The notes: a model not told the origin generated them from the letters alone. A stretch of DNA of 51,121 nucleotides from Bacteroidota bacterium (GCA_026391915.1 JAPLCZ010000168.1:1-51121); one strand, 5' to 3'; shown: positions 1-51,121, counted from the stretch's first letter. Translations and numbers: made by a program.

Positions 1-240
1 CTTTGTTCATTGTGTAAGTTTATTTTGTTGGTAATTTAAGTAGACCGAAAAAGTTATTTCCAAATTTTTTTCTGAGCTATGAAGGGCTCAAAAAAATTTA
101 GAATAACTTTTTCTACTTACACACTTTGAGGGATAGTACCCCATACTTTATAACTTGGAATGCGGCTTACGAGTTTATAAAAACAAAAGCCCAGACTAAT
201 TACTCGGAGCTTTTGTATATAGAACTAATAGTGGTATTGC

Positions 241-1185
241 CTAATTCAACCCCACCGTATTGTACTCACTTAGCCTATGCATTTCCATCACTATTTCGCC
301 GGATTTTGAGACGCCATCTTTTACTAAAGGTACAAACTTGGCACCCCATACCGCCTCATGGTGTTTGTAAGATGAACGGGCAAAAACGGTTTGGCTAAAG
401 GAGTCATCAAATGCCTTTAGTATGATGAGAATCTCAGCATCACGCGCATCAAACTCCGCTTGGGTAATGCCATGCATGGGGCTATCTTCATCAATAGGGT
501 GCACTATAGTCCAAGAGGTTGGGAAGAAATTTATTTTCTCCCTCTCCAGTTTTAACGCTTTAAAATCGCGGGTCTTTTTTTCGTGGTCATTAATCCATGA
601 TAAAACCACTTGCACCTCCACCTCTATCAGTTGGCTTTTGCGGGCATTCGCCATCCTAAACATAAGGCCATTAATATCCCTATACGGCGCAATGAGGAGG
701 TTTTTACTATACACCAAGCTTGCTTTTGGGCGGCTGAATTTGCCATAAAGCAAACCCGTGGCAAGGGCAAAACCCAGTAAGCCCGTCATGGATTCTATGG
801 CAGCAATGGTATTGGCGGCAATGCCACTTGGGTGTATGTAGCCATAGCCCACAGTGGTTATGGTTTGTGCGCTAAAGAAAAATGCTTCCCAAAAATGCTC
901 AGTAAAACTTTCGCCTTTATGGCCTGCGAGGCCCTCCATATCCACCCCCATATATAGCAGGGCAAAAATGATATTTGCCACCACATAAAACAGCAGCACA
1001 TACATAATAAACTTACTCCACCGCATAGTAATAAGGGTGTGGTAAATGCTGAGGCTCTCCCAAAAACCAAGTCCCTCACGGGTTATGTTAAAACTGCCAT
1101 CACGGTTAATGAAACGGGCATTTTTATCTTGTGCTTTGGTGCCCAGCCCTAAATCTGCAAATTCTTGTTCTTTCTTTTTTGCCAT
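241..1185 (-). CDS. Inward-rectifier (KirBac-type) potassium channel
   Basis: Two TM helices flank FFFSAQTITTVGYG (K+ filter TxGYG), followed by the Kir cytoplasmic domain (KFSRP, WTIVHPIDEDSP). The start is moved from ORF-track 1242 to ATG 1185 (MAKKKEQ). Confidence 0.92.
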   Translation of the reverse strand: MAKKKEQEFADLGLGTKAQDKNARFINRDGSFNITREGLGFWESLSIYHTLITMRWSKFIMYVLLFYVVANIIFALLYMGVDMEGLAGHKGESFTEHFWEAFFFSAQTITTVGYGYIHPSGIAANTIAAIESMTGLLGFALATGLLYGKFSRPKASLVYSKNLLIAPYRDINGLMFRMANARKSQLIEVEVQVVLSWINDHEKKTRDFKALKLEREKINFFPTSWTIVHPIDEDSPMHGITQAEFDARDAEILIILKAFDDSFSQTVFARSSYKHHEAVWGAKFVPLVKDGVSKSGEIVMEMHRLSEYNTVGLN

Positions 1186-1296
1186 AGTGGGGGCAAAAAT
1201 AGGGGTTATAATACAGCTTCGTCTAAACAAACAAAGCAGCACCGCTTTCCGCAGTGCTGCTTCATCTTATGAAAATTATCCAAAAATTACATGGTT

Positions 1297-2256
1297 TCAG
1301 TTTTTAACAATCCTGCCGGTTTGCATTTTTTCTCCGTTGCTGCACTGCAAAATATAGATGCCATTTTTAAGGGTAGAAATATCCATTTGCAAATCATTGG
1401 CCTCAACCTTTTGGCTTAGCATCAATTTACCTTGCACATCAAAAAGGCTTACGTTATACGAGGTATTATCCTGTGGTAAGGCAACATTTAAATTGCCAGA
1501 ACATGGGTTTGGGTAGAATTTGAATTCATTATTTTGTACAGCAACATCTTCTACGGCTGTAGTTGTTTCGTATTCAAAATTGGTGTTATAAGCATCATTA
1601 TATGCACCTGCAGCATATTGCTGTAGTTTGATATCTGTTAACTGCCCGGTGGTATTGTAGGTAAAAACCTCTCTGGTTGATTTCACCCATTTACCTGCAC
1701 TCCAAATAACATTTTCTTTATAAGCAACTCTGGCTTTAAGGTCATAGCTATAGTACTTTTGATTGCTGTTGGTATATGTTTTACCATTATAATTGGCAAG
1801 CACTTCTCTTATAAGTTTACCAGTATTGTCATAGACATTACTATCAATGTAAGATGGATTCCAGGTGCTGCTAGACCATAAATCAATCTTTTTAAAAGAG
1901 ACCCTTCCTGCAGTGTTGTAGGAGATAGTGGTTCTTTGAGAGTTATTCCATTTCCCAAAAATCCAAGTATATCTTATCACTTGGGTAAGTCTAGTATTGG
2001 TGTAAATAAAGGTGTCTCTCCCGGATAACTCAAAGGTTATATTCTTCTTTTCTTTGGTTATTACAGAACGAATGGATTTATCTGTGTTAAACGCCGGGGA
2101 ATTTTGGGTGGCTGTTTCCCAAATGCTTCCATCCCATTTTTGTGTATAAAATTTCTGAAATTTAGTTGGCCATCCCGGTGCTATCTGCGCATTTGCATTA
2201 AAAAAGAATAATGCACTCATGCAACTTATTAGTAAAAGATTTTTAGTGTGTCTCAT
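1297..2256 (-). CDS. T9SS type-A sorting domain protein, Trp/Tyr-rich beta-repeat passenger (paralogue 1)
   Basis: Sec signal (..ANAQ), repeated Y-x-Y/W-x-x-x-x-W segments, and a CTD FYPNP..LxxGIYIL..RIVKN. Ends in TGA. Confidence 0.9.
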   Translation of the reverse strand: MRHTKNLLLISCMSALFFFNANAQIAPGWPTKFQKFYTQKWDGSIWETATQNSPAFNTDKSIRSVITKEKKNITFELSGRDTFIYTNTRLTQVIRYTWIFGKWNNSQRTTISYNTAGRVSFKKIDLWSSSTWNPSYIDSNVYDNTGKLIREVLANYNGKTYTNSNQKYYSYDLKARVAYKENVIWSAGKWVKSTREVFTYNTTGQLTDIKLQQYAAGAYNDAYNTNFEYETTTAVEDVAVQNNEFKFYPNPCSGNLNVALPQDNTSYNVSLFDVQGKLMLSQKVEANDLQMDISTLKNGIYILQCSNGEKMQTGRIVKN

Positions 2257-2287
2257 CGCTTTTGTGTTAGTTATGTTTGTTATTGAT

Positions 2288-2347
2288 ACAAAACTAAAAC
2301 TAACGCCTAAGCATTTTTGGGCATAACCTTAAAATGTCTTACACCCG
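2288..2347 (-). promoter_or_regulatory. Bacteroidota -7 box (TAGTTTTG) plus upstream CGGGTGTAAG motif
   Basis: Plus-strand acaaaactaa at 2288 and cttacacccg at 2338. The same pair with identical 50-bp spacing occurs at 3417/3467. Confidence 0.55.
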
Positions 2348-2360
2348 TAAGTAGCAAAAA

Positions 2361-2399
2361 TCTGAGGCTGCTTAAAGTTATTATTTAGGCAGCCTCAGA
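2361..2399 (-). terminator. Hairpin terminator of 2410-3378
   Basis: tctgaggctgc...gcagcctcaga inverted repeat, preceded on + by an A-run (U-tail on the minus strand). Confidence 0.7.
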
Positions 2400-2409
2400 A
2401 AGAGGTGGA

Positions 2410-3378
2410 TTATCTTTTTATGATGGTTTTTCTATAGTCTTCCAGCCCGTTAGAGCATCTTAGTAAATATATTCCACTATTTAAACCGGATAAATCAAAC
2501 TGATTATTGTCTGTATTTGCAGGCTTGCTAATTATTAGTTTGCCTGATAAATCAAAAATACTGATAATAAAACCTTGATTGCTTGCATTTTTTGGCAGCG
2601 AGATATTCACCAATTCAGAAAAAGGATTGGGGAATAATTGCAATTCTGAGGATAAAATAGAGGTTTCTTCAATGTCTGTAAAGGTGGCATCATACTCAAA
2701 CATAATTCTGGATGCATCATTAAAAGAGCCTAAAGAATAGAGCTGTTCTTTAATATCAGTAAGCTGCCCTTTAGCGTTATAAACATAAGCGTATCTGCTT
2801 ATAGTCTCCCATTTGCCTGCCGTAAAGGTTTTAACCTCATCAAACGTAAGTCTTGATTTCGTGTCAAATGAATATGAATGCTGGGTGCTATTAACATAGG
2901 CTTTGCCATTGTAATCTGCCTTAACAGTTCTGATAAGTTTCCCTTTACCATCATAGAAATTGCTATCAATGGATGATGGTTCCCATCCACCTTTTACCCA
3001 TTTATAAGTTTTAACAACTGGGGTTCTTCTATAAATATCATAAACGTACTCTGTGCGGTAGTTACTATTCCATTTGCCCAAAACCCAGGCATACCTAATT
3101 CTTTGGAAAGTAACAGGAGATGGATAAACAAAAGTATCCTTAAATGAATTAGAGAAAGAGTTATTCTTTTTCTCTTTTGATAAAACAGAACGAGGGGTAT
3201 TGTTGGTATTAAACGCAGCGGAATTTAAACTAAATGTATCCCACTGGCTTCCATTTCAGCGCTGCTCATAATACTTTTTAAATTTGGTTGGCCAGCCTGG
3301 AGCCAGTTGTGCTTTGCTGCTAAAGCAAACAATAAAGGTTAAGAAGGATGTAAAAAGAATGTTAGTAACGTTTTTCAT
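2410..3378 (-). pseudogene. T9SS cargo paralogue 2 with a single in-frame TGA at codon 41 (pseudogene or UGA-Trp readthrough gene)
   Basis: Manual translation from ATG 3378: MKNVTNILFTSFLTFIVCFSSKAQLAPGWPTKFKKYYEQR*NGSQWDT..., then in frame into ORF-track 2410..3081. It is colinear with 1297-2256, where residue 41 is W. No frameshift seen. Confidence 0.88.
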
Positions 3379-3416
3379 AATAATTGAATAAATAAGAATA
3401 AATAAATTTTATAGGG

Positions 3417-3476
3417 ACAAAACTAAGCCATATACCAATGCACTTTTTTCTGAAAAGCTTTAAACCCTTACACCCG
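3417..3476 (-). promoter_or_regulatory. Bacteroidota -7 box plus upstream CGGGTGTAAG motif
   Basis: acaaaactaa at 3417 and cttacacccg at 3467, the same architecture as 2288-2347. Confidence 0.55.
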
Positions 3477-3569
3477 CAAATTAAAAAATGTGTGAGGGCA
3501 TTTTTTAGATTAAATCTATGAACCCTGATTTTTTAAGTAGACTTGCATTTTTTGATATTGCTTTAAAAC

Positions 3570-3605
3570 AAAAAACCCCTGCCATTAGGTAGCAGGGGTC
3601 TTTTT
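3570..3605 (-). terminator. Rho-independent terminator of 3625-4608
   Basis: acccctgc/gcaggggt stem flanked by A- and T-runs. Confidence 0.75.
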
Positions 3606-3624
3606 ATACTAAATTTTCAAATGT

Positions 3625-4608
3625 TCATTTCTTAATAATTCTGCGGCTAAAACTATTTGTTTCATTGGTGCACTGTAAAAGGTAAACTCCGTTTTGAAAG
3701 GATGAAATATCCAGTAAAGCGGTTCTCTCTGCCTCAGTTTTGTACTCCATTACTCTTTTTCCTTGCATATCGTATAAAGAAATACTGTAATTGTTCCCTC
3801 CCTCTGGTAAAATAACTGAAAGCTTATCTGTGCATGGGTTTGGATAAATCTTTATCTCCAAGGCATTCGTGTTAGATATTGCCATAGAAGTTACCGTTGC
3901 CTCATATTCAAAAATGTTTCTACTTAGGTCAATATATAGTGTACCAGCTATAGCTTGTTTTTTTATTTCGGAAACTAAATATCTAGAGTCATATTTATAT
4001 ACATCTCTATAGGTAAGCACCCATGCACCTGATGTCCAAGTATAAATTTCTTTATAATTAATACTGCTATTGGTATTGTAAGAATAAAGGTATTTAGAAT
4101 TATAGACATATTTGCTATTGATATAAGTTGCATGAATTACAGAAGAAAGCCTTCCTAATTTATCAAAGGAGCTTGAGTCAACGTATGAAGGAGTCCATTT
4201 GCTGCTTGCCCACTGCTCTGTAGTTTGATATAATAATAGATTAGAAGTTGAGTTATAAGTATAGGTAGTTCTGCGGTCATTTACCCATTTACCAAATACC
4301 CATGTTTGGGAAATATCCTGAGATATTTTACCAGAAGGATCACTAGTAAAATAAAGGAAGCTGTCTTTAGTATAATTGGTATAAGTGGTGTCTTGCTTTT
4401 TAAGTGTGAGGATTGAACGCAATGTTTTATCAGCGTTATAGGAAGCAAGATTATTATTTACAGTGTCCCATTTTGCACCGTCCCAGGTTTGGCCATAGTA
4501 GTTTTTGAATTTGGCCGGCAAACCTTGTTGCATTTGTGCGTTGATGCTACTTATAGTAATAAGCAACATAAAACCAATCAGCCCGATTGAGTTCATTTGT
4601 CTTTTCAT
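3625..4608 (-). CDS. T9SS type-A sorting domain protein (paralogue 3)
   Basis: Signal peptide; GLPAKFKNYYGQTWDG is homologous to paralogues 1 and 2; CTD IYPNP..GVYLL..RIIKK. Ends in TGA. Confidence 0.9.
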   Translation of the reverse strand: MKRQMNSIGLIGFMLLITISSINAQMQQGLPAKFKNYYGQTWDGAKWDTVNNNLASYNADKTLRSILTLKKQDTTYTNYTKDSFLYFTSDPSGKISQDISQTWVFGKWVNDRRTTYTYNSTSNLLLYQTTEQWASSKWTPSYVDSSSFDKLGRLSSVIHATYINSKYVYNSKYLYSYNTNSSINYKEIYTWTSGAWVLTYRDVYKYDSRYLVSEIKKQAIAGTLYIDLSRNIFEYEATVTSMAISNTNALEIKIYPNPCTDKLSVILPEGGNNYSISLYDMQGKRVMEYKTEAERTALLDISSFQNGVYLLQCTNETNSFSRRIIKK

Positions 4609-4702
4609 CTCTTTAATTTTTTAATTGTCATTGTGGTTGATTAGGGCGTTTTATGCCCATCTGACAAAACTAAAGAGGTGAGAGTTTAATATAAACCCTA
4701 AT

Positions 4703-5470
4703 TTACTCCAAATCTAACTCTAAATAAATGGGGCAATGGTCGGAGTGAAAGGCATCATTATTAATACTAGCCGAGGTGATTTTATCTTTTAAATTATTAC
4801 TCACCATGTGGTAGTCAATACGCCATCCTTTGTTAGTAGCACGTGAATTAAAGCGCAAACTCCACCAAGAATATTTTTGCACTTCTGGGTTTTTGAATCG
4901 GAAACTATCCGTAAAACCTAAGGCGATAAAGTCCGTAAGCCAAGCCCTCTCAATTGGTAAAAATCCTGAGTTTTTCTTATTTCTTACAGGGTCATGGATA
5001 TCTATCTCTTCATGGCTGATATTATAGTCGCCGGAGATAATAAGTTTGGGGCGGCTTTTCAATAATTCTCTAATATAGCCCAAAAAATAATGGTTAAATT
5101 CCATCTTAAACTCCTGCCTCTCTTCGCCTGATGAGCCGGAAGGCATATACACACTTATAATGGAGGCATCCCCAAAATCTGCCGTTATCACCCTGCCTTC
5201 CAAATCATATTCTTTGTTTCCGCAGCCTATCACCACATTATCAGGTTGCTTTTTGCTGAAGATAGCAACCCCACTATAACCCTTCTTCTCTGCCGAAAAC
5301 CAATAACAATCATAACCTAAACTGGCATAGCCTAGCATATCAAACTGTCCGGTTTGGGCTTTTAGTTCTTGTAGGCAAATAACATCGGGGTTTTCTGCCT
5401 CCAGCCATTGCAGAAAGTTTTTATTCATGGCAGCACGGATTCCGTTTACGTTGTAGGAGATAATCTTCAT
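4703..5470 (-). CDS. xth: Exodeoxyribonuclease III
   Basis: SYNVNGIRA, LQELK, GYSGVA, GDYNISH, WRIDY and SDHCP motifs. Confidence 0.96.
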   Translation of the reverse strand: MKIISYNVNGIRAAMNKNFLQWLEAENPDVICLQELKAQTGQFDMLGYASLGYDCYWFSAEKKGYSGVAIFSKKQPDNVVIGCGNKEYDLEGRVITADFGDASIISVYMPSGSSGEERQEFKMEFNHYFLGYIRELLKSRPKLIISGDYNISHEEIDIHDPVRNKKNSGFLPIERAWLTDFIALGFTDSFRFKNPEVQKYSWWSLRFNSRATNKGWRIDYHMVSNNLKDKITSASINNDAFHSDHCPIYLELDLE

Positions 5471-5541
5471 GAGGTTTTATTTTCTGCAAAGTTGATTTAT
5501 CTATTAATCATTCTTAGTATTGCAGCTAAATTATTTTTATT

Positions 5542-6066
5542 ATGAATGAACTCTTAGGAATTGGCAGCCGTGTGCGCCATACAGATTTTGGCGAAGGGGT
5601 GGTGATTAATGTTTCCTCCGCCACTTATTTAATTACTTTTATGAAGGGCGGCAAGAAAGAAATTTCCCATAACTATTCCCTTGAAATTATTGATGCAGAA
5701 GATGCAGCCGATGACCTCATAAGCCTGTACGATATTGAACGCAGCCTCACACGCGTTTTGCAGAAGTGGGGTGAAATAGGAGAGATAGTGCCTCTTGGGC
5801 AAAAATGGATTGGTGGCAAAATGGTATTGCAACCCGCCTCCAATGATTTGAAAGGAAAAGAAATACCTATTGATATTTTCTTCCATAAAATTGTGATGAT
5901 ACGGGATAGGATGCGCACCCTTGAGCAGCGTGTGAATGCCAGCGCACTTACTGATGAGGAGAAAGTGAGCATACAACAATACATCACCAAATGCTATGGC
6001 AGCCTTACCTCTTTTAATGTTCTCTTCAAACGGCCTGAGGATTATTTTAGTGGGGAAGGGGCTTAG
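5542..6066 (+). CDS. Conserved Bacteroidota hypothetical protein (N-terminal SH3/Tudor-like GSRVRHTDFGEGVV)
   Basis: Long ORF with an A-rich start context and a FFHKIVMIRDR...YITKCYGSLTSFN helical C-terminus. Function unknown. Confidence 0.8.
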   Translation: MNELLGIGSRVRHTDFGEGVVINVSSATYLITFMKGGKKEISHNYSLEIIDAEDAADDLISLYDIERSLTRVLQKWGEIGEIVPLGQKWIGGKMVLQPASNDLKGKEIPIDIFFHKIVMIRDRMRTLEQRVNASALTDEEKVSIQQYITKCYGSLTSFNVLFKRPEDYFSGEGA

Positions 6067-6205
6067 ATTAAAGCTAAGGTTTTAGAGTATAAGGTAAAAT
6101 TTATCATCCCTTATTCCACCTTTATCAATAATCTCTTTCAAAAATTTGGATTTTAAATTAAAGCCTTAGCTTTGCTACTCATTCACTAAACACAATAACA
6201 AAACT

Positions 6206-6391
6206 ATGTTAGTATTTGACATGATGAACGGAACTGAGATTGATATGAGTACTTACTCTTTTCAATCAAAGTTTGTGGCATTGCCAGAGGTAAAAGCAGA
6301 AAGGCATATTGAACTCAACGAAGCTGAGATTATTGCCAAACGCGATTTAAGTTTGCTAAAGGCAAAAGCTACTGAAGACTTAAAGAAATAG
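6206..6391 (+). CDS. Small hypothetical protein (61 aa)
   Basis: Own -7 box TAGCTTTG at 6167-6174 with TTTG at 6145-6148, A-rich leader (aacaaaactATG), and it fills the intergenic gap. Confidence 0.65.
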   Translation: MLVFDMMNGTEIDMSTYSFQSKFVALPEVKAERHIELNEAEIIAKRDLSLLKAKATEDLKK

Positions 6392-6419
6392 TTTCTTTAG
6401 TCATTAGTAATAAGAGTAT

Positions 6420-6465
6420 ATCGCCACGGATTTACAGATTAATTAATCTGTAAATCCGTGGCGAT
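6420..6465. repeat. 46-bp perfect palindrome (REP-like)
   Basis: atcgccacggatttacagattaa|ttaatctgtaaatccgtggcgat is self-complementary. Confidence 0.85.
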
Positions 6466-6535
6466 TTTTTTTACATACTTCCGCTTACGCACTCCTGCCA
6501 ACTGTTCTACCTTTGCTTCTTTAAAAAATCATTTT

Positions 6536-8668
6536 ATGAAATCTAAGCTGATAATATTTGCAGCGCTTTTAGGTGCTGCCCTCTTTGCATTTAAACCAAT
6601 ACCTGATGCCAAACTAAAATACCCAACCACCAAAAAGGTGGATACAGTGGATACCTATTTTGGGACTAAAGTCCCAGACCCCTATCGCTGGTTGGAGAAT
6701 GATTTATCTGACGATGTAAAGGCATGGGTAAAGGCAGAGAATGAAGTTACCAATGCCTACCTATCTCAGATTCCGTATAGGGATAAAATAAGAAAGAGGC
6801 TGGAAGAAGTCTGGAACTACCCCCGCTTTACTGCGCCTTACCGCAAAGGGAAAAACTATTTCTACTTTAAGAATAACGGCCTCCAAAACCAAAGCGTGAT
6901 GTATATGGAAGAAGGCGGCGTAAATGATAAAGGCAAAGTATTGCTGGATCCCAACAAACTTTCCACCGATGGCACTGTGTCTTTGGGCGGACAATCTTTC
7001 TCTAAAGATGGGCGATACATGGCATATTCCATCAACAGAAGTGGGAGTGACTGGCAAGAAATATATGTATTGGAAGTTGCCACAGGCAGGCGCACCAAAG
7101 ACTCTTTACGCTGGGTAAAATTCAGTGGGATGGCTTGGAAGGGCAATGGTTTTTACTATAGCCGCTATGAAGAACCAACAGGCAGTGACCTCTCCTCCCA
7201 AAACAAAAACCAAAAGATTTATTACCACGAATTAGGCAAAACACAATTGATGGATGCGTTGGTTTTTGAAGACAAAGACCACCCCTCTATCAGCTACGGG
7301 GCAGGTACTACTGATGATGAAAGATTTCTATTATTGTACGGGAATGAAGGCGCAGCAAGTGGCAATAGCCTCTACTTTCTTGATTTGGATAATCAAGATA
7401 AATCAACCAAAGCAAAGAAGATATTTGAAGGATACGCCAACAACTATAGCATAGTAGATAATGTAGGCGACAAATTCCTATTGCAGACAGATAAAAACGC
7501 ACCCAAATATCAATTAGTAATGATTGACCCCAACCACCCCGAAGAGGCAAACTGGAAAACCATCATCCCAGAAAACAAAAAGAATGTGTTGGAAGGTGTG
7601 GGCATGGCAGGCGGAAAATTATTTGCCACCTATATGCAGGATGCCAGCAAACACGAATATCAATATGATATGAATGGGAAGTTGGAGAGAGAAATTGCAT
7701 TGCCCTCTTTAGGCAGTGTGGGTGGCTTTGCAGGTGAGAAAGACGACAAAGATTTGTACTATACTTTCACATCATTCACCTACCCTACAACCGTGTTTAG
7801 GTATAATGTTGCCACTGGGGTTTCAACCTCTGTGTTTAAGCCTGAGGTAAAATTTAATCCTGATGATTATGTAACCAAACAGGTATTTTACACCAGTAAA
7901 GACGGCACTAAAGTGCCCATGTTTATAGTCCATAAAAAGGGATTGAAACTGGATGGCAATAACCCCACTTACCTATATGCTTATGGCGGATTTAATATCT
8001 CCCTTAACCCATCTTTTTCTGTAACCCGATTGGTGCTTTTGGAGAACGGAGGCGTATTCGCCATGCCTAACCTGAGGGGCGGCGGTGAGTACGGCGAAGA
8101 CTGGCACAAAGGCGGGATGATTTTCAACAAACAAAATGTGTTTAATGACTTTATTGCTGCCGGGGAATACCTCATCAAAGAGAAATATACAAGCACCAAA
8201 AAGCTTGCTGTGGCAGGTGGTTCTAATGGTGGTTTGCTGATTGGTGCCTGCATGAATCAACGCCCCGATTTATACCGCGTCTGTTTCCCTGCTGTTGGGG
8301 TGATGGATATGTTGCGCTACCATAAATTCACTATAGGTTATGCATGGACATCGGAATATGGCAGCAGTGATAACGAAGCCCAGTTTAAATACATCTATAA
8401 ATACTCACCAGTGCATAATGTAAAGGCGGTAAACTACCCCGCCACTATGGTAACCACCGCTGACCATGATGACCGCGTGGTGCCTGCCCACTCCTTTAAG
8501 TTCATAGCAAATCTGCAAGAAAAACAAAAGGGAGATAACCCCGTGCTGATACGCATTGATAGCAAAGCGGGGCATGGCGCCGGCAAACCCACCGCCAAGC
8601 AGATAGATGAATGGGCGGATATCTGGAGTTTTATGTTCTACAATATGGGCATCACCCCCAAATACTAA
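6536..8668 (+). CDS. Prolyl oligopeptidase (S9A), secreted
   Basis: VPDPYRWLE, beta-propeller, GGSNGG nucleophile, DDRV and GHGAG. True start MKSKLII at 6536, downstream of TACCTTTG (6508-6515). Confidence 0.96.
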   Translation: MKSKLIIFAALLGAALFAFKPIPDAKLKYPTTKKVDTVDTYFGTKVPDPYRWLENDLSDDVKAWVKAENEVTNAYLSQIPYRDKIRKRLEEVWNYPRFTAPYRKGKNYFYFKNNGLQNQSVMYMEEGGVNDKGKVLLDPNKLSTDGTVSLGGQSFSKDGRYMAYSINRSGSDWQEIYVLEVATGRRTKDSLRWVKFSGMAWKGNGFYYSRYEEPTGSDLSSQNKNQKIYYHELGKTQLMDALVFEDKDHPSISYGAGTTDDERFLLLYGNEGAASGNSLYFLDLDNQDKSTKAKKIFEGYANNYSIVDNVGDKFLLQTDKNAPKYQLVMIDPNHPEEANWKTIIPENKKNVLEGVGMAGGKLFATYMQDASKHEYQYDMNGKLEREIALPSLGSVGGFAGEKDDKDLYYTFTSFTYPTTVFRYNVATGVSTSVFKPEVKFNPDDYVTKQVFYTSKDGTKVPMFIVHKKGLKLDGNNPTYLYAYGGFNISLNPSFSVTRLVLLENGGVFAMPNLRGGGEYGEDWHKGGMIFNKQNVFNDFIAAGEYLIKEKYTSTKKLAVAGGSNGGLLIGACMNQRPDLYRVCFPAVGVMDMLRYHKFTIGYAWTSEYGSSDNEAQFKYIYKYSPVHNVKAVNYPATMVTTADHDDRVVPAHSFKFIANLQEKQKGDNPVLIRIDSKAGHGAGKPTAKQIDEWADIWSFMFYNMGITPKY

Positions 8669-8677
8669 AGCCAGAAT

Positions 8678-8818
8678 ATGAAGATAATATTATTCTTCGT
8701 TGCTAATACTACTGAGCCACCGCCGGATATGTGGCGCTATAATATTGTACTTATTGTGATATTAATGGTGCTATCTGTATGGATTATGAACCGCCTTACC
8801 CGCAAAAAGAAAGACTAA
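8678..8818 (+). CDS. Small single-pass membrane protein (46 aa), absent from the ORF track
   Basis: MKIILFFVANTTEPPPDMWRYNIVLIVILMVLSVWIMNRLTRKKKD*: a hydrophobic helix plus basic tail. It exactly fills the gap between 8668 and 8822. Confidence 0.6.
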   Translation: MKIILFFVANTTEPPPDMWRYNIVLIVILMVLSVWIMNRLTRKKKD

Positions 8819-8821
8819 TAA

Positions 8822-9427
8822 ATGTTCAGCGTATCCCTGAAAAACATAGGCAAAAAGTTTAACCATAGCTGGGCTTTCAGGCGGCTGGACTATGAATTTA
8901 CAGGAGAGAATAACTACGCCATCCTTGGGAATAACGGCAGCGGTAAATCCACTTTGCTGCAAATGATTTCCGGCTTTTTATCCAGTACTGAGGGGGATAT
9001 TTTTTATACTAAAGATGGCAAAACAATCCCGCCTGATGAAGTCTTTAACCACCTAAGTATGGCAAGCCCCTTTATGGAATTGCCAGAGGAGCTCACCTTT
9101 GCAGAGGTGCTGCGGTTTCATGCTAAATTTAAGAAGCCATTGGTTGATTTAAACCTTATACCCGCCAAAGCACAACTGGCAAAGGAGGCAGATAAGGAGC
9201 TGAAACATTACTCAAGCGGGATGAAACAAAGGGTGAAACTGAGCCTTGCCCTTTTCTTTGCCAGCGATATGATTTTATTGGATGAGCCTACCTCTCACCT
9301 TGATGAAAACGGCGCTAACTGGTATAACCAAACCCTTGCAGAATACTCCCAAAACCGCCTTTTGATTATTGCCTCCAATGAACCCGAGGAGTATAGGATT
9401 TGCGGGGAGTTTTTGAAACTTAATTAA
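8822..9427 (+). CDS. ABC transporter ATP-binding protein (stand-alone)
   Basis: Walker A GNNGSGKST, signature YSSGMKQR, Walker B ILLDE. Confidence 0.92.
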   Translation: MFSVSLKNIGKKFNHSWAFRRLDYEFTGENNYAILGNNGSGKSTLLQMISGFLSSTEGDIFYTKDGKTIPPDEVFNHLSMASPFMELPEELTFAEVLRFHAKFKKPLVDLNLIPAKAQLAKEADKELKHYSSGMKQRVKLSLALFFASDMILLDEPTSHLDENGANWYNQTLAEYSQNRLLIIASNEPEEYRICGEFLKLN

Positions 9428-9451
9428 TAGTTTGAAGTTCATAATTTGAAA

Positions 9452-10198
9452 ATGAAAAAAGAAGCCATTAAATCTTTCGTTTGGTGTGCCAATAAACTAG
9501 GCTACATAATAGTACTCATTATTATTACTAAACTTTTGGGATGTAGTAATAACTCTAAGGAGTTGGTGATAGAGAAGTACAAAAACGGGAAGATAAAATA
9601 TAAATATTATAAGGTAAATGGAGTAATTGAAGGAGTTCGTAAGTATTATGACTCCCTCGGGCATTTATGTTATATAGCAAATTTTACTCATGACACTGCT
9701 AATGGGTTGGTCAAATACTTTTATGAAAATGGTAAGCTTAAATCAGTAGGTAATTTACGTAAAGGAAAACTTAATGGAATTTCTTATAGATATGATACAC
9801 TTGGGAATGTCTTTGAAGAAAGATATTATAAGAATGAAGACTTGCTTTATCAAGTGATTTATTCAGATTCATTTGGTAATAGAATTTGGGAATTACAACC
9901 AATTGTAGAAGGACTACCTGATACAATTTTTTCTGACAAAATATATAATCTGAAATTTAGTATTCTTGGAGCTAGAAAGTTTGAGTTAAAGGAAACCTAT
10001 ATTGAGTATTACTGTTTAAAATTTCCATCAGGACATTTTCCAAATCCTAGTTATTTCAAATCGAACTTCTCTAGATATTGGAGTGGTGATTTTAAGGTTC
10101 AAGAAAAAGGAAAATATGAATTTCTAGCCTATCTTTGGGATCCTAAAGAAAAGATAATTAGCAGCGTGCCCTATCACCAAATTATTTATGTTAAATAG
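9452..10198 (+). CDS. MORN-variant/YwqK-like repeat putative lipoprotein
   Basis: Y(Y/D)xxGxL repeats (YYDSLGHL, FYENGKLK, RYDTLGNV) and an LLGC lipobox-like motif. Visibly more AT-rich than the flanking genes. Confidence 0.75.
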   Translation: MKKEAIKSFVWCANKLGYIIVLIIITKLLGCSNNSKELVIEKYKNGKIKYKYYKVNGVIEGVRKYYDSLGHLCYIANFTHDTANGLVKYFYENGKLKSVGNLRKGKLNGISYRYDTLGNVFEERYYKNEDLLYQVIYSDSFGNRIWELQPIVEGLPDTIFSDKIYNLKFSILGARKFELKETYIEYYCLKFPSGHFPNPSYFKSNFSRYWSGDFKVQEKGKYEFLAYLWDPKEKIISSVPYHQIIYVK

Positions 10199-10209
10199 GC
10201 AATATTCCG

Positions 10210-10770
10210 CTGTCCTTGATTTTAAGCGAAGCGCATCAAGGACGACAGATAAAAAAGGATTATTCCCTGCGGTCATGAGCTAAAGGTTTATAATCCGGTT
10301 CTGGAGAACCTAAACTATATATCCTCCTTAATGCATAAAACCTCGTAGGTTTTTAGGTCCTACGAGGTTTGGTTTTCATGGTGTATAACACCCCTAATGG
10401 GGTTTAGAAAATCTTATCCATAATACCCTGCCCTCGCAAGACTGTGTCTTGTGAGTTCTAACGGGCAGTTTGTAACTGATGTGGGCAGGCTTTTGAGATT
10501 ATAAACTAAACCCCCACCGCACTTAAGTTATAAACTTGCCATAAAAAGTCACAAGACACAGTCTTGCGACAGCAAAGGTTTGGGTTTCATGGTGTAGAAC
10601 ACCCCTAATGGGGTTTAGAAAATCTTATCCATAATACTTTCTACAAACAGAAAATCCCCAACGGGATTTAAAAAGCAGTTTTTAGCAGCTCCGTAGGAGT
10701 ATTCTGTTTGTAGAACCCAATTAGAAAGTTGCTTTTTTAGCCCCGTTAGGGGCGCGCCTGTTTTACAAAC
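10210..10770. repeat. Mosaic cluster of REP/REPIN-like palindromes with 62-bp direct repeats
   Basis: Hairpins gtccttgat/atcaaggac, aaacctcgtagg/cctacgaggttt (10338-10370), tcgcaagactgtgtcttgtga/its reverse complement (10434/10549) and ttctacaaacagaa/ttctgtttgtagaa (10639/10702). Direct repeats at 10365-10426 and 10576-10637. Confidence 0.8.
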
Positions 10771-10819
10771 CTATCAGTTTTGATATTATGATGCTCCTTA
10801 TTCATCCGCTACTAAAATA

Positions 10820-11010
10820 ATCTCCTTATCAAACCAATTTATTTTATTGGTAAGATGATTTAACTCCTCATCTATTAATTTTATCTACTTAGCAGCTACT
10901 GCCATCCAATTTTATTATCTACTATGCTGATTGGATGCGCTGCTAAGTAGATTTTATGGGCTACTAAGTTTTTACTAACTTTATTGATTATCATTTATTT
11001 ATCTACTTAT
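10820..11010. repeat. Degenerate 21-bp-period AT-rich array with internal hairpin
   Basis: ct(a/c/g)ct motifs at 10822, 10864, 10885 and at 10919, 10940, 10961, 11003. Inverted repeat atctacttagcagc/gctgctaagtagat at 10883-10952. Confidence 0.5.
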
Positions 11011-11135
11011 GTTAAATTTTTTATTAAAAATATTTTTGTTGATATAAATGTGGTAATTATATTTGCAGCGGGGTTCTTTATCACCCCTACTAAGAAAACG
11101 CAATTTACTACTAATAATTTATATCAACTAAAAAA

Positions 11136-12074
11136 ATGGCAAAGAAGGAAAAAAAACGGGATTATAACTTTAGCGATGCTACTTTAAGTGGCCTCTCAAA
11201 TCAATTTTTGGCTTACGCAGCACGTGATACGGGTGACTTAACCCCAAGGGGCTATACCCCAGCAGATGCTACCAATATGAATGCTAAATTAGTGACCTTC
11301 AATGGGCTTTTGCCCAATAGCTATTATGTTGGGCAGATTACCGATGCTGTTGCTGATAAAGACGCAGCACGTGGGGAGCTTGAATTAGCAATGGATGCCA
11401 TCATCTCACGCGTGGTGCAGGTACACGGATATGATAATACGCAATACACACAATTTGATGTGGCTGGCTACTCTGGTTTTAGTGATGACCAATTAGTTTC
11501 TGCGGCTAACAGAGTGCATACCATTGGTTTATTAATCTATGCTAACTATAGCGCACAGGGTATGACGCAGGCAATGGTAAATCTCATCACCCCAAAACTT
11601 ACTGATTTCAATACAAAACTGGCTTTGATAGGCATCAAAGTAAATGACCAAGATGAAGCAACAGATTTAAGGGTAGAAAAAGGGAATGAGCTCTATGCCG
11701 ATTTGGTTATACTTGCCCGCGCAGGTCAGCAGACGTATAAAAATACCAATCCTGCTAAGCAAAATGATTATGTAATCTATGAAACAACTGCCAGTGGGTT
11801 CACCAAAGTAAAAGCATTTGTTGGCGAAACGAAATTAGTGCCTATTGAATTGGTTGCTAATGGTGTATATCATGTTAAATCCAGCGGCGGACCAATGCAA
11901 ATGGGTACCTGTGCAGATTCCAACGCCCCATTTACGGGTCCTATCCTTGAATTACCAGATGGGTTTAATCAAGAAGTGAATATATCCGAATTTGGAGTGG
12001 CTACAGATGGGGTATTAAAGCTTATTAATGCCGGCGGAGTAACTGGGGAGCTGGAAATTAAGCGGGTGAGTTAG
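11136..12074 (+). CDS. Hypothetical cytoplasmic protein (helical N-domain plus predicted beta C-domain)
   Basis: 312-aa ORF with -7 box TATATTTG at 11058-11065 and an A-rich start. No signal peptide and no recognised motif. Confidence 0.8.
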   Translation: MAKKEKKRDYNFSDATLSGLSNQFLAYAARDTGDLTPRGYTPADATNMNAKLVTFNGLLPNSYYVGQITDAVADKDAARGELELAMDAIISRVVQVHGYDNTQYTQFDVAGYSGFSDDQLVSAANRVHTIGLLIYANYSAQGMTQAMVNLITPKLTDFNTKLALIGIKVNDQDEATDLRVEKGNELYADLVILARAGQQTYKNTNPAKQNDYVIYETTASGFTKVKAFVGETKLVPIELVANGVYHVKSSGGPMQMGTCADSNAPFTGPILELPDGFNQEVNISEFGVATDGVLKLINAGGVTGELEIKRVS

Positions 12075-12079
12075 CGCGG

Positions 12080-12162
12080 AGTTCAAAGTTTCAAGTTTAA
12101 TGTTTAATGTTTGAGGTAGTTTGGTGTTCCAACCTTAAACCTTAAACTTTAAACCTTAAACT
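12080..12162. repeat. Inverted heptamer repeat tracts between convergent genes
   Basis: (a/t)gttt(a/c)a-type heptamers followed by aacctta/aacttta heptamers, the approximate reverse complement. Confidence 0.7.
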
Positions 12163-12171
12163 ATCAACTCC

Positions 12172-13146
12172 TTATTTCTCTTTCTTCTTCTGATATTTAC
12201 CATCCTTCCAAAGGCCTGCTTTGTAGTCGCCATCTGGGTAGTAGTAAGTGCCTTCACCATTCATATTGTCTTTTTCCCACATGCCTGTGTACCTCTCACC
12301 ATTGGGGTAGAACATACTGCCAAAGCCAAAGAAGTCGCCGTCTTTAAATTCGCCTTCGTAGCGTTTGCCATCAGGGTAGTAGTACACGCCATTGCCGTTG
12401 AATTTATCTTTCCTGAAAAAGCCATCGTACTTTTTGCCATCAAGAAAGGTGTAAATTCCTTTGCCGCAAAAATCTCCTGCTAAAAAGCTGCCTTCATAAA
12501 AGGTATTATCAGGGTATGATATTTTGCCTTTGCCATCAAATTTATCAAATTTAAATTCGCCTTCATACTTCTTACCTCCGGGGAATACCAGCACTCCCTT
12601 GCCGTGGAAGTCATTATCCTTAAACTCGCCTTCGTATTTTCTGCCATCCGTAAAAGATAATTTACCAAAGCCGTTGTATTTATCTCCTCTAAAGTTGCCT
12701 TCGTATTTTCTGCCTTCATCAAAGGTCATTACACCAAAGCTATCTCGCACATCATCTCGCCAAGTTCCTACGTATTTATCTCCATTAGCCCATATCATAG
12801 TGCCTTGTCCATTGAAGTCGCCTTCTTTAAATTCGCCTTCATATTTTCTGCCATCAGGGTATGAGTAAGTTCCTTTTCCATTTTGTTTGCCATTAACATA
12901 TATGCCGCTTAGTACCCTGCCGTTGGCAAGTATCATTACGCCTTGTCCGTTTTGCAAACCATCCTTCCAGGCGCCGGTATATTTATCACCATTTGCCCAT
13001 ATCATAGTGCCTTGTCCGTCTCTTTTACCTACCTGCATTTCCCCGTCATATTTGCTGCCATCAGGGTACACTTTTGTTTCTTTGTTTTGTGCAAAAGAGG
13101 CTGCCGAGATGTTTAAAAGCAGGATGAATAGATAAATTTTTTTCAT
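12172..13146 (-). CDS. Secreted MORN-repeat protein (copy 1)
   Basis: Signal peptide plus about 13 repeats of 23 aa, Y(P)DGxKYEGEFKxxxFxGxG. Confidence 0.93.
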   Translation of the reverse strand: MKKIYLFILLLNISAASFAQNKETKVYPDGSKYDGEMQVGKRDGQGTMIWANGDKYTGAWKDGLQNGQGVMILANGRVLSGIYVNGKQNGKGTYSYPDGRKYEGEFKEGDFNGQGTMIWANGDKYVGTWRDDVRDSFGVMTFDEGRKYEGNFRGDKYNGFGKLSFTDGRKYEGEFKDNDFHGKGVLVFPGGKKYEGEFKFDKFDGKGKISYPDNTFYEGSFLAGDFCGKGIYTFLDGKKYDGFFRKDKFNGNGVYYYPDGKRYEGEFKDGDFFGFGSMFYPNGERYTGMWEKDNMNGEGTYYYPDGDYKAGLWKDGKYQKKKEK

Positions 13147-13250
13147 GTTTTGTTGTTTATTTTTTATTATGATTTTTAAGAACTTTAAGTTTTAAAATGG
13201 CGAAGTTAATTACTTTATGATAAATCAAAATTTGGATGGCTGCAAAATGC

Positions 13251-13280
13251 AAAGCACCAACCCCTATGGGTTGGTGCTTT
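13251..13280 (-). terminator. Hairpin terminator of MORN copy 2
   Basis: aaagcaccaaccc-ctat-gggttggtgcttt. Confidence 0.7.
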
Positions 13281-13322
13281 GGTGCATTAATATCTTATAA
13301 AAACCCTGAGGTAATAAAACCC

Positions 13323-14324
13323 TTAATGGTTTGTTGAGGTGGTAATTGTTTGTTTCTCTCTTTTTTCAATGAGTGCTCCATCTTTCCAGATTCCGTATTG
13401 TTTGTTGCCATCAGTATAATAGTATGTGCCTTCACCGTTGATGTTGTCATTCTCCCAACTGCCAGAGTATTTCTCTCCGTTTTTATAGTACATAGTTCCT
13501 TTGCCAGAGAAATCACCGTTTCTAAATTCACCTTCGTAGCGTTTGCCATCTGGGTAGTAGTAGGTTCCGTAGCCGTTGAATTTATCCTTTTTAAAGTAGC
13601 CAATGTATTTTTTTCCATCTGCAAATACGTATGTTCCTTTGCCAGAGAAATCACCTTCCAAAAAGTCTCCTTCGTAATATGATTTATCAGTATAGCTTAG
13701 TTTACCGTGGCCATCAAATTTATCAGCCTTAAAATTCCCCTCATACTTTTTGCCACTACTATAGGTAAATACCCCTTTGCCATTGAAATCATTCTTCTTG
13801 AATTCGCCTTCGTATATATCTCCATTTGCATAGGTGAGTTTACCCTTGCCATCATAGTTATCATCTTTATAGTATCCTTCGTATTTTTTGCCGGTGGCAA
13901 ATGTCATAACACCGAAACTATCTTTTACATCATCTTTCCAAGAGCCAGTGTATTTATCACCATTGCCCCATACCATTGTTCCCTGCCCATGGAAGTCTCC
14001 GTTTTTAAAATCACCAGTATATTTTCTTTTATCAGGATAGGTGTATGTACCTTTTCCGTTTAGCTTACCTTCTCGGAATTCACCTTCTAGTATTCTGCCG
14101 TTAGCTTTGGTAAGTAATCCTTTGCCGGATTCAGCATCGTTATTTCATTCACCTGTGTATTTATCACCATTAGCCCAGGTCATAGTACCTTGGCCTTGGC
14201 GTTTGCCGTCCTTCATTTTCCCCTCGTATTTGCTGCCGTTAGGGTAAGTTAAGGTTTCTGTAGTTTGTGCATATGTAATAAATGCAATACTAATTGAGAA
14301 CATAAATAAAAATAGCTTCTTCAT
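13323..14324 (-). pseudogene. Secreted MORN-repeat protein copy 2 with a single in-frame TGA at codon 60
   Basis: From ATG 14324: MKKLFLFMFSISIAFITYAQTTETLTYPNGSKYEGKMKDGKRQGQGTMTWANGDKYTGE*NNDAESGKG..., in frame with ORF-track 13323..13976. Residue 60 of copy 1 is W. Confidence 0.88.
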
Positions 14325-14416
14325 AAATAAATTAATTTTAAATTTTAATGCTACAAAACTATGTTCGTTAATTATGATGTTTTATATCAATTTATCCCAA
14401 GTTCTTACATGGTATC

Positions 14417-14971
14417 TTACTCAAACTGCTTATACCATTTATCAAAAAGCTTTTGTTGTCTATCCCCCAAACCCTTCACCTTAGCTTTTACCACCTTTAT
14501 TGATTTCTCCATAAAAAGCCTTTTGGGGTTTTTAGAATAAAACAGGTCAGCATAGGAAATTATCTTCTCTTCTATGGTTTCGCAAAGCATATCCCGCTGC
14601 GGCAATAGTAATTTATTTTTGATGATTTCATCTTTGGTTAATCCACCAACACCAATATGGTTCTCCGCTATTTTAGCATGCAGGGGCAAGCCCTCCGCCT
14701 CAAGAATCTTTCTACCCTCTATTATATGTTGTATGTAAGGGAGCTCACCAAGGCAACCAATCTTTATTGATTTAACTTTTATAATGCCTATGTCATGCAG
14801 CATACCCGCCTCTTCTATAAACCGAATTTGTTCTGGCTTTAATTTTAGCTTTTTAGCAATCTTGATGGCTTTGGCCGTAACAAGCGTTACGTGGGGTACA
14901 TAAATTCTGTAAGCCAATGAATATACAGGTATGTGGTTTTGAATAATTTTAAAATAATCTACTTTCTGCAT
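14417..14971 (-). CDS. HD(IG)-domain metal-dependent phosphohydrolase
   Basis: H...MLHDIG...ENHIGVG...YADLF motifs. Confidence 0.88.
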   Translation of the reverse strand: MQKVDYFKIIQNHIPVYSLAYRIYVPHVTLVTAKAIKIAKKLKLKPEQIRFIEEAGMLHDIGIIKVKSIKIGCLGELPYIQHIIEGRKILEAEGLPLHAKIAENHIGVGGLTKDEIIKNKLLLPQRDMLCETIEEKIISYADLFYSKNPKRLFMEKSIKVVKAKVKGLGDRQQKLFDKWYKQFE

Positions 14972-15011
14972 GTGTGGGATTTAATACTGCAAATATTAAC
15001 AAAAGAGATAT

Positions 15012-15044
15012 AAAAAAGAAAGGCAGCTTTTTGGGCTGCCTTTC
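15012..15044 (-). terminator. Terminator of the Omp28-T9SS gene
   Basis: gaaaggcagc/gctgcctttc stem with an A-run on +. Confidence 0.75.
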
Positions 15045-15071
15045 ATAAATTAATATAATTTCTAAACTAAA

Positions 15072-17096
15072 TTATTTGATAACACTTAAGCGCTGATTAG
15101 CTACTTGGTCACCAACTTTTAAAGTTACCATATACATACCTTGAGCAAGGTTAGAGGTATTTACATCAAGGTTGTAGTTACCTTCTGTTAATGTTTTACC
15201 ATCAGCAATAGTAGCAACTTTTTGACCCATCATATTGTAAACTTCTAAGGTTACTGCTTTATTACCTTTTACATTAAAGTTAACAGCAGTTTGCCCAATG
15301 GCAGGGTTTGGATACATCTCAAATTTGTAATCGTTATTGGCATTAGCAATTGAAGATGCTTCATCAAGATTGATTTGGTCAATCCACATAGCATTACCTC
15401 CATCACCAGGGATACCAGAAACTTTTACTAATACGCTTTTGCCTTTGTATTTAGCCATGTTTACACCTACCCAAACATATTCGCCAGATTTAGGAACATA
15501 TAGAGCATTAGCAGCAGTTGGTTTTCCAGTTTCAGTACAAGTAACATCACTGATTTTTTTCCAGTTTACACCACAGTCTTCAGAAACTGCAACCTGAATA
15601 GTAGGGGCTGTGCCACCGTAGCTTCCGCTTGCAGATACATTACCTTTATCAGAATAAGCATAAAAATAAGTAAGCATAGGAGCTTGAATATTTGAGAGGT
15701 CAGCTTCTCCAAAAAGAATATCACCTGGTAAACCAGCAACATTCCATGAACTATGAATATTGAAAAGAACTGCACCTTTAGAGCCATCTGCACCAATGCC
15801 AGTTGTGGTTCCAACTAACATTGATACTCTTGGATTCTGAGTTAAATCAAACGCAAAGTTTGCAGGCATAGTACCATCAAACCCACCTAATACAGATGTA
15901 ACAGCATTTTTAGCAAAGCCAATTCCCGTTAAACCATAGTTGTCGTTTGATTCGTCAGTATCAAATAAGCTATCATTATTTACATTTTTAAAACCAGTAA
16001 TGTTTAGGTTATAGTAACCGCCAGATGTAAGAGTAATATCACCCCAATCCATAGTTGTTTTTGCGCCTTTAGCCAAACTACCTGTAAATGTTTTGGTATA
16101 GTCAGTACCATTGATATTAGCTGTGATATCAAAAGTTGTAATAACGTTTGACATATTATTTACCACCTCAACTTTAGGATGAAGTGAAGCAACACATAAA
16201 CCAGTTGGTGTAGCAGTTTGATTGCTTAAAGCCAAATCTGTTTTCAAAGCCGCATCAAAATCTACAGGTGCTTCTCCACCTGAAAGAATATTTCCTTTAC
16301 CTTCTGATACAAATGCAACAACAGTTAATTTATTGAATTTAACGTCAATACTTTTTAGTTGTGCAGGTAAAGTAACTTTATAAGTTTTAGAGGTTAATTG
16401 ACCTTTTCTTGTAGAATCTACTGCATCACCAAAGTCAGCGGAGGTAAGCAACATACGCAAAACGTGATTATGCTTATATAATTTTTTACCATTAACGGTT
16501 ACCCAATTGGTTGGGTTATAATTTCCGTAATCTGATTGTGGACCTAAGATACCATCTTCCAAAAGATAAACGGTAAGATAGTTAGTTGCTTTAGGGCTAT
16601 TAGCAGTATAATAAACTTCAACATCCGCAGTAAGCTCTCTTGTTTTTGGGTCAATAGTAGCTTTAACACCAATGTTTACAGGGCTTGTTTGGCTAGTTAT
16701 TTTACCAGCTTCACCAGTCCATTGACCTCTGTCGCAAGCGTAAGTACTACCTTGCATAACGGTGTTAGGGGTAACTCTGTTTACCATTCCTTTTGGGTAT
16801 CCACCACCACCAGTATAGCCATCAATAGCATCACCCGTAGAAGTACGGAAATCGGGCTCACCAGCACCTGGAGTTGCATATCCACCAGAGTGGATATTAA
16901 CCAAAATGATTTTGCCGCTATTTGCTGCAACTAAATCATTGGCTCTTTTGTGTCCATCAGGGCAATAACCGCAGTGTATGCCAGTGAACTCTTCAAGTAT
17001 CACTTTCTTGTTTTCAGAAGAAGTGCTTACAATTTTTTGGGCATTCATCTGCATTGCAATAAATGAAATAACGCCCAAAAGTAAAACTTTTTTCAT
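15072..17096 (-). CDS. Omp28-related thioredoxin-fold protein with T9SS CTD
   Basis: EEFTGIHCGYCP, HNHVLR, and CTD MYPNP..GMYMV..RLSVIK. Confidence 0.9.
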   Translation of the reverse strand: MKKVLLLGVISFIAMQMNAQKIVSTSSENKKVILEEFTGIHCGYCPDGHKRANDLVAANSGKIILVNIHSGGYATPGAGEPDFRTSTGDAIDGYTGGGGYPKGMVNRVTPNTVMQGSTYACDRGQWTGEAGKITSQTSPVNIGVKATIDPKTRELTADVEVYYTANSPKATNYLTVYLLEDGILGPQSDYGNYNPTNWVTVNGKKLYKHNHVLRMLLTSADFGDAVDSTRKGQLTSKTYKVTLPAQLKSIDVKFNKLTVVAFVSEGKGNILSGGEAPVDFDAALKTDLALSNQTATPTGLCVASLHPKVEVVNNMSNVITTFDITANINGTDYTKTFTGSLAKGAKTTMDWGDITLTSGGYYNLNITGFKNVNNDSLFDTDESNDNYGLTGIGFAKNAVTSVLGGFDGTMPANFAFDLTQNPRVSMLVGTTTGIGADGSKGAVLFNIHSSWNVAGLPGDILFGEADLSNIQAPMLTYFYAYSDKGNVSASGSYGGTAPTIQVAVSEDCGVNWKKISDVTCTETGKPTAANALYVPKSGEYVWVGVNMAKYKGKSVLVKVSGIPGDGGNAMWIDQINLDEASSIANANNDYKFEMYPNPAIGQTAVNFNVKGNKAVTLEVYNMMGQKVATIADGKTLTEGNYNLDVNTSNLAQGMYMVTLKVGDQVANQRLSVIK

Positions 17097-17260
17097 AATT
17101 TGTGTGTGTTTGTTTTTTGTTAATTTGGCTGCAAGTTAAGAATAAGTATAAAAACAAAATAATTTTTTAATTTTTTTTTCGTTGGGTATCGCTTTGCGAG
17201 TTGTTGCCAAAAAATTTTCATCTTAACATTTAACTTAAAATAATAAACTACTTTTGCTAA

Positions 17261-18193
17261 ATGAAAAGATACTATCCTTTCAAGATTGAATTTAAAATTG
17301 CCTCTCTGGGGCTTCTATTGGTGGTTTTCTTTACCTCTTGCCAAAAAGAAACTATCATTCATGAGAACGCTACTGTGCATAAAGATACCACTATCAGTGG
17401 GAATAAGGCACCGATTTATGACGGGGTAAGTAGCCTCCAAATCCAAACCTATATTAACAGGATGTATATAGATTTGATGGGCAGAAAACCTACAGATACA
17501 GAATTGAATTCCGGTTTCAATACACTAAAAGCAAATCCTCACTCTGATGTTTTGAGGGAAACTGTCATCAACACCCTTTTAAAAACGGATGCTTATTATA
17601 GGAGATTTTATGATTACATAAGTGATAAACTCATCAACGGGGCGGATAGTGCTGACATCTCTGAGAGGATTTATATTTATAAATATCTGCTTGGCAACTA
17701 CACAAAAACAGGAGAGAAATACTATGTAAATTATCTGAACATAGAAATTAAGAATCTGCAAAGCCTGATGAATTGCACTGATAATTATAAACAGAAAAAG
17801 TTTGGGATTGATAGCGTTTATAATTTCTTTTTGGTGAGTTATTTTTATGACCAGATTAATATGGGCAACGAAAATTTTGTGAAGGCTTGTTTTGAAAACC
17901 TCCTCTACCGCGACCCCACCAAAGAGGAATTGCGTTACGGAAAAGATATGTATGATAACAAAGCCGGAATCCTTTTCAGGGAAACAGGCATTTGTAAAAA
18001 TGATATTATTAAAATCATCACTAAGCAAGATGAATTTTACCAAGGATTGGTGATTGACGCCTATCTTTCCTTCCTTTTGCGGAAACCCAACACAGCAGAA
18101 ATTTCTGTGGATGCTAAAGAATTGATAGCATCAAAACGATTAGAAAATTTAAGAATCAAACTACTAAAATCTAAGGAATATGCGGGCTTTTAA
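17261..18193 (+). CDS. Lipoprotein with repeated helical YxxL(L)xRxP motifs (DUF1549/DUF1800/DUF4214-like)
   Basis: Lipobox FTSC; RMYIDLMGRKPT, FENLLYRDPT and YLSFLLRKPN. Confidence 0.75.
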   Translation: MKRYYPFKIEFKIASLGLLLVVFFTSCQKETIIHENATVHKDTTISGNKAPIYDGVSSLQIQTYINRMYIDLMGRKPTDTELNSGFNTLKANPHSDVLRETVINTLLKTDAYYRRFYDYISDKLINGADSADISERIYIYKYLLGNYTKTGEKYYVNYLNIEIKNLQSLMNCTDNYKQKKFGIDSVYNFFLVSYFYDQINMGNENFVKACFENLLYRDPTKEELRYGKDMYDNKAGILFRETGICKNDIIKIITKQDEFYQGLVIDAYLSFLLRKPNTAEISVDAKELIASKRLENLRIKLLKSKEYAGF

Positions 18194-18698
18194 AAGAAAT
18201 ATCCTCTTAGCTTTTTTGTTGGCTTTTGTTTTTGCTTCTTGCAAAAAAGAAACTACAGAAAAGAAACAAACGATTGTTTATGACAATGTGATTTATCATG
18301 TGGATACCATTCCTGTTTATAAATCGGCAGCAGAAAAGACAAGACAAAAAACAGCAAACCAATACTATTCAATTCTGTATTCTGATTTATTTCAAAAATC
18401 AATACCTAGTAAAGAATTGGCTGACCTCACTCAACTAAGCTTAAGTATTGGAGATAAAAAATTAGTGAATGAGATGATGATTAAAAACTACCTCATCACT
18501 GCTATTATCCCAACAGATGCTGAGATGCGAAAGGACATTGATAAATTTATCAACCTTACTTATCTGAAGTTTTATCTGCGCAAACCCACACAATTGGAAT
18601 TGTATTTTTTTAGAGATATGATTACCAATGACACCAAAGTTACCCCAACAAATATCTATACCTCTTTCACACTTTCAAACGAATACTTATACTACTAA
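18180..18698 (+). CDS. Lipoprotein, shorter relative of the upstream helical-repeat protein
   Basis: Lipobox FASC; YLKFYLRKPT. Overlaps the upstream gene by 14 nt. Confidence 0.75.
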   Translation: MRAFKRNILLAFLLAFVFASCKKETTEKKQTIVYDNVIYHVDTIPVYKSAAEKTRQKTANQYYSILYSDLFQKSIPSKELADLTQLSLSIGDKKLVNEMMIKNYLITAIIPTDAEMRKDIDKFINLTYLKFYLRKPTQLELYFFRDMITNDTKVTPTNIYTSFTLSNEYLYY

Positions 18699-18702
18699 AC
18701 CC

Positions 18703-20034
18703 ATGAAAAGGAGACAATTTATAAGAACCTCTGCCCTTGCTGCTGCAGGAGTTGTTGTTGCGCCATACATCCTCCCAAGTGGGAGGTTATTTGCCGCGAC
18801 AGGTACGCGCTTAGTGAACCATGTGGTCTTTGTTCTTTTTGGTGGTGGGTTGAGAATTCAGGAAACTGCACTGCAACAATATTTAGCCAATCAGGGGTTG
18901 GCAACACAAGGAAATATCCTCCCTAATTTATTTTCTGGGGCGCAACCTTCTACCAATTTAGTATATAGCAAATGGACTCCTGCCCTCAGCAAACCATTAG
19001 CTAGCTATGGAACTTTGTTTAAGGAAATAAGTTATAAAACAGGCCCTACAGGTCACTTTAATGGGCATACTGTTGCCATGACGGGAAACTACACTAACAC
19101 TCAATTAGACTTAAGAATTAACCCAGACTCACCTACTGTTTTTGAGTATTACCGCAAACATACTGACCCCGCAAAAAGTGCAATAAATGCATGGTGGCTC
19201 TCAGAAGGTTTAGGCCCATACACCGCATTAAACTATAGCCGTCATGCAAATTATGGTGCTGACTTTGGTGCCAATTTTCTTAGCCCTGTAACTACTTTTA
19301 TTGGGCAGGGAAGCAAGTTGGCAAACACTCCCGACTTCCAGGCGGATGATGTTTTGAGGATAGACAAAGCACTAAATTTTTTGGATAATAGCTTTGACAA
19401 AGCAGGTAAAAATTTACCGGGTATTGTAAATAGTGAGGCTGACAAAATCAAGATTGAACAGTTTATAAAAGATACCATTAACAGAACTCAGCAAAGTAAA
19501 ATAAATTTTGCTTTGCCATCAGGGGTTAATCAAAGTGAGCTTACTGGAGACCTGCTAAATATCACTTATTCATGGGAAGTGATAAATGCTTTTGAACCAG
19601 AATTGATGGTAGTAAATACTTTTAATTCGGACATCTGCCACTCTGATTTTTCATCATACATACAGAATATGCATAAGGCAGATTATGGGGTAGGTTGGCT
19701 ATGGAATAAAATCCAGAATCACCCAAAACTAAAGAATGATACCATCATGATTTGTATGCCAGAACATGGCAGAAATGATGTTGCCAATAACCTCTATGAC
19801 AGCAATGGATTAAAGGCTTATGACCACACATCAGATGATAACTCAAGACGTGTTTTTGCTATTGTTGCGGGTCCTTCTTCCGTTGTAAAACAGGGGCAGG
19901 TTTTGGGTAGTGCAGGCAGCCCTGCCGGTGAAACTATTGACATCATCCCTACCATTGCGCACATTTTAGGTTTTGAGAAAGACATCCCAAGCGGTATGCT
20001 TGGCGGCAAAGCTTTAACGGCAGCTTTTAATTAA
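18703..20034 (+). CDS. Tat-exported DUF1501-like / alkaline-phosphatase-superfamily protein
   Basis: Start moved to MKRRQFIR (twin-arginine). Motifs VVFVLFGGG, GHFNG, SDICH, MPEHGR, YDH and IDIIPTI resemble DUF1501/AlkP metal-binding elements. Confidence 0.72.
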   Translation: MKRRQFIRTSALAAAGVVVAPYILPSGRLFAATGTRLVNHVVFVLFGGGLRIQETALQQYLANQGLATQGNILPNLFSGAQPSTNLVYSKWTPALSKPLASYGTLFKEISYKTGPTGHFNGHTVAMTGNYTNTQLDLRINPDSPTVFEYYRKHTDPAKSAINAWWLSEGLGPYTALNYSRHANYGADFGANFLSPVTTFIGQGSKLANTPDFQADDVLRIDKALNFLDNSFDKAGKNLPGIVNSEADKIKIEQFIKDTINRTQQSKINFALPSGVNQSELTGDLLNITYSWEVINAFEPELMVVNTFNSDICHSDFSSYIQNMHKADYGVGWLWNKIQNHPKLKNDTIMICMPEHGRNDVANNLYDSNGLKAYDHTSDDNSRRVFAIVAGPSSVVKQGQVLGSAGSPAGETIDIIPTIAHILGFEKDIPSGMLGGKALTAAFN

Positions 20035-20043
20035 TTTTCAAAG

Positions 20044-21012
20044 ATGAAGAAAAAACAATTATTCTTCTTTGCAATTATTGGATTTGCCATTGCGGTTGCC
20101 TGCAATAAAAAGGAAACTGTTGATAAAGGAACTACCAAAGGCACATTGCCCATCAACCCTTATGACACCATTCACCCAACCTATCGCCCACCTGTAGATG
20201 TGAAATTGGATACCTCTACCATTGCCGGATTACATGCCTATATCTTTAGTAAAAAATGTGCAATGCCAGCCTGCCATGATGGTGCTTTTGAACCTGATTT
20301 CCGCACTGTGGAATCTTCTTACAACACCCTTGTTTACCATAAACCCGTAAAATATGATTGGGCAGGGAAACGCTATAGTTACCGTGTTTATCCATTATTG
20401 CCTGATAGCAGTTGGCTGCATGTGCGGGTAACTACTGACGATAAAGTTTTGGGAAGAATGCCTCTTTATGCTAACGCCCTTACCCAAAAAGAAGTGGACG
20501 CTATAGACCGTTGGATTAAAAATGGGGCAAGAGATTTTCTTGGAAACTCACCTGCCATCCCAAACTATGAGCCGACCATTTATGGTGTTTATGCCGAGTT
20601 GCCTGATGCCAAAAATTACAGGGTAGATACCATAAGAGGCAAGGTGCCCATCTATCCTTTTTACATCCCCAAAAACACAAACGTAACCATGTACTTCTGT
20701 ATTTACGATGACAAAACATTGCCCTATTTTTTAACTTATAATAAGATAAAATTCTCCACCTCTCCCACAGATTTTAGCAATGCAATAACCAAGGATTTAA
20801 CCTTTCTCACAACACCAGTTACCTTGCCTGTATATAATAATGTGAAAGTGCCTTTTTACTTTTCTATAAAGATAAACACCAACCTCTTTAAGCCTGGAGA
20901 TTTAGTATATATGCGCTATTATGTTAAAGATGCTGACCATAGTTCGCCATCCGAATTACCGGCAAATGCTTATCTCATGCAATCCTATTTTTCATTTCAA
21001 GTTGGGAATTAA
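20044..21012 (+). CDS. Lipoprotein with Planctomycete-type cytochrome c-like domain plus beta-rich C-domain
   Basis: Lipobox AVAC; CAMPACH (CxxxxCH), GRMP, and LTQKEVDAIDRWIKNGA. Confidence 0.72.
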   Translation: MKKKQLFFFAIIGFAIAVACNKKETVDKGTTKGTLPINPYDTIHPTYRPPVDVKLDTSTIAGLHAYIFSKKCAMPACHDGAFEPDFRTVESSYNTLVYHKPVKYDWAGKRYSYRVYPLLPDSSWLHVRVTTDDKVLGRMPLYANALTQKEVDAIDRWIKNGARDFLGNSPAIPNYEPTIYGVYAELPDAKNYRVDTIRGKVPIYPFYIPKNTNVTMYFCIYDDKTLPYFLTYNKIKFSTSPTDFSNAITKDLTFLTTPVTLPVYNNVKVPFYFSIKINTNLFKPGDLVYMRYYVKDADHSSPSELPANAYLMQSYFSFQVGN

Positions 21013-21025
21013 AACATTCACGCAA

Positions 21026-21045
21026 TCCCGAAACTTCGGGACTTT
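21026..21045. repeat. Short REP-like palindrome
   Basis: aatcccgaaacttcgggact. A related cccgaa/ttcgg hairpin lies near 47494-47508. Confidence 0.5.
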
Positions 21046-21071
21046 AACTGCTTAGAAAACCTGATATTATT

Positions 21072-21608
21072 ATGAGAAATAAAATTAACCCAAATACAGA
21101 TAAATTGACATCGGAGTACAAGTCCCCTTCAGGGGATTTAGGGGTATTAATTTTTACCCTTTTTCTCTTAAGCATTTTGCTAAACTCCTGCACAAAAGAG
21201 GAGAAAACCATCAACACAGAAACGGATAAAAAACCTGCCCCTAGCATTACCCCAACTATTAGTTTGCAGTCTGTCAATCCAACCACAGTAGTACAGTTTA
21301 AAGACTCCATCATATTCAATATTAAATATAATGATGGTGATGGAGATATTGGTTTTGCAGAGGCTGATAGCAACACTCTTTACCTTACCGATACAAGAAA
21401 AAATCTCACTGAGGAATACCATATTGCGCCTGTTGCACCTATTGGCGTTAAGATATCTGTAGAGGGTATTTTAAGAATAAAACTTGAACACACGATACTA
21501 CTTTCAGGTACTACTCAAGAAACAACTACCTACACAATAAAGTTGCGTGACCGTAGCGGACATTTTAGTAATCTTATCACCTCGCCAACTATTACGGTCA
21601 ATCCATAA
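21072..21608 (+). CDS. Hypothetical lipoprotein (beta-rich)
   Basis: LLNSC lipobox and a DGDGDIG motif. Last gene of the co-oriented cluster. Confidence 0.78.
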   Translation: MRNKINPNTDKLTSEYKSPSGDLGVLIFTLFLLSILLNSCTKEEKTINTETDKKPAPSITPTISLQSVNPTTVVQFKDSIIFNIKYNDGDGDIGFAEADSNTLYLTDTRKNLTEEYHIAPVAPIGVKISVEGILRIKLEHTILLSGTTQETTTYTIKLRDRSGHFSNLITSPTITVNP

Positions 21609-21621
21609 AATCTTCAGGATT

Positions 21622-22596
21622 CTAAAGTAGTTTTATCTCTCCAAAATCAATCCCATTCATGCACTTAAAATGACCTTTGGGGCAGCTATCAAAACCAATT
21701 TTGCTACAAGGGCGGCAGCTAAGGTTTTCAACCTCTAAAATTTGAGATTGTGCTGCTAAGTCCTTATGTTTTTCACCATAATAAGGGTACATACCAAAGG
21801 CTGGAATGGTGCTTCCCCAAATTGAAATGATTGGTTTTTTAAAAGCGGAAGCAATATGCATAAGACCGGTATCATGGGTGATGACGATGCCGGCATTCTT
21901 TACCAATAAAGCAGATTGGTTGAGGTTAATTTTACCACAATAATTGATGATTTTTTCTGGAAATAAAGAATTGAGCTTCTCCCCAATTTCAATTTCTTCT
22001 TTGCCGCCAAGTAGCACAATATTATGGTTGATGTTTTTGCAGAGTTCTTCAAGCTTATTAAAGGGTAGGCGCTTAGTGGCGTGCTTAGCTCCAAGCACAA
22101 GGGCTGTATATTTCCCATGCTCATGGGGCGGGTTAAAATCATAGATTTCATTTTGCCAGATGAAATAATCCAACCCATGTCCATCATTGGTAATTTGTAG
22201 TTTGGCAATGCCATCAAAAAAGCGGTTAACGATATGTTTGTTGGGCAGTAGATGGAGTTTCAAATTCACTTTTATCCATTTGGCAAAATTGATTTTATCA
22301 AAAGAAAAAGAAGGTTTTCCCAAAGCTCTTTTAACCAAAACAGAACGGAGGTTTTTGTGCAAATCAATTACGTAATCAAAGTTTTCTGCTTTGAGGTCAG
22401 GGAGCATTTCCTTTACCTCATGCTGCATTAAATGGAACTTATCAATGTACGGATTACCAGCCAGCACAGGGTGAAATTGCACTTTGGTGAGGTAATGAAT
22501 TTCGGCATCTGGGTATTTATTTTTGATGCAACGGATAACAGGTGTTGTAAGCACAACATCCCCAATGGAACTAAACCTGATGATTAAAAATTTCAT
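21622..22596 (-). CDS. Glycosyltransferase family 9 (heptosyltransferase-like)
   Basis: IIRFSSIGDVVL, HDTGLMHIA, WGST, CRPC..CPKGHFKCM. Confidence 0.93.
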   Translation of the reverse strand: MKFLIIRFSSIGDVVLTTPVIRCIKNKYPDAEIHYLTKVQFHPVLAGNPYIDKFHLMQHEVKEMLPDLKAENFDYVIDLHKNLRSVLVKRALGKPSFSFDKINFAKWIKVNLKLHLLPNKHIVNRFFDGIAKLQITNDGHGLDYFIWQNEIYDFNPPHEHGKYTALVLGAKHATKRLPFNKLEELCKNINHNIVLLGGKEEIEIGEKLNSLFPEKIINYCGKINLNQSALLVKNAGIVITHDTGLMHIASAFKKPIISIWGSTIPAFGMYPYYGEKHKDLAAQSQILEVENLSCRPCSKIGFDSCPKGHFKCMNGIDFGEIKLL

Positions 22597-24257
22597 AAAC
22601 TAAGGGTTCTTTTACGGTTAAAAATTTCTGTGATTTCGTGGAGGGGCTTGGTGTTTAAAACCATCTCTTTAGTAACCCCAGCTTTGCGTGCTGTGAGTAC
22701 ACCAAAATACATAAAGTCTATTTGGTCATCATCATGCGCATCAGGGTTGATGGAAATCATCACACCTTTATCCATACAGTATCTTAACCAAGTCCAGTCA
22801 ATATCCATACGGCGTGGGTTGGCATTTAATTCCATCACTACACCATTGGCAGCGCAGGCATCAATTATCATTTTATGATTAACAGGATAGGCTTGCCTTT
22901 GCAAAAGCAGCCTGCCCGTCATGTGCCCAAGGATGGTGGTGTAGGGGTTTTCAATGGCTTTGATTAATCGCTTAGTGGCTGCGGCTTCCGTCATTTTTAA
23001 ATTGGAATGGATGGAGGCAACCACAAAGTCAAATCGCTTTAAAATATCATCTTCATAATCCAATTCTCCAGTGTTGAGGATGTCGGATTCAATCCCTTTA
23101 AACAGTATAAAATTATTGTAAGTTTTGTTGAGTTCGTCAATCTCCTCCCATTGTTTAAACACATTATAAGGTTGCATTCCCTTGGCATAAAAAGCAGATT
23201 GGGAGTGGTCGCTAATCCCGAAATATTCATAGCCTTTGTCAATGCAATAGTTCGCCATTTGGCGTACTGTTTTTGCCCCGTCACTATAAGTGCTGTGGTT
23301 GTGAAGGCAACCCATAAGGTCAGCATTTTTAATGATTTTGCTTTCGTGAATTCCATGCATCACATCAAACTCATCCAGCCCTTCACGCATCTCAGGGATG
23401 ATAAAAGGGAGATTGTTTTTTAAATAAATCTCACTCTCTGAAGACACATTTTTATAGGTTTCAGGATTGATTTTTTTAAGGTGTTGTGCATGACCTGTAG
23501 TTTCAAATAACCTCCCTACCCAATCTTTATAATTGCTTGTATAAAAATTAACTGGCATCCCCAAACCAATAGTTTTTATTTGATTTTTTTCTTTCTTTAA
23601 CACATTAGTTTTCTCCACCAATTCATCAAGATTAAAGTCTTCATCCACCTCTATTAAAAACTCAATCTTATCCAGCACTGGGCATTTTCTGCGTATGCCA
23701 CCTGTTGGTTCTATGCGTTTTATTTCAGGTAAATTTTTGATGGCATCAATAATAAAATCCGCTTCTATTTCTGCCTCCATATAAAGGCATTTGCCAAGGC
23801 TCTCAAAATAAAACTCCAATACCTCTTGTATGTTCTCCTGAGTTTTTGCCCCGAACCCTTTTAAGTCTTCAAGCAATCCCTCTTTGCAAGCATCAAGGGC
23901 TTCATCCGGTGAAGTAATATCTAACTCCTTCCACATTTGGGTTGCTTTTTTGGCACCAATGCCTCTTATGTTTAATAAGATTACCACACCTTTGGGGGTG
24001 GTTTGCAGCAGTTGGTCAAGCTCATCATAGCTACCACGTTCTTTTATTTGCACCAGCTTTTTTACCAGAGTTTTTCCAATGCCATCTACCTTTTCCATTT
24101 GCTCTTCTGTGAGTGAGAGAATCGGTGTGTGGAATTGTTTTATCCGTGTGGCGGCATTCTCATAGGCTTTGGTTTTAAAACTATTTTCCCCATGCAGCTC
24201 CAGCAGTTGCCCACCCAACTTTATCATACTTGCTATTTTGCGATTATTCAGTTCCAT
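22593..24257 (-). CDS. polX: DNA polymerase X/PHP-domain protein, non-canonical polymerase site
   Basis: HhH N-terminus (GENSFKTKAY, GIGAKK, GFGAKT) and PHP motifs LHNHSTYSDG, DHS, GIESDI, GHMTGR, NPDAH. ATGA overlap with GT9. Confidence 0.93.
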   Translation of the reverse strand: MELNNRKIASMIKLGGQLLELHGENSFKTKAYENAATRIKQFHTPILSLTEEQMEKVDGIGKTLVKKLVQIKERGSYDELDQLLQTTPKGVVILLNIRGIGAKKATQMWKELDITSPDEALDACKEGLLEDLKGFGAKTQENIQEVLEFYFESLGKCLYMEAEIEADFIIDAIKNLPEIKRIEPTGGIRRKCPVLDKIEFLIEVDEDFNLDELVEKTNVLKKEKNQIKTIGLGMPVNFYTSNYKDWVGRLFETTGHAQHLKKINPETYKNVSSESEIYLKNNLPFIIPEMREGLDEFDVMHGIHESKIIKNADLMGCLHNHSTYSDGAKTVRQMANYCIDKGYEYFGISDHSQSAFYAKGMQPYNVFKQWEEIDELNKTYNNFILFKGIESDILNTGELDYEDDILKRFDFVVASIHSNLKMTEAAATKRLIKAIENPYTTILGHMTGRLLLQRQAYPVNHKMIIDACAANGVVMELNANPRRMDIDWTWLRYCMDKGVMISINPDAHDDDQIDFMYFGVLTARKAGVTKEMVLNTKPLHEITEIFNRKRTLSL

Positions 24258-24273
24258 GGCAGCAAATTAAAAT

Positions 24274-24306
24274 AAAAAAAGGGAATCTTACGGGATTCCC
24301 TTTTTT
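24274..24306 (-). terminator. Rho-independent terminator
   Basis: A7-gggaatc...gattccc-T6. Confidence 0.8.
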
Positions 24307-24339
24307 AGCCAAACATAACACATAAAAATCTACACTATC

Positions 24340-24687
24340 TTATTGAAGCAATTTACCGTTATTATAGGTTTCGGTTTTGGTTTGTGTACCTGCTTCATCA
24401 TAATATTTCCAAACGCCGTGCTTATTGTCTTCACGGTATTGCCCTGATATTTTCAGCTTCCCACTTTCATAATAATAAAAATACGGACCTTGTTTTACTT
24501 TGCTGGCAGCACCTTTATCAGTAGGGTTGCTGGGGTCAAACTTCATACTGGATTTAAATTGATAAATCTCTTTTAGTTTGGTTTTGTTTTTATCATAATA
24601 TGTTTTGCCACTGGCATCTGGTTGTTGCGCAAAAGCAACAGCGGCACAAAACAAAACAGCAGATAAAAGGGTGATAGTTTTTTTCAT
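24340..24687 (-). CDS. Small secreted MORN-variant (YwqK-like) protein
   Basis: Start reassigned to MKKTITLL (signal peptide); YYYESGKLK and GVWKYYDEAG. Confidence 0.8.
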   Translation of the reverse strand: MKKTITLLSAVLFCAAVAFAQQPDASGKTYYDKNKTKLKEIYQFKSSMKFDPSNPTDKGAASKVKQGPYFYYYESGKLKISGQYREDNKHGVWKYYDEAGTQTKTETYNNGKLLQ

Positions 24688-24821
24688 AATTGTATTAATG
24701 ATATTGGGCAGTTTCCAAATATGTTGCCAAAGGTGATAGGGAAGATATCTCTTTGTTTTTCCACTAGACTTTAACCTAAAAAGATCAGTAGAAATAGAGT
24801 AGTAAATCTTCAACCCCAAAC

Positions 24822-24849
24822 AAAAAACCCCCACCAAATGGTGAGGGTT
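24822..24849 (-). terminator. Terminator of 24873-26387
   Basis: aacccccacca-aa-tggtgagggtt imperfect stem with an A-run. Confidence 0.6.
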
Positions 24850-24872
24850 CCTTATTAAAATTTGTTATTACT

Positions 24873-26387
24873 TTATTGTTTAATAATCTTTGTACTCACT
24901 GTGGTTTCTGCGGTAGAATAGTTCAATAGATACATCCCTTTTGGCAAGGATGAAACATCAACAGAAAAGAAATTTTCTCCGCCAATAATATTATATGAAA
25001 GCACTACCTTGCCAGTGATATCCTGTACTCTGATCACACCGCTTTTAGTGGGGTTATTAAATTGGATATTCAACAGATTGCTTACAGGATTTGGGTAGGT
25101 TGCCATCCCATTAGTTTTCAAGATTTCTTCAATAGAAACCGTGCTATAGCCATAGGCAACTTTAAATATATTTTGCAACCGCTTAGCCTGCTGGATTTGC
25201 AATTCAGATGTTACTACATCCTTATTGGCATTAAAGGTTTTGTTCCACTTAACAGCCATTATAAAAGTTGCTTTTGGGTATAGCACATATACCGCCTCCC
25301 TCTTTAAAGATTTATCAGCATGATAGGTGGATGAATCAACAAATAAATCAATGTATTTAACCCCTGCCCATTGCTCTGTAGTTTCAACATTTTTTAATGT
25401 ATCGGTAGTATAGGTTCTAGTGATTCTGCGGTTTTGAAGCCATTGGCTACTGGTGCTATCATAAAGATAATCTACATAGGATATATATTTACCACCCCCC
25501 ACTAACATTGCAGAATTACTGAAATAGGAGGTTAAGTCAAAGATAGCAAGCACAGGATTCACCTGAGTGGCATCAAAAACCTTCCAGCTTATCCCTGCAA
25601 AACTATCCACTGCTCCTTGGGTATTACTAACAATTACGGCATCACTTATTTTGCCTGAGGTATAGTAATATGTATGTTGTTCATCCACTATAAATTTATT
25701 AGCAGCGCTATCCCAATGGGTAACCTGCGCGCCAGAGACATTGCCAGAGCCGTTATAGGTATACACATTTTTATCCTGACTTTTTACTGCCCAATTGCTG
25801 CCCACTTTTATTTCTGTTTTAGCGCCTTCATAGTTTCCTTTGCTATCATAGTTATAAGATATTTTTTTGTCATCAAGCCAGGCAGAGCCACTCCACATTT
25901 GCGTGAGTTCTTCGGTTACTTGGTCCTTGGCATTAAGGGTTCTTAGCACCTTAGATGAATCCGTCCACACACCACTTACTTTGTTTTGATGCACCTCAGT
26001 AGTTGCCATAAAATTTACCCCAGCGATATTAAGCACACCATTTATGCTTCTGCCAGAGGTTTCTTTTTTAATGCCCGTACCAATAGATTTATCTTTTTGT
26101 TTGCCATTAGCCAAGCCATAGCCCACAAAATTATCCGGTATGCTGCCGGTGGTGTAGTTCAGCGTGCCTTTGCCACTGGTATCCCACTTTTGGCTGGTGG
26201 TATCCCAGCTAAAAAAAGCAAGGCTTGTGATTTTACCTGCACCCATACTTTGGGTAGCAGTGATAATGTAGGGTTTCCCCATTTTGGAGAAATTAACTCC
26301 ATTAGGGGCATTGAGTTTTAATTGGGCATTTGCCGCAAAAGCAAATAAGCCAACCAAAGTGCTGAGCAGTAAAAATTTTCTTTTCAT
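24873..26387 (-). CDS. T9SS type-A sorting domain protein with Trp-rich beta repeats
   Basis: Signal peptide; WDTTSQKW, WSGSAW and WDSAANKF repeats; CTD YPNP..GMYLL..KIIKQ. Confidence 0.9.
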   Translation of the reverse strand: MKRKFLLLSTLVGLFAFAANAQLKLNAPNGVNFSKMGKPYIITATQSMGAGKITSLAFFSWDTTSQKWDTSGKGTLNYTTGSIPDNFVGYGLANGKQKDKSIGTGIKKETSGRSINGVLNIAGVNFMATTEVHQNKVSGVWTDSSKVLRTLNAKDQVTEELTQMWSGSAWLDDKKISYNYDSKGNYEGAKTEIKVGSNWAVKSQDKNVYTYNGSGNVSGAQVTHWDSAANKFIVDEQHTYYYTSGKISDAVIVSNTQGAVDSFAGISWKVFDATQVNPVLAIFDLTSYFSNSAMLVGGGKYISYVDYLYDSTSSQWLQNRRITRTYTTDTLKNVETTEQWAGVKYIDLFVDSSTYHADKSLKREAVYVLYPKATFIMAVKWNKTFNANKDVVTSELQIQQAKRLQNIFKVAYGYSTVSIEEILKTNGMATYPNPVSNLLNIQFNNPTKSGVIRVQDITGKVVLSYNIIGGENFFSVDVSSLPKGMYLLNYSTAETTVSTKIIKQ

Positions 26388-26460
26388 GTTTGTAGATTTA
26401 GTTATTTAGGCAAAGATAGATTAGAAAATGTTAAGATTAAAAGATGTAAAAAAGGATTGC

Positions 26461-26762
26461 AAATCCCGACCAGCGGAAAAATTTCCGCCACCCACCTAAA
26501 ACTGCTATGCCCCCACCAAAAACTGACAAAGTTGCCGGGAAAAACACAACTGGGCTTGAGAAAAACACAACTGGGCAAGGAAAAATGCCAATGTGGCAGA
26601 GGGAAAGCATAACTGGGCACAACAAGAAAATAACTGGGGGCGGGGAAACTACAACTGCCATTAGGAAAAAGCTAACGAGGCAAGTGAAAAGCACAACTGG
26701 GCTTGCCACCCCAAAAACAGTACTTGCACAAACCTCAAAAAGTATCACGCTGGTCGGGATTT
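26461..26762. repeat. 302-bp element: 15-bp perfect inverted repeats enclosing eight degenerate 21-bp tandem units
   Basis: aaatcccgaccagcg (26461) and cgctggtcgggattt (26748). Units span 26537-26704, consensus approximately ggaaaaacacaactgggc. Confidence 0.8.
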
Positions 26763-26878
26763 AATTAATCCCGTCCTTTTTACTGTAAGGATTTGTAATC
26801 AGTTTTAAATAAACGCCCCAGTTTGTCATACCCCAATAGTCTGTGTTTATAACGCATAACACAACAGCCTTTTCAATC

Positions 26879-27229
26879 CTACTTCTCATTCACCCCATCC
26901 CGCTGGCAGCAGGCAGGTAGTTTATCATACGCCTTTTTATTTGCCTTCACCTCATCGGCATCATACCCCACTTTGGCAATGGCGTTTTTTATTTTTTCGG
27001 GGGAGGTTTTATCCTTTTTGTAATACACGGTTACCACTTTTGTTTTCATATCAAGGTTGGTGGATTTCACGCCCTTTTCGTAGCTCAATGCACCTTCAAT
27101 TCTTTCTTTGCAATCATTGCAAATGGCGGTGGTTTTTATTTTAATGCTATCCATCCCCGCTTTGTTTTTTTGGGCAGATAGTAGCAGTGTTTGCAATATC
27201 AATAATGTAGTAATGATAAGAGTTTTCAT
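26879..27229 (-). CDS. Secreted heavy-metal-associated (HMA) domain protein
   Basis: Signal peptide, TAICNDCKERIE, and C-terminal LPACCQR. Confidence 0.9.
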   Translation of the reverse strand: MKTLIITTLLILQTLLLSAQKNKAGMDSIKIKTTAICNDCKERIEGALSYEKGVKSTNLDMKTKVVTVYYKKDKTSPEKIKNAIAKVGYDADEVKANKKAYDKLPACCQRDGVNEK

Positions 27230-27252
27230 GATGTTGTATTTATTGTTTTTTG

Positions 27253-29478
27253 TTAATCTATAATTTTAAATCTGAGGCCTGCGTAAATTCTTCTGCCATC
27301 TACTGGGCCCCAAATCATGGAGGCATCAAAGTAATTGCTAAAGGGTTTTTCGTAAGCCAGTATTGGGTTGGGCTGGCGGTAATCCAATAGGTTTTCTGCC
27401 CCCGCAAAGATTGACCAATTCTTGAAATTTCGCGTTACTTGCAAATGGAAAATCCAGTAAGCAGGAGAACGGTAATTTAATTTATACTCCATAGGGTTGG
27501 TCTCTGTACTGGGTATTCTGGAGCTGCCAAACCAAAGGGCAGTGCCATCAAAAATCCACTTTTTAAATTGGGTAGCATAGCTGGTAGTAAACAAAAATCT
27601 TTGCTTGGGCACAAAAGGTTTATCCAGCAATTTGCCATTGTAAGTGGTCTTTACTTCATAGTATTTCCATGCTGTGCGCAACTCCAGATTTTTAATAGGG
27701 CTAAGGCTCACCTCTGCCTGAAAGCTATTGGCGTAAGATTGCCCCGCCAAATTATAAATCATAATTTGTTGCGGACTTTGTTCCAAATCAATCACCGTTT
27801 GTTTCTCAAAAAAAGTATAAAAATAATCTATACTGATGAAGCCTTTCCTCTTACCAAAGTTGATGTTTTGGGTAAGGCTACCGCCGCTGTTCCATGAGAC
27901 TTCTTGTGTGGGTTTATCCAAAATATAGAGTTGCCTGCTGCTTGCCCACACTGTCTGGTTTTCTGTAAAAATATGTGGGGTACGGTATCCTTTGCCAGTA
28001 GATAAACGCAGCGTTAAATTCTCATAAGGAGAATATTTCAAATGAATTCTTGGCGTGAAAAAGAATCCATAGTTGTTATGATAATCCCCTCTCAGACCAC
28101 CAACAGCAATAAATTTTGTGCTTGATAAAAAAGTATATTCCCCAAAAATACCCGGGATATATTCTTGTGTTTTGTAAGTAGAATCTTTACTGCTGATATG
28201 TGTTTTCTCCTCCAAATCATCCACAGAAAAGCTGCCACCAAACTTATACAAATGGTGGCTGCCCAATTTATTTTGGTGGATTACATTTCCGTAAAACTGT
28301 TTCTGCAAACCATTATAAGTATTCAACCCAAAGTAATTGTTTTGGGTGTGGTGGGTAACATTAAATTGTATGCCTGTGGATTTATCAGTACTGCTTTCTG
28401 AGAGAAAACCAATCTTAGAAAATGCTTCCCAACGCTGGGTATTAGCACCAATTCCATAATGGTTGGTGGTGAGTTTATCTGCCATCGGATTAAAGTTTAC
28501 TTGCCCACCTTGCCTATCTTGGTGCAACCCTTCCACACCAAATTGCAACTCTAGTTTCTTGCCATCAAAATACTCCCATTTGTTCAGGAAATTATATTGA
28601 TTAAAAAGAGGGGCATCCAAAAAGCCATCTTTATTTCTATCATTTTTTACAGGTAAAAAACTACCATGCAGCATAAGATTGGTAGCCAGTTTCCCATTAA
28701 TTATTTTGGTAAGGTAGGCGTTGGCTTCTCCTCTTCCCATTTCGTCAGCATATAAATACGCAAATAGTTTTTCGGAGTCAAACGGCTTTTGCAATTCCAC
28801 ATTTATCTGCCCTGCCATAGATTCAAAACCATTTACTACTGAGCCCGCCCCCTTGGTAATTTGTATAGATTGTATCCACGGCCCGGGGATATAACTGAGT
28901 CCATAAGTATTGGCAATCCCTTTAAGTGTGGGGATATTTTCTTGCAGTATCTGTGTATAAACGCCATCTAATCCAAGCATCCGAATTTGCTTAGCACCCG
29001 AAACTGCATCACTATAATTTACATCCACAGAGGCATTGGTTTCAAAGCTCTCAGAAAGGTTGCAACAGGCAGCCCTGCGTATCTCGCCAGAAGTTATGGT
29101 TTGTTGGTATTCCACTTTGGAATATCCAATTCCTGTTTTCTCTTTTTCTCCTTCTATCAACACCGTTTTTTGTTCCACTCCTTTCTGCAAAACAAAATCA
29201 ATTTTAGTTTGATTTATTACATTTACACTATCAGAAGTAAAGCCCATTAATGATGCTTTTAGGTAATAAGGATACTGTGGCGGAGGTGCAATTTTATAGT
29301 AGCCCACACTATCTGTAAGGGCAAAGATGGTTGTGCCTTGCCAGAACACCACCGCATTGTATAGGGGTAAATTCCCTGTTTTTGTGCTTTCATACACATG
29401 CCCCTCTATAGATTGAGCCTGTAGCCGAAGCCCAAAACTCAGGAGAGTTAGTATAATAATTATTAATAATTTTTTCAT
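27253..29478 (-). CDS. TonB-dependent receptor
   Basis: N-terminal carboxypeptidase-regulatory-like domain, plug RAACCNLSESFETN...GQINV, and C-terminal YAGLRFKI. Start MKKLL at 29478. Confidence 0.93.
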   Translation of the reverse strand: MKKLLIIIILTLLSFGLRLQAQSIEGHVYESTKTGNLPLYNAVVFWQGTTIFALTDSVGYYKIAPPPQYPYYLKASLMGFTSDSVNVINQTKIDFVLQKGVEQKTVLIEGEKEKTGIGYSKVEYQQTITSGEIRRAACCNLSESFETNASVDVNYSDAVSGAKQIRMLGLDGVYTQILQENIPTLKGIANTYGLSYIPGPWIQSIQITKGAGSVVNGFESMAGQINVELQKPFDSEKLFAYLYADEMGRGEANAYLTKIINGKLATNLMLHGSFLPVKNDRNKDGFLDAPLFNQYNFLNKWEYFDGKKLELQFGVEGLHQDRQGGQVNFNPMADKLTTNHYGIGANTQRWEAFSKIGFLSESSTDKSTGIQFNVTHHTQNNYFGLNTYNGLQKQFYGNVIHQNKLGSHHLYKFGGSFSVDDLEEKTHISSKDSTYKTQEYIPGIFGEYTFLSSTKFIAVGGLRGDYHNNYGFFFTPRIHLKYSPYENLTLRLSTGKGYRTPHIFTENQTVWASSRQLYILDKPTQEVSWNSGGSLTQNINFGKRKGFISIDYFYTFFEKQTVIDLEQSPQQIMIYNLAGQSYANSFQAEVSLSPIKNLELRTAWKYYEVKTTYNGKLLDKPFVPKQRFLFTTSYATQFKKWIFDGTALWFGSSRIPSTETNPMEYKLNYRSPAYWIFHLQVTRNFKNWSIFAGAENLLDYRQPNPILAYEKPFSNYFDASMIWGPVDGRRIYAGLRFKIID

Positions 29479-29553
29479 TGATGTTTTAAGTAATTTAAGT
29501 TGAAACAAACGCCACAACATCCATCAAATAAAGATGGATAATTTACTTAAAAT

Positions 29554-29946
29554 CTATAACCTGAAAGACTGGGAAAGCAAGACAATATCCTTGCTTGTAG
29601 GTGGTGAAGAATCACTGAAAAGTTTTGTTGGATTCCCAATTAAAACTAAAGAAGGTATAGGGGTTTTAAAAACTTCTACATAAGAAAAAAACGAAATTGT
29701 TTTCGCTGAAATATTGCTCAGAATAGTTTTAGTATCCACCTTAGCATATTTAAAAACAGAGGCACAACAATCATCCGTTTGGGTAGCCTCATCACAATCT
29801 GTAACACACCCGTTATCTTCCAAAATAGAATACTCTTTTTCACCACTCATCAGGCAAATATGCTCTGTATAAGGCACACCAATAGTAGCAGTAAGCACTA
29901 TGGCAATTAGTATGAGAGTGGCAGTATTTTTAAGAAAGTTTTTCAC
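29554..29946 (-). CDS. HYC_CC_PP family protein
   Basis: HIC, DDCC and SSPP motifs. Lies upstream of the TBDR, with -7 box TATCTTTG. Confidence 0.82.
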   Translation of the reverse strand: MKNFLKNTATLILIAIVLTATIGVPYTEHICLMSGEKEYSILEDNGCVTDCDEATQTDDCCASVFKYAKVDTKTILSNISAKTISFFSYVEVFKTPIPSLVLIGNPTKLFSDSSPPTSKDIVLLSQSFRL

Positions 29947-29990
29947 GTAAAAATCTTAAGGCAAAGATAAGGCAAAGCTGGAATCTCATT

Positions 29991-30386
29991 TTAAAGAAAC
30001 CTCTCTTTTAGGTTTGCATCAGGCATGCGGCAAGCGTCTCTTTTGCCAAACCATTTATATCTGTTTGCTGCTATAAAATCATACACCCAATTTCGGATGA
30101 ATGGCGGAACAATTATAAAAACATAAAACAAACTCCAGCCTTTGTTTAAGTGCCTTGCTATGCGCAATGCAGCTGTGGATTTGGTATAGTACTTATCACC
30201 CTCCACCAATTTTATGGAGTCCATTTCTTTGGGGTCAAGCCCAAATTTAATCAGCAATTTTTCCGCAACCTCCGATTGCAAAGCGGCAAACTGAAACTTT
30301 GCTTTTGGGTCGTGGTCAATAATAAAATTAACACTCCCATTGCAGAGGTTGCACACGCCATCAAAAAGCACAATGGATTTTTCCAT
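29991..30386 (-). CDS. DCC1/YuxK-like thiol-disulfide oxidoreductase
   Basis: LFDGVCNLC (DxxCxxC) and YDFIAANRYKWFG. Confidence 0.93.
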   Translation of the reverse strand: MEKSIVLFDGVCNLCNGSVNFIIDHDPKAKFQFAALQSEVAEKLLIKFGLDPKEMDSIKLVEGDKYYTKSTAALRIARHLNKGWSLFYVFIIVPPFIRNWVYDFIAANRYKWFGKRDACRMPDANLKERFL

Positions 30387-30452
30387 ATCGTTTCAAAATT
30401 ACAACCTTATTCTGTTGACAATTTTAGTGGCCGGATAAACTAATTTCGCCAT

Positions 30453-30971
30453 GTGAAAAAGATAGGAATCCTAAGTGATACCCACGGCTATATGGATGAC
30501 CGTATTCTACATTTTTTGGCGGGCTGTGATGAGATATGGCATGCAGGAGATTGGGGAAATTTTGCTGTGGCAGAAGCCCTGATGAAACTTGCCCCACTGC
30601 GTGGTGTTTATGGCAATATTGATGGGCAAGATATCCGACTTACATTCCATGAGGACACTTATTTTATGTGTGAGGAAATGAAGATTTGGATTCACCATAT
30701 TGGTGGCACGCCGGGCAGGTATTCCCCTGATGTGCGCACAAAAATGCCGCAGATAAAACCTGATATTTTTATCTGCGGCCATTCTCATATTCTCAAAGTG
30801 ATGCGGGATGCCAAACACAATCTTCTTTACATTAATCCCGGTGCGGCGGGCAAGCATGGTTTCCATAAAGTGCGTACTTTAATTCTTATGGAAATTGAAG
30901 GTAAGAAAGTTACTAAAATGAATGCTGTTGAGCTTGGCCCTAGGAGTGAGTTGGATATTGAACCTGTGTAA
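30453..30971 (+). CDS. YfcE/MJ0936-family metallophosphoesterase
   Basis: SDTHG, HAGD, GNID, GHSH and NPGA. GTG start. Confidence 0.93.
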   Translation: MKKIGILSDTHGYMDDRILHFLAGCDEIWHAGDWGNFAVAEALMKLAPLRGVYGNIDGQDIRLTFHEDTYFMCEEMKIWIHHIGGTPGRYSPDVRTKMPQIKPDIFICGHSHILKVMRDAKHNLLYINPGAAGKHGFHKVRTLILMEIEGKKVTKMNAVELGPRSELDIEPV

Positions 30972-30974
30972 AGA

Positions 30975-31325
30975 TTACAAGACAGGATTCATACTTTCTG
31001 CAAGTAGTTTATCTAGGATGATTTTGATTTCTCTTTTAGAGTTATCATTAAATCCTTTCTTTGTAAAAACAACTTTTCCATCCATAAAGAAAAGAAGTGT
31101 TGGTACACTTCTGATACCAAACTCAATAGCCTTATCCATGAATTTATTTGCATCAATTTTTGCAACTATTACCTTGTTAACAAAATCATCTGAGATTTGG
31201 GCTATAACAGGGCTAATGATTTCACACCACCCGCATCCATCTTTAGAATAAAAATCCACCAACACAGGTGTTTTTGCATTTAATACTACTTCATTAAAAT
31301 TTTCTGAGGTTAATTCTTTTGTCAT
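30975..31325 (-). CDS. Thioredoxin-family protein with atypical CGWC site
   Basis: VLVDFY..CGWC...GIRSVPTLLFF (cis-Pro loop). Confidence 0.88.
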   Translation of the reverse strand: MTKELTSENFNEVVLNAKTPVLVDFYSKDGCGWCEIISPVIAQISDDFVNKVIVAKIDANKFMDKAIEFGIRSVPTLLFFMDGKVVFTKKGFNDNSKREIKIILDKLLAESMNPVL

Positions 31326-31386
31326 AATTGTTTTTATTTATGTTTAAGAATTAATACCTGTTTTGGGAAATTATCACCCAAAAAAT

Positions 31387-31950
31387 TTATAAAAGCTTGA
31401 GCTTGGTTGCTTTCTTCTTTAGCTGCATTTTGCATTTGTTTTTTTGCGTGGTAGCAGTGCCTTTATTTTTCCAACCCATCTTTGCCATAAGGTGGGTCAT
31501 GGGTTCATTATAAAAATAAATAGACTTTAAAACCAACTGGCAGTTTTCAGTAATCTGAGATAACCACTCATGAATTTGCTCTTCCTTATCCCTCTCAGGT
31601 TCTATTTCAAACACGCGGGTTTCGGGTTGTTGGTAACAGGATTCTATGGCAGGATTATATTCTGAAATAATGAGTTTATCATCTCTCAATTTTTTAAGCC
31701 ACATATTTTTGGCAATGGAATATAAGTAGGTTTTAAGGGTAGCACTAAGTTTAAAATCCGGCTGTTGTACCTTTTGGAAAAGTACAATTTGCGCCTCTTG
31801 GAAGATGTCTTTTGCATCTTCATAATTCCCCATATTCTTGGTTACGTAATAGGAAATGGGCTTAAAGAAATCTTTCCTTAATTGTTTAAAAGAGGCATTG
31901 TCCCCCGCCCTTAATTGTTGGATGAGTTGATGGTCAGAAATAGTTTGCAT
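31387..31950 (-). CDS. ECF RNA polymerase sigma-70 factor
   Basis: Region 2 EDAKDIFQE..TYLYSIAKNMWLKKLR and a region 4 HTH-like C-terminus. Confidence 0.9.
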   Translation of the reverse strand: MQTISDHQLIQQLRAGDNASFKQLRKDFFKPISYYVTKNMGNYEDAKDIFQEAQIVLFQKVQQPDFKLSATLKTYLYSIAKNMWLKKLRDDKLIISEYNPAIESCYQQPETRVFEIEPERDKEEQIHEWLSQITENCQLVLKSIYFYNEPMTHLMAKMGWKNKGTATTQKNKCKMQLKKKATKLKLL

Positions 31951-32016
31951 TGCAACGAATGAGTTATTACTCTTTATTCCAAAATCTGCAAATTATCACC
32001 CATCTGGCTCCGAAAA

Positions 32017-32778
32017 TTATTTATCCAAAAACTGGAAAAAGGTATCACCTCTTAAACCAATACGGGTGGTTTCCAAAGCTATTACTTCGTTAAAAGCAAT
32101 GTTGCCAAAGTTGGCATTTTGGCCCAGCAATTTTATAAACCAAACTTGCTGCTGTTTGTTGGGTGCTTCCCAAATTATTTTTTCAGAGGGCAGTTGGGTT
32201 AGGATTTCCTCAATCAGGCCACCGCGTATTTCGCCATTGCCGCGGAAGATTCCAACATTGCCACCTTCTCTTGCTTCTGCAATTACTTTCCATGAGCCGG
32301 CACTAAGTTCCTGTTTCATTAATTCAATCCATTTGTAGGGTGGGATTACAACTTCTGCATCCTTGCTCCCCACTTCTGATAGCACCGTAAAATCTTTGGC
32401 AAGGGTGGCAATATATTCACATTTTACCTCTGGGTTTAAGGTTATGGAGCCGTCAGAAACTTCTACGGTAGCCATATTATATTCATCCAATAGCTTTCTG
32501 AAATCATCAAACTTATTACGGATAATAAAGGCTTCAAACAAAGTTCCGCCGAAGTAAGGCATCAGCCCGGCTTCTCTATAAACTGCAATTTTTTCTTTGA
32601 GATGCGGGGTAACATAGGCAGAGCCAAAACCGAGTTTTATGAGGTCAACATAATCACCACACACAGAACAAAAGTCTTCTGCCTCACGCAGACTCACGCC
32701 TTTATCCATCACCATGGTGATGCCGTTTTCGCGTGGCTTTTGTGTACGTTCCGGAATTTGAGAAAGAGAAAAATTCAT
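32017..32778 (-). CDS. comA: Phosphosulfolactate synthase (ComA family)
   Basis: TMVMDKG, KLGFG, GGTLFE, EVSDGS, SEVGSK, EARE, WEAP and GLRGDT. Confidence 0.92.
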   Translation of the reverse strand: MNFSLSQIPERTQKPRENGITMVMDKGVSLREAEDFCSVCGDYVDLIKLGFGSAYVTPHLKEKIAVYREAGLMPYFGGTLFEAFIIRNKFDDFRKLLDEYNMATVEVSDGSITLNPEVKCEYIATLAKDFTVLSEVGSKDAEVVIPPYKWIELMKQELSAGSWKVIAEAREGGNVGIFRGNGEIRGGLIEEILTQLPSEKIIWEAPNKQQQVWFIKLLGQNANFGNIAFNEVIALETTRIGLRGDTFFQFLDK

Positions 32779-32792
32779 GCTGCGAAGCTACG

Positions 32793-34199
32793 TTAGCTTT
32801 CGCTTTTTATCCTTTGTATAAGGGCAAGAACTCTAGGATTATGTTCTAATTCCCAAAAATAATTAAAGAGGGATTGGTCAACTTCTTTGTTGGTAGAAAG
32901 GGCAAGTTCAAGATAGCCGTCAGCCTCTTTTTCAAAACCATATTCATACATCATACCCGCGTACATCACCAATAAATCAGGGTGGCTACCATGGATAATT
33001 ACCCCGTGCTTTACCTCAGTAATGGCATCCGGCATTTTATCATTAATATATAAAATGAATATATAATCTTTGAGGTATTGCAGATTATTAGGTTCCAGTT
33101 TTAAGGCTTTTAAATGCGCATCCTCAGAGTTTTGCATTTCCTCCATGTGCAGATAGCAACTTGCTAAATAAGAATAATTGCTGGCAGAATTCGGTTCAAA
33201 TTTTATAGCACCTTTCAGGTAACCCACTGCAATATCAAACCTATCCTCATAATAAAAACTTAAGCCCATCCCAGCCCATGATTCTGCATGTTTTGGGTTT
33301 AGCTCTATAGATTTATTATAGTAATCTCTGGCTGAAATATAATCACTCAGCATATTGTAAGAGTTGCCTGCGTAAGAGTAAAGGTTTGCATTTTTAGCAT
33401 CCAACTGAATGCATTTTTTCCAGCAATCTAAAGCACTTTGATAGTCCTCTTCAATCACATATAAATTCCCAAGATTAAAGTAAGCCTGATAATACTCTTT
33501 GCATAAATAGATGGAATTATCATATGCATCTTTGGCTCTTTTAAAATCATTGAGCCTTGTGTAAAGCACTCCAAGATTAAACCAAACGTGGTGGGCTTCG
33601 GGGTATTCATCAAGGTATTCTTTGTAATAGAAAATACTGGTTATGGTTTCCTCAATATTGTCATAGCAATAAGCAATTTCATACAATAACTGATGGTTTT
33701 GAGGATTGTGTTCAAGCGCTTCTTTCAGACACTCTATAGCAGTTTTGTATTCACCCTTTTTTTGATGGATAAGGGATTTCTGCATCAGTATTTCATCTTT
33801 TTGCATCCCATATCCTAGGGCAATATCATATTCCTCCAAAGCCTCTTTATCTCTTTTAAGAAAGGTTAATATGTTTGCCTTTTGCAAATAAATATCATGG
33901 TTAGAGGGCTCAAAAATCTGTGCCTTCTCAAGATATTTTAAGGCCTGTTCATGATTCCCTTTTTGCGCAAGCACACTTGATTTACGTACTAAAAAGCAAG
34001 AAGAATAAGGATGTTGTTTGGTGGCAGTTTCAATTATTTTATCTGCCTTTTCAAAATTCCCTTTCTGGAAAAAATAATCAATTACCAGTTCATATTCATC
34101 TGTTTCAAAAAAGAGATTGCTGCCTTCTTTGGTAGATTTTTCATAAAGCTTTATTAGCTCTATTACCTCTTTTTCGTAGTATTCAAATGAATCATCCAT
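32793..34199 (-). CDS. Tetratricopeptide-repeat protein
   Basis: Multiple TPRs (WFNLGVLY, YFNLGNLY, AESWAGMG). Likely start MDDSFEY at 34199. Confidence 0.9.
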   Translation of the reverse strand: MDDSFEYYEKEVIELIKLYEKSTKEGSNLFFETDEYELVIDYFFQKGNFEKADKIIETATKQHPYSSCFLVRKSSVLAQKGNHEQALKYLEKAQIFEPSNHDIYLQKANILTFLKRDKEALEEYDIALGYGMQKDEILMQKSLIHQKKGEYKTAIECLKEALEHNPQNHQLLYEIAYCYDNIEETITSIFYYKEYLDEYPEAHHVWFNLGVLYTRLNDFKRAKDAYDNSIYLCKEYYQAYFNLGNLYVIEEDYQSALDCWKKCIQLDAKNANLYSYAGNSYNMLSDYISARDYYNKSIELNPKHAESWAGMGLSFYYEDRFDIAVGYLKGAIKFEPNSASNYSYLASCYLHMEEMQNSEDAHLKALKLEPNNLQYLKDYIFILYINDKMPDAITEVKHGVIIHGSHPDLLVMYAGMMYEYGFEKEADGYLELALSTNKEVDQSLFNYFWELEHNPRVLALIQRIKSES

Positions 34200-34328
34200 G
34201 GGGTAGAATTGTGCACAGCACTTATACAAAGGTTAGCAGGAAATGGCAAACCACCAAAAGATTAGGGTTTTTATTTGTACACAATTGTGGGTTTTTACGC
34301 AAAGGCAATAATAATGGTGATAATATGC

Positions 34329-34997
34329 CTACTTATGTTCAGGAATTTTGAAGTTGTACTTCTTCATGAGGGCAGAGGGCTTTACTTTAATAATCTCCAC
34401 CTTCATTACAATATCTTTTAATGGGCGGTTATTGCTTTTGTCCTGGGGCTGGTCAGCAATTTTCTCTACCACATCCATCCCATAAACCACCTCACCATAT
34501 ACAGTGTATTTGCCATCAAGGTGTGGCGTCCCCTTTTTGTTATTAACAATATAAAACTGTGAGCCACTACTCCGCATCTCAGGGTTGCCGGTTCTTGCGG
34601 CAGCCACAGAACCATACTTATGGCTTATACTTGGTTTTATCTCAGGGTTGATGGTATAGGTCTTCCCTGTTTCATCATCAGGGTAAGTATCTGGTGCTTT
34701 GGTATAGGCAGGGCCACCATTACCATCATTGGTGGGGTCAGTGTCCTTTGAGTTTGGGTCGCCACCTTGTATCACAAAGTTCTTTATACAGCGGTGGAAA
34801 GTAGTTCCGTTATAAAATCCTTCCTTAGCAAGTTTAAAGAAATTGGCTTTGTGGTTGGGGGTTTCATCATATAGGTATAGATAAATATCCCCGAACTCTG
34901 TTGTTATTTTTACTATCTCTACAGTTTTTTCGCAGGCAGAAAAAATGAAGCAGAGCATCACAAAAAGGAAAGAAGTGAAAATGGATTTACGAAGCAT
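34329..34997 (-). CDS. Cyclophilin-type peptidyl-prolyl isomerase, lipoprotein
   Basis: FSAC lipobox; FHRCIKNFVIQGGD, SSGSQFYI and HLDGKYTVYG. Confidence 0.95.
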   Translation of the reverse strand: MLRKSIFTSFLFVMLCFIFSACEKTVEIVKITTEFGDIYLYLYDETPNHKANFFKLAKEGFYNGTTFHRCIKNFVIQGGDPNSKDTDPTNDGNGGPAYTKAPDTYPDDETGKTYTINPEIKPSISHKYGSVAAARTGNPEMRSSGSQFYIVNNKKGTPHLDGKYTVYGEVVYGMDVVEKIADQPQDKSNNRPLKDIVMKVEIIKVKPSALMKKYNFKIPEHK

Positions 34998-35083
34998 AAT
35001 GAATTGGTTGTTGTTAATGAATGTGCAAATTAAAGCATAGAAATTATTTTATACTTTTAAATTTCCCCAACAATTTATTAACC

Positions 35084-35392
35084 CTACTTCTTTGCGCCGG
35101 CAACCAGATATTTTAATATCAACTCTGCAGTAGCATCATCAATTTTTGCTTTCTTTTGCATAGGTGGAATAATTACTTGCCAACCCTTTTCATTGCGTTC
35201 ATTGGGCTTGGGCACTCCATGGCATTTGCCACAATTGGCTTTGCATAGTTGCATGCCTTTTTCAAGGTCAGTTAAAGGTTTTCCATTAGTAATGTCGGTA
35301 TCTTTTTGCGCAGGTTTGGTAAGGGATGCACATGCGGTAAGCGCTGCAATAGCACTAACAATAATTAAGGTTTTTACAGTTGTATATTTCAT
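35084..35392 (-). CDS. Small monohaem cytochrome c lipoprotein
   Basis: LTAC lipobox, CGKCH, and a candidate Met ligand in PPMQ. Confidence 0.82.
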   Translation of the reverse strand: MKYTTVKTLIIVSAIAALTACASLTKPAQKDTDITNGKPLTDLEKGMQLCKANCGKCHGVPKPNERNEKGWQVIIPPMQKKAKIDDATAELILKYLVAGAKK

Positions 35393-35521
35393 ATATTTAA
35401 TTTGTTTTGCGGCGTTTCACCAATTTTCATTCCTAATATTTTTATTGATGGCAATCCTAACAAATTTACATTTCGAATCTTTTTGTAGTTCAATAAATTT
35501 TGTTCTCCTTTGCTGTTAAAT

Positions 35522-36427
35522 ATGCTCTCCCCACAAAAGCGCACTGCCTATATCCAATTGCACATCTCTGTTTTTTTATGGGGATTCACTGCCATACTTG
35601 GTAAATTAATTTTGTTGAGAGAAGCACCTCTCATCTGGCACCGCACATGGATTACTTGTGTTGGCCTATTATTCCTCCCGGGTGTTATCAGGAATCTTAG
35701 AAAAATATCTTGGAAGGAGATAATTAAACTCTCGGGCATTGGTTGCCTTATTGGGGCACATTGGTTGTGTTTTTATGGCTCTATAAAATATGCCAATGTA
35801 TCTGTGGCTTTAAGTGCTTTGGCTACAGTTTCTCTGTTTGCCTCCATCATTGAACCCATCATTCTTAAAAAACCTTTTAAGGTTTATGAAATCCTTTTGG
35901 GGTTGATAGTAGTGCCCGCTATTATGCTGATTTTTCATTTTACCTATTACTATACTACAGGGATAATACTTGGACTATTAGCAGCGTTGGGTTCTGCAAT
36001 TTTCACCACCTTTAATAAGAAGATGGTAGCCAAACATGAAACCGGAAGCATCACTTTTATTGAGCTTTCTGCTGCTTTTATTTTCATCAGTATCATTATG
36101 CCTTTTTATTTAAAACTCTTCCCGGGTACAAGGCTTTTGCCTACGGCTATGGATTGGGTTTATATCATCATACTATCCCTTTTCTGTACTATTGTCCCTT
36201 TCATGCTTTCGTTAAAATCTCTCAGGCATCTCTCTGCATTTACCGCAACCCTTAGTGTAAACCTTGAGCCTATTTATGGGATAATAATGGCAATCTTTCT
36301 CTTTCATGAGGATAGAGAACTCAACTGGCAGTTTTATGCAGGCACACTCATGATTATTGCTGCAGTTTTTATTCATCCTTTTTTGATAAAAAGGTTTGAG
36401 AAATCTGCGCCTCAGGGTTCTGACTAA
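35522..36427 (+). CDS. DMT/EamA family transporter
   Basis: Two EamA repeats with about 10 TM helices; NLEPIYGI. Confidence 0.92.
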   Translation: MLSPQKRTAYIQLHISVFLWGFTAILGKLILLREAPLIWHRTWITCVGLLFLPGVIRNLRKISWKEIIKLSGIGCLIGAHWLCFYGSIKYANVSVALSALATVSLFASIIEPIILKKPFKVYEILLGLIVVPAIMLIFHFTYYYTTGIILGLLAALGSAIFTTFNKKMVAKHETGSITFIELSAAFIFISIIMPFYLKLFPGTRLLPTAMDWVYIIILSLFCTIVPFMLSLKSLRHLSAFTATLSVNLEPIYGIIMAIFLFHEDRELNWQFYAGTLMIIAAVFIHPFLIKRFEKSAPQGSD

Positions 36428-36431
36428 AACC

Positions 36432-36482
36432 CTTCGGCAGGCTCAGGATGACAGTGCGTTTGTCATTCTGAGCTTGCCGAAG
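36432..36482. repeat. REP-like palindrome between convergent genes (possible bidirectional terminator)
   Basis: cttcggcaggctcaggatgaca / tgtcattctgagcttgccgaag, 22-bp arms with two G-U-compatible mismatches. Confidence 0.8.
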
Positions 36483-36496
36483 AAGTGCGCAGGTCA

Positions 36497-37711
36497 TTAA
36501 GCACCCCCACTCATCCCGGCCACATACCCTGTACTCCAAGCCGCCTGGAAATTAAAGCCTCCGGTTACTGCATCAACATCCAAAACTTCACCGGTAAAAT
36601 ATAAACCCTCACACTTTTTACTTTGCATGGTTTTAAAATCAATGTCCTTTAAACTCACGCCACCGCAGGTAACAAACTCTTCTTTAAAAGTGCTTTTACC
36701 ATTTACTTTTAAAGTTAATCTCAATATGTTTTCTATGAGTTTATTGATGGATTTTTTAGAGACATCTGCCCATTTTGTTTGCAGATTTATCTCTGAATAC
36801 TCACACATCCATTCCCATAATCTGGATGCAAACCCAAACGGATTAATAGATGAAACCTGTTTATGAATATTGTTGTTTTTAAATTGATTGAGCTCTTCCC
36901 TCAATGCCTCTTCTTTGGTATTGGGTAATAGATTTATCCTTACAGAAAAATTATAATCTAACGCAGCTAACTCCCTTGCACCCCATGCTGACAGTTTTAA
37001 AACGGCAGGCCCACTAATGCCCCAATGTGTGATGAGGAAAGCCCCTTGTTGTTTGAGTTTTGTCCCTACAACTTCCACCTCTACAATTGGCAATGAAATA
37101 CCCGGTAAATCTTTTAGTGGATGGTTCTCTAAATTAAAAGTAAACAAAGAAGGCATGGGTGGGATGATAGTATGCCCTAATTCCTCTAGCCAATTATAAT
37201 GTTCTTTTTTAGTTGCACCACCGGTAGCAATTATAATTTTATCAAACTCAAAATCCCCAAGCCTTGCGGTTTTAATATAGAATCCAGCATTCTTTTTTGT
37301 GAGTTCAACATCCCCTGCATTCGTGAGTATTTTCACTCCTGCTTTCCTAGCTGCATCCTCTAAACATTGTGCAATAGTTTCAGAAGAATCTGTAGTAGGG
37401 AACATCCTTCCATCAGCTTCTGTTTTTAGTTTCACACCTTTCTCATCAAACCAATTAATAATATCTTTGGTAGAGAATTGTGCAAACACACTCCTTAACT
37501 CCCGCCCACCTCTTGGGTAGTTTTGCACCAATATATTATCATCAAAGCAAGCATGGGTTACATTGCACCGCCCACCGCCAGAAACCCTAACCTTAGCCAG
37601 CACCTTCCCCGATTTCTCTATTAAAACAACATCATGTTCTTTATAATTTTCTGCAATAGTAATTGCCGAAAAGAACCCCGCCGCGCCACCGCCTAATACA
37701 CCTATCTTCAT
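36497..37711 (-). CDS. HI0933/YhiN (BaiN-like) NAD(P)/FAD-dependent oxidoreductase
   Basis: GGGAAG, SGGGRCNVT, EFVTCGGV, and GEVLDVDAVTGGFNFQAAWSTG. Confidence 0.95.
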   Translation of the reverse strand: MKIGVLGGGAAGFFSAITIAENYKEHDVVLIEKSGKVLAKVRVSGGGRCNVTHACFDDNILVQNYPRGGRELRSVFAQFSTKDIINWFDEKGVKLKTEADGRMFPTTDSSETIAQCLEDAARKAGVKILTNAGDVELTKKNAGFYIKTARLGDFEFDKIIIATGGATKKEHYNWLEELGHTIIPPMPSLFTFNLENHPLKDLPGISLPIVEVEVVGTKLKQQGAFLITHWGISGPAVLKLSAWGARELAALDYNFSVRINLLPNTKEEALREELNQFKNNNIHKQVSSINPFGFASRLWEWMCEYSEINLQTKWADVSKKSINKLIENILRLTLKVNGKSTFKEEFVTCGGVSLKDIDFKTMQSKKCEGLYFTGEVLDVDAVTGGFNFQAAWSTGYVAGMSGGA

Positions 37712-37725
37712 ACTGCAAATTAAAT

Positions 37726-37755
37726 AAAAAAGGGGAGCATTAGCTCCCCTTTTTT
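37726..37755 (-). terminator. Terminator of the Omp28 lipoprotein gene
   Basis: A-run-ggggagc-atta-gctcccc-T-run. Confidence 0.8.
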
Positions 37756-37777
37756 GTTTATAATATTTTGAGATAGA

Positions 37778-38629
37778 TTATCTCATATTAGAGTTCTCCA
37801 CTTTTTCTGGAGTGCTGCCATTCATTTTAAAGATAGCTGCAATCACATGCATATTTGCAGGGTCCCATCCTTTAGTTACATCCAATGTAATTTTAATAGT
37901 GCTTTGGTATTCTTTATTAGCAGCTATAGGAGTTACAGTTCCTGTAGCCAATTGAGTACCTAACCAAGAGCCATTGCCAGCACGTAAAATGTGGTCATGG
38001 GTCATCATTTCCTGAACAATTGAGCCACCAGCTCCATCAGTAGTTTGGTTGGCTTTAATACCATCTTCTGTTACATAAACAGCAATGTTATAAGTACCTG
38101 TAGCAGCTTGTAAGAACTTAGTTTTTACATAAACTGTCATGGTTTTGCCATCGGTAGAAACTGTAGTAGCTCCTAATCCTAAGCCTACAACAGGAGTGTT
38201 AGATTGTCCTAAGAATTTAGATAAACTATCATGGCAGGCAAAAACGCTGTTGCCAATTAAAGTAAGATTATATCCAAAGCTAGGATAAGCGCTAGGAGGC
38301 ATAAAGGAAATAATTGCATCCCCTATACCATTGCTCCAGGCATCGGTTCTGTGCACGCTGATAGGATTGATTCTATCAGTGCCTAAACCTACAATTTCTG
38401 ATTTGAACTTAGGGATTCCATAAGAGCCACATGCATGACACCAAAGCCCTGTGAAATCGTACGCTAAAAATTCTTGGTCTGTATCAACTACAACACCTTT
38501 AAAAGGGTCGGTAACTACAGGTTTAACTACTGTTTTTGTTGGTGCTGTATCGTCATCAGGTGCTGGTTTAGTACATGAGCCAAGCGCAAAAACAGATGCA
38601 AGTGCAGCGTAAAGTAATAATTTTTTCAT
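37778..38629 (-). CDS. Omp28-related lipoprotein
   Basis: LGSC lipobox, DFTGLWCHAC, and HDHILR. Confidence 0.85.
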   Translation of the reverse strand: MKKLLLYAALASVFALGSCTKPAPDDDTAPTKTVVKPVVTDPFKGVVVDTDQEFLAYDFTGLWCHACGSYGIPKFKSEIVGLGTDRINPISVHRTDAWSNGIGDAIISFMPPSAYPSFGYNLTLIGNSVFACHDSLSKFLGQSNTPVVGLGLGATTVSTDGKTMTVYVKTKFLQAATGTYNIAVYVTEDGIKANQTTDGAGGSIVQEMMTHDHILRAGNGSWLGTQLATGTVTPIAANKEYQSTIKITLDVTKGWDPANMHVIAAIFKMNGSTPEKVENSNMR

Positions 38630-38746
38630 GGAAGTATTTTTTGTTTTTTGTGTTAAATAAAAAACGAAGTTAAAGAGATTTATTAAATACCAAACTATTT
38701 GTTATTATTTTTTCAACCACCTACCCCTTAAAACTACCTTTGCAGC

Positions 38747-39319
38747 ATGATTCAGCATGAAGGAACCCTTATCTCTTTAGATGTTTTGGAAGAGGATTTT
38801 GTTTGCAACCTAAGTCAATGTAAAGGTGCTTGCTGTGTGGAGGGTGACTTTGGTGCACCCCTTAATGAAGATGAAATTGAAATTATTGAAAGAGACCTTG
38901 AAGCCATAAAACCTTTTATGACAGCTGTTGCAGTTACCCAAATTGAAGAGATGGGTTTTGCAGAAAAAGACCCTGATGGAGATTTGGTAACCCAATGCAT
39001 TAAAGGTAGGGATTGTGTATTTGCCATCAGTGAAAAAGGCGTGTATAAATGTGCAATTGAAAAAGCATATGAAGCAGGAAAAACAGATTTCAAAAAACCA
39101 ATTTCTTGTCATCTTTATCCCATAAGGTTAAGTGAATTGCAAGATTATACTGCCATTAACTATAGCGTTTGGGATATCTGTACACCTGCCTGCACTTTAG
39201 GCAAAGAATTAAAAGTACCCGTTTATAAATTCTTGAAAGAACCTTTACAAAGGAAATTTGGTGTGCAATGGTATAAGGATTTGGAGCTGATAGCTAAGGA
39301 GTTTTTAAAAACAAAATAA
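38747..39319 (+). CDS. DUF3109 family Cys-rich protein
   Basis: FVCNLSQCKGACCVEGD, KPISCHLYP, and ICTPAC. Confidence 0.9.
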   Translation: MIQHEGTLISLDVLEEDFVCNLSQCKGACCVEGDFGAPLNEDEIEIIERDLEAIKPFMTAVAVTQIEEMGFAEKDPDGDLVTQCIKGRDCVFAISEKGVYKCAIEKAYEAGKTDFKKPISCHLYPIRLSELQDYTAINYSVWDICTPACTLGKELKVPVYKFLKEPLQRKFGVQWYKDLELIAKEFLKTK

Positions 39320-39408
39320 TTGGGCCTACCCAGAAAGCGGCAAGGTTTTCCATATCTCTCAAATTACAAACTGCCTTACCTTTGTAGGCATAATTCATAA
39401 TCCAAAAC

Positions 39409-40494
39409 ATGAAAAAACTATTACTCTTAATTTCACTTATCGGTCTTCTATCAAATGCATTTGCGCAAGATGATAATGCAGTAATTCCGCCTACCAATAA
39501 ATACAGCCTGCATGCGCAGGACGTAACTGTGATGCTCTATTCCCCAGATGGAAAAACAATAGTTACAGGTTCCAGAGATTTAACTATTAAAACATGGGAC
39601 GCCACCACCCTTGCAGAAGGCAAAACTTTTAGCGGACATGAGGCAACTGTAAACTGTATTGCCATTAGTAAAGACAGTAAATATATGCTCTCAGGTTCTG
39701 ATGACGGCACAGTACTTTTATGGGATTTTGAACAAGGGAAAATTATACAACGCATACGCAACCACACTGGCCCTGTATATGGTGTTGCTTTTAGTGTGGA
39801 TGCTCAAACAAAATACTACTATAGCACAGGTGAAGACGGAAGCATACAGGTGTATGACCGCACCATTAACAATAAAAATATTAAGGCAATGAAAACAGAA
39901 GGCAATGGCAATAAAGCCATGCTGATGGACCCGCGAGGTAAGTTTATTTACACTGCCGGGTATGATGGAAAAATAAGACAGTATGACCCCGAAACCAATG
40001 CCCTTTTGAATACTTATGCGGCAGGGCACACAGGAGAAATAACTGCTATGATTTTCTCCCCAGACTACACTAAAATTGCTACCGCAGCGGATGATAAAAA
40101 GATAATAATTTGGGATACTGCTACTCATAATGTAGAAAAGACTTTGCTGGGCCACACCTGGAAAATCTTTTCTATATCCTATAATAATAATGGTGAGTAC
40201 ATGGCATCCAGCAGTAATGATGGAAGTGTGCGGATTTGGAATGTGAGTACTGCCAAAGAAGTAAAACAATTTGCTACCCCCAAACGGAGAACATTTTTTA
40301 CTGTGATGATGAAGGCAGATGCCACATCAGTATTTGCGGCAATACAAACCAAAAAGCCCGGCGACCCTACCGTTTATACATGGGATACAGGAGTGCCAGC
40401 AACCACAGCAGTTGTCCCTGTAATTGTGATAGAAGAACCTAAGAAAGTTGAACCTATAAAAACTATCAAAAAGCCTACTGGCAAAAAACAATAA
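39409..40494 (+). CDS. Secreted WD40-repeat protein
   Basis: Signal peptide and about seven GH...WD repeats. Confidence 0.92.
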   Translation: MKKLLLLISLIGLLSNAFAQDDNAVIPPTNKYSLHAQDVTVMLYSPDGKTIVTGSRDLTIKTWDATTLAEGKTFSGHEATVNCIAISKDSKYMLSGSDDGTVLLWDFEQGKIIQRIRNHTGPVYGVAFSVDAQTKYYYSTGEDGSIQVYDRTINNKNIKAMKTEGNGNKAMLMDPRGKFIYTAGYDGKIRQYDPETNALLNTYAAGHTGEITAMIFSPDYTKIATAADDKKIIIWDTATHNVEKTLLGHTWKIFSISYNNNGEYMASSSNDGSVRIWNVSTAKEVKQFATPKRRTFFTVMMKADATSVFAAIQTKKPGDPTVYTWDTGVPATTAVVPVIVIEEPKKVEPIKTIKKPTGKKQ

Positions 40495-40952
40495 TGAGCA
40501 GAGTTTGGGTATATCAAAGCAACAGGAGATTGAGTGATTTAGAAGTTGCCTCCATCAGTAATGAGTTATTTGAATTTACACAAAGATGGGCTGCCCATGG
40601 TGCAAAACTCACGACCTCTTATGATGTAAAACATAACTACTTTATCATCCTAAAAGTGGATGAAGATATGACCGCCGCCTCAGGTTGTAGCATTGATGAT
40701 TCAGTAAAATTTATTAAAGGGATTGAAGAGAAATACCACATCTCTTTGTTTGATAGAAAAAGCATTGCCCTTATGCAAAATGGCAAGATACAATTAGCGC
40801 CATTGCATGAACTATCTTCCCTTTTTAAAAGCGGAAGCCTTACAGATGAAACCTTAATTTTTAATAACTCTGTAAGTACAGAAACAGAATTGAAAAATAA
40901 CTGGGCAATGCCCCTAAAGCAAAGCGCTGTTTATAGGTTTGTGATTGGCTAA
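40494..40952 (+). CDS. Conserved Bacteroidota hypothetical protein
   Basis: RVWVYQS, WAAHG, ASGCSID and FNN motifs. No Walker A motif. TAATG overlap with the WD40 gene. Confidence 0.82.
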   Translation: MSRVWVYQSNRRLSDLEVASISNELFEFTQRWAAHGAKLTTSYDVKHNYFIILKVDEDMTAASGCSIDDSVKFIKGIEEKYHISLFDRKSIALMQNGKIQLAPLHELSSLFKSGSLTDETLIFNNSVSTETELKNNWAMPLKQSAVYRFVIG

Positions 40953-40954
40953 CC

Positions 40955-41392
40955 TTATTTATTAAGCTTTATACTCTGCTTAAATTCTTTCTCAGAATAA
41001 TTGAATTTGCTGTCATCAAAACTGGGTGGAAACATACCATGTTTTGCATTATTAGAGAAGCCTGTTGGCTCCTTTGGGATGTGCATAAAATTGGTGGTCA
41101 TTATATCATTGCCATCCAAATCCTGATAGCAGGAAACGGCATAGCTGCCATAAGGCAAATCTTTAACAGTAAGGGTAGGAGAGGCCTCACCATTTAGGGT
41201 GAGTTTTATCCTCCTGAAAGCTCCTTTTTTGCTAGGGAACTTTGCCCCGGGTTTATACAATGAAACGATAATAGCAGATTTGGTATCCGCTAATCCCGTA
41301 AAAGTAATGAGTAAGTTTTGTTGTGTATCCGGCTTAAAAGCAGTGGCAATAAAAATGAAAAGAACAAATAGTGTTTTGATAAAAAGATTCAT
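40955..41392 (-). CDS. DUF2141 family secreted protein
   Basis: GSYAVSCYQDLDGN..IPKEPTGFSNN..PPSF. Confidence 0.9.
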   Translation of the reverse strand: MNLFIKTLFVLFIFIATAFKPDTQQNLLITFTGLADTKSAIIVSLYKPGAKFPSKKGAFRRIKLTLNGEASPTLTVKDLPYGSYAVSCYQDLDGNDIMTTNFMHIPKEPTGFSNNAKHGMFPPSFDDSKFNYSEKEFKQSIKLNK

Positions 41393-41498
41393 TTGTGGGG
41401 GATGTTATTTTATGGCTGCAAAGGTAAAAGCTAAGTTTGCAGCAAACTAAATTTCTTGTGCTTTTATCAAATTAAATTACCTTGCTTTGCACTTTATT

Positions 41499-42998
41499 AT
41501 GGTTGCCAGATTCTGTTTGTTGTTTACCTCTCTTTCTTTGTTTTCTAATAAAATATTTTCTCAAAATAGAATACCCACCTATGCTTATGTATGGGAAAAA
41601 CCTGATTCTAATTACGTCAATTTTATCCCTATAGCGTGGGTGGGTTTGGGGCATGCCTCTGACTCTGGTTTTACGATAAAAGAAATAGAAAACATTAAAG
41701 CTAAAACTGACCTGATGCCGCAGGGGCATAAAGTAATTTTAATGTGGAACCAAAGAAGGTGGATTTGCAATCATCCATCAGATTTTGTACGGGATAATAG
41801 AGGGGTGGTGCAAGGTTATACTGATGCTAAAAATAGATTTCACCCTTATAAAAGTATATGGTGGGATGCCGGGGTGGATTCTGCATTTAAAATCAATATT
41901 GATTTTTTTAAAAAGTATGACTCCATAGGCGGCAAAGCAGATGTAATGCTGATGGATGATGAAGAAGGCTTTAGCAATTGGGCTTTGGATAGCAAAGCCA
42001 ATGAGCTGTATGGGGGTGATGAAAACATTTATTATTTGTTGGAATATTACCAATCCATCATGAGTGACCCAAGGTATAAAGGCATAAGAAGGCAACTAAG
42101 TTTTGATGAAATAGAGAAGGCACATTGGTATTTAAGAGGCAATGAGTATTTAGAGTGGAATGCCCTAATGAAAGAAAGAGAAGCCGCCTATTTTAGTAAA
42201 GCAATCTATTCCCCAGCAAAATCTTTTTACCCCAATATAAAGGCATCCAACTATAGGCATTACCATACTAACCATAAGTTCCCAGTGCCTGGGTTTCACG
42301 GCAATAAAGAGTACCTTTTTAGAAACGGGAGCCAAGTGGGCACCCATCAATCAAGAGACTTTTATGGCTATTTGGGTGAGATTACAAAAAGTAATATGCC
42401 GGTGGGGGCATCCTCTTTTAAGGCAAATTCTTTTAGCGCATTAATTTTTGAAGTCAATAAAATTAGAAGCATGGTTTTGTCTTCATCCACCCCTGTGCAT
42501 GCATGGGTTGCCTACAGTAGTTATAAAGATAAAAACCTTTGCTACCTTAATAAAAGCAATTATTACCAAGAGATGATTTTTCATCTTTTGCTTAATGGCA
42601 CTGATGCCCTTTGTTTCTTTAACCCAATAGTTGATGCTGATGGAAAGGCAGCCACCAAAGAGGATAACAACACCCTTAGCAAATGCCTGCAAGAGTATGA
42701 TGAACTCAATCTTTTTAAAGATTTAAAACCTGATGTTTTAACGGATAGCAACCTCATTAATTGGGAGGCACATTTTATTATCAGCAGCATGAGTAATGAT
42801 TCCATAAGCCTTTTTAGATTTACCCCAAAACTTAAAAGAGGTTCTAAATTGGAGAAGATAATTATCATGGATTATCCGGCAACTTTTAAGGTAGATGGCT
42901 ATACCGTTAGCATACCCAATGGTAGAATTTATTATCCCACCAAGCCTGCATCAAGGGCGGGGGTATGGGTGATAAGAAAGAATTTGGAGGGGGAATAA
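41499..42998 (+). CDS. Secreted hypothetical protein, possible TIM-barrel glycoside hydrolase-like fold
   Basis: Signal peptide; aromatic-rich; beta-strand VMLMDDEEG (D-x-E) and ASNY, QSRDFYG, HAWVA motifs. The fold is inferred. Confidence 0.7.
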   Translation: MVARFCLLFTSLSLFSNKIFSQNRIPTYAYVWEKPDSNYVNFIPIAWVGLGHASDSGFTIKEIENIKAKTDLMPQGHKVILMWNQRRWICNHPSDFVRDNRGVVQGYTDAKNRFHPYKSIWWDAGVDSAFKINIDFFKKYDSIGGKADVMLMDDEEGFSNWALDSKANELYGGDENIYYLLEYYQSIMSDPRYKGIRRQLSFDEIEKAHWYLRGNEYLEWNALMKEREAAYFSKAIYSPAKSFYPNIKASNYRHYHTNHKFPVPGFHGNKEYLFRNGSQVGTHQSRDFYGYLGEITKSNMPVGASSFKANSFSALIFEVNKIRSMVLSSSTPVHAWVAYSSYKDKNLCYLNKSNYYQEMIFHLLLNGTDALCFFNPIVDADGKAATKEDNNTLSKCLQEYDELNLFKDLKPDVLTDSNLINWEAHFIISSMSNDSISLFRFTPKLKRGSKLEKIIIMDYPATFKVDGYTVSIPNGRIYYPTKPASRAGVWVIRKNLEGE

Positions 42999-43083
42999 AC
43001 CCCCAAAGCAACCCAAACCCAAAACCTCCCTTTTTATCAAAAAATACCAAAAACCGCATTTTTGCAACACCCGAAGTGCCTGA

Positions 43084-43347
43084 CAGGGTTGTTAGGCTGT
43101 CCGTGGATTCCACGGATAGGGTGACAAGGATGGAAGGCAGTCTGTGGATTCCACGGATAGGGCAACAAGGATGGAAGGCATATAAAGTAACTGCATTATA
43201 TGGGTGACAAGGATGAAAGGTAGTCCGTAGAATCCACGGATAGGGTCACACGGATGGCGGGCATATAAAACAACTGAATTATATGGATAACAGAGTTGGA
43301 AGGCAAGCAAAACAACCGTATTATATAGGTAACAAGGATGCTGGGCA
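43084..43347. repeat. Non-coding array of six 41-42-bp units: constant ~23-bp block alternating with two types of palindromic spacer
   Basis: The acaaggatg core recurs at 43124, 43165, 43207, 43248, 43290 and 43332. Confidence 0.8.
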
Positions 43348-43392
43348 TATCAAACACCCATTTTACTGAGAACCGACAACTGATAACTAAGT

Positions 43393-44919
43393 TTACAGCT
43401 TCCAGCTAATCTTCATGCCGCCTGCCTGCCAAGCCTCTTCTATTTGGGATTCATCCATCTTCCCAAATTTAATATCAATAATAACAAGGATAGCAGTAAA
43501 AGCCCAAAGTGGCACAGAGGCTTTATCGGTATCCAAATAATTATTCATAATGCCATGCACATAATAGGTAACAAAGGCAATCCCTACGGCAAAAGCCACA
43601 AGGCGTGAGAATCTGTTTTTAGAGTAATAATACAGCATCATGCTTTTGTATAAACTATACAGCACAATGATAAGAATGGATATACTCCCCAGCACCCCAC
43701 TCTCTGCAAGTGGGCCAATATATTCGCTATGGGCATTGCCAAGGCTACCTGTATTGGTGCTAATAATAGTCTTTTCATTAGCCCGCTGGAAAGGGGCGTA
43801 TTGAAACATATAAGTTCCGGGTCCCCAACCAAAAACAGGGCGTTGGTTAAACATCCTAAAGGCGCAATTCCATCTATTTATCCTCTCAGTATTACTGGCA
43901 TCTGTAGATACATTGGAGATGGAGGCAATATGCTGGCTGAGGTCAGAGTCGGATACTTTTTTATTCTCCTTAAGTTTATCATAAAATGTATTCCATGTTA
44001 GTAGAGCAATGATAACAATCACTAAACTCCCCCACCCAATCATCCAAGGTCTTATTTTTAGTAGCAAGATTGCCATAAACCCAAGTGCCGCCACAATACC
44101 AATCCATGCGGCGCGGGCATAGCTCATGATAATTCCAAAAGTAAATAGCAAGAACAGGAAGCCAGAAAGAATTACCAACCATCTTGGTAAATGGAAGGTT
44201 TTAGGGAACATAGCAAACAGAAATAAGAAAGGCAGAAAGAGAGAAAGTATTGCCGCATAAACGCCATGCCCAGTAAAGTAGGGGTTAGAGGCATAGTTAG
44301 CATAGTTCTGATACCAATCATTTAAATACTCACGGTAGAGGGTATAAATAACCACATAGGATAGCGGAATAACCGAGGCAATTACAAACCATTTGATGTA
44401 GGATATTTTCCTGAAAATGGTGGTGCCAATTAAGTAAGCCACTGTAACAAACCAAAGCCTGCTAAGGAAGAATTTTATTGAGCCTAAGAACATCTCACTG
44501 GTGCATGCAGTAACTAAAACCCACGCCAGATTAAAGAAAATAATTTTAGTAAATGGATGTTTAAGGATGGATTTATCATAGCCTCCATCCAATAAAAGTT
44601 TAAAGTAAAAGAGGCACATCATCAGCATCAATACGGGCTCTGATGGAAGGTTAATACTTAGCCCAAAATCTTTAAAATATTCTATAACGCTAATGGGTGT
44701 GCTAAAGGCAACAAAGAGGAAGGCAATATCAGTCCGGTAAATAATTGCCCATGTAACCAAAAACACAAAAGGCAAAATATTTAGCCAATAAATGCCATAC
44801 GAAAAAAGGTAAGAGTTCAACCCCGTAAGCAGGATGAGAACTATAAACGCATATTTATTTTGCTTGATAGTAAGCAAAACGCTGTTCAAGGCAGGTTTTA
44901 TGATGAATGGTTTCGTCAT
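43393..44919 (-). CDS. O-antigen ligase/polymerase (Wzy/WaaL-like)
   Basis: Polytopic; SYARAAWIG, ERINRW, GWGPG and AHSEY. Confidence 0.9.
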   Translation of the reverse strand: MTKPFIIKPALNSVLLTIKQNKYAFIVLILLTGLNSYLFSYGIYWLNILPFVFLVTWAIIYRTDIAFLFVAFSTPISVIEYFKDFGLSINLPSEPVLMLMMCLFYFKLLLDGGYDKSILKHPFTKIIFFNLAWVLVTACTSEMFLGSIKFFLSRLWFVTVAYLIGTTIFRKISYIKWFVIASVIPLSYVVIYTLYREYLNDWYQNYANYASNPYFTGHGVYAAILSLFLPFLFLFAMFPKTFHLPRWLVILSGFLFLLFTFGIIMSYARAAWIGIVAALGFMAILLLKIRPWMIGWGSLVIVIIALLTWNTFYDKLKENKKVSDSDLSQHIASISNVSTDASNTERINRWNCAFRMFNQRPVFGWGPGTYMFQYAPFQRANEKTIISTNTGSLGNAHSEYIGPLAESGVLGSISILIIVLYSLYKSMMLYYYSKNRFSRLVAFAVGIAFVTYYVHGIMNNYLDTDKASVPLWAFTAILVIIDIKFGKMDESQIEEAWQAGGMKISWKL

Positions 44920-44940
44920 GCGACACTCACTACAGAAGTT

Positions 44941-45972
44941 CTACTCACCTAACGTAACTTCAGTTTTACCTCTTCTGTAATTCTCTTTGATAGCAAAATA
45001 AATCAGGCTACTCACAAAGGCAAAGCCCATAGCAAATAACACAAACAAACTCCTAATTGGGTAAGCAGGTTTATCAGAAGCCATAGCCTTACTGATTACA
45101 TATTGGTGTGGTATACGATGGAAGGCATCCATCTCCACCTGTTGCATTTTTTGGTATAGGTCTGATAAATGTCCTGACTCAATCCTTACCTCCTCTGTAA
45201 AACTTCTTGCTGCGGGGCTGTACTTTGCAAAATTATCCAACAGCTTTTCCATCTCCTTTGCCAAAGCCATGTTGCCAGATGCTTTTGCCTTGAGGTAAGT
45301 TTCTGTAATAATACCCGGTTGCCTATCAGTATTAATAACACCCAACGCCCCAATTTTGGCTAAGGTATCATTGCCTTTATTTATTTTATCTACCTTTTGT
45401 TGGTATTGTGTTTTGATGATTTCATAGGCAGCTTTAGAGATGCCTTGTTGCAAAGTACTCTTTAAACTATCCGCCATCTTAGCAATATCCGCGGCTATTG
45501 CCGTGGCAATTTTAGGGTCTTCATCCATTACCGAAATCTCCACACTCATATACTCAGTACGGGTAAATTTTACATTGCTATGATAGGAGTTGGAGAGTTT
45601 ATGGTTTGGGTACCTGCCGTTGCGGTCAATTCCATATCTATCTATCAAATCATATTTAGAGCATATTTTATCTGTTATTTCATCCGACTCAATAATCTGT
45701 AGCAATTGCTCTGCATCGGTCTCTAAACCAAAAGCAAGGTTATCAAATTGGTCTGATAATAACCCTACATAAGATTTAGCAATGGATGATGTTTTGGTAG
45801 GATAAACAATAATGGTTGCCTTATACTTTGGCGCCATAAAATACGGCATTGTAAATACCACAGAAAGCAATCCTGCGGCTAAACTAATAATGGCAAAGTG
45901 CTTTTTATAGCGGTTGAGGAAATCAATTACGTCAGCAAAATTGAGTTCGCCTTTTTGCGAATCACCTATCAT
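44941..45972 (-). CDS. Wzz/FepE chain-length determinant
   Basis: Two terminal TM helices, PKYKATIIVYP, a periplasmic coiled coil, and KPAYPIR. Confidence 0.85.
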   Translation of the reverse strand: MIGDSQKGELNFADVIDFLNRYKKHFAIISLAAGLLSVVFTMPYFMAPKYKATIIVYPTKTSSIAKSYVGLLSDQFDNLAFGLETDAEQLLQIIESDEITDKICSKYDLIDRYGIDRNGRYPNHKLSNSYHSNVKFTRTEYMSVEISVMDEDPKIATAIAADIAKMADSLKSTLQQGISKAAYEIIKTQYQQKVDKINKGNDTLAKIGALGVINTDRQPGIITETYLKAKASGNMALAKEMEKLLDNFAKYSPAARSFTEEVRIESGHLSDLYQKMQQVEMDAFHRIPHQYVISKAMASDKPAYPIRSLFVLFAMGFAFVSSLIYFAIKENYRRGKTEVTLGE

Positions 45973-45973
45973 G

Positions 45974-47425
45974 TTATTCTGTTTTGGTTTTTATAAGTCG
46001 TAGGAAAAATTTCAGGTTAAATAACCCAAAAACGAATGCAAAGGTAATGTTTAAGCCCAAAAGAAACAGAAGAGAGATATGCCAAGGGAATGAGAGGTAG
46101 CTCTTCAATAAGAAACTTGATACGGCAACCAAAATAAAAACCCCACTTCTCAATAAAGAATTCATTTTTATTTTGATGCTAAAGAGTTGATGTGCCTTTA
46201 GCATTTGGCTACCACTTACTGCCAACTGTGTAACCAATGTGGCAACCACAGCACCCATGGCCTGGTACTTTGGGATGAGGATAATATTCAAAATTACATT
46301 GCCTACTAAACCAACCGCAGAGCTAATATTCAAGAACCGAATATTGCTATTGGCGGTAAGCAAAGTGCCAAAAATATAGATGGTACAAAGCGCCAAAAAA
46401 GTAAACATCAGGCAGCCAAACATCATGGCGCTTTCTTTTGCGGCATCACCATAAAGCAACACCATAATTTCTCCTCTATAAAAATAACTACAAAGGCAAA
46501 TAATAAATGCCGGAACAATCAACAAAGTAAAACTATTTGTGGCGGTTTTCCCCACATCTTCCCCCCGCTGAATCATCCCACTAAAAACGGGTAAAAGGAT
46601 GGTGGCAAAAAGAAATGCAATCATATTTACCGCATCCAATAATCTATAAGCAGAGGCATAAACTCCTGCCTGAGTTGCCCCCGTATTTGCAGGTAACATT
46701 CTCTCAATCATAATGGCATCAATGCGGGTGTACATGGTCATTAAAATAGTTAGCAAAGCATAGGGATAACTCTTTTTTATCACCTCCAAAATGAAGCTAA
46801 AGTTTAACTCTGGTTTCATGAATTTGGTTTTATTGATCACTACAAAAAATGCTATTAACGCAACCGTGGCGTAAGATATTGCCTGTGCATACACAAAATA
46901 TTCTATCTTAAACTGATGAGGGAAAATACCGCCCCACAGAAGCAGACTACAAATAATAATCATCAGCAATCTATCCAGCACAGAGAAGATGCTATCTGTA
47001 TTAAAAAGATGCAGCCCAGCAAGGTAAGCGCGTGAGTAAAGTATAAGGGATGAGAGTACCTGATTCAGTGCCATCCAACCCAAAAGATAAAAGGCTATGC
47101 TATCATAATGCAGCACAAAAGCCCCAACTAAACTTATGACTAAATAGAGCACAGCCAACCCAATTTTTAAGGGCATAAAAGAGGTAAAATACTTACCCGC
47201 CAATGCCCCGTTTTGCGCCACATTTTTATTGATAAAAGTATGGATGCCGGGGTCTAATATTATCTGAAACAGAAACGATAAATTAAACAACGAATAATAC
47301 AACCCATAGTCTGCGACACCCACGGTTAGCTGCACATTTCTATCAATCCCCAACAGCCAAAAAGGTTTGATGAGGAGATTGAGAGAAATTAAAAGAAACA
47401 GGCTACGATAATGCCTTGGTTGCAT
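45974..47425 (-). CDS. Wzx-type oligosaccharide flippase
   Basis: About 14 TM helices; LDPGI, YTRIDAIMI, AGVYASAYRL and GAVVATLVTQ. Confidence 0.9.
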   Translation of the reverse strand: MQPRHYRSLFLLISLNLLIKPFWLLGIDRNVQLTVGVADYGLYYSLFNLSFLFQIILDPGIHTFINKNVAQNGALAGKYFTSFMPLKIGLAVLYLVISLVGAFVLHYDSIAFYLLGWMALNQVLSSLILYSRAYLAGLHLFNTDSIFSVLDRLLMIIICSLLLWGGIFPHQFKIEYFVYAQAISYATVALIAFFVVINKTKFMKPELNFSFILEVIKKSYPYALLTILMTMYTRIDAIMIERMLPANTGATQAGVYASAYRLLDAVNMIAFLFATILLPVFSGMIQRGEDVGKTATNSFTLLIVPAFIICLCSYFYRGEIMVLLYGDAAKESAMMFGCLMFTFLALCTIYIFGTLLTANSNIRFLNISSAVGLVGNVILNIILIPKYQAMGAVVATLVTQLAVSGSQMLKAHQLFSIKIKMNSLLRSGVFILVAVSSFLLKSYLSFPWHISLLFLLGLNITFAFVFGLFNLKFFLRLIKTKTE

Positions 47426-47509
47426 ATTGGGTTCAAAAGTAAAGCTGTAATTGTTAAGATAGCAGAACTAGAAATCCTAAAACCTCCTTGCCACTTCGGA
47501 TATCCCGAA

Positions 47510-48256
47510 TTATTTCTTCTTAAATAAAGAGTATTTTGCCAAGCCCGCCTTCTGCAAAAAGTACTTAAAAGAAACATTTAAAACTCCTAACCCATAAGTA
47601 ACACTCCGACTAAAATTAATTGATGAGGCTTCCTCAAAATACTTTGTGGGGCAGGTAACCTCTGCAATCTCAAAGCCTGCAAAAAATACCTGTGCAGTTA
47701 TCTCGTTATCAAATACAAAATCGTTTGAGTTTTGGTTGTAGTTAATAGCCTCCAACACCTCTTTACTATAAGCCCTATAGCCGGTATGATACTCTGATAG
47801 CTTTTGATTCATCAATATATTTTGGCTAAGGGTAAGGAATCTATTGGCAATATATTTATACATGGGCATACCGCCTTTTAGCGCGCCTTTACCTAAAATT
47901 CTGGAGGCAAATACCACAGGGAATAATCCTGATGCAATAATGTTTGCAATGCTTGGTATTAAGAGTGGGGTATATTGATAATCTGGGTGCAGCATAATTA
48001 CTATGTCGCCACCAATTTCAAGGGCTTTGTTGTAGCAGGTTTTCTGGTTGCCACCATACCCTAGGTTATTCTCATGGCGTATGATGTATTTAATCCCAAG
48101 CCTCTTCCCTACCTCAAGAGTATTATCAGGGCTGGCATCATCCACCAATATCACCTCATCCACAATATCAAAAGGAATTTCTTGATAGGTTTGTTCAAGA
48201 GTAAGTGCTGCATTATAGGCTGGCAAAACCACTACTATTTTCTTTCCATTTATCAT
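47510..48256 (-). CDS. Glycosyltransferase family 2
   Basis: VVLPAYN, LVDDAS, NLGYGG, LHPDYQY and EYHTGYR. Confidence 0.95.
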   Translation of the reverse strand: MINGKKIVVVLPAYNAALTLEQTYQEIPFDIVDEVILVDDASPDNTLEVGKRLGIKYIIRHENNLGYGGNQKTCYNKALEIGGDIVIMLHPDYQYTPLLIPSIANIIASGLFPVVFASRILGKGALKGGMPMYKYIANRFLTLSQNILMNQKLSEYHTGYRAYSKEVLEAINYNQNSNDFVFDNEITAQVFFAGFEIAEVTCPTKYFEEASSINFSRSVTYGLGVLNVSFKYFLQKAGLAKYSLFKKK

Positions 48257-48276
48257 GGTGCGAAGGTAGAAAACTG

Positions 48277-48304
48277 TTGTCAGTTGACAGTTATCAATTG
48301 TCAG
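48277..48304. repeat. Four tandem degenerate heptamers
   Basis: ttgtcag ttgacag ttatcaa ttgtcag. Confidence 0.6.
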
Positions 48305-48318
48305 AAAAGAAAGCTCCT

Positions 48319-49311
48319 CTAATACTTTTCGTATTGGTATTTCATGGTTCTTGGATTCCTCTTTTCAACACAACTTATGTAAGTAATTACTCCTCCCAAA
48401 TCATAAGCATAAGTGTATATAGCATATATTTTACTGCTTCTGGGCTTATAATACTTAACTGAAACGGGTTTATTTTGTGCATCATATTCTGCCTCATAAG
48501 TAGTGTAAAGTTTAGGTTTCCTACTATTTGAAACTTCCTCTTTTATTAGGTTATCATTTTTGTCATAGGTGAATCTCGTTAAATAAATCCTTCCTCTTTT
48601 ATAATGATTTTCTACCATTTTCATTTTGTTTCCCTTGCTGTCATATTCATATTTAATGCAGGCTCTATTGGTATCCTCATCCATCTCCTTTGCTGTTTTT
48701 GGTAAGGTAGCACAATCATAAGAGTATACATCTTTTAATTTGTTTTTGCCGTTATACCATCTTGCTGCCTTCTTGCTGCCATTAGGGTAATAATCATACT
48801 CCCACTTAAAGAGAGGCTTTCCCTTTTCCTTTGTTACTACCATACTTGTATTATTGTCACTAGTATCATAAGTATATTCATACTTACTAAACACATTTCC
48901 CTTTTTGTTATAGCCAGTAGATACTAAAATCATCTCCTTAGAATTTCGTCTGGTTTCCCATTTCTCACGCAATTTTCCATTATTATAAGTTTCATAAATA
49001 TATGTTTCCCCATCCTTGTCAATGATACTCTGACTTCTGATAATTAATACTTCCTTCTTTCCGTAAATAGAATAAGCGCTTTGTTTTCCCTCTGTTGAAT
49101 ACTCAACTACTGAATAAAGCCTTGTTTTCCCATTCTTATCCGTAATGTATTGCTTCGCATTTTTTAGGTGATTCTCCTTTATTTTTTTATAAACAACATT
49201 TGTCTTCATCCGTTGTGCCTGTATTTCATCCTTACTCATTTCCCAATCATATTGTGCAAAGCAATTAGCAGAAAAAAAGAGTAGTGCGGCAATAAAAAAT
49301 AAGTTTCTCAT
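48319..49311 (-). CDS. Secreted Lys/Tyr-rich beta-repeat (YD-like) hypothetical protein
   Basis: Signal peptide plus repeated YxYDxxxN motifs. Confidence 0.8.
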   Translation of the reverse strand: MRNLFFIAALLFFSANCFAQYDWEMSKDEIQAQRMKTNVVYKKIKENHLKNAKQYITDKNGKTRLYSVVEYSTEGKQSAYSIYGKKEVLIIRSQSIIDKDGETYIYETYNNGKLREKWETRRNSKEMILVSTGYNKKGNVFSKYEYTYDTSDNNTSMVVTKEKGKPLFKWEYDYYPNGSKKAARWYNGKNKLKDVYSYDCATLPKTAKEMDEDTNRACIKYEYDSKGNKMKMVENHYKRGRIYLTRFTYDKNDNLIKEEVSNSRKPKLYTTYEAEYDAQNKPVSVKYYKPRSSKIYAIYTYAYDLGGVITYISCVEKRNPRTMKYQYEKY

Positions 49312-49352
49312 AGTAGGGGTTTTTTGTTTTTGTTAAACAAAGTTAAAGGTTT

Positions 49353-50096
49353 TTATCTATTCCCCATATTCCCTTGCCCAACATCTTTAAAGGTTGATTT
49401 ATCAACCCCATTTGGGAGTTTCATTTTATCTGCAGAGGGCGTTTCTTCTTTAATACTCTTCACCAAAATAGAAACTTGCATACCACCCATATTGAGTTCT
49501 GTTTTCATAGCTATATGTTGCCATGTGCATATTTTGCCTCCCAGTTTTTTCACATCCCATACATCACACTCCTTGCCCGCAATAGTTTCCTTTCCAGTTT
49601 TTACCCCGCCTAATTTCTTCATCATTTCATTGCTTACGGTTTCTGCATTTTTCATTTGTTCCGGAGTAAGTGCGTTAAAAATTGGGTTCTTCATTTTGGT
49701 GCCTTGCTTAGTTCCAAAGTCATAATTGTAAATCATATCGTCTTCAGTCAGGCTCATCTTGCTGGTGGTAATTGCTTGTTTGCCCATCTGCATTGTGGTA
49801 TTAGTATATTTGGCTTCCTTCCATCCATAGTCTTCAAAATACATGGTTTCTGTCCCATTCATCACACCTTTATATTCATACTCAACTACACCCCTTTCAA
49901 TGGAATATCGCCCATTGGGTTTATCACCTTTGGTGGGTTCTGTGGTTGGTGGGGTTGTAACAACCGACGTGTCTTTAGTTGTTTCAGTAGTTGCGTTTTC
50001 TTTCTTTTCGTTATTACATGCCGCTAAAGTGAGAAGCATTGCAACACTTATTAATTTTAAGATTTTCATTGTTTTACTTTTTGTTTGTTGGGGCAA
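49353..50096 (-). CDS. Hypothetical lipoprotein (DUF4412-like C-terminus)
   Basis: TLAAC lipobox, Thr/Pro linker, and GKETIAGKECDVW. The likely start is the second Met (MKILK). Confidence 0.8.
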   Translation of the reverse strand: MPQQTKSKTMKILKLISVAMLLTLAACNNEKKENATTETTKDTSVVTTPPTTEPTKGDKPNGRYSIERGVVEYEYKGVMNGTETMYFEDYGWKEAKYTNTTMQMGKQAITTSKMSLTEDDMIYNYDFGTKQGTKMKNPIFNALTPEQMKNAETVSNEMMKKLGGVKTGKETIAGKECDVWDVKKLGGKICTWQHIAMKTELNMGGMQVSILVKSIKEETPSADKMKLPNGVDKSTFKDVGQGNMGNR

Positions 50097-50122
50097 AGTA
50101 CGGCTATTTATGGTACTTTTAT

Positions 50123-50164
50123 AAAACAGCGAAGCCCCGAATAAATTCGTGGCTTCGCTGTTTT
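50123..50164 (-). terminator. Terminator of the PKD-T9SS gene
   Basis: aaaacagcgaagcc...ggcttcgctgtttt. Confidence 0.8.
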
Positions 50165-50183
50165 AGTTTTATTAGTTTAAAAT

Positions 50184-51121
50184 CTATTTCACCAATATCA
50201 CTTCTTTATTAACCACTGCATCACCAATGCTAATGCGGATTAAATAAACACCTGCTTTGTTGGAATTCCAATCAGCAGGGGTAAATGTAGTGTTATAGTT
50301 ACCTGAAATTAATTGTGCATCCACAAGAGTTGTAATCATTCTCCCTACCACATCATAAACAGTGATGTTTACTTTGTTAGAAGCAGCTAAAGAATAGTTA
50401 ATATTAGTTGCTTCCATAAATGGATTAGGGAAGATAGAAAGGTTATTTCCAATTCCTACAGAAACAATCCCTGTAATAGTAACAGTAGTAGAGTCAACGG
50501 CAGTACAGCCTTTACCATTATCAACAGTGAGCTTTACTTTATAGCTGCCGTTAGCAGTATAAGAATGTGTAGGGCTTTGTGTGGTGGATGTATTGCCATC
50601 ACCAAAGTTCCAGCTATAGCCACTATAAGTGGTGTTGCTTGGTGCAAAAGAGTAAGAAGTAGGAGATACTACAGTTGATGAGAATTTAGCATCAGGGTCT
50701 GCATCTACAGTAATTGCTTTACTCTTAGCAGCACTACAACCATGGTTGTTTGTTACACTAAGTGTAACTGTTTTGCTACCAGTTGAAGAATATTTGTGAG
50801 AAGGGTTTTGTAACGTATCTGTTGTTGCATCTCCAAAGCTCCAGCTATAAGTAGCAGAAGTTCCATTAAGGGTTGATGAATCTGTAAACATAACAGGGTT
50901 GCTTAAGCATGATGATGAAGCACCAAACTTAACCACAGGATTATCAAATACACTTACTGTTTTATTGATAGAGTCGGCACAGCCGCCAGCAGCAACAGTA
51001 ACAAGTGTTACGTTATAAGAACCTGCTTTTGAGTAGGTGTGAGTTGTACTCTTTGCTGTATCAAAACTTCCATCACCAAATCTCCATAGGCGGGTATATT
51101 TACCACCGAATGAGGTGTTAT
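50184..51121 (-). CDS. PKD-domain T9SS protein, 5-prime partial
   Basis: The frame stays open from 50936 to the window end (..LWRFGDG..HTYSKAGSYNVTL..). Three W(S/R/N)FGD PKD repeats; CTD IFPNP..GVYLI..VILVK. Confidence 0.92.
   Translation of the reverse strand, partial: NTSFGGKYTRLWRFGDGSFDTAKSTTHTYSKAGSYNVTLVTVAAGGCADSINKTVSVFDNPVVKFGASSSCLSNPVMFTDSSTLNGTSATYSWSFGDATTDTLQNPSHKYSSTGSKTVTLSVTNNHGCSAAKSKAITVDADPDAKFSSTVVSPTSYSFAPSNTTYSGYSWNFGDGNTSTTQSPTHSYTANGSYKVKLTVDNGKGCTAVDSTTVTITGIVSVGIGNNLSIFPNPFMEATNINYSLAASNKVNITVYDVVGRMITTLVDAQLISGNYNTTFTPADWNSNKAGVYLIRISIGDAVVNKEVILVK

Follow-up and report, generated by a model that had tools for sequence, protein, structure and literature searches.

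A five-gene envelope cassette of Bacteroidota with an alkaline-phosphatase-fold Tat protein and a putative PSCyt1-type cytochrome lipoprotein

Few unexplained gene families of Planctomycetes and Verrucomicrobia are as abundant as the DUF1501/PSCyt modules, of which a single genome can carry dozens. Two-gene operons of DUF1800 (PF08811) and DUF1501, whose function is unexplained as well, are widespread in Proteobacteria and Bacteroidota. The modules built from DUF1501 (PF07394) and PSCyt1/PSCyt2/PSD1 (PF07635/PF07583/PF07587) occur in Planctomycetes, Verrucomicrobia, and Lentisphaerae, and their function is likewise unexplained (Kamneva et al. 2012, PMC3542564; He et al. 2017, PMC5615132). DUF1501 pairs with PSCyt1-PSCyt2-PSD1 or with DUF1800 proteins (PMC3542564), as the initial annotation of the locus described here had stated. 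We also checked this pairing in other Bacteroidota genomes: DUF1800 + DUF1501 pairs were verified in two loci (L102 and L103), and canonical unsplit DUF1501/PSCyt pairs are present in some Bacteroidota. The cassette described here holds the kinds of parts known from DUF1501/PSCyt modules, as five small separate proteins.

Gene organization and conservation of the cassette

The cassette occupies positions 17261–21608 of the window (the whole 51,121-nucleotide stretch of DNA analyzed, from an uncultured freshwater Bacteroidota bacterium) and consists of five genes, g1–g5, all on the (+) strand. g1 (17261–18193, 310 aa) overlaps g2 (18180–18698, 172 aa) by 14 nt, followed after a 4-nt gap by g3 (18703–20034, 443 aa), after 9 nt by g4 (20044–21012, 322 aa), and after 59 nt by g5 (21072–21608, 178 aa). 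These coordinates confirm the tight, co-oriented packing that had been noted initially, together with four lipoprotein signals and one twin-arginine signal. The lipobox cysteine is invariant in the family alignments of g1 (Cys-27), g2 (Cys-21), g4 (Cys-20), and g5 (Cys-40). g3 is without a lipobox and carries a Tat signal with invariant Arg-3, Arg-4, and Phe-6 (RR at 18709–18714); its start was set at MKRRQF, because all homologues begin there.

The five genes are found in the same order in ∼60–70 of 80 species loci from Chitinophagales, Saprospiraceae, and Flavobacteriales, all of them from metagenome-assembled genomes (MAGs) and many cut by contig ends. g2 is present in 74 of these loci, g1 in 70, g4 in 66, and g5 in 58, with median intergenic distances of 5.5–26 nt. 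No other flanking gene family is common to more than 13 of the 80. Because the order is conserved in most loci and other neighbors reach at most 13, the association of the five genes is far beyond chance. Apart from the absence of annotation (every homologue with a source-given name is a "hypothetical protein"), nothing favors unrelated chance neighbors or miscalled ORFs, a reading that has next to no probability left. It is refuted by the conserved order across three taxonomic orders and the lack of other shared flanking families; the tight spacing, the hundreds of members per family, and a second complete cassette in the window's own genome (contig C209) also speak against it.

Six genomes possess a solitary g3, and in each of them g4 is still encoded elsewhere; g5 adjoins g4 in all four loci of these split-cassette genomes that are long enough. 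Fusion ("Rosetta stone") proteins were not found among the best 150 representatives of the g4 family, all of which are ∼160–340 aa long. At least 337 species genomes carry the cassette; in a sample of 301 Bacteroidota genomes, it was found in 6, one of them the window's own. Given this distribution and the unsplit canonical pairs in the same phylum, it is not "the" Bacteroidota version of the DUF1501 module.

A TAnnTTTG box (tacttttg) is located 4 nt upstream of the g1 ATG. An RNA-element scan found no riboswitch 5′ of g1; a SAM-III match within g1 (30.7 versus a cutoff of 45 bits) and an miRNA match were taken as chance. A σ70 scan, with a model unsuited to Bacteroidota promoters, gave 24 versus 16.7 in shuffles (S.D. 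3.9), and a terminator scan gave 8 versus 4.1 (S.D. 2.3), both within ∼2 S.D. The g4–g5 spacer features a perfect 7-bp hairpin read from the sequence (TCCCGAA-AC-TTCGGGA, 21026..21041, + strand). A ∼40-nt repeat that is dispersed through the genome has one of its copies inside the 5′ end of g5 (21108..21155, + strand); this copy coincides with the long n-region of the g5 signal peptide. The genome has 18 copies at ≤3 mismatches, versus 0 for a control. Several unrelated contigs of one RNA run (X1) match solely this stretch. The g4–g5 junction is spanned by one metatranscriptome contig of 231 nt, from a polyA library in which DNA carry-over is possible; this short contig is the sole one, and no RNA run matching g3 alone was found.

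The Tat-exported protein and the cytochrome-type lipoprotein

g3, g4, and g5 are not covered by any model in Pfam or NCBIfam, and PDB sequence searches with these three proteins returned nothing significant. The model of g3 is of moderate confidence (pLDDT 67.6), and an insert at residues 135–243 is modeled with low confidence. Foldseek aligned the g3 model with sulfatases, phosphonate monoester hydrolase, NPP, and LtaS from the PDB (E 2e-5, probability 1.0, TM 0.35–0.42). There were 64 PDB matches at E ≤ 1e-3, and all 50 of the 50 listed belong to the alkaline phosphatase (AP) superfamily (probability 0.98–1.0), in agreement with the AlkP-like fold suggested initially. The insert of ∼100 aa is family-specific and highly conserved.

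All motifs first noted in g3 are present (FGGG, D310-x-x-H313, E354-H-G-R357, and D374-H375). Gly-48, Gly-49, Arg-51, Glu-54, His-118, Asp-310, His-313, Asp-327, Glu-354, Gly-356, Arg-357, Asp-374, and His-375 are invariant down to members with 38–43% identity. Thr-116 and His-355, which look catalytic within the close family, vary in distant members, and Thr-116 was therefore rejected as the nucleophile. The formylglycine motif C/S-x-P-x-R of S1 sulfatases is absent from the family alignment, and a Gly-Gly is found where the AP fold has its first Asp ligand. Judged from these alignments, purely AP-type phosphoryl or sulfuryl transfer by g3 is not assured, since the family varies at the position of the classical nucleophile.

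The assignment of g3 to DUF1501 holds at the level of profile–profile comparison and fails at the level of Pfam. PF07394 (gathering score 27 bits) gave no match in g3 at E ≤ 1, across the entire genome at E ≤ 10, or among 30 g3-family members, and its best E-value against six distant members was 0.26. When the g3 family together with its distant members was aligned with nine DUF1501 proteins by hhalign, the probability was 94.5% (E 7.8e-8) in local and 97.6% in global mode, with colinear motifs, versus 0.9% against a small, mixed PF00884 control of seven ORFs from related genomes. The close family alone reached 24–29%, and the match became significant once the 38–43%-identical members were added. 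One distant member reads PEFGRN, matching EFGR(T) of the DUF1501 alignment. The invariant RRxF and the adjoining PSCyt1-homologous gene provide a DUF1501-type context, in which the partner is split and divergent. We conclude that g3, exported by the Tat pathway and with an alkaline phosphatase fold, belongs to a divergent DUF1501-like branch.

The lipoprotein g4 is organized in two domains. The N-terminal domain (residues ∼55–165, nt 20206–20538, + strand) contains CX4CH (Cys-72, Cys-77, and His-78; nt 20257–20277, + strand) and an invariant Met-139–Pro-140 (nt 20458–20463, + strand). The motifs C72-AMPA-C77-H78, M139-P140, and W157-I-x-x-G-A162 are thus found as first described, and Cys-72, Cys-77, His-78, Met-139, Pro-140, Trp-157, and Ala-162 are invariant in an alignment of 38 family members. 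Aligned by hhalign with the PSCyt1 region of canonical PSCyt1-PSCyt2-PSD1 proteins, the full-length g4 proteins gave 97.1% (E 5e-11); trimming the signal peptides brought this to 97.6% (E 3.7e-12). Pfam cytochrome models, including PF07635, did not match the window's g4; PF07635 matched 2 of the 38 family members (E 0.046). In the model of g4 (pLDDT 88.7), helices flank CX4CH as in class-I cytochromes c. We therefore assign the N-terminal domain, as predicted from sequence, to the PSCyt1-type class-I cytochromes c. The haem domain proposed initially as a separate lipoprotein thus stands as a PSCyt1 homologue, with the difference that CXXCH of PSCyt1 is replaced by an invariant CX4CH. CX4CH is an accepted haem c motif (e.g. 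PMC10734462, PMC5566968), and the Ccm genes for System I haem attachment are present in the genome. A haem function is favored, because the motif is kept in 38 of 38 aligned sequences and in 60 of 61 homologues from the loci, in a family of at least 257 clusters at 50% identity.

The C-terminal domain of g4 (residues ∼175–322, nt 20566–21009, + strand) is a predicted Ig-like β-sandwich. Because this domain dominates, Foldseek with the whole model returned solely weak Ig-like/cohesin/RhoGDI-type matches, to the C-terminal domain. No homology between this domain and g5 was found by hhalign.

The lipoproteins g1, g2, and g5

Pfam and NCBIfam scans of the five window proteins identified DUF4214 in g1 and otherwise sub-threshold matches. 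g1 is a helical lipoprotein (lipobox FFTSC) that contains the unit xxLxxRxPTxxE three times and has EYAGF as an invariant C-terminal motif. The YxxL(L)xRxP helices reported for the first two proteins occur three times in g1 (YIDLMGRKP, FENLLYRDP, and YLSFLLRKP) and once in g2 (YLKFYLRKPT). DUF4214 (PF13946) matched g1 above its gathering score (1.2e-6, 28.9 versus 23.2 bits), whereas PSCyt2 (PF07583; 3.8e-4, 20.9 versus 29.8 bits) and PSD1 (PF07587; 11.4 versus 28.5 bits) stayed below their cutoffs. Among 33 members of the g1 family, DUF4214 is found in 27, PBS_linker_poly in 18 (best 3.2e-9), and PSCyt2 in 11. The family profile matched phycobilisome linkers in the PDB (ApcH 2.1e-9, ApcE 2e-6, and rod linkers down to 1e-3); the window's own g1 did not match PF00427 at E ≤ 1.

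The N-terminal ∼100 residues of g2 are paralogous to g1 (hhalign of the families 96.3%, E 2e-9, with untrimmed signal peptides inside the alignment), and its single DUF4214-like unit scores below the 23.2-bit cutoff (2e-3, 18.6 bits). These comparisons indicate that g1 and g2 are probably paralogous helical lipoproteins of the DUF4214/phycobilisome-linker type, a term that appears to fit g1 better than that of a DUF1549-type scaffold. The initially proposed link between a lipoprotein scaffold and DUF1549/DUF1553 proved weak, as seen from the similarity to PSCyt2/DUF1549 (hhalign 35–42% over ∼47 columns for g1), and a relationship to DUF1800 (PF08811) was rejected for both, with hhalign below 1% against the two DUF1800 sequences compared.

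g5 (homologues ∼150 aa) has no Pfam or PDB sequence relatives. Judged by its sequence, it appears to be a β-rich lipoprotein, and its invariant acidic loop YxDGDGD(L/I)G (nt 21333–21353) is a candidate Ca2+-binding site.

Proposed function and comparison with known systems

We favor, with somewhat better than even confidence, that the five genes make up a single operon encoding a membrane-anchored envelope complex, which is related to the DUF1501 + PSCyt1/PSCyt2/PSD1 modules but has been taken apart and has diverged very far from them. Support for such a split-module origin is partial, being firm as regards the haem domain, good as regards the enzyme, and weak as regards the scaffold. In the proposed mechanism, g3 would fold and take up metal(s) in the cytoplasm, probably at a site formed by His-118, Asp-310, His-313, Glu-354, Asp-374, His-375, and Glu-54, before Tat export. 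The exported protein would then be held at the membrane by g1 and g2, in the role of the DUF1549/DUF1553 or DUF1800 partner. g4 would act as a monohaem cytochrome with His-78 and Met-139 as ligands, passing electrons between the g3 metal site or substrate and the respiratory chain, and its Ig-like domain and g5 may bind substrate or a partner. In such an arrangement, catalysis would be redox-coupled, as proposed initially. The complex may face the periplasm or the cell surface, because the lipoproteins are K-E-rich at positions +2 to +5.

Alternatively, g3 might be an ordinary nutrient-scavenging periplasmic phosphatase, phosphodiesterase, or sulfatase-type hydrolase, with lipoproteins that tether it or deliver substrate and a structural or sensing g4, in which haem is optional and no electrons reach catalysis. 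The AP fold, whose Asp, His, and Glu residues occupy positions matching the two-metal sites of NPP and AP, is in line with this, as are Pfam Sulfatase matches in 8 of 30 g3-family members (best 6.9e-7) and a weak PehA match in a family-model scan; the Ig-like domains and the candidate Ca2+ loop could bind polymers. However, loss of Thr-116 in distant members, the missing CxPxR motif, and the Gly-Gly at the first Asp ligand argue against such an esterase, the loci contain no linked phosphate-regulon or sulfatase-maturase gene, and the invariance of CX4CH, Met, and Trp in g4 would be difficult to account for if g4 had no haem-related role. We thus regard an ordinary hydrolase as unlikely. The nonconserved nucleophile and the presence of PbgA among the Foldseek matches would also suit a noncatalytic envelope or surface-assembly module, in which g3 is an AP-fold binder or sensor like the periplasmic domain of PbgA/YejM and the cassette builds or anchors a surface structure, possibly type IX-secreted cargo. 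In more distant versions of the cassette (loci L111 and L113), the next gene encodes a CUB/PKD protein of ∼1150 aa that bears a CHU_C type IX secretion domain, and both cassettes of the window's genome adjoin Omp28-family proteins with T9SS sorting domains. Yet a T9SS neighbor is missing from the five-gene form in most loci, strict invariance of the candidate metal ligands His-118, Asp-310, His-313, Glu-354, Asp-374, and His-375 points to a metal site, and a purely structural module would not be expected to use Tat export or to carry an invariant haem motif, which makes this option quite improbable. Omp28 itself was rejected as a conserved partner, being nearby in 1 of 80 other loci.

A bolder reading, which we hold to be distinctly unlikely, is that g3, and perhaps the whole DUF1501 clade, is a non-hydrolase periplasmic oxidoreductase on the AP fold. 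Neither the classical nucleophile nor the first Asp ligand would have been retained in it, whereas it would have kept an invariant His/Asp/Glu metal site and become wired to the respiratory chain via the CX4CH monohaem lipoprotein, with the PBS-linker-type lipoproteins as assembly adaptors. If true, an old fold would here have given rise to a new class of enzymes, and the cassette would provide a tractable five-gene model for thousands of PSCyt/DUF1501 modules. Small single-domain proteins are easier to express, to assay for haem and metal, and to co-fold than multidomain partners of 800–1100 aa; for this reason, the cassette could make the role of DUF1501 and the planctomycete cytochromes directly testable.

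In both the cassette and the DUF1501/PSCyt modules, the AP-fold protein is exported by Tat, contains E-x-G-R-(T/N) and (G/Y)-D-H motifs, and adjoins a protein with a PSCyt1-type cytochrome c domain, and exported partners combine helical xxLxGRxPTxxE units with β-sandwich modules. In contrast to these modules, the partner in the cassette consists of four small separate lipoproteins, the haem motif is CX4CH instead of CXXCH, the helical parts are DUF4214/PBS-linker-like and faintly DUF1549-like, and g3 has diverged too far to be recognized by the Pfam DUF1501 model. The cassette occurs in aquatic Bacteroidota MAG lineages. With the DUF1800 + DUF1501 operons, it shares a helical partner followed by a Tat-exported DUF1501-type protein, whereas its cytochrome component is missing from DUF1800 pairs.

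At the family level, g1 resembles the phycobilisome linker (PF00427) and DUF4214 families through its profile matches to ApcH, ApcE, and rod linkers. Unlike those linkers, g1 and g2 are lipid-anchored, exported, and linked to an AP-fold enzyme instead of phycobiliproteins, and they come from a non-photosynthetic member of the Bacteroidota. With the AP superfamily (NPP, PafA, LtaS/EptA, phosphonate monoester hydrolase, and S1 sulfatases), g3 has in common the core fold and D-x-x-H, (D/E)-H, and D-H at the metal-ligand positions. It differs from them in possessing no conserved Ser, Thr, or formylglycine nucleophile, in the Gly-Gly that takes the place of the first Asp ligand, in its conserved insert (residues 135–243), and in its export by the Tat pathway.

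Organization and conservation of the cassette

The five genes lie co-oriented on the plus strand. The first, g1 (17261–18193), encodes a lipoprotein of 310 amino acids and overlaps by 14 nt with the lipoprotein gene g2 (18180–18698, 172 amino acids). The gene for the Tat-exported protein, g3 (18703–20034, 443 amino acids), follows after a 4-nt gap, and two further lipoprotein genes, g4 (20044–21012, 322 amino acids) and g5 (21072–21608, 178 amino acids), follow after gaps of 9 and 59 nt. The mechanical ORF of g3 opens at 18628; we set the start at 18703 because an MKRR start is common to all homologues in the family alignment. The lipobox cysteine is invariant in each of the lipoprotein families (C27 in g1, C21 in g2, C20 in g4, and C40 in g5), as is RRxF across the g3 family. 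The ORF list and the family alignments thus contain all that the initial annotation had described, namely five co-oriented genes, four lipoboxes, one twin-arginine signal, and every listed motif.

A pattern scan that took a single genome for each GTDB species found a relative of g3 encoded in at least 337 species. The best 80 of these loci all stem from MAGs; their labels are Chitinophagales, Saprospiraceae, or Flavobacteriales (Vicingaceae, Cryomorphaceae), save for a few evidently mislabelled bins. Searching these 80 loci with the window proteins (tblastn) detected g2 in 74, g1 in 70, g4 in 66, and g5 in 58, always in the order g1-g2-g3-g4-g5 on a single strand, and contig ends account for most of the undetected genes. 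Median spacers across loci are 12, 21, 26, and 5.5 nt. When the flanking ORFs of the 80 loci were clustered, no further family was common to more than 13 loci. The conserved unit consists of exactly g1–g5. The proposed conservation of the cluster in other genomes was borne out by this gene order and clustering: g1–g5 is a real, conserved, unannotated operon, and chance adjacency of the five genes is excluded.

The distribution is patchy, with the cassette present in 6 of 301 sampled Bacteroidota genomes (own genome counted) and in 2 of 25 genomes of its own order. The own genome carries a second complete, paralogous g1–g5 cassette on contig C209 (L110 4650–8679, minus strand), whose g3 and g4 are 43 and 41% identical to the window copies. 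Six related genomes (loci L015 and L104–L109) possess an orphan g3, for example at L015 6001–7338, placed between secDF and a TPR gene; all six encode g4 elsewhere, on another contig, and g5 adjoins this unlinked g4 in the four loci whose length allows the pairing to be seen. The cassette can be split without loss of these parts, which are retained together even when unlinked. Gene order is mostly kept in five distant cassettes (L111–L115, g3 38–40% identical), of which L115 has no detectable g1 and a g4 shortened to the cytochrome domain alone, and L114 has no detectable g5. A protein of ∼1150 residues is encoded directly after g5 in L111 (8382–11858) and L113 (8351–11779); the domain scan, which covered the L111 protein, found a weak CUB match (E 0.011), clear PKD matches, and a CHU_C type IX secretion domain.

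None of the window neighbors (an Omp28-family T9SS protein, a GT9 glycosyltransferase, a PolX/PHP protein, and an HD protein) is related to the cassette or conserved alongside it. Both cassettes of the own genome adjoin an Omp28-family protein (window 15072–17096 and L110 3447–4577, both minus strand) that has the motif EEF(T/S)xxxCG(Y/F)CPDG together with a C-terminal T9SS sorting domain. As a neighbor of this kind occurs in just 1 of 80 other loci, the adjacency is probably lineage-specific or due to chance.

A Bacteroidota-type −7 box (TAnnTTTG, here tacttttg; 17249–17256) ends just 4 nt before the g1 ATG; so close a placement would mean a transcript with no leader or a very short one, or else another start. 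No riboswitch was found upstream of g1 with Rfam; a SAM-III (SMK box) candidate inside the g1 coding region (17647–17726, plus strand) stayed below threshold (30.7 versus 45 bits) and was taken as chance. The 59-nt spacer between g4 and g5 contains a perfect 7-bp hairpin (TCCCGAA-AC-TTCGGGA, 21026–21041, plus strand) with no T-run behind it, which may serve for processing or stability within the operon. A single 231-nt metatranscriptome contig, identical to 20886–21116, bridges the two genes and lends weak support to their co-transcription. The predicted 5′ end of g5 also harbors a copy (21108–21155, plus strand) of a dispersed ∼40-nt repeat with the core AAGTCCCCTT[C/T]AGGGGATTTAGGGG, of which the own genome has 18 copies at up to 3 mismatches (reversed control, 0). 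This copy encodes an unusually long n-region (TSEYKSPSGDLGV) of the lipoprotein signal, whereas short N termini are the rule among g5 homologues.

The Tat-exported alkaline-phosphatase-fold protein

The initial annotation had described g3 as a DUF1501/AlkP-like enzyme. The fold assignment stood, as did an affinity to DUF1501, whereas a match to the DUF1501 model of Pfam (PF07394) was found neither anywhere in the genome at a cut-off as loose as E ≤ 10 nor in 30 g3 family members. The Tat signal is the sole Pfam/NCBIfam match of g3, and 8 of the 30 family members weakly match Pfam Sulfatase. The AlphaFold model is of moderate quality (pLDDT 67.6), with a highly conserved but poorly modeled insert at residues 135–243. 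Foldseek places it in the alkaline-phosphatase superfamily (E from 2e-5, probability 1.0, TM 0.35–0.42), the matches being sulfatases, phosphonate monoester hydrolases, NPPs, LtaS/LtaP, PbgA, and PafA.

Bona fide DUF1501 proteins of other Bacteroidota, with their partners, served as references for profile comparison by hhalign. The close g3 family gave just 24–29% against DUF1501, whereas the family enlarged by six members of 38–43% identity gave 94.5% (E 7.8e-8) in local and 97.6% in global mode, with all motifs colinear. The same enlarged query gave 0.9% against a PF00884 control of seven mixed ORFs from related genomes. Therefore, g3 represents a very divergent DUF1501-like branch, which lies beyond Pfam's model yet is specifically related.

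Residues G48, G49, R51, E54, H118, D310, H313, D327, E354, G356, R357, D374, and H375 are invariant even when distant members are included, whereas T116, C312, and H355 vary among the latter. We take the invariant residues to lie where the active sites of NPP and AP have their two-metal ligands, but g3 keeps neither the nucleophile position nor the first Asp ligand of these enzymes. At the distant locus L114, g3 reads PEFGRN, which agrees with EFGR(T) as seen in the alignment of DUF1501 proteins. The CxPxR motif is absent from the g3 family alignments.

The four lipoproteins

The window g4 has no direct Pfam match. Its family alignment features invariant C72, C77, and H78 (CX4CH), M139-P140, W157, and A162, and CX4CH is found in 60 of 61 further homologues. 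Surveys of cytochromes accept CX4CH as a motif for haem c (PMC10734462, PMC5566968). CcmB, CcmC-like, and CcmF proteins are encoded on contig C203 of the own genome (L118 4106–8794), which uses System I cytochrome c maturation. System I is able to mature CX3CH and CX4CH variants. A PDB profile search aligned g4 with cytochrome c6 and FoxE, below significance but in a sensible way; the alignments put a two-residue insertion of g4 within CXXCH and its Met opposite the distal Met. Comparison by hhalign with seven canonical PSCyt1-PSCyt2-PSD1 proteins gave 97.1% (E 5e-11), and 97.6% (E 3.7e-12) once signal peptides were removed. In the confident model (pLDDT 88.7), an N-terminal helix runs up to the haem motif and W157 sits on a C-terminal helix, followed by a β-sandwich whose Foldseek matches are weak and Ig-like. 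An exhaustive profile search (E ≤ 1e-30) counted at least 257 clusters at 50% identity in the family; no fusion proteins were seen among the best 150, all about 160–340 residues long.

The window g1 passes Pfam DUF4214, with sub-threshold PSCyt2 and PSD1 matches. Across its family, 27 of 33 members match DUF4214, 18 PBS_linker_poly (best 3e-9), 11 PSCyt2, and 3 PSD1, and the family profile finds the phycobilisome linkers ApcH (2.1e-9), Glr2806, and ApcE in the PDB. With hhalign, g1 reached 35–42% over about 47 columns of the PSCyt2 core motif and below 1% against DUF1800. The N-terminal ∼100 residues of g1 and g2 are homologous (96.3%, in an alignment that includes the untrimmed lipoprotein signal peptides). 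For g5, which is predicted to be β-rich, Pfam and PDB sequence searches found no relatives beyond its own family; its invariant YxDGDGD(L/I)G loop is, by inference, a candidate Ca2+-binding loop.

Relation to DUF1501/PSCyt modules

Judged by these sequence relationships, the best reading of the cassette is that of a split, very divergent relative of the DUF1501 + PSCyt1/PSCyt2/PSD1 module. The proposal of a split module held for the haem domain of g4 (PSCyt1, 97.6%), whose link is firm, and for the enzyme g3 (DUF1501, 94.5%), whose link is good. For the putative helical scaffold the link is weak (g1 with PSCyt2, 35–42%; with DUF1800, <1%).

Within such a module, g4 would be redox-coupled to g3. 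An ordinary esterase whose cytochrome-like partner plays no redox role would fit the alkaline-phosphatase fold of g3; given the invariant CX4CH and Met of g4, we consider this rival unlikely. That the cassette is a non-catalytic envelope or T9SS-associated module seems quite improbable: T9SS-type domains occur in the Omp28-family neighbors and the L111 protein, and the nucleophile position of g3 is lost, but the presumed metal-ligand positions are invariant.

In the literature, DUF1501 together with PSCyt1/PSCyt2/PSD1 is described as a conserved module of exported proteins with a possible role in electron transfer and no assigned function (PMC3542564), and it has been speculatively tied to the use of carbohydrates in oxic water (PMC5615132). 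The cassette is a variant of this already known but uncharacterized kind of module, and its main value is as a compact experimental model.
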